Source: Plasmodiophora brassicae (lineage: Eukaryota). From it: DNA of 64,000 bases. Under the pieces are notes generated by a model, which worked only from the letters and a program-made list of their open reading frames with translations, was not told where the DNA came from and did no database searches. The translations under genes and the position numbers were made by a program. The stretch covers positions 186,001 to 250,000 of the forward strand of contig CP145413.1 of the NCBI GenBank assembly GCA_036867785.1, in the 5' to 3' direction. Below, one piece after another: positions 1 to 64,000 of this stretch. Each line of letters begins with the position of its first letter. The stretch's first letter is position 1.

Positions 1-86
1 GGTCGATCAATCCAAGTTTCACACGGCAGCTGGCAATTTATGCCGAGGCAGCAGCTGCACAATCGAGTGATTTACCGACTGAGTAG
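1..86 (+). CDS. 3' end of a probable dual-specificity protein phosphatase (partial, runs off window start)
   Basis: Frame 3 reads SINPSFTRQLAIYAEAAAAQSSDLPTE*, resembling the DUSP C-terminal (I/V)xPNxGFxxQLxxYE helix. Only 27 codons are visible. Confidence 0.4.
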   Translation, partial: SINPSFTRQLAIYAEAAAAQSSDLPTE

Positions 87-485
87 AGACGCATCTTGCG
101 TCCAAACACAGAGGGAACCAAGAAAATCGTTGCTCAATAGACACACCTGGGCAAGAGGCTTTAGGCGCTGCCTGAACTGTTCGCTGACACCGCGTGAACC
201 CCACGGCTGTTGAATGGAACGCCATGCCTGAGGTCACGTAACCGAGAACGCCGAACAGGCTCTGCTAATAACCCCGTTACTGTTATCCAAGAGTTTGAGG
301 AGCCTTTGGGGCTTCTGGAGCTTTACCATGCTGACCTGCTACTCGGGTGCGAACCTAATACAGACTCGACAACAACGCGGAACATGCGAAGACGACGAAG
401 TCGGCACGCATGATAGTTCCGTTTTCTCTTGCGCCCACAGTTCTTGCATTTGCCACCATAGAGCCTAGACTAGAAACCCAATACT

Positions 486-1370
486 TTACTCAGCAACATC
501 GAACGGAATGAAGGGCTGAAGGTGACATCTGAGAAGAAATTTAGTGTTCTCAGCATAACCTGAACGAACAATCTCACTGACCCGAGCAATCCGCGTCCAT
601 CCCATCGCCTGGGGGTCACGACAATGGTAATCGGATCGGCGAACCCGTCACGCGCAATGACTACAGCAATTGGGCGTTCAACGCTGCGGTGAACAAGTTC
701 GCCGACGGCACCCAGCGCGTCGCGTTCAGATTGATGACGAGCTAGGTTCACTGACCCGAACTGCAAGATTCGATCACCGGTCCGGCACCTGAAGGTATGA
801 GTTAGTCGGATTCACCAGAACCCAATCACCGTAAAGTACCCAGCGGTAAATGCTGGAGACCCTTCGTCGACGCTGTCGATAACAGCGAACGCGATCAACG
901 GTGCTGCCTCAGGAGGTCCAGGCTCAGTTACTTCAATATCAGTCGGCCTTTCGTCAGCTGAAACAACAGTGGGCAACGGCTGGTGCTGGGTCACAGGCAC
1001 TGCACACAACAATACAATAAGGGCGGCTGTGCAGAATAGCCAAACGCAAAAGACCTTCTGCGGGCGCCTTGTTGTTTCTCATAGCATCGTGGTATTCACC
1101 AAGGACGTCAGCCAGTCGAGCAACGACGCGTTTATGGTCGTTGAGAGCCGTCCGCATGGACTGCGCATGGATCCGCGCAGCGTGATGATCAACGTTCGGA
1201 AGCGGGAACCCCTCCGCATCCGTCAGGCGCAGCGGCAGCTGCGCCGGGTCCAGGCCCTGCGACGTCAGCCACGACTGCGCCGACTCGATCTCCAGCTCCA
1301 GCGCCTCCTTACGCGCCTCCAGGTCGCGCAGCTCGCCGCGCAGCTGCACCACGGCATCATTCGCCGACAT
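486..1370 (-). CDS. PSMD9: 26S proteasome assembly chaperone Nas2/p27 (Nas2_N + PDZ), multi-exon
   Basis: MSANDAVVQ...LTDAEGFPLPNVDHHAARI...NDHK (Nas2_N), FAVIDSVDEGSPAFTAG and VTPRRWDGRGLLG|CHLQPF (PDZ, GRGLLGC motif completed across a GT-AG intron). Stop TAA at 486-488. Confidence 0.9.
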
Positions 1371-1505
1371 GGCCGCGACCGGCAAAATGATTCTTCCGCG
1401 TTTGCCGTTGGGCGCGCGCGACCCGACACGCGGCGCACGTGCAGCAGATGCAGACTGCATCGCCAGTGAGCACGTTCCGCCGGCAAAGGTGCGGTATGCC
1501 ACTGG

Positions 1506-2054
1506 GTGGGTGGAGTTGGCTTGGTGAATCCGATCCAGCGCGCTGGATTTTTAACGCGCCTTGTCGCGTGTCCAGTCGAATCTTTGCTCATGTTGGCAGG
1601 GGTGGCGCGATTCCTGGGACGTCTGCAGTTAGCGCGGCAGAGGAGGAACCAGGAGAACCAGGCGAGGGTCGATGTGGCCTCGGTTGTGGAGGATGACCAG
1701 TTACCGCCGCTGCCAGGCGAGCAGATGTATAAGAAGAAACGGCAGGCGAAGCCGAAGAAGAAGCGCACCAAGAAGCGGATGAGTCTGAAGCCGGTCGATT
1801 CGTCGACTGAGGGAAGTACTGATACCAGCGTGTCGTGGTCGTGGTCGTCGAACAGCCGAAGCCGATCGCCGTCGCCTTCGCCTGTTGCTCGCGCTAACTC
1901 CAAGGGTAGGCGAGTCCATTTCGCCGACGAGGACGCGGCTGTGTCCAGTCCATCAAACAAGCACCATGTCGATGATTCGCTGTCCTCGACGGCCGCAGGC
2001 AGTAGTAAAAGGAAGGCCAGCGCTTCGATGCCGGCTCCACAATACGCATTCTAA
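1506..2054 (+). CDS. Hypothetical basic/Ser-rich protein with NLS-like tract and RVxF motif (5' end uncertain)
   Basis: Open frame with KKKRQAKPKKKRTKKR, RSRSPSPSP and KGRRVHFADE; divergent from PSMD9. Confidence 0.45.
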   Translation: MGGVGLVNPIQRAGFLTRLVACPVESLLMLAGVARFLGRLQLARQRRNQENQARVDVASVVEDDQLPPLPGEQMYKKKRQAKPKKKRTKKRMSLKPVDSSTEGSTDTSVSWSWSSNSRSRSPSPSPVARANSKGRRVHFADEDAAVSSPSNKHHVDDSLSSTAAGSSKRKASASMPAPQYAF

Positions 2055-2368
2055 TCCAAAGAGTAAACCTCACACTTACCGCACCCGTGTCTCTTTCCTC
2101 AGCAACGACCATCGGTTGGTGGAGTGTGGACGACAAACGCGAAGAGGGCGAACCGCGCGTCGTCGACCATAGAGTCATTGACCAGCATTGCTAGGCGTGC
2201 AAGCTAGGCAACGAATTGCGGTGCACGTTTGAAAAACGATGATGCTGCAGGCCAGCAGGTCGCCTCGCTGTGAGGGGCAAGAATGAGAATTATACATTTT
2301 GCGAGCAGTCACATTGGGAAGACGGGCTGCTGCAGTTGCGTTGTTGTAGTCAGGCTGCCCGCCGGCTG

Positions 2369-5300
2369 ATGCTGGCCGACGGCGGCGGCGGCAACGCCGC
2401 CTCGTTGTCGGCGGGCGACGTGCGCGTCTTGTCACTGATGGTCAGGCGTGCAGAAGTGGCAGCGGAGGGCGCCAACCCGACGCTGCTGGATGTGCTGCGT
2501 CAGTACGATGACGTGCTTCGGGAGAGCGGCATCGTCGTCGACGCCGAGGATTCTCGGTATTATAGTGCCGTCCTGCGCCTGAGTCGAATGCCCGGTGACG
2601 ACTGGTGGCGGAAGCTCGCCATATTGGGAGGCAGTTCGCGTGCCGATGACGGGCCGGACCCTCTATCCAAAGTCCCGACTCCGTTCCCGCGGGAGGTTCC
2701 CGGAAGCCAAGAGCTGGACCTTCAGAACCTGCCAATCGGCAAATGGTTTGTCAGCGAGTCGTTCGTCAAAGAGCCAGATCGTGATGAGGAGCGACCTCCA
2801 CTTGTCGAAGAGTGCTTACGCGCTTGGCGGGATTTCGTCGTTCGAGAAAAAGAAGAACGACGGAACATGCACGAGATGGCATTGGCTTGGCAAGTGGCCA
2901 CATCTTTCGAACGCAACCGTGCCACCAAGCGAGCGTTCTGCGCATGGCGAAACTATCTCGCGGCCATGGAAACAAAGGCAGTCGCGATGGACAAAGAGAG
3001 GCGAATATCTGTGGCGTGGACAACGTGGCGAAACTACTTCTCGACGTTCAGGCGAGAGCGCGATGTCCTTGTCAGAGCTGTTACGTTCTGGGCGTCAAAG
3101 ACGATGACGCATGTCTTCAAGGCATGGCAGACACATTCTCGGGCGTGCCATGCTGTTCGTTCGTGTCATGCGAATGCCATAAGGAGACAGTTTCTTCAAA
3201 CGTGGGCTGCTCGAACACGTCAAGAAGCGAAGTTCAGGGCTTGCGGTTCTGCCATACGGAAATCCCACAGGATGGCTGTCTTGAGATCAACTTGGGACCT
3301 GTGGCAGCATCTTGCTCATCAGAATGACGCTACGTTCCGTTGCGTGCAGTATGGAAGCACTTTGCTGTGTCGTCGCGCTCTTCAGGTACCAGTTAGTGAA
3401 TTGCCGCGACGGGATGTCTAACGTGTGCAATAGGCATGGAGGATTGCTTTGGCGCATTCAAGGCTGGTCGCGCTGTTTCGGTACAAGCACACCTTAAAAA
3501 CAGTCATATCTGCTTGGTCGCGCTACTCTAAGGCGCGAAATGAGTATGCTTCTACTATGTTCAAATCCGGCAAGCGAGCTAAATTGCAATGTCAGGCGAC
3601 TATTGCGTGAAGAGAGATCAGTTAGCGAAGTCGCTCTCGTCATCGTTCGTTCCAAGTTCCGCCGTTGGCGTCTCATTGTTGGGCGCAGGCGAGCATTCAG
3701 CATAATCGAACGTATCATGGTATCAGCGATGATGCGATCGGTGTTCCTCACTATGCACAACGATGCACTTGATTCACTGCACAAGAAGATGAAGTGGGGC
3801 CTTGCATGTGCGCATGCAGAATTTGTTGCCATGCGGGCTGCGGTACGCTTCTGGTGGGAGGACACTAGACGACAACGGGACTATTCGTCGCGAAAAGTAA
3901 CATTTCGCCGGATGCGGGCGAGAAACGTCATGCGGTATTTCATGTCCCTGTGGCATGGGCTCGCTTGTGACGCAATGAAGTAATACCGGCTATCTCTTCT
4001 GTCGAATGTCGTCTCAACTTTATCCGCAGGCACCGTTCGGATATCGCTCGAGCCATTCAGCACCACGATCGCTATCGGGTTCTGTCCGCGCTGCGATCAT
4101 GGGAACAGTTTAAGAAAACCCGATCGGAACGTGAGCGCATGTACCTGAGCGGCCTTGCTCACTGGGTTCAACGCTGCGCATCGTCTTGCATGGCATGGTG
4201 GAAAAGCTGGGCAAATGCGAGACGCCAAAGGCGAAGACTGTTAACGGTTGCGGATGATCATGCTCACCGAGGGCACATGACCTTGGCGTTTCGTTCATGG
4301 CGCAAGCTTTGCCTGAGACGCCATACCCAGATAACCGCGGTTCAGTCTATGATGTCTCGCTTTTCCGTTTCGACTTACTGGGGTTACTGGAGGCAACAGC
4401 TGTCATTGAAGCGTTTCGTTTTCGCTCTTCGGCGCGTGATCTGCGTTGACCAGGAGCGTTATGTTTTCAACGCATGGCGTGGCTATACAACCCGCCTCTC
4501 GCTTCACCGGGCGGCAAGTTCCAAGTTTGCTCGAGACCGCTTACGTCAAGCGTTTCTGCAGTGGGCTCTGCACTGGCGTCAGCGACAGATCATATCACGC
4601 GTGTTTGCCATACTTTATCGCTTGGAGATACGCTCAGCTATGAACACTTGGGCATCTGTCTGCGCTAAAGAACGTTACACCATCCGTCTTGGGGAGTCCT
4701 TTCGCGCCAAGCAACAGAGGTCGCTCCTTAAACGCGCCCTTAGTTCGTGGATTAGACAGTAAGGTTTTCGACAAGGTTTCCATTGGCTTTTACTGACGTC
4801 CCGTTTGTAGATGGGCATTTCGCCTGGGGGTTCGTCGTCTATCACGTGCAGTTAGCCATGCTGAACTGCGGAAATGCCAGCGAGACGCGTTTCAGCGATG
4901 GCGGCGGTTACTACCTGCACTGCAAGAAACGCAACGTGGCATTTTATTACTTCAGTCCCGGGTCAGGCGCAATGCTCTACGCTGCCATCTATCGGCATGG
5001 GCTGCGTTGACAAACTACTTTTGTCGGCTCTACCGGGTCAGACGACATGCCGCTTTTCGGATTTGGGTTAGACAAACTCAGGTATGCGAGTGCTGCGTTC
5101 TCCTCGTTGCTCGCTTATATATCGTTCTCGATACAGACAAACCTCGTAATACGCCCCTTCGTACGACGCAAGCGTTTAGGGAGGGCAATTCGCGCTTTCA
5201 AAAACGTTGTATCGAGGAAGGCCAGACACTGTGCCGACATTGCATTGGCTAGAATGCTCCTCCGCAGGCGTATTTTGACAGCATGGTCTAAACTTGCTGG

Positions 5301-8300
5301 CGATGCCCGTACAATGCGTGTACAAGAGACCAAGATCGCGAGGTTCACTACCAAGCGGTGCCTGAATTTCTGGAAACGCGTCGCGTCGCGTTCTCGGGGT
5401 CACCGCATAATGGCCATTCAGGTGGGAAACAGCGCAAAGCTCCGTTTGGTTTCGTTAGCTTTCAGACGGTGGCGCAACGCATTCTCGCAAGTTCTGCATC
5501 TGCTTGAGAACCTGCATCAGGCCGAGATGTACTGCTGCCGTCGGAAGCTCACCCATGCCATCCGTCATTTTCGTGTCTACGCGCTTCGACGAGGGCAGAT
5601 CAGAAGTTTGACGAGCGTCGCAATGGTCCGCATTGCCCTTCATCGATGGCATCGCGTCGCTGCTAATTGTTGCCGATATCGTGGCCTTGCAAACACTGTG
5701 GATATGTTTCGTTTGCGAAAGAGCATCAAGCAACTCCATGCCTTCGCTCGAGGACGCAACATGTATCGCGAAATGCAAAAGCGTGCAGACAGTCTTTGCA
5801 CATTCCTTACCTTCAGGAGATGGTATCGTCTGACGCCCACCCTCAGCCTGATGTCATCCACTTCCTCCGCGTTCGCCCGTCTCTCCCGAAACTGCCGTTT
5901 ACGTATGACTTTCGGCGCATGGCTGAAGACCTGGCTCCGAAGGCAAAGGTCCAAGAGATCTGCGGTCCGCATGATCGCTGCCATGGTATATTCGCAAGAG
6001 CGCCGCGCATTTAATAGCTGGATACGATTTGCACGCGACCATATCACTACTGGTGTAATTCGTCTCCTAGCCATGAGGGCTTCGATGCGTCAAGCCTGGC
6101 ACATTTGGCTACAGGGCTTCAGGTGTCGACAACTGTCTGTCCGGATCTCACAGAGGCGTCGCGCTGATCTTCTGCGGAATTGTGTTCAAGAATGGAAGAC
6201 GTTCATCATCGCTTCGAAGCTGCGAAGGGAATGTATTTCCAATCTATGCGTCAAGCTGATACATCCAAGTTGGATGCGAATTGTTGGCCAATCGGCAATC
6301 GCAAGCTGGCGAAATTGGGCCCTACGACAACGCTGTTTGCGAGGGTTATGCGAAGCGTTCGCTGAACGTCGGCGGCCGTCACGCGCCAGTAAGGTATTGC
6401 GGGCTTGGCTGATTCTATATGGCGCCGTTAAAGTCGGCCAGGTAAGGCAATGTCACCTTCAGGGCATCTCGCGTTGCTGACATCTGCTCTAGGTCGTCGT
6501 TTTAAAGGCCCATTTTCTAGCGTTGAAGCAGAGGACATATCAGTCAAAATGCTTCAGCGAGTTCAGAAGGTCTCGTCTTTCAAAGTCACGGTTCTTCTAC
6601 TTCGAGGCATGGCAATTTCGAATCACTCGACGCTACCATGAGCGCAATCTCGTTGCATCGACCCGTATATTACACAGTTCACAGCTGGTACGACAAATCG
6701 TGTCATGTTGGCGGGCTACTACACGGCGCCTCCAATCAGGGCGAATTTGTAACGCTAAGCGACATCGTTCACTGGTCACGTCCCATTTTGTTGCTTGGTA
6801 AGAGCGTCATTTGAAGGCACCCCTCGTTTCAAGATGGTTTATACTTTGCTTTAGGCAGCGCGCCGTCCACGTTTCTGTTATTGCTCGCCAAGAGGTATTT
6901 GTCAAGTCAGATTGCTGGACTGCAGTCGGTGACCTGACTACGTTACCAGGTTGGTGGCTTTATACAGCGCTGCTCACCATCTGTATCTCGGTCGTTATTC
7001 GACAGAGATGGTAGAGGAGGCGCACCCGCATTGACTGTTACTGCGTTTTATGCGCATGTCCCTGTGGCCCATCCGTGGTCCCGCCTGTCACTCATTCGTT
7101 CGGCCATCAAGAGCTGGGTGCACGTCCACGAACGATTCTCGTTCAGCAAATGGCGAACATATGTTGCTGGCCGAATTGCGAACCGTGCACTTTGCTCTCT
7201 GGGATCAACCGCTTTCGACTCCAGACGGCGACGGCAAGCAATTCGGGTATGGGTTGCCTTCTCTCGAAGACGTCGGATGGGAAAGGCATCGCGAATGATG
7301 CATGCTATCAGCTTGCGTTCTCGTTACTGGCAGTTGTGGGTCGCTGGCTATACAGATGCACGTACAAGAGAAATCCTTCTGAAACGGGCGACGTTGCACT
7401 ATCATCGTACTTGCCTGTCGTGGTTCCAAAGTTGTTGCCGCCAACTTGGTGTAATAAGAAGCGCGTCCTCTCAAGTTTTAGCGATGCACCTACGTTTGCA
7501 GAGCAGGGTCGCGCTGATTGGTTGGTGGCGCAGGCTTACGAGTCTCAAGACTGCCTGTCGACAAGTTCAGGCTGGACGCTTCTTGAAACCGACCTTGTCG
7601 ATTTGGATTGCGCGGTGGCGCCAGCGATCGGAACGCACAAAGTCGCTGCATGCCAGTATCCAATCGCGTCGTCGAGATAGATTGTGTCATACGTTCCTGG
7701 CATGGCGCCAAGTGACAAGCCAATCAGCAGAGCTTCGAACGATCATTCGTGGATTCCGCTCCTATTACGACGGCAGAACAGCGGCACTGTGCTTCATCAA
7801 TTGGCGTGACTATTCTCGTCGGCACCAAGCATTCTTGAGTAGCATCTACAGGATCTACTACAAGAGCACGGCCGGGTGTGCGCTCGTCAACTGGATCAAC
7901 GCGGTACGCATCTCTAAACGTCTTCGCTGTCTCGAAAACAACTACAGGTGCATCGACATTCAGCAACTTCGCAAACTCGTGATTACTGACCATCGTCGGT
8001 GTAGGTTCTTCCAAAAGAAGTGTCGCGCCAGAATGCGTCGGAGCATTCTGAATCACTGGGTTCGCGTCACCAGGACAAAATCGACTGTTCACCACCTTGA
8101 ACGACGTGCAGTATTGATACGATACTTCAGACGTCTCAAAACGTCTGTGGTCAATCGTCAACGTGACCAGTGGCTTCGTGATGCCATCGGTCACTCACGT
8201 CGGATTAGTCTCCGTCGAGCCGTCTTTCGCGCTTGGTTTGCATCCACTTCACGTATCACGTCGACAAGGCACACGCAGATGTCCACCGCATTACTCACTT

Positions 8301-11119
8301 GGAAAGACGTCGTTCGGCGGGAACGTCAGCTGAAATTGCTTGCCATGGCTGCCCGTGCGCAATGTGTACCTCATCAGCTGCGTCGGATTCGTCGTTTGAT
8401 GTTCCGCCGATGGGTTACAGCGTTCAGATGTTCCAAGATTGGTTCAGAGGTCTCGGCCCACCACGTCATCCATTCGAAACATATTCTGACTCGTTGGGCC
8501 CTGAACGTCTGGAAGAACATGCTCGTCGCGCATCGAGATCAGCGGGCCGCTATCAGGAACCGCAGACGCTCCGATTTGGCATCGTCCTGGGACCGATGGC
8601 GATCAGCACTTGCTCGCAGTCGGGCATGCCGACGCGTGCTGGCTTGTGGCAGCGCCATGTGCCTTCGTAATGCTCTTGCTGTCTGGGCGCACACTCTATT
8701 GTCACATCGTGCCGATCAAGCGGCTGTGTCATTCTACTGGAGACGATGGCGAACTCGGCGTTGTCGAGCCGTCCTCATTAGATCGCGCAGGCGGTTCATA
8801 TTACATCACTGGGGACAGGCCGTCCTCGATTCTAAAAAGGAGAAGGTAATCGCAATGAAGCGAAGACCACGTCTCTTGCGGACAGCCTTAAGTGCATGGC
8901 GGTCCCTTGGCGCTGCGCTTGCTTTCGAAGAGTATGCCGGCGATCATTTTCTTAGACGGTAATGCTGATAGTGATTGCAGGAAGAGCCTCCTGAAACGTG
9001 CGTTCATGAGGTGGTTCGATATGCTTCGCCTTCTGCAACTGACACGTACCGCTTACCGAACTGTGTTTACGCTGTGGCGAAATTTCGTCGACGATAGTCG
9101 GCATCAGCGATCCAGACTGGCTGCTCTTGGACAACGTCTTTTTACCAGGCAGGTATGGCAACACTGGAGACGTGCAATCGAGCTGTCCAAGGCAGTGCAC
9201 CAGTGGCAACGGAATTGGACGTATGCTGCTCGGCGCCATGCAATTGATCTCCTGAAATCGAACGCTATTCGGCACACATCCATGCAAGCTCGCATCCGCT
9301 TGATCCGGCAGATGCGGCAACGCCACCTCCTTCAACGTTTTCAGCTCCTTGTGCTCTGCAACCATCTTGGACGACGGTCATTGCGGTTTCGAACATGGCA
9401 AAGGTTCCGTGCTGTGACAGGCCGCCTCATGCTCATGCGCCAAACTAGTGACAAGGTTGCTGAGTCAACCAAGGCACTCGCTCGCCGGCAGGCGTTCCAA
9501 TCATGGATGGACTGGACTCGTCGTAAATGCCGTGTTCGCGCTCGCCGGTGTGGGCCTTGTCTGAAGGCTTGGAGGAGATGGGTCGTTCGTCGGAATGCTC
9601 TTGCTGCTATCCGAATCGTACGCTATCGGTTGCTGAGAAACGATTAAGTGTTAACGACTGCCAACAGGAAGTCAAGGCCAACATCCGACGTCGGAGGTTT
9701 CGAGCCTGGCGCCAGTTATTCTCGTGCATGGTGCGTTTCTCTGTCTTTCTGTTTGGAGCAGACTAGGGACTGATATTTACCAGAAACATTCCCGACGTGC
9801 TGTTGTCGCTTCTGCTTTTACAAGATGGGACACAGCTGTAATGTTCCGGCGCGCTGACGTCCACTACAACCGCTTTCTGTATCGTTCAGCCCAACAGGCT
9901 ATTGAAACCTGGCAACATGTCGTTCGATTGCACCGCCGACAGGGTACGTTTGTATCCAGTATTCTACAGTCATGCTGGACATTTACTCTTCGGATCGCAG
10001 ACGAGAAAGCAGCAAGGCACGTGCAGCGCAAGACGTCGCAGTTAGCACGACAGTGTTTCTCGATCTGGCACGACGTGTCAGCAGACCGTATCGAATCTCG
10101 CCATCTTCTGGACAAAGCCGCGTTGCATTGTACATTTCGCAGTCGTCGCTGTGCCATAGGTTAATGGGGAAGCGTTTGCAGTTTTCGCTCCAGAGGCTTA
10201 CCCTATTTCCTGCAGGACGGCTTAGGGAGTGGGCGCAGCAGAGCATTGAAAGAACGCAACGGCAAGTCGTTCGCGCTGTTGAACACCACCGCATGCGTCT
10301 TCTGTCTACCGTATTTCTTGCCATCTCGTGCTATTGCAAAGAACGCCACCAATGGAGAACGCGCCCAGTGAGTGACGTAAAGGATGGCGTCGGTGTGAAA
10401 TTTTCCAGTTGACCGCTTGTGCAGGACGTTGCCTCTTTCGTTGAACGCAAGAAGATCATCGGCTTAGCTTCTGCGCTCCATGCTTGGCATGCTGTGACTT
10501 CGGTCCGCTCCAGAGCGCGATTATGGATTGCAAATCGAATCATTCAGCACGCCGCCAAGTGCCTGCGTTTATGGAAAACGCTGACACATCGCAGGTACCT
10601 AATCTCTAACGTTTCCCGTGCTCTCATATGTCCCTGCGTACTGAGAGGTTGCCATTGCAGAAAGCGTCTTGCGCGAAAGCTCGTCATTGCAGGCGAATAC
10701 TATACGATGAAGGTTCGGGCACAGGTCTTCTCAAGCTGGCACAGCTGCGCCCGAGTCGCGGCCTGGAGACGCCAGAACAGCAACGTGGACAGGAGTGCGG
10801 AGGATGATGGCGATGAGGTATGCACGACCGTGGCTCATCCGCCTGAAGCGTAACGGTGGCTTCAGACGACCATACAAACGGCCAGTCAGATGCTGGATGC
10901 CGTCCTGCGGTCGGTGCTTCGGAGCCGGCAATCCGACCGTGTGCATTCCTGCTGATGCCCAAGCAAGTACAGCTTCGAATTATCAAGGACAGTATTTATA
11001 CAATTGCTCAACTACAGGAACGTGCCTGGTTCGTATTCGAAATCGGGGCTACCATACCTTGGTCGCCCTTCTCAGTGCGGTCGGACAATGTGACCTCGGT
11101 TGTCGGCGGTGATCGCTAG
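2369..11119 (+). CDS. SFI1: Very large Sfi1-like centrin-binding repeat protein (many exons; 3' end 10955-11119 uncertain)
   Basis: N-terminal LLDVLRQYDDVLRESGI..DSRYYSAVLRL..WWRKL segment typical of Sfi1 homologues, then ~8 kb of Arg-rich repeats ending in [FLW]xxW[RK] (AFCAWR, AFRRWR, AFNSWI, VFSSWH), split by ~50-nt GT-AG introns. Confidence 0.85.
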
Positions 11120-11176
11120 CAGTGGTCAAGCGGCAATGCCTCATAAGTCTGTGATGCATCAGCCATCATACTCACT

Positions 11177-12949
11177 TTATTCTAACTGGCAGAGGATCTC
11201 GTCTCTCTGACTGCGAAGCAATGCATCCGTTCGGGCGTGGTCCGCCTCCATGGTCCGGATCTTGTCACGAAGCGCGATGATGGCGGCGTCTTTTCCGGCG
11301 ATAGCCTGGCGTACCTGCTGTTCCAGCTCGGCCATCTCCTTTTCTTTCTCGCGCCTCGCCTCATCCAGCGCCCGAGACACTTCGTTGACCTTCGCCCCGC
11401 ATCGCTCCCTAAGCTCCTGCATTGCGCAAACGTTCTCCTTCCTGGCGTCCTCGAGTCTTTGCCGCGCCAGCCGCTCCTTCCCATTCGCATCGTCGACACT
11501 CTCTTGAAGCGCTGCGACTTCCCATTCCTGCCAACATGTCACAAACCGTGTCTCACCGTACGACTTCGCGACATCGACCACCTTCTCCGTCAGCTTGAAC
11601 GACAGCGTCTTCACCGTCTGCCTGGACGTGGCGAGGGCGTCCTCCGCCTCTGTCAGCTGCGCCTCGAGGGCCTCGATCCGGCTCGTCAGCCGATGTTCCC
11701 GGTCGGCCAGTGTCCGGCGAAGGTCGGCGAGCTCCTCGCACTTCTCGCGCAGTTCCTCCTGCGCCGCAGCTTTGGCCTGTCGAGCCTCCACCGCCAACCT
11801 GTCAATCACCAGACGAATCTGTGCGTCCCGATCCGATTCCGCCTGCATCCGAATCGCATTCACCTGCCCGCTTACGCGATCAGGCCGCTAGATGGGCGTC
11901 CGGCGTATGTAGGCGCAACGAACCTTCTCGTCGAGTGACACGTCTGGAACTGGTGCACAAGTCGCCGTCACGGGTTCCGACCGCACCGCCTCAACTGCCT
12001 TCGCGAGCCGGTTCCGGTCGTCCAAGGCGCTGTCCAGCTCGCGTCGCAACTTGCGGATCGCCTCCTCGAACGCGCGCTTCGCTTCGTCGCGCTCCAGGTC
12101 GGCTCGTCGGAGAAGGTCCTCGCGATCACGCTCTGCTTTCCGTTTGAACTCCTCGACGGCCAAGTCGCGCTCCATCGTGAGCCTTGCCAGACGCTCCTGG
12201 GCGGAGCGGCGTTCTTCTTCGAGGGCACGACCGTGCTGTGCATCCAGGTCGGATTTCATCTGCGCTAACGCCTCGCGGTCCATCTCGATGCGCTGACGAA
12301 GGGCTTCATCCTTGTCGGCGGCAGCGCGACGCTTCTCCTCGGCATTGGCGTCGAGCAGGCGCTGGATCTCGGGTTCCAGCGCGCGAATCGTGTCTTGCTT
12401 GATGGTCGCGCGCATCTGCTCGATGATCTTATCGCGTCTGGCCTTCTCAGCCGCCCGTACCATCTCCCGGATCTTCTTCTCGCGCTTCGCCTCGTCTTCC
12501 TTTACGCGCTCCAGCTTCAGGGCCGTCTCTTTCTCCCTGCGATCCCGGGCATCGAGCAGCTCGTCGACTTTCTTCGACAATGCTTCCTTTTCGGCCAGAA
12601 TCTCTCTGGCGAACGTCTGCTGGCGTTCAATGGCTGCTTCGTATTCGTCGCGCAGCCTGCGACAGTGCCCCGCGTGTTCATCGTGGAGCCGGGACAAAGC
12701 CTGATCGGACGAGATCTTCCGCGCGGACAAAGCCTCGTTGGCTAACTGAAGCTCTTTCTGGGTCTCCTCGAGGCGGAACTGGAGCGACACCATCTTCTGT
12801 CGGATGTCGGCGAACACCGACGCGGCAAAGGTCGACGCCTGCGGCACGCCGTCGGCGCCATCATCAGCCCGGACTGGACACGGGCCACCATGTTCCTCCT
12901 CGCCGATCTCACGCGACAGGAACTGGAGCAGGCTTTCCTTGGCCGACAT
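11177..12949 (-). CDS. CEP131: CEP131/AZI1-like centrosomal coiled-coil protein
   Basis: YEAAIERQQTFAREILAEKEALSKK, TIRALEPEIQRLL, RDAQIRLVIDRL and VRQAIAGKDAAIIALR match the conserved C-terminal half of CEP131. Confidence 0.85.
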
Positions 12950-13288
12950 TGGCCGGTTGGGCCGCCAGCGGTGGACTGGAGCGTATCGCCCTGTGACCTG
13001 ACGACCGGCTGACTGTAGCATGCCTGTATATTACACACAGCGTCGATCCGGCCGCGACAGCGTTCAGTTGCTATGGACTGCAACAGGAACCCGGTTCGGG
13101 TGTGCAGCACCGGACATCTCCTCCCGGTCCATCAGTGAACTCACAAACGCGAAGCGCTGCAGCAAGAAACGTCGCAGATCGCGAGTTGTTTTTTGCAGCC
13201 GTCCGTCAGGCGACGTCGTGTTCTGCCCAAAATTGGTGCTGTGTCAGCGCCAGCGACAGGCGGCGGTCCATTTGGCAAACGTGGTGTG

Positions 13289-15958
13289 ATGGCGTTGTCA
13301 TCGCCAGGGCATCGACCAGGTCAGGCGGGTGAGGTTCGCGAGGCCGGGTCGTCGCGTTTGCTCAGCGAGCTGGAGCAATGCCGGAACGTGGACGTCGAGC
13401 TGGCCGAGCGGCTGCAGGCGCTGCTGGATCAGCGGCAGGTCCTGATGCAGTCGAGCGTGCTGGCGGAGATCGCGGCGAACAGCCTTGGGCCGGTGGACGA
13501 GTCGCTGAGGAATGCGGCGCCGCTTGTCGCCAAGGTGGGCGGGGCGAACACGCTCGCCACCGCCATCTCCAGTAAGGTCCGCGAGCTGGACTGCGCCCAG
13601 TCCAGGCTGCGTCTCGCTCTCGAACAGGTCGACCTTGTTCTCGACCTGAAAACCGCAATCGAAGCTGTCAGTCCCGCGTTGGGCAGTACGACTCGCTGAA
13701 TTGTCGTTCATGATTGGCGTCAGGTTCGATCAGCGTTGGTGGATAACAATTTCGAGGAGGCTGCGAAGCACACCAGCCGTATGCTGCGACAGTATCGTCG
13801 ACGGAAGGCGGCCTCAGATCTTATCATCGACAACATCGAGGACGATGAAGACGTGTCGTTCCGCGTCCTAATCGGGCTGGAGGCCCAGTTGCGCAGTGCA
13901 ATTCAGGATCGTTTCAACAAGTCCACCAGTGACGAAGAGGTCAGCTCACCTGTGAAAGGTCGCTCACCTCACGGTCCCCATACGTTATTGGATAGACCCT
14001 GCGATATTGCCGGCTGCTGTCCCTTGTTGGCCTGACGGGGACAGGATTGGTCAATTATTGCGACGTTCTTGGCCGCCGCCTGGACGAGCAGCTGAAGATG
14101 CTCAAGTCCAGGAACACACTTGAACGCCTGACGGGCATATTTGACATGATCTCGGACTTCATTCGTGACCACGAGAAGCAGCTCCAGCAGGATTTCGGAC
14201 TGGGAGCGCATTTGCGACTGGCACAGATCATGCAGAAGTGTGCAGACGTGCACGTTGTCCCATTGATCAAGAAGTTCCTTACGCAGCGAAATCTTTCCGA
14301 ACTGGCCAGCCAGCTGAACAGGGCTCCGCGTTCGCCAGGCGCAGGCGGCGCAGAACATCCTGTAATGGATCCTCGCGACCTCGACGTGGTCCTCGATGAG
14401 GTTGCACTTCGTGTTCATTCAGATGCGCCTCCGCTCTAACATGCTCGTCAGATTGCCCGTATCACCAGCGAATGCGAAATGTTCGACATGGACTTGAGAG
14501 CGGCATTTACGCACGGTGCCAATACGATGAAAGAGAACAGCCCCGAGCTGTACGAAGAAATGTCAAAGTCTGAAGACGTACGACGACGGCATGTCCTACC
14601 AAACGTTCTTCATCGCAGTAATCCAGTTGCATAGGGGACGAAAATGGTTGCAGTCAGTGGCATGAACGTGGCTGTCCAAGAGGTCATTGGCCATTACGTA
14701 GCCCTGGAACATTACTATATGGTCAGCAATGTCGAAAAGGCGATGGCGGAACCAAGTGGCATATTGCCTGGGGCTCACACGTCTGTCTTTGTCGATGACG
14801 TGTTCTACATTGTGAAGACGAGCGGTTCCCGTGCACTGAACACGCACAGTATGACCAGCGCTATCGCTGTGCTTAACAACATCAACTCTCTCCTCGAGCA
14901 TACGTACACGTCTTTCATTCGAGATCGCATCCATGTGACTCAAGCTGCTGCGTTGGAAGCAAGCTCTGTGTTCTTCACTGGTCGAGCAGAGCACGACGCG
15001 ACGGTTGCGGAGGAACTCGTTGCCCTTAATAACGCGGATACGAGTGCCCAGAACGTCGTCCTTTTGAAGGAATTCTTCGACAGCGAATTGAAGCAAATTG
15101 GTCCCAAAGGTAATCTGCTGGAATATCAACATGTGGTTCGCTCTCATCGTGCGTGGCTACCTATTGCAGACCCGTATGACGCTATCATTGAGCAGTGTCT
15201 CGTCGACCTGGCGCAAATTGCACGGTTGCTTCGACGAGAGGCATCCGCCGGCATTTCGAAGCACATGAAGTCGATCCAGTCCGACCTGATCCCCTACTGC
15301 GACAAGTTCGAGGCCGTCTCGTACGAGATAACCGAAGCTCAATTCAACGCGTTCAACGTCGATGATCCATACGTCCAAAAGCTGATCATGGCGTGTGAGC
15401 AGTACTTTGAACAGATACGGGTCAGTGATTTGTGCACTCTCGGAGGTCTCTTGTCCTGATTGTCCAGTTGTGTTCAGCCGAACGTTACCAGCAGCGTAAT
15501 GGATGGCATGGTGCTGAACCTTGCCAGCTTTATCGCTACCCGAATCTCGTTAATATGCTTCAACAAAATGTTCACCTTTGTAAGGCAGTTGGGACGAAGT
15601 ACCGTTGTACAACTGATGATAAACGATACTGTCAGCATGGCGGGCTTCAAGTGGACAAGGACGTGAGAAGCCTGATCGCCTTTTTCTCGCAGATGTGCAG
15701 CAAGAGTGTACGGGACAAATTCCTGCGCTTGTCGCAGATTGCCTCGCTGTTGCAACTTTACGACGTAAGCGAAAATCCTAAACGTTACGTCATTCAGGAA
15801 GATATCTAATCACTACGGCGTAGGTTAAGGAAGTTAACGAATTGCGGGTCGAGGCAAGCGATTCCGAATTCTGGAGATTATCGCCTCCGGACGTCAAGAA
15901 GATATTGAAACGGCGGAAAGAATTCTCGCATGAGAAATTTGACGCCTTGTCTATTTAG
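13289..15958 (+). CDS. COG4: Conserved oligomeric Golgi complex subunit 4
   Basis: AISSKVRELDCAQSR, VDDVFYIVKTSGSRAL, GGLQVDKDVRSL, VRDKFLRLSQIASLL and C-terminal WRLSPPDVKKILKRR. Confidence 0.9.
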
Positions 15959-16272
15959 TATATTACACAGCGTAAAACTTCCCATGTCAGCAACACCTGA
16001 CCCAGACTGACAGTTGGAAAACGATGCCCGTACTGCCTTGCTACAATACAGTAGTATCGGCGGACACGTCGTCCAACAGGTAGTGCACGTCGGTGTTTCG
16101 CGGGGGGCCTTGCCTCCCACGCCGGATTCAGGGGCCAACGTCACGCTGGAGACGCGAGACTGGCGTCGATAATTCCTACACACTCGTAGAGCGCGTATAC
16201 GCTCGCAGGTACATGGTACAAACATGCAATATATAAACATGTGGCGATGATCACCTTGGAATGCTGGGAGCA

Positions 16273-18676
16273 TTACGAACTTCGGGTTGACCACATTTTG
16301 CCAGGCTCGTTGGTATAGTCCAGTTCCCGGTTGACCGGAGCAACACAGTACTGAACCTGTAAAAGCTTGGCCCCCCGTAATCCAGTTCCAGTCACTCCGC
16401 ATAGCTCGTCATCGAGATCCTCTTCGTATTGTCCGGCGAGGGTTTCATCCTCTTCCTGAGGCGATACGTAGTCTGGATCTTCGTCTTCCTGGTCCGATGC
16501 CCAGCTCTCGTCAACGGTGCCTAAGTCGGACAATGAGACGGAAACGAGCAAAGCTTGAAGTGCCGTCCGAATACCGTTTGCGTTGAGAGCGCCGATCGCA
16601 ACTGGCGAATTCAGTTGTTCTATAACTGATCGGATTTGTTGCCTCGTATCATCCGTGTCGTTTGGCTTCGGGATGAAGGCGGAACCTGCCCCCAACCTCT
16701 GAGCACGCTCTTTGAGCTTGGGCCTGGATAGCACAGAAGTGAAGGTGCCACAGACGAAATGCCGGACCTGGTCACATTTGTCAGACGTCGTCCTAGACGC
16801 GCTGTTTACACGCTACCTACTTCGGGGCTGTCTATCTCCAGAAGCTTCACGAGAAGCGCGACCATGTCGACCGAACTGTTCTCAATACGAATCTTACAAT
16901 TTGTCCTGAGGGATAAATTGAAAAGCAGCGCCGTTGCAAACTCGATTGTCTCCTCCGATAGGTGCTTGTAATCCGACAGGAGACGTCCGAGGTATTCGAG
17001 AACACCTGCACCAAACGTGTTTGTCCAAACATGGCAACCAACCGGGGACGCCACTCACCCAGGTTGATCATCTGAGTTTCAGGACCACGCCTCATTGAGA
17101 ACTTTTGCAGGATGCATAACGCGTTTAGATGGATGTCCGTGTCTGGACTCGCCGCTCCAGTCATGCATAAGCACAAAAGCGATGCAAGTTTGCTGTGCTG
17201 TAGCAGGTACGATCGCCCACTAGACAGTGGATGTTAGCGCTGAACTTCACCTATGCCGGTCGCACCCGTTTACCTGTAGTAATTTGCGATTGCCGACAGC
17301 AGACGAAGGGCACCGTCTTTCACGAGATCCTCTTCGGGACCCAACAGGCACGTCAACAGGTCCGTTGACGATGGGTCACTGTAAGAGATACAGTTAGTGT
17401 TTCGTTGTGGCAATGCCCAGCGCCTATCTGTACATGGAATCTCTGGGTGGCTTGGGAGCACAATGCAGCAAATCTTGGGAAATATACAGCTCTAGGACAG
17501 CGCGCTTCGCTGACTGGGTCGGCGGCTGTGTGAGGTTCCACCTCAATGCCTGCAGAAGCTCGGCTTTTCGTACGTCAAAAACGGGGCTACAAAGGACCTA
17601 TGCAGGCTGGTGATCAGTCTGGTCATTGCTGCAAAGGACCCTGATCCCTACGCTGGAAATTCGGCCAACATCTAGGTTCGTTACAGGAAATGTGCTGGAC
17701 TTGCCAGATGGCGAACTCCCGGCAGTGTCCAAGGACAGCACATCAAGACCTTCCTGCAAGGAATATTAACACGAAGACACCTTGGGCAGTGCGCGACACA
17801 GTACCTCTTCGAGGAGACGTGACGACGTTGATGTCCCAGAATGGGCAGCCAACTGCTTGTAACTTGCAATCTCCGCGATTTGGTGCGGCTGTTGCCCCTG
17901 CTGTCGACTGAACATCGTGATCAGCAGCGGGGTGCGAACTTTGGCCAGCTTCAGGTTGTCTTCGACGAACGCAAGGTAGTCCATTCGCAGGTCGTCCAGC
18001 CACGACGCCTTCCGACAAGCGTTATAACCAAATTGCGGCATGCCCTCACGCATCCTTACCTTGAACAAGTGCCTAAACGACTCATGCGACATAGGATCAC
18101 TGACAAACGGCAGGGCGTAGAACGGGAGACATTCGCTAGGCACATCCACGCGTTTCGAATACTCCTGCAGGAATTGACGGAACCGCTCCATTGATGATGA
18201 CAGCGACCCGGGGGCGCGCTCCTGGAGGTCGACACGTTAAACGCGCGTCCGCTCGTGCTGTCTCAGCAGCGCACTACCTGCTGAATGTTCTTTAGCTGCG
18301 GATAGATCGCAAAGTAGACATGGAGGTAGAAGCTGAGCCTCGGAGGAGGTTGTGCATCCAGGGTCGTGTCCCAAAGCTCCAGCGTTGCTGCGCATTGCCC
18401 GTCGTCGAATGCCTGCATGACGGCATCCTGCGAACCGATTAACGCGACCTCACTACTCTCCATGGGGTCGTTCCAGCCTACAATCTGGGCCTGCCTGCGG
18501 GTTGCTTCATTGACGCCGGGGTGCACTTGCCGCTCCTGTCGGGAAATGTCGGCCCCCAATGCGCGATATCGCACCCCGGGCCCCCGTACCTCTTTGAGCA
18601 TGTCCGCCGTGCGCGTCAGGCCCTGGTGCTGCAGGTACTCGACGACAGCGGCGTCGATCGTCGCCACGGTATGCAT
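16273..18676 (-). CDS. ARMC9: LisH domain-containing ARMC9 (ciliary/basal-body protein); 3' end approximate
   Basis: LisH IDAAVVEYLQHQGLTRTADML, LSFYLHVYFAIYP, LPFYALPFVSDPMSHESFRHLF, LCILQKFSMRR and IEFATALLFNLSLRT. Confidence 0.85.
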
Positions 18677-19025
18677 GGCGCTGCCGGGCGGGGCGCCTCG
18701 CTGACCCTCCCCCAACACGCCAACCACTGTCAACACAACTAACGTCCGCCCGCGTTCATCCCGAACCGCCGCCGTCCCCCCTCCGGCCAACGTTACCCCG
18801 CGGTCTGCGTTACGAGTTACGAGTCCCGTCAAGGACGTGGTGGTGCCCCCTCACACACCGCGGCGAAACCAACTCTACTAATAGAACGTGCCAGTCAGGC
18901 GCGTGACTGGCTGGCTGCAGTCGCAGGACCAGCGCAGCAGTTCACCTGTGGAAGTGGCCACACGGAGACGGAGCAGTGAGCACAAAAAACAACAACATTG
19001 TCCAGTAGCAATTCATCGGGGGAGG

Positions 19026-20141
19026 TCATCGCGTGCGTTCAGCGAACCGTTTCAGGCGGAGGTCGGTATCGTGGAGGGTGGGCAGGGATGGGATCGCGCC
19101 GAGGGATTCGATGCAGACGCTGGCTGCGGCGCTCGCGAAGCGGAGGCAGTCGACGATGGGCGACCTCCTGCAGTGGGCGACGGCGAACGCTGCTGTGAAC
19201 GTGTCGCCGGCGCCGGTTGTGTCGACGAGCCGTGCGGGTCGGCATGCGGACTGGAACATGGGGTCGTCTGCGCGACGGTCGAAGAAACATGATCCGCGCG
19301 CGCCGAGTTTGACCAGGATGGAGAGGCCATGCCGAAGACGGGTTTGTAGCGATCGGCAGGCAGCGACAACGTCAGCATGACTTGTCGTCGGCAGCCCAGT
19401 CATAGCAGCCAGTTCGGTCTCATTCGGACTGACGATGTCGACGTCCTCCAGCAGTTCATCAGGTGGCATGCCGGAATCGCCGCCCATGTCCAGGATAACT
19501 GGAACGCCGGCGGATCGGGCTGCCCGCGCCGCTTGAATGTTGACCCAGTCGGGGATTTCTCTTTGGAGCAGCAGTGCATCTGAATTCGCGATCGTATCGC
19601 AGGCATTCCCGCTCAAGGCGCCAGGCCAATTGCGGTTCGCGCCCCCGACGAGGACAATAGAGTTGTCTCCCGACGGGAATGAAAAGATGAGCGCCTGATC
19701 GCGAACCTGGATTCAGAACGTGCTGACACAGCGTCGACGACATTCGATACGAACCTGCCCCGAAGGGCCATCCGATTTGGAGCACATTGAGATGCCGACA
19801 CCATTGCCGGTCATCGTCGACGACAGCATGGCAGCGAACGCGTCGTCGCCAAAGCAGCCAATGAATTCGACATCCGCTCCTAAACGACAAGCAGCAATAG
19901 CCTGATTTGCACCCTAGCATTGGAGTCAGGCCACATTCCCGTCCTGCAAAGTGGCTCGCAGACCTTGCCGCCGGGTAGAACCCTGGATTCCCGGCTGGCA
20001 ATTGTCTCCCCGACCGACGGGAGCCTATCTGGAGGCAGTTTCGAAGCGAGCTGAGACGCTGCAGGCAGAACTAGCTGCTGCCCACTGACCGACTGAGACG
20101 AACACGTCCGCATTGACGGAGCCGACGACGACGATCCGCAT
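19026..20141 (-). CDS. RBKS: Ribokinase (PfkB family)
   Basis: MRIVVVGSVNAD, PGGK|GANQAIA, GDNSIVLVGGAN, LLQREIP, PNETEL and VDTTGAGDTF. Confidence 0.93.
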
Positions 20142-20399
20142 GTCAGCGGCCGGCGCCGGATATTATTGAGTGGACGCCTCGCACAACAGACGATGAAGGC
20201 AGTTGGAATTTCGATATCGGCTGCGCCGCCAGAGATACCAACACCATCTCGCGTCGCGTCCAGCGGTAGACCGATGCCTGTGATCCCTCGTCGGCGCCCA
20301 GCATGAAGCGCAGGAGCCGTCAGCGTAACTAATTGAGGGAGCGGCCTGCGGCTGCACTACGTCGGCGGCTTGCGGGCACCGCGTGCGCGGCGATCGGCA

Positions 20400-21399
20400 A
20401 TGCTGTGGCGGGTGCTCGGCGCTCGCCGGCTGTCCCAGCAGGCCAGCGTCGACCAGGGCGAACGCATCGCGAAGTACATTGCTAGATGCGGGTTCGCCAG
20501 CCGGCGGTATGTGGCGTACACGTCCTTGTCGGGATCTGTACACTGATGAGGATCGTCGGCAGCGAGGCGGAAAAGTTGATCGAAGAGGGACACGTTGAGA
20601 TCGACGGCCGCTACGAGATCAACCTTGGCGATCGCGTTTACAAGGACACGGTCGTGCTACTTGATGGGAAAATAGTTCGGCCTCTGCGTCGTGCTAGGCT
20701 GTTTCTGGTACGATGCGGCCCGACGATTGAAACGCACCGCTGATCGGCCGTGCAGTATAACAAGCCTCCAACCGAGATCGTCAGCACGGCTTCGCCGAAG
20801 AAGCAACTGAAAACCGTCTTCGATAGCATTACGAAGAACAAAGGCAACAACAACCTGTGCCTTCCACGTCTCATCGCTGTTGGCAGGCTGGACGTAACAA
20901 CGCAAGGCCTCCTGATCTTAACGTCATCACCTGCGCTGGCCAATCACTTAGAGAGTCCCAGCAATGGCTTCGACCGTGTATACCTGGCGAGGGTTTTCGG
21001 CGAAGTAAGAACTAGCCCACGGAATACGTCTTTCACAACAGCTGACCGTCATGCTATTAGATACAAGAGGAGAGACTCAGAGCCCTGACGCTAGGCGTGT
21101 CGGTCAAAGGTGTCAAGTATAAGCCGATGAGCATTGAAGTTCGTCGTGAGCGCCGACGAAATTCGTGTACGTAGAACCTGAGCACTTCCCGTGTCATAGT
21201 CGAACCGATGGAATCGTCAGGGGTGGAAGTAACGCTTAGCGAAGGCAAGAACAGGGAAGTCAGAAGCGCGCTGGAGTGGGCCGGGTTTACAGTCAGTCGC
21301 CTGATCCGGACCAAGTTTGGCCCGTTCGAACTCGCCGACATCCCCATGGGCGTGCTCAGGGAAATTTCGATTCCAACACATTTACAAAAGTTCAAATGA
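20400..21399 (+). CDS. RsuA/RluB-family rRNA pseudouridine synthase with S4 domain, probably mitochondrial
   Basis: Presequence-like MLWRVLGARRLS, S4 ERIAKYIARCGFASRR, YNKP, catalytic VGRLDVTTQGLLILT, EGKNREVR and LIRTKFGPFEL. Confidence 0.88.
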
Positions 21400-21553
21400 A
21401 CCCTGAAGTTCATCTGGACCCGTAACGTAATGAAGGCACACAATAGCAGACTGGTATATTAGTCCTCAGAAGGCAGTGGTGTCTGACTGGTGACGGAGGC
21501 CTTGCACTACTTGAGGGTGTTGCCAGGAGTTAGTGCTTGGAGTGCGTGCGGCT

Positions 21554-21761
21554 GTAGGCTACTAGTAGCCTACTGGAAGTGCCATGTCTCTGCATGTACC
21601 ATTTGACTACCACAAGCGACACTTGTGGGCAGGAGCAGCTTTGGGGGCAGACGTGATAATTCGGCCGAATTACCCACCTGCTTGAGATCAGGTACAAGTC
21701 TATCTTGTGGCCTGAAGCAGCCGGGGGGCTGATTCGTCCGAATTCCCAGTCGCTTGGGGAA
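21554..21761. other. Intergenic array of back-to-back stem-loops (candidate structured ncRNA or element relic)
   Basis: Perfect palindromes at 21554-21573 (20 nt) and 21657-21672 (16 nt), a 7-bp stem at 21610-21628, and 4-5-bp stems at 21676-21693, 21694-21708, 21718-21731, 21732-21743 and 21743-21761. Confidence 0.35.
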
Positions 21762-21949
21762 CGATTCAGCGTACTCGTTTCAGAGTTCAAAAGCGCGCGT
21801 TGGTCCTGCACGTTTCGTTTTGGCACGTGTCACGCTGGTCGACTGGTACCGCCGCCGCTGGCGACTGGTGTGCGACAGCCCGACGACATTCCTGGACGGG
21901 TTCAGCGCGTTTTTTGCAGGTGGGAATATATCGTCCATCGACGACGCCC

Positions 21950-23335
21950 ATGCGCACGTACGTCGCTGGCGATCTGGGCGGGACGAACTGTCGCCTGATC
22001 CTAGGCCAGGTGGCTTGCACGTGTCAAGCCTATCGGCAGTGCTTTATACTGACGCTGGCGTTGTCATAGCTTGACGATAACGGCGCAAGCACGCACCTGT
22101 TTGAGAAGACGTACAAGTCGCATGAGCACCCGCATCTGATCGTTATTCTTCAGTCCTTCATCCTCGAAGCGCCGTGCAAGGTTGCACCAATCGCGTTGTC
22201 TGTCTGTCTGCCACTCACGCTAGGTCAGGTCCGTCCCAATGTGGCCGGCATTGCCGTTGCGGGCCCTGTCACTGCGAACCGCTACTCCCTGATAACCAAC
22301 TTGAACTGGAGCTTGGACGCCGAGCAGATGTCGTCCCAGCTTAACATTGAGAAGGTGTTCCTGATCAACGATTTCGCGGCTATTGGCTATGGGCTCCTGC
22401 GATTGACGCCTGGCGACCTCGTCAAGATCAACGATGTTCCAGCTCAGCTTGGCGCCCCGATCGCCTGCCTAGGTAGGGCGGGTTGCTTTTCGGCTGCGGT
22501 ACCAGTTACGTAACGCGCGCGTTCGATTGTACATAGGTGCTGGTACGGGCCTTGGGGAAGTGTACCTGACCCACAATGGCCGAGAATACGACGTCTGGTC
22601 TTCTGAAGGCGGCCATGCCGACTTTGCTTCTCGGACGCTCCTCGAGTTTGAGTTGCTTGTGCGTGCAGATGGGGTCCGAACATGACAACTGGATTGCTAA
22701 TACGCCATAGGACTTCATTCGAAAGCGGGCCGGCATCGATCGCGTTAGCGTTGAACGTGTTGTGTCTGGATCTGGACTTCCCGTTATTTATGAGTTCCTG
22801 AAGACGAAGCACAACGAGCTCGTCAGCTCTGCTGTCGAAAACGAACTGGCCCAGGGTGGCGATCCGGGCGAGGTTCGCCTGTCTTCTGTCGTCGACCCTG
22901 ATCCGCTGCTGACCCGTCCGTTTGCTCGCAGATCATTACCCGCCATGCAACCGATGGTTCTGACGTGATTTGCAAGCTGGCGTTCGACCTATGGCTTTCT
23001 GCATATGGCGCTGAGGTCTGGTTGCCGACAGCCGCTTGCCTTCGTTTGCTGACGAACCGCCGCGTCAGGCGGGGAATCTGGCGCTGAGGTCGCTCTGCTA
23101 CGGCGGTCTGTACATTGCTGGCGGGATCGCGCCCAAGGTGATCAAATCGTTCACGTCGTCCGACGACACGTTCTGGCGCAGCATGTGCGCCAAAGGTCGC
23201 ATGAAGGAGGTGATCCAGCGCATCCCGACGTATGTCGTCACGCACCGTAACGTGGGCATGCTGGGCGCCGAGCACGTCTGCCATCGTCTCTGCCGCGGCC
23301 TCGCCGAGAAGGGCGATGGTCTGCTGAAAGGATAA
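21950..23335 (+). CDS. glk: Glucokinase, bacterial Glk (group A) type
   Basis: AGDLGGTNCRL, AGIAVAGPV, LINDFAAIGYG, GAGTGLGE, SEGGHADF, VERVVSGSGL and GGLYIAGGIAPK. Confidence 0.92.
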
Positions 23336-23358
23336 ACCGCCCTCAGTGGCTTCATTGT

Positions 23359-23798
23359 TTACTTCAATGAGAAACTGGACCCACACCCGCAGCTCGACTG
23401 GGAATTCGGGTTCTGGACGACGACGAACCCGGACCGGATGATATCGTCCTCGAAATCAATCGTGGCGCCGCGCACCAGGTCCAGCGACACGCCATCGATG
23501 ACGAGGTCCCGGCCGACCAGCACGTCGTCGTCGCCGTTCTCCGGCTGCCCGTCCGCGAAACTAAACACGTACGAGAACCCTTCGCAGCCACCGGACGTCA
23601 CCGACAGCCGCAACCTCAGGTCCTCCTGCTTCCGATGCCGCCGCAGCATCGCCAACCGCTACACGAGAGATATACGATCACGCTCCGCGTACAGACACGC
23701 GTCGTCCCCAGCCGCACCTTCACGCATTGCTCCGTCAGCGTCAACGGCGCCGACGACGACGCTGACGAAAGCAGACGTCGGGCCGCAATCCGCAGCAT
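23359..23798 (-). CDS. ISCA2: Mitochondrial A-type Fe-S cluster carrier (IscA/ISCA2-like)
   Basis: Presequence MLRIAARRLLSS, one intron, LRLSVTSGGCEGFSY and NPNSQSSCGCGSSF. Confidence 0.9.
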
Positions 23799-24132
23799 AA
23801 CCGATGTCCGCTGATGAGTTCTTCGCAATCGCACCGAGTCAGTCGAAACTCGAAAGTAGACTGCGGGGATGCACGTTTAGACGCCGCCGATGTGCGATTC
23901 TGGGTCCGCCCATCGCCACGTGGTGGTCGCCGATTCTGTTGTCGCTCCGGCGGGGGGCTGACTCGGTGACCGACCCCAATCCGGATTCCGGCGGGGGATC
24001 CCGCCCATTCATCGATCACGCAGCAGGTGACTGCGAACTATGTGCGCGCGCCCTAGTATGTCGCGTCACGTGCGAGGGGCACGCGCGCCTCGTCGTGCTG
24101 GCCAGGATTAGAGCACTAGGACGCAGTTGCCC

Positions 24133-24999
24133 ATGGAAGCGGCATCGGGCACGGTGGCGCACCTATGGGGCGGGCGTGGCATCTATCACGCGCGCCACGA
24201 GTTCCAGGCGGCGTTGCGCCGCGTCTGCACGGTCAAGGACCAGCCGCTGCCGGACCGCTTCCCGGCCTGGGTCGACATGACGTTCGATGAGCTGACGCGG
24301 CCCGCACCGACACCGATCACGCCCGCTGCGCGACCGTCATCCCTGTCGTCGTACTCGATGTCGCAATCGCTGTCGGACGCCGAGCCGCAACCGCAGGCGC
24401 TGGTGTCGTTCCCAAAGTTCTGGGATTACCTGGCCGGCGACCTTCTTTTCGTCGCCTGTGTGGAGCGGAACCCGTCCGGTCTGCCGGTGTACGTCCAGGC
24501 GGCGATCTCACACGGCGAGCACCCGACCAGGGCGGCAGCGTTGAACGGGACCTTCGACGACCTCGTGGGCAGCGTCTTCGAGCGATATGCTACGGCGGGC
24601 CAGTTACGGCTGCCCGAGTTTGGCCAGTTTCTCCAGCATTACCAGTTCGCGTATGGCGCCCTGCGCTCCATGGCGACGCAGACGGCCGACGCGGGCCAGG
24701 TCTGGGACGAATGCTTCGCCCTCGGTCCAGACGATGCCATCACGATCACCGACTTCCGGGTCATCTTCGAACCCGACGGGTTGCTGTGCCCCGACCCGGG
24801 CAGCGAGTGGCGAACGCGACAGGCGCTCGAGTTCCTCGTGCAACCGTCTCGTGTCGAGGTCGAGGTCGCCAACACCGGGCCACGACAGCAGCAACCGCCT
24901 GTCCGGGCGCTACGAAGCGAGGATATCGAGGCACCCGTTGACGTCGGCGGCGTGTCGCAACGGCGGCGGAGACGCTGCTGCTGCCTACGCCTATCGTGA
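24133..24999 (+). CDS. Hypothetical protein with degenerate EF-hand-like pair and polybasic-Cys C-terminus
   Basis: Intronless ORF with VFERYATAGQLRLPEFGQFL and DDAITITDFRVIF; ends RRRRRCCCLRLS*. Confidence 0.6.
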   Translation: MEAASGTVAHLWGGRGIYHARHEFQAALRRVCTVKDQPLPDRFPAWVDMTFDELTRPAPTPITPAARPSSLSSYSMSQSLSDAEPQPQALVSFPKFWDYLAGDLLFVACVERNPSGLPVYVQAAISHGEHPTRAAALNGTFDDLVGSVFERYATAGQLRLPEFGQFLQHYQFAYGALRSMATQTADAGQVWDECFALGPDDAITITDFRVIFEPDGLLCPDPGSEWRTRQALEFLVQPSRVEVEVANTGPRQQQPPVRALRSEDIEAPVDVGGVSQRRRRRCCCLRLS

Positions 25000-25102
25000 A
25001 CTGTCTAAAGTAACTGTCCCAGTTATGGGTGCGGCTGGGGCAGCATGTACCTAAGCGTCACAGGCCGTCGTATAGTCGTCACCCGTTCACTCTGGAAAGA
25101 GC

Positions 25103-27013
25103 ATGTCGTCACTGGCAGTCGGGACGCGCATCAGCTGCCTGGTGGACGGGGCGCCGGTCGAAGGCATCGTCCGGTGGTGTGGCATATGGAAGGACCTGGA
25201 CCCGGGCGCCATCCCTGTTGACGATGACGGCCTGCGGTTCGCCGATGATGATGACGATGATCTCGCCGGGCCCGACGAGCACTGGGTGGGCGTCGAGACC
25301 GTCGGTTGCCCACCTGCTGGTCGGTCGCACCTCGTCTAACGCGTCGCGCGCGTCCCTGAACGTTCCAGACAGTTCCTGGTGTGCTCCGGCACGGCGAGTT
25401 TCTCGGCAAGCACTTCTTCAACTGCGACACTGGTGGCGCCGTCTTCGTCCCCGCCAGCTCGGTGTCGGCGCGAGGTCTGCCCGGCGTCGCGAACGTCGGC
25501 GCGCGTATCTGACTGACGTCACCAGACGCGTCATCGGCCACGTCGGCGGAGACGCGAGCGGCGCTGGCGATTCAGCGCGCGTATCGCCGACGTCGAGGGG
25601 CACGTGGCTGGCACTGGTGGTACCAGGTGTGGAAGCGAACGGGCGCAGCAGGCAGGCGCCGGTCGTCGTCGTCGGTGTCGTCGTTGAGCACAACGTTGTT
25701 CACGACAGCGGCTGCGCCGGTGCCCTTAGAATGGGAAGGCCCGGACCTGACCGGGAACCTCACCGTTGGCCTCGTTCGGCAATGGATCCGCCTGGAGGTC
25801 GAACAGGACACCCTCGGGACGCCTGCTGGGTCGCGCGCCTTGCTCCCGAAGCAGGCTGCCCTGAACGTGATCAGGCTGGGCGGGGCGCGAAGCGATGTGA
25901 TCGTCGACTGCCGCGGTGCGACCGTTGTCGATGCGCCTCTGGCCCAGATCGACCTGGGTGCGATCGTTGAACGATGCGCCAGCAGCAGCAGCAGCCCAGT
26001 CATGTTCGTCAGCGCGTCCTACCATACGACGCGTGGCAGGCTCAACGCGGCCGTCTTCCTGCAACTCCTCGCCATACGCGCCGTGTTCGGCCGCGATCGC
26101 GTCGTCGTCACGAAGCGGCCCGTGAAAGAGGCCAGGCCGTCCCATCTGAAGGTCAGCGTGCCTTCGGTTCGTCCCCTCGCCTCGTCTGATTGGGCGTTAC
26201 CAGGACCTGTACGACGAGGAAGTGTCGATGGCCATCTGGTCGGCGTACGAACGCCTCCCCATTGATGCGCAGGCACCACCTGGAAGATCGACGACCAGCA
26301 GCGAATGGGTTGCCTTTTCAGCGCCGTCGAACGCCGCCAGGCCGGGATCGGCCTCGTCGGAGATCGTTCGTCCCCAGTGGCGACGCGCGTTCGCCTCCCA
26401 TTACTTCCGTTCGCTGGGGACGTCCCCTGCTGGACCCGCGTCCTCCGGGGGCGTTGCCGCCGCGATCGATCGTGCAAGCGGGGCGCTCTATGCGCACTGG
26501 TCGCGTCTGGCAGCCGCGTCGGGATCGGGCACGCTGCTCACCGCCGACGACATCAAGCACGGGCTGGAGCGCGTTGCCAACGTCGATCTGGCGGGCGGCG
26601 GCGGCGTCGACGCGCTGGATGGCACCCGGGCCGCACTGCACCTGTCGAAGAAGAAGTCGGGGCGGACCGTCGACTTCGTCGAGTTCCTGATGTTCTACAG
26701 CTTCCAGTGGATGGCGATGGTGCCCACCGGCGGCGACGAGCAATCGCGGCGCGCCAGACCGCCCGGGCCGCCGGGCGTCGCCCGCATCCTCGCGACGATG
26801 CGCGACAACGACAGCGTCGAGCGCCTGCACAACTACTTTGACATCAACGGGACCGGGCGCATCACCCGCGAGCAATTACGGAACGGGATCCGACAGTACT
26901 TCCGGCGCGAGGCCTGGTCGCCGACCCAGGCCGACATCGACGGCATCGCGCAGCGCCTCGCCGGCACCGAGGACGTCGCCGTCGACGACTTCATGCAGTT
27001 GGTGATTCGCTAG
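25103..27013 (+). CDS. CAP-Gly + IQ + degenerate PPP (PPEF/rdgC-like) + EF-hand protein, predicted pseudophosphatase
   Basis: Spliced product reads GIVRWCG..HWVGVET|TVPGVLRHGEFLGKHFFNCDTGGAVFV (CAP-Gly), AALAIQRAYRRRR (IQ), WEGPDLTGNLT...TRGRLNAAVFLQLLAIRAVF...YERLPI (PPEF-like spacing without catalytic motifs) and YFDINGTGRITREQL (EF-hand). Confidence 0.7.
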
Positions 27014-27208
27014 CCCGTTCGCCAACCGAGTCAGCGCACCACCGTCGTGCTTGTCGCGTTCGTCGTATCGAGTCGTACCATCAGGGTGTATTGGTGGTGT
27101 GCCAGGGACGTTTCGAACTCAAATAGACTGGACGGACGACGCTGGGCAGGGTTTGGGAAGTGCAGGTTGTGTGGCAAGCAGCAGCGGGGTGGGGGGTGGT
27201 GTCGCGTC

Positions 27209-28108
27209 TCAAAGCGCCGCGTTCGTGGTGGACGTGTTGGCGATGGCCGTTGAGCGCGGGGCGCCGGCAAGGGCGACGGCGGACTGGTTGGTCGACAGCT
27301 TGATCTTCGACTTCGTGTTGTCGGCGTCCTTGGACTGGGCGCCGCCCGTGAAGACGCTGCTGACGAGGACGGCCTGGCACAGGACGAAGACGAAGGCGTT
27401 CATGGTGATCATCTGGCTGTTGGCCGGGTTCGACACGCGGATGACGGCGAGGATCGTCACGACCGTCATGCAGGTGCCGGTGACCGCCAGGCGGATCGAC
27501 TCCCGGTAGATGATCTGCGCGTAGACGTCGACCCCACCCGATGATTTCGTGGCGTGCGCCATGTCCCGCTGGTACCCGAACAGTTTGGATATCGCCAGGC
27601 ATCCGGACGTGAAATCGATCAGCGTCCAGAACGTGTACAGAAGCGGGAGGCTGAAGACGACGCCACTGGCGGCCTGCGACCCATGACAGTTGTTCGAGAA
27701 ATCGTAGACCTGCCCGATGACGATCCAGTAGAAGAGGGCGGACAGGGCACCGACGACGCCAGTGACCTTGAGGATGTGCTTGCTCTCCGGGAACGCCACC
27801 TTCATGGCCCGGTAGATCATGTACGAGTACTTACTGGCGTCCTTCAGCGACCAGACGCAGTCAGCCAGGAACCACAGCGTCAGGTTCGTGCACGTCGACT
27901 CGTAATCGGCCCACAGCGACGCCGTCCACCCGACGCACGTCGCCAGGCAGTCCAGGTAGATCATCAGGACCACCAGGTGCTTCGGCGAGCGGAAATCGAT
28001 GCGCCACTTCCCGCCGAACACGAGAATCACCAGCGTGCTGATCGCCATCATGCCGGCGTTCCCGTTCAACCCATTCAGGAACGCCACTGCCGCCGACGGC
28101 GTGGACAT
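27209..28108 (-). CDS. Seven-transmembrane GPCR-like protein
   Basis: Intronless ~299 aa with seven hydrophobic segments, Cys at the start of TM3 (STCTNL) and in the TM4-5 loop (NNCH), YR at the end of TM3, and a Ser/Thr-rich tail. Confidence 0.72.
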   Translation of the reverse strand: MSTPSAAVAFLNGLNGNAGMMAISTLVILVFGGKWRIDFRSPKHLVVLMIYLDCLATCVGWTASLWADYESTCTNLTLWFLADCVWSLKDASKYSYMIYRAMKVAFPESKHILKVTGVVGALSALFYWIVIGQVYDFSNNCHGSQAASGVVFSLPLLYTFWTLIDFTSGCLAISKLFGYQRDMAHATKSSGGVDVYAQIIYRESIRLAVTGTCMTVVTILAVIRVSNPANSQMITMNAFVFVLCQAVLVSSVFTGGAQSKDADNTKSKIKLSTNQSAVALAGAPRSTAIANTSTTNAAL

Positions 28109-28152
28109 GACGTCTATCTTATATGGTGTCTCACCTCGAATCCCGGCGCTGA

Positions 28153-28185
28153 TCACGTGGTACGGGTCGTCACGTGGTACGGATC
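28153..28185. promoter_or_regulatory. Duplicated CACGTG (E/G-box) element just upstream of the 7TM gene
   Basis: Direct repeat TCACGTGGTACGG(G/A)TC x2, about 45-77 nt upstream of the ATG at 28108. Confidence 0.3.
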
Positions 28186-28309
28186 AACTAAGTTATGGTT
28201 CGCGTCATAAACGCGGCAGGTACTACTGGCAGGTAAATAGGTTCCCATGGACAGTCGCATCCAGCGCGAAACATGTCATGTTCTGCGTTCATTCACCAGC
28301 GGCCATTCT

Positions 28310-29086
28310 CTACCAAATGGCGACGGTCGCTCCCAACAGGGCGAGAACGACATTGGCAATGACGCACGACGAAACGAGGGCGTTGCTCTTCATGGCAGGC
28401 GCCGCCGTCGACATCTGCGTGCCGTTGTTGGTCGGATTAGTGACCGTCTGCCCCGGGGCCACGACGGTGTCGCCGGCGGCGAACAGGTCGATGGGGATGA
28501 TGCCTTGGCTGTTATCCCCATGCATGTTGTAGGTGAGCGTCAGTGGCGGCCCTTGGTTGACAACGGGGATGTCGACGCCGTACGCCCACAGCATATTGGT
28601 GGTCGTGCCGGCAACGATGTCGATGTCGGTGGCTGCGTCGCCAGTGACCAGGCGGCGACGCATGACGATCGTCGTGGTGTTGTCCGGGTTGATGTGTCCG
28701 CTGACCAGCGCGACGTTGTCCTGCCCGCCGACGTTCACGTCGAGATCGGGTTGCTGGTAGGCGTGGGAGAACTGGTCAAAGACATTGGGGGTCCCGATGT
28801 GGTCAACCCAGCCGATCAGGCTATCAGTCATCATATGCCCGGATGTGGGGTTGTCTTTCGTCAGGCCGACTGCGATCCAGCCGCGGGTACCCGGCTCCAG
28901 TAACGTCAGCGCAAGCTCAACGACGTTGTTGGCAGCATCCGTTGTCCAGCCGCAACGCCAGCGCCCGGTCACCGTCACGGATCCGTTCACAGATTGGGGG
29001 CCAGGCGGGGGGACGTAAATCGTCCCGTGCACGCCCACGCAGGCCAGCGCAACGACAACAACCCAAACAGTACCGATCATCGACAT
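28310..29086 (-). CDS. Secreted, probably GPI-anchored DOMON-domain protein (copy 1)
   Basis: Signal peptide MSMIGTVWVVVVALACVGVHG, GWIAVGL..GHMMTDSLIGW, RRRLVTGD..D, MLWAYG, YNMH and a hydrophobic C-terminal tail. Confidence 0.88.
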   Translation of the reverse strand: MSMIGTVWVVVVALACVGVHGTIYVPPPGPQSVNGSVTVTGRWRCGWTTDAANNVVELALTLLEPGTRGWIAVGLTKDNPTSGHMMTDSLIGWVDHIGTPNVFDQFSHAYQQPDLDVNVGGQDNVALVSGHINPDNTTTIVMRRRLVTGDAATDIDIVAGTTTNMLWAYGVDIPVVNQGPPLTLTYNMHGDNSQGIIPIDLFAAGDTVVAPGQTVTNPTNNGTQMSTAAPAMKSNALVSSCVIANVVLALLGATVAIW

Positions 29087-29367
29087 GCTGATAAGACAAT
29101 CACCATTAGAACCACCAGTGCCCCATGACGAAGCAGTCAAGCATATCTAGAACGTCGTTCCAGAACACTGTAGAATGAGTGTGCCAGAACAATCTGCAGG
29201 TGCGTTTGGCACCAAGGGAGTCGGCCCCGGCAGACGTCCCTGTGCAACGTGTACAGCATGTATAACGTGTCGGGACCACGGTCACGTCGTCTGGTTAACG
29301 TCCAGTAATAGCACAAGCGTTTGACTTTGTTCAGGCAATTTGTATGGCAGATGCGCGTGCCAATAGT

Positions 29368-29435
29368 TGGGGCGTAGCTTAGCGGTAAAGCGCTTCGTTT
29401 GCCACGGATCCCGGTTCCGATCACCGGCGCCTCCA
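29368..29435 (+). pseudogene. Degenerate copy of the adjacent tRNA-Ala(UGC)
   Basis: Near-identical to 29576-29647, but with G1>T, a D-loop T>C, A37>C, a 4-nt deletion (AAGA) destroying the anticodon stem, a T-loop TTC>TCC change and no T-run terminator. Confidence 0.85.
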
Positions 29436-29575
29436 CTTTCCCGCCTAGCCTGAGGACCCGGACGGTCAAGTCACAGGCAAAGACGGTTCGTTCAGACCGA
29501 ACGCTCACCTTGCCGGGCGTTTCAGCGCAGCGGTTCGCTGCTGACCCTCAAGAACCACCGGATTCGCTGTACGCA

Positions 29576-29647
29576 GGGGGCGTAGCTTAGTGGTAAAGCG
29601 CTTCGTTTGCAACGAAGAGATCCCGGTTTCGATCACCGGCGCCTCCA
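29576..29647 (+). tRNA. tRNA-Ala(UGC)
   Basis: Full cloverleaf: acceptor GGGGGCG/CGCCTCC with G3:U70, D arm GCTT/AAGC, anticodon arm CTTCG-TTTGCAA-CGAAG, T arm CCGGT-TTCGATC-ACCGG and discriminator A. Confidence 0.93.
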
Positions 29648-29652
29648 TTTTT
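29648..29652 (+). terminator. Pol III oligo-T terminator of tRNA-Ala
   Basis: TTTTT immediately after the discriminator base. Confidence 0.75.
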
Positions 29653-30219
29653 AGGGGATGGTTTTGTCCTGTCCGTCCTTTTAGCCGGGAAAAAGTTTCG
29701 GTGTCCGTGGCTGGGGAGTGGGGACTCGATAATCAAAAGTTGATCCAGGACGCGGCTACTAACTGGACACGCCGTGCTAGGGCTGGATAAACAAGAATCG
29801 AGGTCGTGTGTGGTATATTGCGAGCAGACCTACACGTTTTTATTACACAGTGTATTAGCCGCGAAGCTAGCTGGTAGCCTAAAGTTAACAAGCACGATTG
29901 TTCACATTTGGACAGCAACGTACCAATGCAACCGCTGTCACGGGATTACTGTCATCGGAAATACGGTTAACATGCTCGACGACCTTAGCTGAGGCAATAG
30001 TAGACGTTACTTACAAACCCACATGCGTATCCAGCGTTCGTGCTTACCGGAATCAACGATTATCGCTCTTGTACTTAGAATACAAGGGATACCGGGAGCA
30101 ACAGTGGCACCTGGCGGGAGATCAGAGCTGTATCAACAGGGTAAACGTCACGAACGTTACCGTCGTTGGCAATATCCGGTAGCAGAGCATTCAAGAGCTC
30201 GGCTGCACATTTACACACG

Positions 30220-30909
30220 TCAGGTAAAAAGGGGTCGCGCGGCCACCATAACAGATGACTTACAGGATGCTAGAGGGTTTGTGCACTCTTTTCTGCGCCG
30301 TGCTCCAGGGCAGCCAACCCTGTTGCAAACTGAACCGTCCACAAGACGGCTACGGCACGCTCGAGACTTTCGTTGAGGCCGCGGAACAGAAACGGGTTCT
30401 AAAGGAACCACAGTCGGAGGTGTGTGCCCTTCAATATGGATCGACGGAACAATGGGAATTGGCGGCGGTTCCAGTTGGCGATTCGAGCGTGAACCATCTA
30501 TAACGGTGTCCAACACACTTTGATGATCAGATGGGAGAGGAATTAGCGCCTGCAAATCATCCGATGATATTCCCAGAGAAAGACGAAGCTGCTGCCGTCC
30601 AGAGATGTCAACCAACTCTGAACGTTCGCGGTTGCGCACCTTCGCGAACTTGGAGTAATAAAAACGCAGAGCTTCTGGAGTCTTTGCGAAGGTGTGCTTC
30701 CCGTCGACCTTCAGGAACCACTCTTTGGCCATCCAGTTGAAGCTGGGTCGCCTTCGTCTTTGATTCGATGCAACTGATTGATCGTGGAGTTGGCTGTACA
30801 GAGCCCGTTCCTGCTTCGTATGAACAGACAGGAATGGAACCAGGACGCCCTGTCGGTCGGCGAGGAATCGCTTACTGGCGCCTTGCAGGCGTAAACACGC
30901 AAAATGGGG
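30220..30909 (-). pseudogene. 5'-truncated fragment of a transposon-type protein ending in a Cys cluster
   Basis: Open frame reads RFLADRQGVLVPFLSVHTKQERALYSQL..PSFNWMAKEWFLKVDGKHTFAKTPEALRFYY..RKSRACRSRLVDGSVCNRVGCPGARRRKECTNP. As recalled, this resembles the C-terminus of DUF6729-associated mobile proteins. The upstream part is replaced by an inverted duplication. Confidence 0.5.
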
Positions 30910-31146
30910 TCCAAGTTCGTGAAGGTGAGCAACCGCGAACGTTCAGAGTTGGTTGACATCTCTGGACGGCAGCAGCTTCGTCTTTCTCTGGGAATACCAT
31001 CGGATGGTTTGCAGGCGCTAATTCCTCTCCCATCTGATCATCAAAGTGTGTTGGACACCGTTATAGATGGTTCACGCTCGAATCGCCAACTGGAACCGCC
31101 GCCAATTCCCATTGTTCCGTCGATCCATATTGAAGGGCACACACCT
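30418..31146. repeat. 237-bp inverted repeat (arms 30418-30654 and 30910-31146, 255-bp spacer)
   Basis: Arms align ungapped with 4 mismatches; the same peptide (NRERSELVDISGRQQLRLSLG...IEGHTP) appears on both strands. Confidence 0.97.
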
Positions 31147-31430
31147 TCACGATCTCGGGTGCACGAGCGCTTGTCGTTGTTCACTCTTCACTGCATCTGC
31201 GGACATCGGCTGCTGAACGAACGAACCGGCTGATTCAGGTCGGTTGAAATTCGCTCCGACTTGGCGAACGTTGCTGCACACTGTGCGTGCGGGCTGTCGG
31301 GCGCTCGCCGCTCGCCGCTCGGGTCGCTTCTGGCGGAAAAAAGCGGTGATTGTTGTGGTGGGCGGGCAACGGCAACGCAACGACGGGGTCCATTTGGTGA
31401 ACCGGGGCGCCGGACGAGGACGCCCTCGTG

Positions 31431-33113
31431 ATGGCCATGGCAGCCCGGTGGCTCTTCATGGCAACGATGACGCGTGTGCGGCCGGCGACAGGGGCGGGCC
31501 TGCGGATGCGGTCGACGCTGACGTACAGACGGTGGCCAGTACGACGAGGCGTGGGGTGTCGGCGCGCGCATGACGGTTGCTGACTGCATGACGATGCCGT
31601 AGAGGCAGAAATCGGACTGTGAGGAGAGCGTTGAGGAGATGAACGACTTCGACAAGGAGCTGTGCACGGTGCCGATGGACCCCGACGAGCTGACCGATAC
31701 GGACCTGCGAATCAAACCGGCACCGATGCTGACCAAGCAATGGCTTCGCGCAACGGACACCGCCATCGACGAGGCGCTTGTCCGATACAAAGCCGAGAAG
31801 GAAGGCGTCCCGCCTGAGTATGTCGCGCTGCGTGCCAACGATATGGGGCGCTTGCCTGAGGTTTGACGTGCGACCCCAGAGAGATTGAGGAGATCCCCGA
31901 TCTCACCGAGATGGATCTACCTTCCTATTACCGCATGATGCGGGAACATATGGATAAGCTCCCGAACATGCTCGGTGGACGTCGGCCGCCGATCTTGGGT
32001 CCGTCTCGTTAATTGGTTTCGTTCCATCGAGATGCTAATCGTTGTACAGCTCCAACGTTCATGGAGGATGTCGACACGTACGCGAGCCCCGACCTTGATG
32101 AAGACTTCTGTGCGATGGTTATCGTATGGTGCGGATTCCCGGTGGTAATGACGGATTGTGTCAGGGGGCGCTCGTGAGCTCGAGGAATACGTCGACCTCC
32201 GGGAGGACGCCGAAGAGCTGGAACTAACTGGCAACAATCCAGATGAGGAGGAAGAAGAGGTTGTCGCCAGTCCGTTCGGTGAAGGTGGAAACCAAGGTGA
32301 TGATGACGAAGACATACCAGGCATTGGGCACTGCGTACTCTCTATCGAGCGTAAAGTCAAGGTTCGCATGTCTATAGATCGACCTTCATGTGGGCGCCGT
32401 TCTGACTTGGGCTCCTACCCCAGACCGTCAAAAGTGGTCGCATCATGAGTATTTCTGCTCTTGTCGTTGCTGGCAATTACAACGGCATGGTTGGGTATTC
32501 GATCGGTCGTGGAATGACGAGCGAGGAGGCGTACAAGACTGCGAAACGTCGCGCAGCAAAGAAGATGATGTTTGTGCCACGTCTGTTTGAGGAGTCCTTG
32601 TTCCATGATTCTATCGGTAGGCATCGTACTTGCGCGGGACCTGCACAGTGGACAAAATCATCGTCTCTGTAGGTAGAGCGGCGGCGACGAAGGTGTTTCT
32701 TTGGGCGCGAAGACCCGGGAAAGGTGTGTCCTCTCGCATGCTGGCATTGCCAGCAGTTTGTGACTAAATCCGTAATCAGGTCTCGTGTGCAGCCCTATGA
32801 TCACCGAAATCATGGAGCTGGCTGGTATTAGAGACGCAACGGTTCAAGTGGCGGGAAGCAAGAACAAGCTGAATGTCGTTCGAGCGGTCCTGGACGGGCT
32901 GTCCAAGCAATCGGTACGGACCATTCGCCAGCGTTAGCAGCAAGGTTAATCACGGTTGCTCAGGACGTTGGTATAGTTCGTGCTGCTCGCGGGAACAATG
33001 TCTTGCCAAGCTATGCTAGGTTGCCGCCCGCCACGACCCGGTTACCGGATGGATTCGATCCAGTGAAAACGCCGGATCGCACTCGAGCCATTCTAGCATC
33101 ACTTAATCTGTGA
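31431..33113 (+). CDS. MRPS5: Mitochondrial ribosomal protein uS5m
   Basis: Presequence MAMAARWLFMATMTRVR, GRIMSISALVVAGNYNGMVGYSIGRG, SLFHDSIG and ELAGIRDATVQVAGSKNKLNVVRA. Confidence 0.88.
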
Positions 33114-33198
33114 GCCACCTGTCTCTGCTGAATGAACCAACCTTGGATTCCCTTTCGTCAGTCTACCGCGGTTGTTGTTTCGACCTTGCGCTGGCGCT

Positions 33199-35349
33199 TC
33201 AGCACCTGCCGCGAGTTGTGCATTCACTCGTGATGACATTTCCGCTCATGATCGGGAGTCCTTCTTTATTGTTGATCTGGTGACACTGTCGCCGTATGGG
33301 ACTCGCTGTCGCCAGCCGCCTGTGCACGTCCATTAGCAGTCTTGGGTTGCGGCACCACCAAACGGGAACCTGTCGGGTAAGCACGAGCATGTTGGATTCG
33401 TACTGTTGCAGATGACAGTATCCGTACTTAAGTCGTTGCATAGGTCCTTCAAATCGCTGATCGTGCTGGCACCCGCCTGCATCATGGCGGCCGCGTCTGA
33501 CATACATTGTAGGACACAGAGAATCTGTTGCGGCAACGGGAGATCATCGCCCCTGCCCCACAGGACGGGTGATGTGAAGCCAGGGCTATTTGACGCAGGA
33601 AGAACCTACACCATCCATCAGTAATGTGGGTTGCAGCAGATACGCCCCTGGAACCCATTTGCTCCTACATCTCTATACGTGTCCAGTAAACGTTCCTGAA
33701 TGGCTCGCAGCTTTGAATCCACCTTCAGCATGGAGTCCCCGACGTCGCCCTTTTCGGTCCCGTTTCCTCCCTGACAGCCGCAATGTCAGCCGGGTGCAGG
33801 ATATGAACTCCCCCGTGATGGCGCCCCACCTCCTGCAGCTGGGAATGTAGAACGTCAACGTCGACAAGGGTAGGTGGTTCTGCCAATGGCATTGTCGACG
33901 GCCGGGACGACAGCTCGTTCTGCAGCGCCATGACCAGACATCGCAGGAAGGTCGCCGTGCACTGTTTCAGTGGACGTCGCCTCAGCAATGGCTCATGTGC
34001 GAATCGAACCTCCCTGCGTAGTTATCCACCGATCACATTGGGAGTCTCGTCTCGAAGGACCATAACCGGCGAGGTACCTCGAGCGCAGAACAGCGTTCTC
34101 TTCCCGCAGGCGCGTGATCGTGTCCAGCAACGCGTCCAGCGAGCCGAACCGGTCGATGATCTCGGCCATACGTGCATTGCCGACCTGGTATTCGGTCAGG
34201 CGCCTGACGGATGAACGGTCAGTGCACGCGTCTGAATCAAGGTCAGACAATGACCTTTTGTATATCTGTAGCAGTTGCTGCTGCCGATAGAGCTTGACAG
34301 CAACGGGAACCTGAGCCGCTGGGAGTATCGAGAACTCCCTGTCGGTTCAACGTCAGGCACCACTGGCGGCTCGTGCTCCCCCCAGGTGACGGCGTACTGT
34401 GGCAATTCGTGGGCCCTTCGTGGCTCCAGGCGCTCGATTTCCTGTTGCAACGCTGCAATGTCGTCCTGAACCTTCATCTCGTTGGCGTAACCCTCGAAGT
34501 TCAGCAGGTTGAGCTTCGTTGTCAAGTCAAGCAGGGCCGTCTGCGACCGGGCCGCCGCGTCGTGCTCCCCAATCGATTCGTGCCACGTCGATGTCAGCTC
34601 CTTGACATACTCCTCGTGATGCCGGCCGAGTCTCTGAATGCAATCAGCGCATCAAACCTGGTGCGAACGTCTGTATGTACCTGCAACTGATCATGAACGT
34701 GCGACTTGCGGTCCGCTTGCCGCCGCGACGGTTCACGTCTGGCGGACTCGATCGATCTGGTTAGATCGGCAATCAGCGTGCCCATCTGGGATGTCAACTC
34801 TAGCAATTGGCCGTCAGTGGGAACCGCCTCCGCGTCAAGGGAGCGACCAGACCCACTTCGAATGTTCTTCGGAAGAACGAGATCGGCGGATACGCCACCT
34901 CGTGCAGGCAGGCAACTCTTGCTGGCCAGCGACGACGCGTCCTGCACGTCAATGTGGTCCGCCAGGCCGGCCTGTGTGCCACGTCAACCGCATACCATGC
35001 TCGATGAGAAGTGCTGATTACGCCATCGAATGCATGGCCGCAGTTCCAGCAGCGATTCAAGGTTGCCTGCAAGACGGAGGTGTTTGGCGGGTGCTCATCG
35101 CGTCTACCGTACGATACGACGGCGCACCTCAACGGGCAGCTGGGCATTTGGTCGACGTGAGCACTGGCTTCGAGTGCCAGCTGTCCGGCTGCTTGCACTG
35201 CGCCTCATCCCTACGGGCAACGACTCTGGTGGCCGCGAATATCCAGGCGACCGTACCCTGGGAGCACGTATGGAGCCGAGCTCGTTCAACGAAGGAACCT
35301 TCCGGTGACTCAACCATTTGTACAGTCGATCCAGTGTAGGACTATTCAT
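33199..35349 (-). CDS. Hypothetical multi-exon protein with coiled-coil segments (boundaries uncertain)
   Basis: Successive minus-strand ORF pieces separated by intron-like gaps (MNSPTLDRL..., LLELTSQMGTLIADLTRSIESAR, DDIAALQQEIERLE, LLDTITRLREENAVLR). No family recognised. Confidence 0.45.
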
Positions 35350-35362
35350 GCACGCGGCGTCC

Positions 35363-38300
35363 TCATTCCTGCAAAGACGCGGTCGTGACGCTTTGGTCGA
35401 AGGTTTGGGAGAGGCAGCGTGGTCGCTGACGTCGACGGTTGGGGCTCACTGAGTTCGTCGGTGCGCCCTGTGCGATCTCGCGCGCAAACGCCTTGAAGAC
35501 ATCGCGCCCACAAAGAAGGTTCTTGATTCGAATGCGCTCGTTTTCCAAATGGGCTTGATCAAGTGCCTGCCCAAACGCGATGTGGACAGCAGGAGCTTTC
35601 AGCGCCTCTTCGAGATAATGGGTCGTCGCCATCGTTCCTATACGGACGCGTCAGCCTCCGGATGTGTTTATCTGACAGAAGACACGACCCTACCTCCTTC
35701 CCTGATGAACAGCGGCTCTACATTCCAGACGTCGCGAATCGCTTTCGCTGCGGCTTGGAAAGCGTGCGATTCTGGATTCCCGAGCCACCAGTTGCCAGTA
35801 TGAACAGTGTCAACTTTGAATGTGTTCCCTGAATTGAGCCGGGCGAATGCGCGCTCGACATGTTTTGTGAACGCCTCAGCAACCTGTTTAGCGACCGGGT
35901 TACTACCTAGAACGTTCCTGCGGATGGCAGTACTACTACTGACCTCGTCTGGCGCCTGGTCAGGGACAATGCGCATCGATACAGTTGCCTTGGCGGAATG
36001 GCTAATGATGCTTCCTAAGCCCGACCTGTCCTTGGGGCTACTTTCAACGCTGAATCGCAGTACGGTAAGACGATGCCAAAATCGGAGAGACGGAGACATA
36101 CCCGTGAATAGTCAGGCACGGCTCTCTCCACCGCCGCTTAAGAATGGACTTTGCATCTGAGAAGGGAGGCACGCATAAGATACGACCTCGACCAGACGAA
36201 TCTTCTCCACATAACCATCTGACCGCAGCTGGTGCACGCCGACTTCTTCTACGTATTCGTCAAGGCCAAAGTCGGTGTCGTCATAGTACGAGTCCTCAAG
36301 ATCAGTCATCTGCGCAACAGGATCGTAGAAACCATCGATCAAAACGCGGCCGTTCTCATCGATCAATGTGGACAGGATATGAACAAGGTCGACCATAGGT
36401 TCGTGCAGTGCGCCTCCATGGACACCTAAACAGCTTGAATACGACGGTTGCGGGGAGATCCCACATCTGAGCATACCTGAATGGAGATCGGCACGGAGGC
36501 CATAGACCTCAATGGTCATGACAACGATACCTCGCATACCATAGCTGAACACCATTTCAATACTTCATCGAGGAAACTAGGATTTGACCCACTTAAGGCA
36601 TGGCCGGTCCAAACCGGACCAGACAGTATTCGCCAGCAATATGACGCTTGGCTTTTCCAGCCACTCTAATGAGAATGTCAGACCAGTGCCGTTCAAATGG
36701 ACAGTACGTACCGACGGAAGATGCCACTGCTGTCGCGAACCCGCCGCGGAACGAATCTCGCTCGCCCTCCCCATCTAGGATGAGGACAATATCGAGGGGA
36801 GGAGCCCCGTCCTCTGCAATAATCTCCTTGATGGCGAACAGGAAGGCAGCAAGCGGGCCCTTATTGTCGGAGGCGCCTCGGCCATACCTGGTGGACACGT
36901 TATTGTAACGGCAATTCAACAGGGCTTGTTTCTTACAGGTATCCATTGCGGCCAGTAAGGACAAATGGCGGGGAAGCCCAGCGCTCGGAACACACCGAAA
37001 CAACGTCGTAATGAGCATAAAACACAAGCTTGCGACCGGGTTCATTGCTCGGGAAAGCGGGTATACGTGCAATCAGGATTGGATTGCAATCTGATTTGAT
37101 TTGCCGAAGCTGCGTCTCGGCACCAATTTCTTGCAGGAATTCCTCAAGGAATTTGATGCAGTTCCACCCTTCACTGCGTTTCGAGTCATCAGTGCTGACG
37201 GTCTGATAGGCGACTAGTTGCTGGAGGAAGTAGACGAGGTTGTCGTCATTTGTGTTTCTTTGTGAGCAATGGGACATTTCGTGAACGACAGCGAGTATCT
37301 AAGCGACTCTCAGAACACCGAATCAGCACGCAGGTCTGACATTGCACCTTTCTGCGGGTCCCAAGCGGAATTCCGATAGCGGAGAGTTCTGCATCCTTCA
37401 CGAGATGCAATGCGTCGAGATCAATCTAAACGTGGTCAGATTCGCCAGGTAGAAGGAGAAGTTTCCTTACTTCATGCTTCTTGAAAATGTCGATATACGC
37501 TTCAGCACCAGCTGCAATCAGCAGATCGTTGAACGCGGTCGATGATTTGTACGTGGTTAGACGTGGCTGGCAATGGTCCATGATGCTAACATGACAGATA
37601 GTATTCAATGTCAGCCGTTGGGTAATTATCCGCCATGGAGACCTACGCCGGTTTCAGTTCTCGGCAGACGAATGGGTGGGTGTTCGGAAGCCGCCAGACG
37701 GTGATGCAGTTGTCTGTCCCGCAAGTGAAAAGAAATTGCCTGTCGTTGCACATATACAGCACTGTTCCATCAACGTCAAGTCTAGCATAGGCGGGCAGTC
37801 AGCTTCGCTACTGAAACATGCAGGAATGGAACTAACTTTCCACAACGAATCTTTCGCAGCGCCTGCACATCGAGAGCTTGTACAGAGCTCATAGACGTTG
37901 ACACGAAGAGGACTTCGCCGACGACGCACAGCGAAATAACTGGGTGGAGCAGGTCAACGGAGCGAACCAGGTGGCATGATTCAAGCGCCCAGAGTTTAAT
38001 CGTGCGGTCCCGGCTCCCTGGCGTTAGACCACTCATTTAGAGGATTCGCCTGCATCAGCACGACAACACGTATCCTGACCGGAAAGAAGGTGCGCGTCGG
38101 GCATTATTGCCAGACAGGTTACTGAATCTGTGTGGCCTTCCAAGGTTGCTTTGTGCGACATTGTCGTAAAATCCCACACCCGTATCGTGAAGTCACCGGA
38201 GCCGCTCAAGATGAGATGCTGCGTCGCCACGAGCGCGTACTAAACGGAGTCAGCAGCCATATTCCAGCACGGTTGAAACGAGCTGACGTACCACGTACCC

Positions 38301-39104
38301 AAGATGGCCCCTCAGGAAAGACGCATGCTGGCAAACGTCGACAGCGGCCGTTGGAGCGGTTGCCGACGATTCCGGGAGGTCTTGCAGTAATTGCCCAATG
38401 TCAAACGTCATGATGGAGGAATCAAGGCACCCGGCAAAGATACGGGTCCCGGACAAGAGCATGTCGAATACCGAGCACGCCATCTGCGTGGATACAAGGA
38501 TGGGTGCCATCTGGACGGCGTCCCAGACCCGGATAGTGTTATCGCGAGCTATAGGAAATTGGGCTGAGTTTGTCACCGGGACGCGGATGAAGACATGATG
38601 GTCACGTTACACGACGAAATGAGTACACTACGACCATTGATGCTCTGGGCGGACAGCACCATCGACAAGATCGGCCGGCGATGCCCGACCAGGTCGCAGA
38701 CAAAAGAGAACTAGGTTTTGAAAATCAACAGTAGGAACCCACACATCCAAGTAATAACCAGGGGCGTTGTCGCATCACTTACAGTATTCAGCTCCCACAC
38801 GATTATTAGGCCATCCTGGTCGCCACTGAACAGATGATTGGATTGTGACGAGACGGTGAGAGCCAGCCTGCCATGCAATTAGACGTTCCCCGATACACGC
38901 CTCACAATCCGGTACGTACACAGAATCTGAATGTCGCGCCAAGACATGCTCTCGGCGAATGTGAGGCGTTAACGTGGGTGGCGCCGGTGATGGGCTGCGA
39001 TCCGCCCTCGGTGCTGCTTCATGCGCCAGCAACGTTGCAAGCGCCGCCGACCGATCCGACTGCCTGGAGGCGCGGCTGCCCGTGCCCCCCGGGCAGGATG
39101 ACAT
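35363..39104 (-). CDS. DUG2: Dug2-like WD40-repeat + M20 peptidase fusion protein
   Basis: WD40 repeats (RDNTIRVWD, SGSGDFTIRVWD, GSRDRTIKLW), then FYAHYDVV, YGRGASDNKGP, YGMRG, DLHSG|VHGG, VSMRIVPDQ, EPLFIREGG and FGQALDQAHLENERI. Confidence 0.85.
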
Positions 39105-39316
39105 CCTCCCCGCGCGAGAATCCCGGTGCGCTAACTACCCCCAACACGGAAAATATAACGCCTTCGCTCTGTCCGATTCACGTTAAAATACAACTGGCCA
39201 CTATTCGGCTCTCCTGACAGTAACTGATGCCAGATTAGAGTCGTCGCGACGGTTTTTAGTTGGATGAGGGGAGGGGAGGGGGTGATGGAGTCTGGTAAAT
39301 GCGCGAACGCACGGTC

Positions 39317-40816
39317 CTATACGGCCTCGTACGATAGGTGGCTCTCGAGTTTCTTGCCTTCCGCGACCTTTCGGGCAGCCTTCATGAAGTCCTCTTGGGT
39401 GACGTAATCACGATCAGCTCTTATTGCGAAAAGCCCTGTACAGCACACCGTCGGATACAGATAATGGGCCGAGGTTGCGGGAACGTACCGGCTTCCGTGC
39501 ACACGTTGCGAAGGTCGGCGCCGTTGAACCCGTCGGTGAGCTTGATCACGGCCTCGAAATCAATCTCGCCCTGCTTGGCAACCTTAGCAGAATGGATCTT
39601 CATAATTTCCAGACGTTGCTGTTCGTTCGGCAATGGAATTTCGATCTTGCGATCAAGGCGACCTACAGCAATGAATCAGGAGAATCAGACATGCCGACCA
39701 TTCCAACCCTACCTGGGCGAAGCAAGGCCGGGTCAAGCGTATCGGGGCGGTTCGTTGCCATGATCATCTTCACTTTACCAAGTGAATCGAAACCGTCAAG
39801 CTGGTTTAGCAACTAAATAAAAAGGTACACATTGAGGACATTCTGCCAACAAAACGGAAGCATGACAAACCTCCATGAGCGTTCGCTGGATTTCTCTGTC
39901 AGCACTGGTACCTTCTGAGAATCTCCGACCTCCAATGGCATCGATCTCGTCCATGAAAATAATGCAAGGCTCGTGTGATCGCGCATATCCGAACATCTCT
40001 CGAATAACACGCGCGCTTTCACCGATATACTTGTCGACAATAGCGGATGCGACAACCTTGATGAAACTGGCGTCGATGTTCTTGGCCATGCAACGCGCCA
40101 GCAGGGTTTTCCCAGTTCCTGGAGGCCCATACAGAAGGACGCCTTTTGGTGGTTTGATCCCAACTCGAACGAACAAATCAGGATTGATAAGGGGCAGCTC
40201 AATAACTGACAACAATTCAGCGAAGCGTCACAGGTAGGCTCATCTCATTACCTTCACGAAGTTCGCGAATCTGCTGGTTAAGACCACCAATGTCGTTGTA
40301 GGAGATATTTCCTGGATCTTCGTTGAGCATGTTGAACACGGCTGGATCAACTTCACGCGGCAGCATCCGCATGATTGTCAGCGTCGTCATATCCAGCGCC
40401 ACACGAGAACCCGAAACCAGCTTAGCTTTGTCAACAGCGGTACGGCATCCAACGACATAACGGGGCCCGCTTAATGCTTTGACGATGACTGACAATGGAA
40501 TTCAGTATCTGATTTAGCACCCTCACAGGAGGAACACGCATCCAACATTTATCCTCAGTCAGCTGCTTGAGGACTTCGCCAATAATTTGGCCGACGTTCT
40601 GAAGAGCCTTGAGATGGTCTTCCGTCTTCTCAAACTCATCATTCTGCTTGTTCATGTCCTCGCGTACTGTGCACACATTTGAGCGCGGTTGAACCACGGA
40701 CCCATGGCCGACTTACATTTCTTCACCCGCGTTTCAAGCTGACGGTGCTGGAGCACCTTCCGCCTGTAGTTGTCGACGGCCGCCTTGCGGCGATCCTCCG
40801 CCGACTGTGACGACAT
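39317..40816 (-). CDS. PSMC6: 26S proteasome AAA-ATPase subunit Rpt4
   Basis: [67 protein letters not shown] and [15 protein letters not shown]. Confidence 0.97.
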
Positions 40817-41224
40817 TGATCTTGCACCCGACGACCCGCTTGCAACAATCAACCCCGTGGAATAATAATTTTTGAGGCTACGGCGGAATAGGAGCACCTA
40901 ATACAGAACAGGGCTGCTGCGGCCTCTGCAACTCAATCATTGCCCTTTCTTGATCGACACGCCTGTTTCTTGGCCGACCTGTGACTCCATGGCACAACGG
41001 TATACGACGGCGAAATCGATCGACGACGATCGTCGCGCACTTGGCGAGACAACACCGCTCGCAGGCTACACACAGATGGCAGAGTCGGTTCGTTTAGGAG
41101 GCCGGTTGCCAGGGAGTTCCGCAGCACAGCGTGGGACACCTCAAGTCAGGTGGCGGGCGGCCAATCCGCGGCACGGCTCGATAGATCTTTTCGGAGGTCC
41201 GTGCGTTGGTGTCCGTTGCTCCCA

Positions 41225-42833
41225 ATGGACATCCGCTCGAGCGTTCTCGCCATTCTCGTGGGCGGATCGCCGGCACCAGGCATCAACTCAGTCATCTCTG
41301 CGGTCGCACTCGAGGCGATCAACAGCGGGCTCGGTTTGCGGTCGGCTTGCCCTGGATGGCTGTTGCTCTGACTTGGGTGGGACAACGTGTACAGATGTGG
41401 TCGGGATCAAGCGGGGATTTAAACGCATTCGAATGGGACAGACGTCCGGGTGCTGGATCCCATTGACTGTGGCCAATGTCTCATCAATCCATTCGATAGC
41501 TGGGTCGATCCTGTTTACGAGCAAGTCTGATTCTGTCAATCGTGTCTTCCAACGCTGTCTAACATGACGTTACTCTAGGGCACAACTTACTGAACCGCAG
41601 GAAGTGGATAATACGCTGCGCTCACTTGAATACCTACGTGTGCGCTACTTGGTTACCATTGGGGGCGTCGAGACTGCTCACTCGGCGCATCTCCTGTCTA
41701 TGGGTGCCAAGACGGCTGCGTTCGATTTATCGATCGTCCATGTTCCTAAGACGGTTTACAATGACTTGCCGGTAGTAATTACGCAACATCTGTCTTTGCC
41801 TGGCTGACACTCTCTCAGATGCCGGCTGAATGTATCACATTCGGGTTCTCCACCGCTCGTGACACGGGCTTGGCCCTATGCCAGAACTACAGGTAAACGT
41901 CATGACTAAGCTGTGAATAACTCTGAAGATCGGAGCGTATAGAGTCGATGCGAAGACGCTTGGACGCTGGTACCTCATCACGGTAATTGGCCAGCGAGCG
42001 GGACACCTGGCTGAAGGAATCGGCAAGGTGCTAGATGCTTTTCGTGCTAGTAGAATAACTTTGGTTCACAAGAGTCGTGCTTGCAGGGTGCAGCAGCTAC
42101 CGTAACTCTGATCCCAGAAGAATTCAAAGAAGGTGAATTCAACTTTAAGACAATCGTCGACATTATCGAAGCTTCCATGATCAAGCGGCTGGCAACGGGC
42201 CGTGACTACGGGATTGTTGTTCTGACTGAAGGCCTCGTTGGCATACTGCCGGAGACCGAAGTCAGGGAATTGTTTGGGTCTGTCATGGACGGGTCTGTAG
42301 CATATACTCATCCTTGATAGCATCTCATTAATACGTACTTGTAGATATAGCAGTCTGTCTAAAGTGGTCCGCGATCACGTCTATGGGCGCCTCAAAGCCA
42401 AAGGCGTCGACCTTACTGTCGTTCCCAGCAACATCGGATCCGAGATCCGCTCGGCGCCGCCAAATTCGACCGACATTAACCTGGCGCGAGATTTAGGTCA
42501 GTCGTAAAAATGAACTACCGAAGGCTCTATTCAAAAGTGACAATAGGATACGGCGCGGCTCGTTACCTAATTGCTGGGTCCAGCGGAGGCATGGTTGGTC
42601 TCAAGGGTGGGTCCATTGTCATTTTCGACCTCGAGGGTGTGCGCATGAGCGACGGCCACTATCACATTCGCCCGGTCGATCTTCACAGCGGATCCTACGA
42701 AGTCGCCATCAAGTACCAGATCCGCCTGCTGAAATCGGACCTGGACGACGCCGAGCTGGTCAAGAAAATGTCAGACGCGTGCCACCTCGACCCGTCCGAG
42801 TTCGTTCGACGGTTCAGCCATATCGCCATGTGA
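41225..42833 (+). CDS. Short-type PPi-dependent phosphofructokinase homologue with degenerate active site
   Basis: ILVGGSPAPGINSVI, VTIGGVETA, VHVPKTVYNDLP, TFGFSTAR, IGQRAGHLAEGIGK, TLIPEEF and NIGSEIRSAPP. Confidence 0.88.
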
Positions 42834-42875
42834 ATGTCATGGCCTAACACTACAGGAACCATTTGTTGATTGTCG

Positions 42876-43130
42876 TTACATCAATGTATTGTCACGGTCC
42901 GTCTTTCGAATCAGCATCTGGATCTGGTCCCGCCCCAGCGTCCCAACCGCGTGCAGCGTCATCAGGTCCGCCACGGCATCATTGTAATCGCGATCGGTCC
43001 CTTCGCCGGAGCGGAACCCAACGGCGATGTTCTCCACCAGCTTCCTTCGTGCGTAGTCCGGCCAACCCGGCAGCTTGGACGCTTTCAGGTAACGACGATA
43101 CAGCCTTGCCCACGCCTTCGGCTCAACCAT
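42876..43130 (-). CDS. Small LYR-motif (LYRM)-like protein
   Basis: 84-aa ATG ORF containing ARLYRRYLKAS...ARRKLVENIAVGFR, with LYR...F(R) spacing. Confidence 0.6.
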   Translation of the reverse strand: MVEPKAWARLYRRYLKASKLPGWPDYARRKLVENIAVGFRSGEGTDRDYNDAVADLMTLHAVGTLGRDQIQMLIRKTDRDNTLM

Positions 43131-43262
43131 CAGTCCACCGCTACCACGGCGGCCGCCGCATCAGCTATTTCCGAGCAACTCGTCCGAAGCTGCACTTGCT
43201 CCTCCTCGCCCTCAGGTGACCGCGCGCTCATCAGTTGGCAGTCACAATTCGACACAAAGCGC

Positions 43263-44052
43263 ATGGGCAATCCGGAGGATTTTGTGTTCACGTTGGAGTC
43301 GAACATCGCCATTCGTGAGTTTAGGGGTAACAAGACCGCCCCAGTGGCCGTGCCGAGCTGGAAGGCACACTTGCGTAACTACATGACCTGGTGACCCAGG
43401 GACCGGGAAGGTACACGTGGGTGGATTGCTCCATGAGCTGGTTAGAGAGGGCTGCAGCCGTGGGTCATATCGAGAAGTACGTCCTGCTTCACGACGACTA
43501 GCAGAAGAGGGGATTCCAGCGAACGGAAGACGCTAAGCAGTGTGCGTGATCGCGTCTGGCATCTATATGCCCATCGCTATTCCCTCTCCCCCTGCGGCGT
43601 CTTCTGCATTTGCAACTTCGCAATGTGCATCTCACTGGCGGACTTCATTGCCTCAGCATGCGATTACCTACTTCACTGCCTCGCACAGCTGATTGCATGC
43701 CTGCGTCGAGATAGTATGCGAACCGTTCGTCCAGTTGCACGTTCGCGCGCATGCTGGTCTGCAGGTTCACCACGAAAGCTGCTGCATCCACTGCCGACAT
43801 GCGGAAAGAGATGACTGAGTTCTGGCGGCGAGGCTCTCAAGATTCTTCGTCTCTGGTACGTGAAGCGGCAGGAGTGGTATCCACACGACCCACTGAAACC
43901 AGTTCTCCTCGAACGCCTTTGAACTCTGGGTGCAGTTGCTGCAGCGTCCACGCTCGCGACGTCACTACAGCAGTATCTGCCGCGCCCACGCGTTCTTGCT
44001 CGCCTTCAAGAAGACGCTGCTTGAGTTGCTTATTACATTTCTGCGGAACTAA
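43263..44052 (+). CDS. Hypothetical small multi-exon protein (5' exons unresolved)
   Basis: Two GT-AG introns near 43714-43764 and 43856-43902 join LIACLRRD|RFTTKAA..SSSL|FSSNAFELWVQLL..LLELLITFLRN*. Confidence 0.3.
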
Positions 44053-44102
44053 CAGAGAGGGAATATCGCTGGATATATAGATGCCAGACGCGAACACGCG
44101 CA
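43541..44102. repeat. 48-bp inverted repeat pair (43541-43588 / 44055-44102)
   Basis: TGTGCGTGATCGCGTCTGGCATCTATATGCCCATCGCTATTCCCTCTC versus the reverse complement of 44055-44102: 42/48 identical. Confidence 0.85.
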
Positions 44103-44290
44103 TAAAGTAGTGTTTAACTATCTGTGAAACTACACAAGGCTCTACCTATGTACATATCCCCACTGTCGAGCTCTACTGCAGAGTTGCTGGACAAAACGCA
44201 GACCATTTTTTCGAGCGAGCGCGCGCGAATTGCGACGCCAGCTTCAGTGCGGGTAACGCCGACCATTGCCTGTCGGTGTGGAGAGGAGCA

Positions 44291-47200
44291 ATGGATGCTC
44301 TGCCATTTGGCGGGGCCGAAGCGCGCAACGAGTCTGTCCGGGTGGCAATCCGTATCAGGCCGTTGAACGATCGGGAACTGGGTGCGGGGGCGTCCCACAT
44401 CTGGCGCGTCGAGCAGGACGGGCGCGTCATCCGGCGTACCGACGATGCACAGTGCTCGTTTACGTTTGACCATGTGTTCGACGAGAGTCACTCCACTGAA
44501 GCGTTATATCAAGCCATAGCGGCTCCAATCGTCAACGCGTCCATGCAGGGTCTGCTCAGCACATTGCGCTCTATTGGTCCACACTGAATCCGGGATAGGA
44601 ATCAACGGCACGATATTTGCTTACGGCCAGACGTCTTCGGGAAAGACGCATACGATGACAGGATCGCGAGAGGCGCCTGGTGTTGTCCCGTATGCGCTGT
44701 CTGATATCTTTCAGTTCATCGCCGATGTATGGTGGTTTGCATGATGCGTCCCGTTCTCACGGCTAAGACGCCACACAGCATGTTGACCGCGAGTTCCTGT
44801 TGCGGGTGTCGCATTTGGAAATTTACAACGAAGTCATTCGGGATCTTCTCAACCCTGAGAACACGAATCTGAAGATCCATGAGTCCGCTGATGGCAACGT
44901 TTTCGTTGGCAAACTGACCGAGTGCAACGTCCGGTTAGTATCAGGTATCAGCTCACTTGATCTACAACTGACAGTCGATCGCTGCAGATCTCCCGCTGAG
45001 GTTATGACTCTGCTTCTACAAGGACAAGGCAGGGAACATTTTAGCCGTATTCCGGTTTCTGTTAACCGTATCCATAGCAAACCGACAAACGGCTGCTACG
45101 CAAATGAACGAAGAAAGTTCCCGTTCACATTCGATCTTTCGTTTGGCGATTGAGAGTCGAGAACGGCAACGCGAGGGCCAAACGTTGGATGAGGCAGGAG
45201 ATAACGTCGTGATGTCTGGTTTACCTCGTACTGACAGTCTACTAGGTTGACGGTGGCGTCCAGATTGCATCGTTAAACCTTGTCGACCTTGCTGGGAGTG
45301 AGCGCGTTTCCAGCACAGGATCTACAGGATTACGCCTGAAAGAAGGAGGTATCAGATCCCGCATGATTGTTTCACGCCATGTTTGCTGATCGCAACGTTG
45401 TGAAGGCCACATCAACAAATCACTGCTGACATTAGGCAAATGCATTCGCCTGTTAAGCGAGGGCAATAATAATCGGCACATTCCTTTTCGCGATAGCAAG
45501 CTTACAAGGTTGTATTCTGTCTTGCTGAGAGAGGTCCGAAGTTCACGATTATTGCACAGGATCCTTTCTTCGGCTCTTGGGGGCAACTCCTCGACACTGA
45601 TCATCTGCGCTGTCACTCCCGCCTCGAACAATTTTGACGAAACCATCAGCACCATTAACTTTGCGACGCGGGCGAAGGCGGTCCAAAACTCTGTCAAGAA
45701 GAATGAGGTTGACCCTGAGCACACGCCTGTGTGTGCAACCTGATCACTGACTGCGCATACTGTAACCAGGTGGTGGACGAGCAGACTCTAATTCGGCGTC
45801 TGCAAAAGGAGATCTCCATGCTCAAGTCACGGCTCCGCCGATCGGATGAATCCGATGATCTTAGGGCACAATGTGACGCAAAGACGAAACAACTAGAGGA
45901 GGTTCAAACACAGGCAAATAACCTCAGAAACCTGTTCATCAACGCGAACAATCTTGACATTAGTGGGGTTGGGTCGACTTGATTTGCAGGGTGTCTGTCC
46001 AGTGATAACGTTGGACGTAGCTTTCGGCCTACAATGCTCCTGTTGAGCACGACAACACCAAGAAATCAGTCGTACGACGCAGAAGGACCGTTGACCCGGG
46101 TAAATGCAAATCACCAGCAGACTGACGTGTGTTCTCATATGCTACCAGCAACGTTCAGCATGCCTAACCACTCTGCGTGGGGCCGAGAATCGTTTGAAAG
46201 ATGGAAACCCACTCCTTTGTGCGCTGTGGATGAGCACACCGAATTAGGCGTAAGGTTTCATTATCGCATCGCGACCTTTGTTGCTGATTGCATTCTTTGC
46301 TACAGGGTGCTCGTCCTGACTCTTGTCGAAACGAATTGAAAAGCTCGCCAGACAGTTCGCTATTTCGTGAATCCAAGTTGGATGAGGTCAGGCAGGAGGC
46401 TGATGTTAATCAGCTACAGCATGAGTGCAATACGTTGCGTCATCGGTTAGTGCTCGTTCTGTGCTGCATTCAGCTTACCGTTAATGTCCGAAATCGTTGC
46501 CAGCTGCTCAGTTACTGATTCAAAGTTGGAGTCTACCACTGCTGATGTTCGACGGCTCACTGAAGAGTGTGATGGATTACGTGCCCGGTTGCTCCAGGAT
46601 CGCAAGACAGCTGCGCTAGCTAATGCCGAGCTTAAGCAACAATTAGAACGAGTATGGGATCTATCCGTTTGTTCCTCCTGCTACGCCCAACTTTGTTCGA
46701 CTTTAGGCTACCGCCGATGCCACTGGCCACACAGATCAGATTAGCGCTCTGAAATGCAGTTATGAGACATTGCGCCATGAACGCGACGGTCTGAGCGCTC
46801 AAATTTCTGATCTTCAGTCCACTATCCAGGTATTTGGTTCGTGCCGCACACTACCCTGTCTCTGAGCGGTACCGTCACGTAGGCACAATTGTCTGATATT
46901 TCAAGTTTGAAGCTCGTCGCAGAGAATTCTACTCGTACACATGAGCAGGAAATGTCAAGGCAGAAGTATGACTTCGAAAAGGCTCTACAAGCAGTCAATG
47001 ATCAGGCAGCACTTACTGTCGATGAGGTATTATATGCGTGGCCTTATGAACGTTCATCCGGTGAACAATGGCTTAGGTTAGAGCAGAACTTAGGCAGCAG
47101 ATCGATGACCTCACGAGCCAACTAAGTATCGCGCAAGAAAACGCGGTTTCATCTACAGAACTGAACAGATTGCGCTCTGACAATGAAGATTTGAAGGCAT

Positions 47201-49138
47201 CCCTTGCTGATGCGAATCGTAAACTTGACCAGGTAAGCTTAACGTAATGATGGGACGTGATTGCCTGACGCGGTGTCGTAGCTGGCCTCCATGTCTCTTT
47301 CCAAGCAAGAACAGTACTTTCGTGCGGCCAGTGAACGTGCGCTGAAACAGTCTGAGAAACAAGTCGAGAAGCTTCAAGGCCGAATTGTCACATTGGAAGA
47401 CTCGACTAGGCAGAACCAGAAAGATGCCATCGAATTGCGTGCTCAGCGTGGTGCGCTAGAACGTCAAGTCAAAACACTGGAACGGCAGGTTGCCTCACGT
47501 GATAAGGTTAGTCGATCTCGATGGGTAACACGGATTGGCCCTTGACATCCATACAGGAACTTGCGTCAGCGAAGACGTCGCAAACAGCCAATGCAACATT
47601 ACAGAAAGTTCTCAAGTCTGCAGAAGCTTCCGTATCGCTTCTCCAAGCCCACTGCGATGAACTGAAACAATCAAACGCCAACTTACTAGCTCGGACCAGT
47701 GAATTGGAACAGCTGCTTGTACGTTTGTTTCGGGTTGAGGAGTTTTATGCGGCCGACTTATTCCCCATTGTCTTAGTCGACTGCGAACGGTGACGTTGAG
47801 CGCCTATCTGCAGAACTGGCAACACTGTCAGACGACGTAGCTCTTAAGGACGAGCGCATTCAAGTTCTCGAGGCAAAGCTGCGTGACGTGCAAAGCACTC
47901 TCGATCAGGAGCGTGTCCAATCTGAACAGACTACTCGTTCCCTAAAAACAGTGTGTTTGATCGTCTCATCGATGAAGTGCGCTACTGAAACATTGTCGAC
48001 GTACAGGAACTGCAGAAAACCAGATCTGACCTTGCATCTGTGGAAGCCCGTCTCTCAGAAGTAGAAGACCGCGCTGCAGAGGTTGCAAAGTAACTGCATG
48101 CGTCTCTCAGTTCCAGGCGTCTTATTCGTGGCTAGGTACAACACCGCTTGGTTGAGGTTAACGCTGAAGCCGAAACGACAGCTCGCGACGAAGCGTCGCA
48201 TCGAAAAGGTTACCCTGTTTCTGGCTATGCAGAGTTATCGCGTCTAAAGAAGTCGTATAGAGTCTGAAGAACGCATTACGCTGCTGCAAACAGAAAATGC
48301 CCGCCTACAGACCAGGGTTGATGAACTGGCAAATGCGGAAATCAAGAATCAGGCAGCTCTTCGCGAGGCAGCAGACCGAGAGACGTCGACGTCATGTGAA
48401 CTTGCTCGTTTACGCCAGATGCTCAAGGCGACTGAGGTATGTTTCGGGAGATCGTTATATGACGTCACCAATATGGCTTTTAGACGGAGACCGAAGGCAT
48501 GAGAAAGGAACTGACTGCTGCACACGATGCAGAACATAGAACTGGTACCCAGTCTAAGGCCGACAAAGTTCGGATTCAGTGCATTACGGAGGTGGATCAC
48601 GCCTGTCGCCAATTCCGACACCCTTGTAACGTCTTGCTTAGGAAAACGAAGGACTCCGCACTGAGCTAAGCCAGCTGAAGGTCGAGCATGAACGACTACG
48701 TGAACAGCATGATGCTCAGCTTCAAACTTTGCACCAATCCTCCGCCATGACTGAGAGTCTTGAGCTCAAGGTTGCCGACCAAGCCGCTAAAATCGCATCG
48801 TTGTCTCGTACGAACGAGCAGCTGCGCGATGACTTGCTGAAGAGCGATGATCTTGTCAGCGTGCCTGCATCAGATGACAGATTGCTCGGTTGGACCATGT
48901 TTGCAATTGTCAGAATGCCCGGACCCTAACGCTGAATGTGTTCAGCACTGCAACAACAGTTAGTTGAGAAGGAAGGGCAGATTCAGAAGCTGCGTGATAC
49001 AATGTCAACGAAAGTAGAGAAGAAGGTCTCGCTGCTGATGAAGGCAAGGTGCATCACGTTTCCATTTGCTGCCACAGTGATAACATGTCCCATACGTAGG
49101 CTTTCAGAGAAGAACTCAACAGGAGAGAAAACTCGTAA
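44291..49138 (+). CDS. Kinesin-7 (CENP-E-like) motor with long coiled-coil tail; 3' end approximate
   Basis: [62 protein letters not shown] and [11 protein letters not shown], then many coiled-coil exons. Confidence 0.92.
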
Positions 49139-49249
49139 TTCATTGCAGAAGCGGGCCACAGCGACGTCCGTTATTGCAGCGCTTCCCACTTTTCATACAA
49201 ATTGTCAAGGAGTAACATGTGCTTTATTGACTGCTCGTAAACTCGAAAC

Positions 49250-51562
49250 CTAGAATGCTTGGGCGTACTGCGATGGATGCGTCAGGACCTTCGTCCGGCG
49301 CTGCGACATGTACTTGATCATCTCAGCAACTACGATTTGGGTCAGTTGCAAACAGAATTGTGGCTGTGCACATGGTTTTACCGTTCGGCGTTCCGAGGCC
49401 CCTGTAGGCAGTCTGTTGTTAGTAGCGGGTAATCCAGCAATGCTCGTAAATGCTTACGTGACAGGATCCCAGCCTTTTGCTGCACTGAACCCGTGACAGC
49501 TCGAGCCACAACCGTCTTCTGTACATCTGTTGTCGCCATCCGTAATGTCGAAAAATGCAGCTGGATGCTCTTTAGCCATTAGGTAGAGAAACGGGTTAAG
49601 AAATCCTACGGCGTGAGGTCATGACTTGCACAGTACACGTTTCAGCATGCACCTGCCTAGTGGAGGCTCACTCCTCTTAAGTCGAATGGCGTTAAGAATC
49701 GAGATCACTCCTGCGAATGCAGGGGCAGACGCGGAGGTGCCTCCAACCGGAGTAACCTCCCCATCGAGTATACAGAGGTAGTTATGGCCAAGCGCAGCAA
49801 CGTCAGGATAGCCTCTCCCAGTCTCGGAAAACATCGTCTTCGGGGGCAGTGACTTGGTATTGTTCACTGCGAAACATTGAGCACCCGCTGTATGTCCTGG
49901 GAATTAAGGCACCTACAGTAATCGCTGACAGCATCATCCTGATATTGAGGACGTGTACTGTAGACACTGAATCCGCCTCCGGAGGCGAAACCGGACGCGT
50001 CAAATGAGACTGCAACCTCAGTGCCTCCTGCAGCGCACGAGCTCGTTTTGCAGATCGGCTCAACCGGGTCCACTACCTCACTAGGGTCGTTGAGTTGGGT
50101 GGCTCCCACCGACGTCACGAAAGGTGACGATGCTGGAAACGCCGGGTGGAAGACAGCATCCTGGCAGTCGGGATCAGTTCGACCTATGGCGACGGTTACC
50201 GACTGCATCGAAGTTTCAGATGAAGTGCATAGTTACCGTTGCTTCCACTGTCACCGCTAGCGACCAAGATGGAGACACCACGAAGACCAATCTTCATGAA
50301 TTCGATATTTGTCCTCTGGTCAATTGATCACGGCTAAGAACGTTGACACCTCGATACGGATGGTATCTGTTTGCCACCTTGACGTATTCCTTGGAATCAA
50401 TTCCGAGAGTTGAACAGTCATTGTCGACATCGCACTGAGCCACTTCGCTCCATCCCCATGATAGGGAGATCACAAGAGGGACCTCCTCAGCCTCCATGAA
50501 GTCAACTGCAAAGTCGTACATCCAGTTGTCTGCTGTCCAGTACCTACAGTCGAGTTGGCCCAGGGTACGCAGTCGACAAAGTCTTTCGGCATACCAGTTC
50601 GTTGAGTCCACTCCAACTGACGTGATATACTGGACGTCTAGCGTGGCTTCAGCGTCCGGGTAGTCTGAATCGAACGGTCCGACAGTGTGCGATATTGCTG
50701 TCGTGTTGATTGCAACATCCGCGTAGAACTGTTTCAGGTCCGCTGGGCTGTACGAAGCATCATCTTGGAACTATGAAAGCAAATTGTAGCAGGCTGAGCA
50801 CATTTGGCAAGAGTCTCCCTACCTCGATTGCCGCCTGTGAGCATCCCCGCGCATCGACCCCATCTTCGATTTTGTAAAGGCTGCTCAGGGTGCTGGGAAC
50901 AACATTATATCCCTGCTTACAGCGATGAGCGGCTTGGGAAAGCGACATGACTGAGGGCTTGCAAATACCTCGTCAGACTGGCGACCCGACAGGTGACGCA
51001 GAACCCTCGGCTTGCCAACCGGGAAATCCGAGATGGCGGTGACGAGCTGGATAATTGGTGCCAGGTACGACGGGATGGAGCACGGCCCGAACTGGCGAAC
51101 CAGGGTCCGCCCCGTTTCGTGAACGAAACTGTACAGTTCCGTCTGGAACAACGACTCCACGCATTTGACTGGGGCGGTGACTCGCAAGGAATCGCCAAAG
51201 TTCGCAATGTGGTCCTTCCGGACGCCATACGACATGAGCCATTCGATTATTGGTGTCGTTTCCTCCTCCGGCGGTGACACCAGGCTCTTGATCGCCGCTC
51301 GACTCATCCACTTGCCGTACGACGGCGAGTCCGGGTTCGACAAGTCCCAGAACATATCCGTCAGGAAATCGACATTGTGCTGCCGTAACGCGATCCGAAA
51401 TCGAACACGCTCCAGCGGATGGCACCGGGACGCCATGGCCCACCCCGGCGGCGCTCGTGTACGATGCGAAATAACGACCCGATCTGGGTCGTCGTGGCCG
51501 CCAACCACCGTCAGCAACGCGAGGGTTGCCACCGCCCACGACAGCATCGGTACAAGCCCCAT
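49250..51562 (-). CDS. TPP1: Secreted sedolisin / tripeptidyl-peptidase I (S53) with prodomain
   Basis: Signal peptide, prodomain DLSNPDSPSYGKWMS, EATLDVQY, ASGDSG, GRGYPDVAA, catalytic GGTSASAP and GWDPVT|GLGTPN. Confidence 0.93.
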
Positions 51563-51879
51563 CGACCGTAATGCAAAGTGGGGACAGCCGGGCATGTAAC
51601 ATCCCTGGTCAGACAGCGGCACGGGGCCGGTCGACTCCCTGTAACGCCCCGCCACTGGCCCGCCGTCGTGCACTGCCGCCTGAGGCGGTGCCGCCTGCGC
51701 GTTGTGTAACGCTTGTCAGCGCCCCCCGGTAAGCGATGCCTTCGATCCCGCCTTTGTTTTGCATCGCTCGCAAGGCTGGGCGGTTGTTGGGCACCTGCCA
51801 TAAGCGCTCCTGGTCGCGGTGGCATGTCATATCACAGAATACCAATGCGGGTGTTCAGTGGATGGGGATTCAAACGGCG

Positions 51880-53058
51880 CTAGCTTCTGCGCCGGTTGAT
51901 ACTAGATAGGGCGTCAGCGTAGGCGAGATCGCGTTGACGGATGGCTTCCACGTCGCAAGAGGGCGCGATCAGGCAGTAGAGGGACTCCCGGAAGAACCGC
52001 TCGACCTTGTCCTCATGGGCACCGCGCGCGACCAGACCCTCGACGGCGTTGTAGAGCGAAATGAGCTGCGTCAGGTTGGAAGGCGACCTGACAAGGCCGT
52101 ATTGCCTCCCGTCGAACTTGATTCGGGCGATGTCTGATCGCATGCTTCTGGTCCTATATCAGTAGTCAGCCAGTGTGTGAGGTGTGCCTGGTGCCGCGAC
52201 CACAGTGCGACCACAGTGCGACCATGCTCCCAAGGCGTGATTCAACTGGTGGCAATCGTGACTCAACAGCGCAAGCGTTGAGGGATATCTGTCCAATGTC
52301 CTCATGAAGGTGCACTGACTACAACACTCTGTCCGGTCCCCTATTGCTGCGCATCGATGGCATCGTGAGCATAAAGCCAGTCAGTATATTGAAGAAGCCT
52401 TGGTGCTTACGCTACCGTCGCCGGATTTGCTGATAGATCGGCTGGCCGAAAGGTCCTTGTGCCGACAACTTCGGCCCGTTTGGTATCGAATCGTCGATGC
52501 AGCCGCAACGTAGGCATGTTCAACCTCCCCGGCTGCATCAGTGTAGTCTGAAGGAAACGACAGGCACCTCAGTGATGCGTGCGTGAGCGCGATCGTTTCT
52601 GGGAGACCAGCACCGTCCTGCAGCAGGGAATGCACGCGCCCACGAAGCACAGCGATTGCGTCTAAGACGTACGGCGTTGAGGTGAGCCCGTAGACTTTGT
52701 CCTCGAGCTCAATCGTGAAGAAACTGTCGTGCTGCCGCCTGGTTCGCAGCCCTGGCTGCCTCCGATGCCGCCGCCGCATACCGATGTAGGTATCTTCGTT
52801 ATCGTTTCTGTTACTCAGACCCACCCAAATTGCCCAATGACAGTTGCCTGCGATACCGCTTCTCAGGGCGCCTCCTTACGCAGGTACTAGTCAACACACC
52901 AGGGCTCCATTGCCCAGTTGCGTCAACTCGCTGACCACGTGGAACAGTTGACTCCTGCTGTCCAACCCTTCCAATTTTCTATCTTCGCCAGACGACGAAC
53001 CGACGGCCTTGTGCCGCGCAGAAAAATATCGGGACCTCTCGTTTTGGCCTTCCTTCAT
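51880..53058 (-). CDS. Hypothetical multi-exon protein with an internally repeated motif
   Basis: ORF pieces from MKEGQNERS... to ...SINRRRS*, with two similar segments, FTIELEDKVYGLTSTPYVLDAIAVL and ARIKFDGRQYGLVRSPSNLTQLISL. Confidence 0.45.
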
Positions 53059-53267
53059 CGTATCGCGCAACGGGCGGCCGTCGCCGACGCAGACCCAACT
53101 GCAGCGCGCAACAGGGGGAAATTGTTTCTCTTCCCGCGGGATGACACCCCCGATTGATCCCGCGGGACGAAAAATGCCATTCGTCCCGCGAGCGAGCTGC
53201 TGCTTTACTGCGGGTGCCCGCGTTCGCTGTCCGTGACCCAGCTCTGCGCATTTCTGAGCTGAGTGTG

Positions 53268-53337
53268 GATGGCGAGCATTGATCTGGTTGAGATTGAGAT
53301 GGCGAGCATTGATCTGGTTGAGATTGAGATGGCGAGC
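53268..53337 (+). repeat. 30-bp tandem repeat (2.3 copies) encoding MASIDLVEIE
   Basis: GATGGCGAGCATTGATCTGGTTGAGATTGA x2 plus GATGGCGAGC. Confidence 0.9.
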
Positions 53338-54536
53338 GTTGGCGAGGCCGCCCAAGCGTTTCCGGTCACAGCCATGCTTTCTTGATGTAGCCGGGTTACC
53401 GGCACAAGCAGTGGGCTATGCTGCCGCGTGTGCTGTTGGCCCTCTCTGACGTCATCCCATAGGACTTCGCTGCGTTGATGCCGCTGGACGATCTCCTATT
53501 TGCCGACTCCCTGATTGAGTGTCCCCCAGTCGTAGATCCACTTGTGGATAGGGAGTGGGATCGTATGTCGACTGAACTTGGGACCGGCGAAGATAGAGAC
53601 CCTGGTATAATGTTTCCCGGGTGCTGCGATGCTGCTCTGAGCTAGTAAGTGGTTTGCCTCTTCCATCTGGACTTGCACATTGACTTGTTATATGTTTCAG
53701 TAAACTTGTAGTCATAATGACGCGACTGCACGAAGCCGTTATGATGCGGCCACGTGTACGCCAGGTCTTGGATTGGCTTTTGACGTTCGAGGGTCGGGAG
53801 AAGAGGCGTCGCCAGCCGGCCATTCCACTCGATGGCTTGGATGCCGAGGGAATGGCGCAATTTGTCCTGTACGAACTTCGCTCTCCGATGAGCGTTTCGG
53901 ACGTCTCAAAAGTCATCAAGCTGTCATTCCACGACCTGATCTTCCACCTGGCTCACAGATCGTGGCTTAACTCGTCCGTCGTTCACGAGGCAATGACTCT
54001 GATTTCAAAGGACAGCACGCACGTGGCGCCGTGCAAAGTCGAGATGAACGACCACGGCAGGTGGGGAGTCATCGCCGAATGTGACTCGAGCGCAACGATG
54101 TTCCTTTGTCCAGTCAACGTAAGTCCAATCCATTCTGCTGTTGACTTACGGGTTTTGCTCACTGCTGGTTTCATGGTACCTACTGTAGTTCTTCAATGTG
54201 CATTGGTGTCTGGTCGTCGTCGACGCTGCCTTGGGGCTGGTGTACCTGTACGACAGTCTTTGCGATCCAACCTACACCGCTCGTCTGCGATCCATCGCGA
54301 CCAATGCCATCATGCCCTGGGCGACTTCGGCGTTTCCTGCCAAGCCTTTCGAGACGAGAGTCTTGGCGGGACCGCGCCAATTGGACGATTGCAATTGCGG
54401 CATGCTTGTTTTGACAATGGCGGAAGCTCTTGCCAGAAGCCTTCCGGTAACGTTCAAGTCGTCGTGCATGGACGTCATGAGGTTGCGCTGGATGTACTGG
54501 TGTTTGCACGCCGATTTCTACCTCGATAACAAATAG
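53269..54536 (+). CDS. Ulp1/SENP-family (C48) SUMO protease, transposon-borne (5' start 53269 or 53478)
   Basis: In-frame after removing introns 53645-53700 and 54119-54188: SWLNSSVV, CPVN|FFNVHWCLVVVD, YLYDSL and PRQLDDCNCG. His, Asp, Gln and Cys are all present. Confidence 0.85.
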
Positions 54537-55052
54537 TAAAGTTGCAACACCGCCTTAAAGTTTATTGTTCATGATATAGCGAATGAGCACCAGTGAAGAT
54601 CTGCGTTAGTCGCCGTTGACAAACAGCTGACCGTCGAGCGAGACCGGGAGACCGGCTCCGTCCTCCACCCGCGGCTGGCGGTTGCATTTGTTCTGGCGTA
54701 ATTATTAAGTCTATTGTTCCTGACGGAAAGAATGAGCCCGCTAGGTCAAACAGCTGACCGTCGAGTGAGACTGGCTCCGTCCTGTACCCGACGCACCAAC
54801 TACTCCTTCCTGAGCACGACACGCTGGCTTTTCGTCCGCGGGATGAACCTATAGATTCGTCCCGCGGGAAATGCCGCTTCGCCCCGCGGGATCAATATGA
54901 CGTTTCATCCCGCGGGATGTGATCCCGCGGGATGAAAAAGTACGTCCCCGCAACAGGGCCATTGTGTCGGGCGAACAAGTGGGCAGTGGCTGAGTGGCAG
55001 CACAGGATATTTTGTGGCGTGGCGCACGTTTCGTACCGCTTGTTCCGGGACG

Positions 55053-57548
55053 ATGCTCAGCGCTGGCGGTGACGGGAACCACGCCGCGCTGCACGCCCGC
55101 ATCGTCAGCGCGTCCGAGCGCCTGTCGCGCCTGCGCGGCATGTGCCCGAAGTCGTCGTCGGCAGGTGGAGCGTGCGGCTGGCGATCCGATCTCGTTGCCG
55201 CGCTGCGAGGGGACCTCGTTGGCCTCTGGCACTGTATCAAAGGCGATGCTGAACTGACCAGATCAGTTGCCCTGTATTTATTCCGGTCGAACAACGCTGT
55301 GGCCGATCAGTCTCAACTATTTGCGTTGCTGGAGATCGCCCTTCTTGACAGTGGGGATGTTTCGACTCTGGTATTTGCCATGTGGCAGCGATTTGACGGT
55401 GCTGAGTTCGTCGCTGCTACGTTTGGCCATCTGGTCACATCGCTCGTCGCCCCGGGTACCGCCTCGTTAAACCTCGATCTCCAGGTCGTCATCAAGACGT
55501 TGGAAACGAGTGCGCCTCTTCCGACACTGGCGCCTCTCGCCGCGAGCAGCAATCGACGATTCCTACGTTACTCCATGGACGATCACGCTGACGAGGGCAG
55601 TCGTTCCGGCTCGAGGTCCCATATTCAACAGCGAACACGAACGATCCGTAATCGCCTGGACGATCGTGCTGAGCTGAGTGTCGCCATTGTCGACGAGTTC
55701 CTGGAGTCGGTACGCGCTGCATTCGCCGGTTTCCCTCCAGCGTTCGCGACGGCCCTAAGCATCATCCGTCGTACGCGCCCAAGGGACCTGCGGCCACTCT
55801 TTCTCGAATCCGTCGTTGCATCCGTGCTGGAACACCCACACCATCTGGGCACTCTGCCTTCGTACTATCTTGACGACCAGGCGTGCACGAACCTTCAGCA
55901 CCTTGTGCGGATCGTTCGCGCTGTTGGACATGGCCGTCATTTCGGAGGCTGCTCCGCCGCTGTCATCAACAAGTTCGTTGATGAATGTGGCCCCCGCGTA
56001 GACCAGCTGATCAACGATGTCCTTCCACGCGACGAGTTTTCAGATTTGATGATGGCAACGTCGAGCGCGCACGCAGTCGATTATGTTGTTGTTCCCGAGC
56101 GCGATCTTGGATCGCTCCTGCGAGCAGTTTGCTGCACCGACAGAAATCGTTTAGGAGTGAAATTGCAGGAACTGTCGACAAACACAACCCCCGTTGATGA
56201 AATTTCAACCAACGAGTTGAGGCTCGTTTCGCTGACGGCAATGCCAGTGACACCGACTTCTAACCAGTTTGAGCAACACAAGTCATCAGTTGAGATCCTT
56301 TTCGATTGCCTCGGCGAACTGCCCGTGTGCGCAACGGTTCGTTATGGGGAGTCGTTCCTTCAGTATCTCGAACGCGTCGCCGCATGCGCTGAAATCTCTT
56401 CTCGGGCGCACAGGCCCGAGGGCATCGTTGCAATTTCGCCAGCCATTCTGCGCCTTCAGTCGTTCATTCGTACGCGACTGGGTGATTCACAGGTTTCCTG
56501 GCCGTTGTTGCTATCTTCCCATCTGGATACTGCTGTTGCGCAACAGGAGCACTTGCTTCAGTCTCAAGTGTTTCGCTGTCAGTCGGCCTTGCAGTCAGCC
56601 CAGACAATGGATGCGCATCTGGGCAGACTGCAACGAGATACCAACGCGCTCTCGAGGCATGCGGCAGTCAAGCACTTCATCAACACTGCCCGAATGAATT
56701 TTCGCATCGTGATTCGGTCGTCATCTGCACTATCGAAATCCAGCGGGCCAACCAAAGCAAGGTCAATGTTCAACGGCAAGAAAGCACCAGCGTCAACGTT
56801 CGAAGTCCCATGCTTGTCGGTTCCGCAGATTGTACGTGAACTCGAGCAGTTGGCGCACGGTCCGTACTGGGAAATGATCCCTTCCGTGCTCGACGCGATC
56901 ATGCATCGCATCCGACAAATCATCCCCCCTGGTGGCGGTAACCCCGACGCGATGACGCGCGACCTCTATCGATTCATTGTTGCCCGACTATACCCTGTTC
57001 TTTTCTCCCGAGCTAGCGCTGACAGCTCTGACACACTTCAAGCTCAGCTAGAGTTGTACTCCAGTGTCACGCTTGAAAACCTGGATCTCGTGTCATCGCC
57101 GGCCCTCGTGAGTGCATTGGGCATTCCCATCCGGGAGCTGTCGCGCATCAATCGCTGCATCAACCCGAACGAGAAAGTCAAATGCATCGTTGCTGCAACA
57201 CGGTTAACGGTCGACGCTCTCCGTGTCGAGCGGGAGTCGACCGACCTACCTGGGTCGGATATCTTGATGCCTGCTCTGGTGTACATTATTCTGCAAGCGC
57301 GCCCAGCTGATCTCGATCGCAATTGCAGTTTCTGCAGCATGTTCTGCTCTGATGGCGTCCTGTCGAGGGGCGGCACGACCGATGAGGATGACGAGAACGA
57401 CGAAGGCCTGAGTCGGTTCTGCCTCATTCAGTTCCTGTCTGCTGTGAAGTTCATATCTCAGATGACGGCCCTGTCTATTTCTCCGTGCTCTACCCCATCA
57501 TCATCAGCTGAGCGCAAGAGATCCGCACAGAATGCCCGCGCGGCGTAA
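55053..57548 (+). CDS. GAPVD1: GAPVD1/GAPex-5-like RasGAP + VPS9 domain protein (single exon)
   Basis: RasGAP-like LFLESVVASVLEHPHHLG..CTNLQHLVRIV; VPS9 NPNEKVKCIV, GSDILMPALVYIILQARP and RFCLIQFLSAVKFI. Confidence 0.8.
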   Translation: MLSAGGDGNHAALHARIVSASERLSRLRGMCPKSSSAGGACGWRSDLVAALRGDLVGLWHCIKGDAELTRSVALYLFRSNNAVADQSQLFALLEIALLDSGDVSTLVFAMWQRFDGAEFVAATFGHLVTSLVAPGTASLNLDLQVVIKTLETSAPLPTLAPLAASSNRRFLRYSMDDHADEGSRSGSRSHIQQRTRTIRNRLDDRAELSVAIVDEFLESVRAAFAGFPPAFATALSIIRRTRPRDLRPLFLESVVASVLEHPHHLGTLPSYYLDDQACTNLQHLVRIVRAVGHGRHFGGCSAAVINKFVDECGPRVDQLINDVLPRDEFSDLMMATSSAHAVDYVVVPERDLGSLLRAVCCTDRNRLGVKLQELSTNTTPVDEISTNELRLVSLTAMPVTPTSNQFEQHKSSVEILFDCLGELPVCATVRYGESFLQYLERVAACAEISSRAHRPEGIVAISPAILRLQSFIRTRLGDSQVSWPLLLSSHLDTAVAQQEHLLQSQVFRCQSALQSAQTMDAHLGRLQRDTNALSRHAAVKHFINTARMNFRIVIRSSSALSKSSGPTKARSMFNGKKAPASTFEVPCLSVPQIVRELEQLAHGPYWEMIPSVLDAIMHRIRQIIPPGGGNPDAMTRDLYRFIVARLYPVLFSRASADSSDTLQAQLELYSSVTLENLDLVSSPALVSALGIPIRELSRINRCINPNEKVKCIVAATRLTVDALRVERESTDLPGSDILMPALVYIILQARPADLDRNCSFCSMFCSDGVLSRGGTTDEDDENDEGLSRFCLIQFLSAVKFISQMTALSISPCSTPSSSAERKRSAQNARAA

Positions 57549-57768
57549 CGTCAGCGCTTCTCCTACGTGCCTCGTCTTCGAGCTGGATTGTGGTTGTCGG
57601 TACTGCCGTTCCTCATGAATTATGCGACTATAATATACTTGCATAGTGTGTTTATAGTGTAAACCTGTCTTTTTCGAGTCGCGATAGGGAATACTCCTTT
57701 GCAACTGTTTATTGCACATACAGCAGCAGCAGCTGCCCGCGAATAAGCCGGAAATGTGACCTGATAGC

Positions 57769-60431
57769 TCAGTCGTGGTGCAGCGCAGCGTCGATTGCTG
57801 CATAAGTCGACGAGTTCCGCTTCAGGATTTCGTCACAGGGGCCAAGGAGCCGCACGAAACTGGCGCGGTCCAGTGTCACAACCTTCAGAGGAGCATCAAC
57901 AGCGATCACGTTCGCAGCACGAGGCTGGCATCGTTACAAGGGTTAGCGGGTAGACGCTCCATGTCGGAAAGAGCAGGTTACCTGATCGTTAAGCAACGCG
58001 AGTTCGCCGAAGTAATCCCCGCGCTTGTAACGCATCACTTCTTGTGCCTCAGTGTTGCCTGGAAGAACTTTCGTTGCAACAGCCTCTCCGTCGACAATGA
58101 TATAGAAATTATCGCCGGGCTCATTCTGGCGGATGACGTACTCGCCGGGCTGATAGGACTTCTCCAGAAGACAATCGGCGACCTTTGCGATCTCAGTCCG
58201 GTCGAGCGAACTCAGGATCTGCACGCTACCCAAAAACCCTGTATTGCGGTCAGTAATGGGCAGTGCAGTGGGTCACCCAGACGTGTTAAGCACCTTCATA
58301 GAGCGTCCGCTTCTGGCTTGTAGTATCCATGACTACACGTCTGAATGTTGGCCTGTCAACAACCCAGACGAGGATATCTCCTTTTGCTCGAATCGACGCT
58401 GCGCGAGGGCTATTGTACATAAGCGCCAATTCACCGAATCCCTCTCCAGCTTTGTAGGTCTTAACGAGAACAGGCGGGCCGTCCTTCTTCTGCACGAAAC
58501 ACTCCGCTTCGCCCTGCTCACCGACATAAGTGGACGAAATATGCCTCCAGCACCGTATGTAGCTCACCTTAGAGAGAATATAAAAGTTGTCACCTGGTTG
58601 GCCTTGTCTAATTACATATTCGCCATCTTTGTACGCTTTCTGGTACATAGCATCCAGGATGATCTCTCTTTGCGCGTGATCAAGACCGGCGAAGAGGAAG
58701 TTCCCTTGGATCGATTTGAGAATCGATGCCCTTTGGACAGGGGTCTTCGGGACAGAGGCCGATGGCGACGCATTCGACGGAATCGACGTCATTGCTGTCA
58801 AGCACATGAGCGAACAAGAGTATACGCATAGTGGCACGAACCGACGTACCGGCAACAGGCTCAGAGGAGACAGCAGTACGGCGGCGGCGCATGGACAGCT
58901 GGGTAGAGTTCGCATCGCCTGCACCGAGCAGCGGTTGGGGCACCACAGTGACACCACTGACGGCCTGCAACTTTTCGTTGTAGATCTTTTGTTCAATCGC
59001 GTTGTAGTTGTCCGTGTTCCGCTTGAGAATGTGGTCGATCGGACCCAGCAGCCTTGTGAAGGCGCCTCGGTCGAGGGTGACAGTGGTAAGGTTTCCGACA
59101 GCAATGACGTTGGCAGCACGCACGTCCTGGTTGATCAACGCCAGCTCCCCAAAGTAATCGCCTGGATGTAGCTCCAGGACGGTGACGGGTTCGTCTTGGA
59201 AATCGAGCGATTTGGTAACCTGCATTGATACCGTTATGCGCATCGAACGTCATACACGAAGCGATCCATCCGCCCTACTTTGGCGTTCCCTTGCACGATA
59301 ATGTGAAACTCCTCGCCGGTTTCGCCTTGGCGAATAACGTAGTCGCCATCCTTGAAATTCTGTTCAACGAGGGCATCCGCCACTCGTGCCCTCTCCGACT
59401 GGTCGAGAGACGCAAGGATCTTCACAGCCCCGAGGAACTGCTCGTACTTGCGACGGGACGTCGATGTGGTCTCCATTAGCATCTTACGGAACGTTATGCG
59501 ATCAACAGCCCAGCAGACAACATCCGTCTGCGCAATGATCGTCGCGGCACGCGGGCTGTTGTACATCAGCGCCAGCTCGCCGAACGATCCGCCTTTCGTG
59601 TACGTTTTCACCTGTATTTCTGTCAACGAGAGTGCGCCGGTTGAGTAGCATAAACGGCGATACCAGCTTTGGAGGTGCACCGTCCACAGACACGTAGCAG
59701 TTGGCGGTCCCGCTATCGAGAACGTAGAAGTAGTCACCTTCCTCGCCCTGTTTGATAATTGATTCACCGGCCTGCAAGCACCGTCACGCTCAGGGCGCTC
59801 CAAATCGCAGGGCCGAAGACAGCAACTACCGCGTAGCGCTTCTCAGCCATGGCGTCGAATATCATCTGGAGCTGGTCGGCGCTCAACGACGAGAACAGGA
59901 TGTTGTTCCGCACCGATTCGTCAATGCGTTCCAGCTGTTCTTGTGTCTTCGGAACGGCAATAGAGGCGGGTGCGTCCGCTGACGCCATAAAATGGACCTG
60001 GGGCAGGCCTCTCAGCAACCGAAATTAGGATGCGCGTCCAGCATGGCGTACGGGTTCAGCGGAAACGGCTGTGCGACGACGGGCCTTGCCGCGAGGCGTT
60101 GTCTCAGCGGGCAGATGGGAAACGTCATCGGATAGATCCATCGCATTCTCTGCCGAACCGCGGCGACTGGCCCGCAGGCTATGGGCGGTCGACGATGGCC
60201 CGCGTTCCTTGTAATCGGTCAAGAACCCAATCATAAACTAGAGGACATGTGAGGTTCGCGAACAGTACAACGCTCTGCGCCGGGACCAACATCAATGGGA
60301 TCCTCTGGCGTGTTCAGGAACAGCTGTTCCAGCATGTCCTTCAGGACGCCATCGATCTTCGTTTGCGCGTAACGTGACACGCGCTCCAGCTCGGTCGCGT
60401 ACGACGCGGAGTCGCCGTTCGCGCCCGACAT
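57769..60431 (-). CDS. PKA regulatory subunit-like protein with tandem duplication (D/D + 2 inhibitor sites + 4 cNMP-binding domains)
   Basis: D/D-like [107 protein letters not shown]. Confidence 0.92.
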
Positions 60432-61217
60432 CTAGCGCCCAGACCCGGACAGCCAGCCCCCGTCTTCCGTCTCGGCGCACGCCCAACCGATACCGACAGA
60501 CCGACCAACACGATTGTGAGCTGCGGCCACACTTTCGGTCCACAGGCCGACACAGTGCCCAAAAATACTACCGTACAGCGGTTGCTGCGGGCTCACACGA
60601 AAAAAACCGTTCGACAGTCCAGCGAGGCGCGGGGCCTCGTTGTCCTGTCGGACCCACTACCTTCCTCATCAGGCGCCTCGCCCGCCTCGTGGGTCGTGTG
60701 ACTCGTACCCCATCGGCACCCCGCTTTCGATCACGTGTTCGGTGACTACATGCATGCATCCTGTTCTTATTTCGGGGCCCTTATGGTCGCCACATCCGTA
60801 AGCCCTGTCAGCCCTATGTAGAGAGCTACGTCGCGAGTGCAGGCTGATGTACTGTCTTCCTCCGAACCCATGACCAAGATGTATTTGTACGGGGTCGCGG
60901 CAGGCTGTTGGCCAACCTGGACTGATTCTGGGGCGGTGACATCGCCAGCCATGCATGCGCGCGTGTGCATTGGGCAGCACCCGCAGTTGCTGACGTCCAC
61001 GTGGCTGGGCAACGTGTTCCTGTCGGGCGTGGCGCATCGAGTGAGTCACGAACGGTTGCAGCGGGAGATGCGGCATACCGAGGCAGGCACGCGCCTCCAC
61101 CGTGCTGTGACTCGCTAGGCGCGCGGTGGTCTGAACCTGCGACCCTCATTCCAACAAGAGCCAGCGCGCGACAACAACAGCAGCAGCACCACCGCCACCA
61201 CCACCCCAGCAACAACA

Positions 61218-61670
61218 ATGCAAACCCGCCAGGCTCGCTCCATCACTGGCCACCTGCCGCCCCACAGCCTGCACGGCCCGAACCCATCCATCAAGCGCAA
61301 GTCCAGGTCGGGATCGCGCAAGACCCACGCGGCCAAGAAGGTGGCCCACCGTAGCCCATCCCCCAAGCCGACGGCCGCTCACCATCATCGCTCCCGTTCG
61401 CCGGTGGCGCACCACCGTTCCGCTTCGCCGGCGGCGCACCACCGTTCCGCCTCGCCGGCCGTCCACCGTCGTTCGGCGTCGCGTTCGCACTCGCCGGCCG
61501 TCCACCATCACGCCAAGGCCGCTCACAAGCACGCCAACGGGGCGCATGCTCACCCGCAACCCGCTGGCAAGAACGCCCCGCTGTCCCCTCGCCACGTCGG
61601 ACCCACCGCGAACGCGTTCAACGCGGTCATGGCGATCGCCCTGAAGAAGGCGTCGGAGAGTGCCGAATGA
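61218..61670 (+). CDS. Small basic His/Arg/Ser-Pro repeat protein (protamine/H1-like composition)
   Basis: 150-aa ATG ORF with AHHRSASPA-type 9-aa (27-bp) repeats and essentially no acidic residues until the last four. Confidence 0.65.
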   Translation: MQTRQARSITGHLPPHSLHGPNPSIKRKSRSGSRKTHAAKKVAHRSPSPKPTAAHHHRSRSPVAHHRSASPAAHHRSASPAVHRRSASRSHSPAVHHHAKAAHKHANGAHAHPQPAGKNAPLSPRHVGPTANAFNAVMAIALKKASESAE

Positions 61671-61757
61671 GCCGGTCCACCACCTGTAGATACACGAACC
61701 GACTGAACGACCCATGATGTGGCCAATCGGGTGTACTTATCAACAGCGGGCGTCGCG

Positions 61758-62123
61758 CTAGTCGTGCTCGAAATGGTCGCGATCCCGGTGCCGATGCTCA
61801 TGCACCTCGTCGCCTCTGTCCGTGTTCTTCTCCTTGTGCGTGTTCACCGTGTTGATCGTGGCGATGACGTTGCCGTTGAAGTTCTCGTTGCCGTGGCCCT
61901 CGTCTTCGTTGTCGTGGTGATGGAAATGGTGGTGGTGCCCGTGGTCGAAATCATGGTCCCCGCCATCAAACCCGAACTCATCGTGGTCGCCGTGGTGGTG
62001 ATGATCGAGGTCCAGCAGGCCGCCATGGCCCATGACTTCATCGAGATCCATCCCAAGCTGTGCCCAGCTGCACTGCATCACGAACGCGAGCAGAGCAACC
62101 GTCACCAGCACCCACCGAGCCAT
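61758..62123 (-). CDS. Small secreted His/Asp-rich protein
   Basis: Signal peptide MARWVLVTVALLAFVMQCSWA; mature part DHHHHGDHDEF..DHGHHHHFHHHD..HEHRHRDRDHFEHD. Confidence 0.8.
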   Translation of the reverse strand: MARWVLVTVALLAFVMQCSWAQLGMDLDEVMGHGGLLDLDHHHHGDHDEFGFDGGDHDFDHGHHHHFHHHDNEDEGHGNENFNGNVIATINTVNTHKEKNTDRGDEVHEHRHRDRDHFEHD

Positions 62124-62196
62124 CGTCGCCAGCGGCCCGCGACGAGGTTCACGAATGGACGGAATCGATCTCTGTCAGGTTGATTTTCACCAGCGG

Positions 62197-62217
62197 TGAC
62201 TCACCCGCCGTGACTCA
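62197..62217. promoter_or_regulatory. Two TGACTCA (AP-1/Gcn4-type) motifs in a divergent promoter
   Basis: TGACTCA at 62197-62203 and 62211-62217, between the His-rich gene and DOMON copy 2. Confidence 0.3.
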
Positions 62218-62487
62218 GGCCAGCGAAGTTGGTGGCACCCTTCGTACTGTTGTCTCCTGGAGAACAGCCACGCGTGGGTGGATCCGCAGCACATCGATTC
62301 CACCGCACATAGAAGATGAGCGCTGTATGGTCTGGAACCTCGGACAAGAGCGCGCTGGGCATACGCTTCTGCAATGTTCTGGAATCACGGGGAGCAAACA
62401 GGTGAAAGTGTATTCTGGATACAGCTAGACTATCCACAGGGCCGACCGGGGGTTGCCCGCTTTATCGACGTCATTCACGAAAAGGTT

Positions 62488-63285
62488 ATGCGTTCAGTGG
62501 AGGTGCTCTCGATGTTATCATACCGTGTTTGGGCGGTTGCCGTTGCGCTCAGCGCTGCTGGCGCATATGGGGCGATTGATCTCCCGGCGCCTGGGCCTCA
62601 GGCTGTGAAGGGATCGGTGACGGTGACCGGACACTGGCGTTGCGCCTGGAAGACGGATGCTGCCAACAATCTGATCGAACTCGAGGTGACCTTACTTGAG
62701 CCGGGTGAACGCGGCTGGGTCGCTGTCGGCCTGACGAAGACCAGCCCGACGTCCGGGCACCTTATGACCGACAGCCTGATCGGCTGGGTTGACGACGCCG
62801 GCGCCGCGCACGTATACGACCAGTTCTCCAAAGCCTATGCGCAACCTGACCTGGACGTGAACGTCGGCGGGCAGGACAACGTGGCGCTGGTCAGCGGGCA
62901 GGTAAACGCGGACAAGACAACGACGATCATCATGCGTCGTCGTCTGGTCACCGGCGACACTGCCACCGACATCGATATCGTGAACGGCACGACCACCAAT
63001 ATGCTGTGGGCGCACGGCATCGATGTTCCCGTTGTTAACCAAGGGCCACCGCTGACCCTCTCCTACGGAAAACACGAGGACGACGATCAAGGCATCTTCC
63101 AGGTCAACCTATTCGCCGCAGGCGACACCACGCTAACCCCGGGGCAGACGGGCGATGACGGTAAGGACGGCGCTGGCGGTCCGGACAACACGCCTGGCGC
63201 CATGAAGAGCAACGCCTTCGCGTCACCATCTACAATCGCCACCACCGTCGCCGTTGCTCTCGTCGGGACCGTCGCTGTGCTGTAA
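62488..63285 (+). CDS. Secreted, probably GPI-anchored DOMON-domain protein (copy 2)
   Basis: Signal peptide (start 62488 or 62512), GWVAVGL..GHLMTDSLIGW, RRRLVTGD, MLWAHG, YGKH and a hydrophobic tail; close paralogue of 28310-29086. Confidence 0.88.
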   Translation: MRSVEVLSMLSYRVWAVAVALSAAGAYGAIDLPAPGPQAVKGSVTVTGHWRCAWKTDAANNLIELEVTLLEPGERGWVAVGLTKTSPTSGHLMTDSLIGWVDDAGAAHVYDQFSKAYAQPDLDVNVGGQDNVALVSGQVNADKTTTIIMRRRLVTGDTATDIDIVNGTTTNMLWAHGIDVPVVNQGPPLTLSYGKHEDDDQGIFQVNLFAAGDTTLTPGQTGDDGKDGAGGPDNTPGAMKSNAFASPSTIATTVAVALVGTVAVL

Positions 63286-63635
63286 GCACGAACGTTACTG
63301 CTCCATCTCCGCAGCCTAAATACCTGCACGTACGGGCGCCGGCGTTCCATATTCCGTGTGTGCAAACCCAGTCAGTGTAGGTTAGTCGGCGTCGTGCCGG
63401 CGCAGGCCGTGCTGTGCTACCCAGGCGCACGTTTTGGCCGCCCGCCGTGCCAATTCCGTCCTGCGCTGGGCCGTTATTTTGGGCCATGGGCCCGTTGTTC
63501 CCGGCCGCGCTGGTCTAAATCAGTGCACGCGGGCGACCGGAGGAGCTGCCCGCATCGCAGTCGCACCCTGCAGTTCGTCAGACGGGGCTGCCCCGGCAGG
63601 TCATGCGACGGACGTGACGGGGTATGCGGGACAGG

Positions 63636-64000
63636 ATGACCGTGGAGGTGGCCACCATGCTGGGCGGGGCAGGCGGGGACACGGCGGGCGCCCCTGACGA
63701 CGACCGCCATGCGCATTGCGTCGAGGCGGCCATGGAGTTGCTGCGCAGCGAGAAGTCGTTCATCAGCAAGATGCGGATGCTGGACGGCGAGTTCGATCGG
63801 CGACTCAGAGGCCAGTATGCCATCCGGTCGGACGAATTCCCGGAATGGGATGCCACCGTCGACGGTCTGTTCTCGCACGCTGCGCGGTTCGAGAAGGTCC
63901 ATGGGAGGCTGTATAGGACCCTGAAGGACGCCACGCGGCGGTCGGCGATGATCGTCGAGTGCGGGAAGACGTTTCGGGAATTCATCGGCGAAGCAACCCC
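63636..64000 (+). CDS. Probable RhoGEF (DH) domain protein, partial (runs off window end)
   Basis: HCVEAAMELLRSEKSFISKMRML..VDGLFSHAARFEKVHGRLYRTL matches DH conserved regions 1 and 2. Confidence 0.6.
   Translation, partial: MTVEVATMLGGAGGDTAGAPDDDRHAHCVEAAMELLRSEKSFISKMRMLDGEFDRRLRGQYAIRSDEFPEWDATVDGLFSHAARFEKVHGRLYRTLKDATRRSAMIVECGKTFREFIGEAT

Follow-up and report, generated by a model that had tools for sequence, protein, structure and literature searches.

A tandem PKA regulatory subunit with two inhibitor sites and four cAMP-binding domains in Plasmodiophora brassicae, and similar forms in other protists

Within a window of 64,000 nucleotides from Plasmodiophora brassicae, the whole stretch of DNA analysed here, we find a gene for a PKA regulatory (R) subunit in which one N-terminal D/D domain is followed, in a single chain, by two copies of a module made up of a pseudosubstrate site (RRTAV) and the cAMP-binding domains CNB-A and CNB-B. 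The canonical R subunit has one inhibitor site and two CNB domains per chain and forms R2C2 holoenzymes, as set out in the accessible part of PMC8339350, and both this layout and this stoichiometry are treated as fixed in the literature we consulted. The doubled protein departs from them, having two sites and four CNB domains, and is a variant rather than a canonical member of the class. It is real, expressed and conserved, assembled from known parts, common to many protists and apparently undescribed. The reading we prefer, to which we give a probability of roughly 0.65, draws on the sequence and on analogy with RI-alpha: each module would block one catalytic (C) subunit as RI-alpha does, the chains would dimerise through the D/D domain to form complexes of up to R2C4, and release by cAMP would proceed largely module by module.

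Read from the minus strand of the window, the gene has the following parts:
57769 to 60431, minus strand: coding region of the doubled R subunit (ATG at 60431, stop at 57769; 721 residues)
60431-60291, 60237-60052, 59997-59830, 59771-59664 and 59611-59279, minus strand: exons 1 to 5
59219-58850, 58794-58568, 58513-58294, 58238-57982 and 57924-57769, minus strand: exons 6 to 10
60432 to 60544, minus strand: 5′ untranslated part (contig starts at 60544, 60544 and 60539; the true start is not fixable from contigs)
57643 to 57768, minus strand: 3′ untranslated part (AATAAA at 57713; contig ends at 57643 for X3 and 57681 for X9)

The ten exons are separated by nine GT-AG introns of 52-59 nt each and hold no internal stops, and an in-frame stop codon stands immediately 5′ of the ATG. 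The predicted 721-residue product matches the P. brassicae database protein SPQ96369.1 (P0001) at 100%, and the UniRef name of that entry is already that of an R subunit. An older annotation, CEO95183.1, has 739 residues and retains intron 7 (window 58514-58567), which is stop-free and in frame and is removed in all three RNA contigs. The transcript evidence consists of contigs from four public runs placed on the region of the R gene. The gene-bearing runs are on record without an RNA label, and the RNA status of three is our guess, marked by their spliced contigs; contig depth is no measure of the expression level of the gene. In each of these three probable-RNA runs, which come from three studies, one contig has all nine introns spliced out, and in the one DNA-like run no intron is skipped in any contig. 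The initial annotation had proposed a single polypeptide rather than two genes, and the skipping of nine of nine introns in three of three probable-RNA runs bears this out. It had also placed the junction between the halves in one open reading frame at 58680-59243; the junction does fall within one exon, but the true exon is 59219-58850, the frame as given being a stop-to-stop frame that extends into introns 5 and 6.

One contig, X1, extends from the R gene into a neighbouring gene, so contigs by themselves can join separate transcripts. Despite this, the position of the module junction inside exon 6, an open exon joined in frame to both of its neighbours, places the two modules in one polypeptide. 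X1 is one of two points in favour of an artefact or precursor, that is, of two adjacent genes, or of a single module without a D/D domain made in addition from Met422 or by cleavage of the linker; the other is Met422 itself, which lies in the inter-module linker directly ahead of inhibitor site 2, Plasmodiophora, Spongospora and Lapot all having a methionine directly before the second site. We give this explanation very little credence, as the junction sits in one open exon, contigs X3 (2430 letters) and X9 (2362) span the R gene alone, neither of them breaking off at the junction, full-length orthologues are present in independent assemblies, and the methionine is missing from 7 of the 10 proteins checked. 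The short-read contigs may be compatible with shorter isoforms, for instance from Met422.

A long open reading frame that encodes a VPS9 domain (54936-57548, plus strand) converges on the R gene, and contig X1 suggests that the 3′ ends of the two lie close together or overlap. Elsewhere in the window, DOMON-domain genes are found at 62320-63285 (plus strand; beginning with a signal-like sequence and ending in a hydrophobic stretch) and at 28310-29146 (minus strand). A small open frame at 61758-62174 (minus strand) has a signal-like N-terminus, a His/Asp-rich body and no Pfam match, and its product is possibly a secreted metal-binding protein, judging by composition. The basic open frame at 61119-61670 (plus strand), also without a Pfam match, is rich in Arg, His, Ser and Lys, with HHRSASP-type repeats and a composition like that of histone H1 or protamines. 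Further Pfam matches are a Pro-kumamolisin activation domain at 50885-51715 (minus strand), a weak Sfi1 match at 5011-6480 (plus strand) and COG4 at 14635-15459 (plus strand).

Along the chain the features of the R subunit are:
60199 to 60410, minus strand: D/D domain of the RIIa/Dpy-30 clan (residues 8-60; interrupted by intron 1)
60154 to 60165, minus strand: RRGS in the N-linker (residues 72-75; Spongospora has RRES at the same place), which we take to be a putative PKA consensus site
60064 to 60078, minus strand: inhibitor site 1, RRTAV, with Ala at the P site (residues 101-105; aligned to RI-alpha R94-I98)
59444 to 59898, minus strand: CNB-A of module 1 (residues 143-257; cassette at 59584-59543)
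58986 to 59443, minus strand: CNB-B of module 1 (residues 258-390; cassette at 59153-59112; capping Tyr384)
58884 to 59003, minus strand: inter-module linker of 40 residues, from the capping Tyr of the first CNB-B to inhibitor site 2, all in exon 6
58869 to 58883, minus strand: inhibitor site 2, RRTAV (residues 425-429)
58298 to 58696, minus strand: CNB-A of module 2 (residues 469-583; cassette at 58438-58397, with the same sequence as that of module 1)
57790 to 58297, minus strand: CNB-B of module 2 (residues 584-715; cassette interrupted by intron 9; capping Tyr711)

The two pseudosubstrate sites and four cAMP-binding domains that had been claimed at the outset are all recovered, RRTAV occurring twice and Pfam cNMP_binding four times (E 2.6e-85), as are the four conserved phosphate-binding cassettes, FGELAL....R-A-A, at residues 211, 335, 537 and 661. 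In such cassettes Ala after the Arg marks the cAMP type, and Ser or Thr a preference for cGMP; Ala follows in four of four here. Pfam finds no kinase domain in the chain, which stops at 57769 with transcripts ending close by. The protein is like PKG, including the multi-CNB apicomplexan enzyme (PDB IDs: 5DYK; 4RZ7), in having several CNB domains per chain, but PKG has its kinase in the same chain together with one autoinhibitory region, whereas the P. brassicae protein has two inhibitor sites and no fused kinase, and by this and the cassette Ala it differs from the PKG class.

By profile comparison the N-terminus is a D/D-clan domain. A profile of 10 family N-termini searched against the PDB has D/D-clan structures as its top matches, before anything else (FAP385, E 9.6e-13; AK8, 3.5e-8; DPY30, 1.5e-5; the D/D domain of RI-alpha, 2EZW, 0.0067), and among the 479 proteins collected it also matches R subunits of alveolates and animals at their N-termini. 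At E≤0.1, Pfam detects Dpy-30 in 7 and RIIa in 6 of the 10 family members, all under the cut-off; the P. brassicae N-terminus by itself matches neither Dpy-30 nor RIIa and passes no Pfam cut-off, and a phmmer search of the PDB with exon 1 alone returns just FAP385, at E 1. The dimerisation-like domain described earlier is thus seen at the level of the family profile, with the single sequence below the Pfam cut-offs. The cysteines of the RI D/D domain are absent, the domain being closer to Dpy-30-like ciliary D/D domains, and its type is common to the alveolate single-module R subunits. On these similarities, R chains probably form dimers through it. FAP385 is a flagellar protein, a D/D protein of the radial spoke, and as the top match it gives a weak hint that the R subunit might be anchored at the flagellum.

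With the RI-alpha sequence P0299 as reference for residue mapping, both modules keep R94, R95, A97, E101, G199, E200, L201, Y205, R209, R230, R241, Y244, the pair E261/R366, D267, G323, E324, R333 and Y371. The cassette Glu/Arg pairs are intact (E213/R222, E337/R346, E539/R548 and E663/R672), the P site is Ala in both inhibitor sites (Ala104 and Ala428), and modules 1 and 2 agree at 29 of the 30 key positions compared. The one clear departure from RI-alpha is at the CNB-A cap, W260, which becomes Ser273 in module 1 and Thr599 in module 2; the position is non-aromatic in Spongospora and Leptophrys too, whereas Lapot and the foraminiferan Nonionella have Tyr there. RII subunits have an Arg cap in place of this Trp. 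The available portion of PMC12535202 describes the roles in RI-alpha of the inhibitor site, W260, E261–R366, R241–D267 and Y371, with W260 both capping CNB-A and contacting the kinase activation loop, and the part of PMC10959531 at hand gives a 4.6-fold loss of potency on mutation of W260. As this cap is replaced, the behaviour of the A sites may differ from that in RI-alpha. The protein is otherwise like RI-alpha and RI-beta (PDB IDs: 6NO7; 2QCS; 4DIN) in its D/D domain, pseudosubstrate, CNB-A and CNB-B, E261–R366 and Y371 cap, and its best animal match (E 1.4e-75) runs over residues 14-387, N-terminus included, but RI has one module where two are present here. We describe it as RI-like at the inhibitor site, yet do not assign it to RI, since the Trp260 cap is missing. 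Both modules look functional from their residues.

The constraint on the two modules is visible between species. Identity to Spongospora is 80.1% in module 1, 85.0% in module 2 and 75.5% in the D/D domain, and 21.1% and 35.5% in the linkers, the latter value being for residues 391-421. A second inhibitor site, with Arg or Lys at P-2 and Ala or Gly at the P site, is present in 12 of 12 rhizarian-group proteins compared, and the inter-module linker measures 29-56 residues in 15 proteins. These comparisons favour the reading with one kinase on each module. Under another reading a chain would hold just one kinase, with the second module as a cAMP sink or internal competitor and its inhibitor site as an alternative dock. 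The alignment offers one point for this, the first 12-14 of the 40 linker residues resembling a C-terminal helix extension, but the kinase-facing residues of module 2 are strictly conserved in Endomyxa, Aquavolonida and Foraminifera, and the repeated, independent duplications described below include the inhibitor site; we consider it distinctly improbable. An argument from a minimum linker length was discarded, as the sites in Gefionella are 294-308 residues apart compared to 324 in P. brassicae, so shorter linkers exist.

That one chain could hold two C subunits, the capacity proposed initially, is quite probable from the two intact modules and the D/D domain. The preferred mechanism would run as follows. 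The chain would have arisen when, long ago, the whole module of inhibitor site and two CNB domains was duplicated within the gene, behind its one D/D domain. At low cAMP each RRTAV would occupy the active site of one C subunit, clamped there by its own CNB-A and CNB-B, and one R chain would hence carry two C subunits; the D/D domain would pair the chains and dock the pair on an anchoring helix, giving the R2C4 limit. Binding of cAMP at both sites of one module would release the kinase of that module, and the modules, flexibly linked, would be largely independent. The probable gain per anchoring site would be a twofold kinase load and a twofold capacity for local recapture.

Searches of the P. 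brassicae genome with SPQ96369.1 and a single-module alveolate R subunit returned the R gene, a PKG gene on C9 and some CNB genes of remoter kinship, and no second R gene was found. These searches scored the best candidates exon by exon, and a very divergent R gene could escape them, so the only R gene here means the only one found. The C9 gene was considered as a second R gene and rejected: it is a PKG with three CNB domains (C9:1041564-1044500, minus strand), and its N-terminus begins with MGNC, which may be acylated. Four further loci, on C3, C14, C20 and C19 (L032-L035), have at least three divergent CNB domains each, with about 20-40% identity in the matched stretches, and PKA-R features were seen in none of them; at C19, numerous CNB matches are spread across about 4 kb. 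Among the candidates scored there are two PKA-C genes, on C2 (P0360, 358 residues) and C6, for which the best matches are solved PKA-C structures; they are 64% identical across the matched stretch, with activation loops RTWTLCGTPEY.

Representatives of Endomyxa, Aquavolonida and Foraminifera have the same two-module layout, namely Spongospora subterranea, Leptophrys vorax, Lapot gusevi and Nonionella stella. Modules are repeated in tandem as well in dinoflagellates (strain MGD, Gymnodinium, Amphidinium, Polykrikos and Yihiella), in Chromera (three modules, with atypical sites), in Fabomonas and in Diphylleia (two modules of three CNB domains each), and a Gefionella okellyi protein of 3779 residues (P0230/P0480) holds six full R modules with six pseudosubstrate sites in its C-terminal part. 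Two or more full modules and no kinase motif are present in 104 of the 386 non-C proteins fetched, a query-biased set that includes close duplicates, and a strict pattern picks out an internal inhibitor site in 43 of the 104. Most non-rhizarian cases were taken from transcriptome assemblies, and the identity of about 50-73% between their modules speaks against misassembly; the Cladocopium triples, which are nearly identical, may represent gene arrays merged into one. Entries labelled Hirondellea, an amphipod, and Ploeotia, a euglenid, place among the rhizarian sequences and are probable contaminants. No named core cercozoan turned up, and P0019, an environmental protein with a D/D domain and one module, falls in with the first modules of Rhizaria; some rhizarians may therefore lack the double form. 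The initial annotation had considered that the architecture might prove both widespread and already described: widespread among protists it is, but we found no description or protein identifier of a double R subunit in the open-access literature, and subscription papers on R-subunit classification might have one. Among other unusual forms, R subunits with a three-CNB module are P0126, P0127 (Diphylleia rotans), P0167 (Stenamoeba stenopodia) and P0161, the module being doubled in Diphylleia, and P0016 (1859 residues) joins TPR repeats to two R modules and to a third CNB pair, which is divergent.

The P site is Ala or Gly in 89 of the 96 inhibitor sites recognised in tandem forms, compared to Ser substrate sites in 80 of the 118 recognised in single-module proteins (139 singles having no motif match), a comparison confounded by kinship. 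It is one of the points for supposing that both sites bind C subunits and that the chain is nevertheless mostly half-loaded, in which case the spare module would buffer cAMP and recapture kinase on its tether, so that free kinase would reach less far and last less long. Other points come from PMC7770493, according to which R in animal cells can outnumber C by up to 17-fold and C has been proposed to be recaptured by R close by, and from the six-module Gefionella protein, which resembles a kinase sponge more than a fixed oligomer. Two C genes against one R gene would, however, rather fill the sites. We regard a mostly half-loaded chain as possible but somewhat unlikely; it fits alongside full loading of both modules, which we prefer, and differs from it in the purpose of the duplication.

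The two halves of the P. brassicae protein agree at 53% of positions across 298 residues and have none of four intron positions in common, so the duplication is old. Trees of subsets (84, 44, 34 and 33 rows) of 125 extracted modules were built with LG+G4 and no mixture model. In one tree the rhizarian-group modules fall on a single branch (91/87) beside the alveolate single-module R subunits, a placement that is weaker in two other trees; those alveolate proteins are the nearest outgroup (99/96). Module 1 of Plasmodiophora clusters with module 1 of Leptophrys (99/96), which implies that the duplication predates the split between Phytomyxea and Vampyrellida. In AU tests, neither a duplication limited to Plasmodiophora and Spongospora (p 0.22) nor a rhizarian first-module clade (p 0.47) is rejected, so the dating within Rhizaria hangs on one starred branch. 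Outside Rhizaria the modules cluster by lineage and not by module position, those of dinoflagellates, Chromera, Fabomonas, Diphylleia and Gefionella each with full support. A single eukaryote-wide duplication is rejected (p 2e-5), as is one common to Rhizaria and dinoflagellates (p 4e-10). The trees point to about six independent tandem origins, unless the modules were homogenised within lineages, a process that could mimic independent origins.

The initial annotation had raised two different kinases per chain, or a two-threshold switch. Modules that are kinase-specific, or that open at different cAMP levels, would couple two kinases or give a two-step response, and the genome does have exactly two PKA-C-like genes among the scored candidates, 64% identical; the modules have also kept to about 55% identity since before the Phytomyxea/Vampyrellida split, and their CNB-B cassettes are not alike (INQDVRAA and LNDQPRAA). 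Set against this are the repeated RRTAV, the identical CNB-A cassettes, the agreement of the docking residues checked and of all but one of the 30 key positions, and a weak position-specific signal in Rhizaria, where first and second modules fall in separate clades in 11-34% of bootstrap trees. The proposal of distinct kinases or thresholds is therefore not sustained, and we consider it improbable.

Single-module R subunits, such as yeast Bcy1 (PDB ID: 3OF1) and those of Plasmodium (PDB ID: 5KBF), ciliates and Chromera (P0097), have the same CNB pair, but in one module and, in protists and fungi, usually with a Ser substrate site. Trypanosomatid PKAR (PDB IDs: 6FLO; 6FTF) is likewise a protist R subunit of non-canonical design; according to the portion of PMC10959531 available, it binds nucleosides rather than cAMP and has the substrate site RRTTV, whereas the cAMP-binding Glu and Arg are kept in all four cassettes here.

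Taken jointly, these results allow a wider reading that we hold tentatively, at somewhat below even odds, in which multivalent PKA holoenzymes are recurrent and undescribed. The R module would have duplicated at least six times independently, to give up to six modules, and in Rhizaria the double form would be the standard or sole R subunit, forming R2C4, possibly pairing two different C subunits, with a steeper, stepwise or more local cAMP response than R2C2 allows. The repeated origins among unrelated protists suggest a selectable advantage. A doubled R subunit that is apparently the sole one in its genome, in a family reaching from plant parasites to foraminifera, offers a natural test of stoichiometry, tethering and recapture in PKA signalling. 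PMC8256667 (Table 2) includes, among the genes that go down as Spongospora resting spores germinate, a transcript labelled a type I R subunit, possibly the orthologue of the gene described here. For plasmodiophorid biology, the doubled R subunit is the probable single cAMP gate of PKA.
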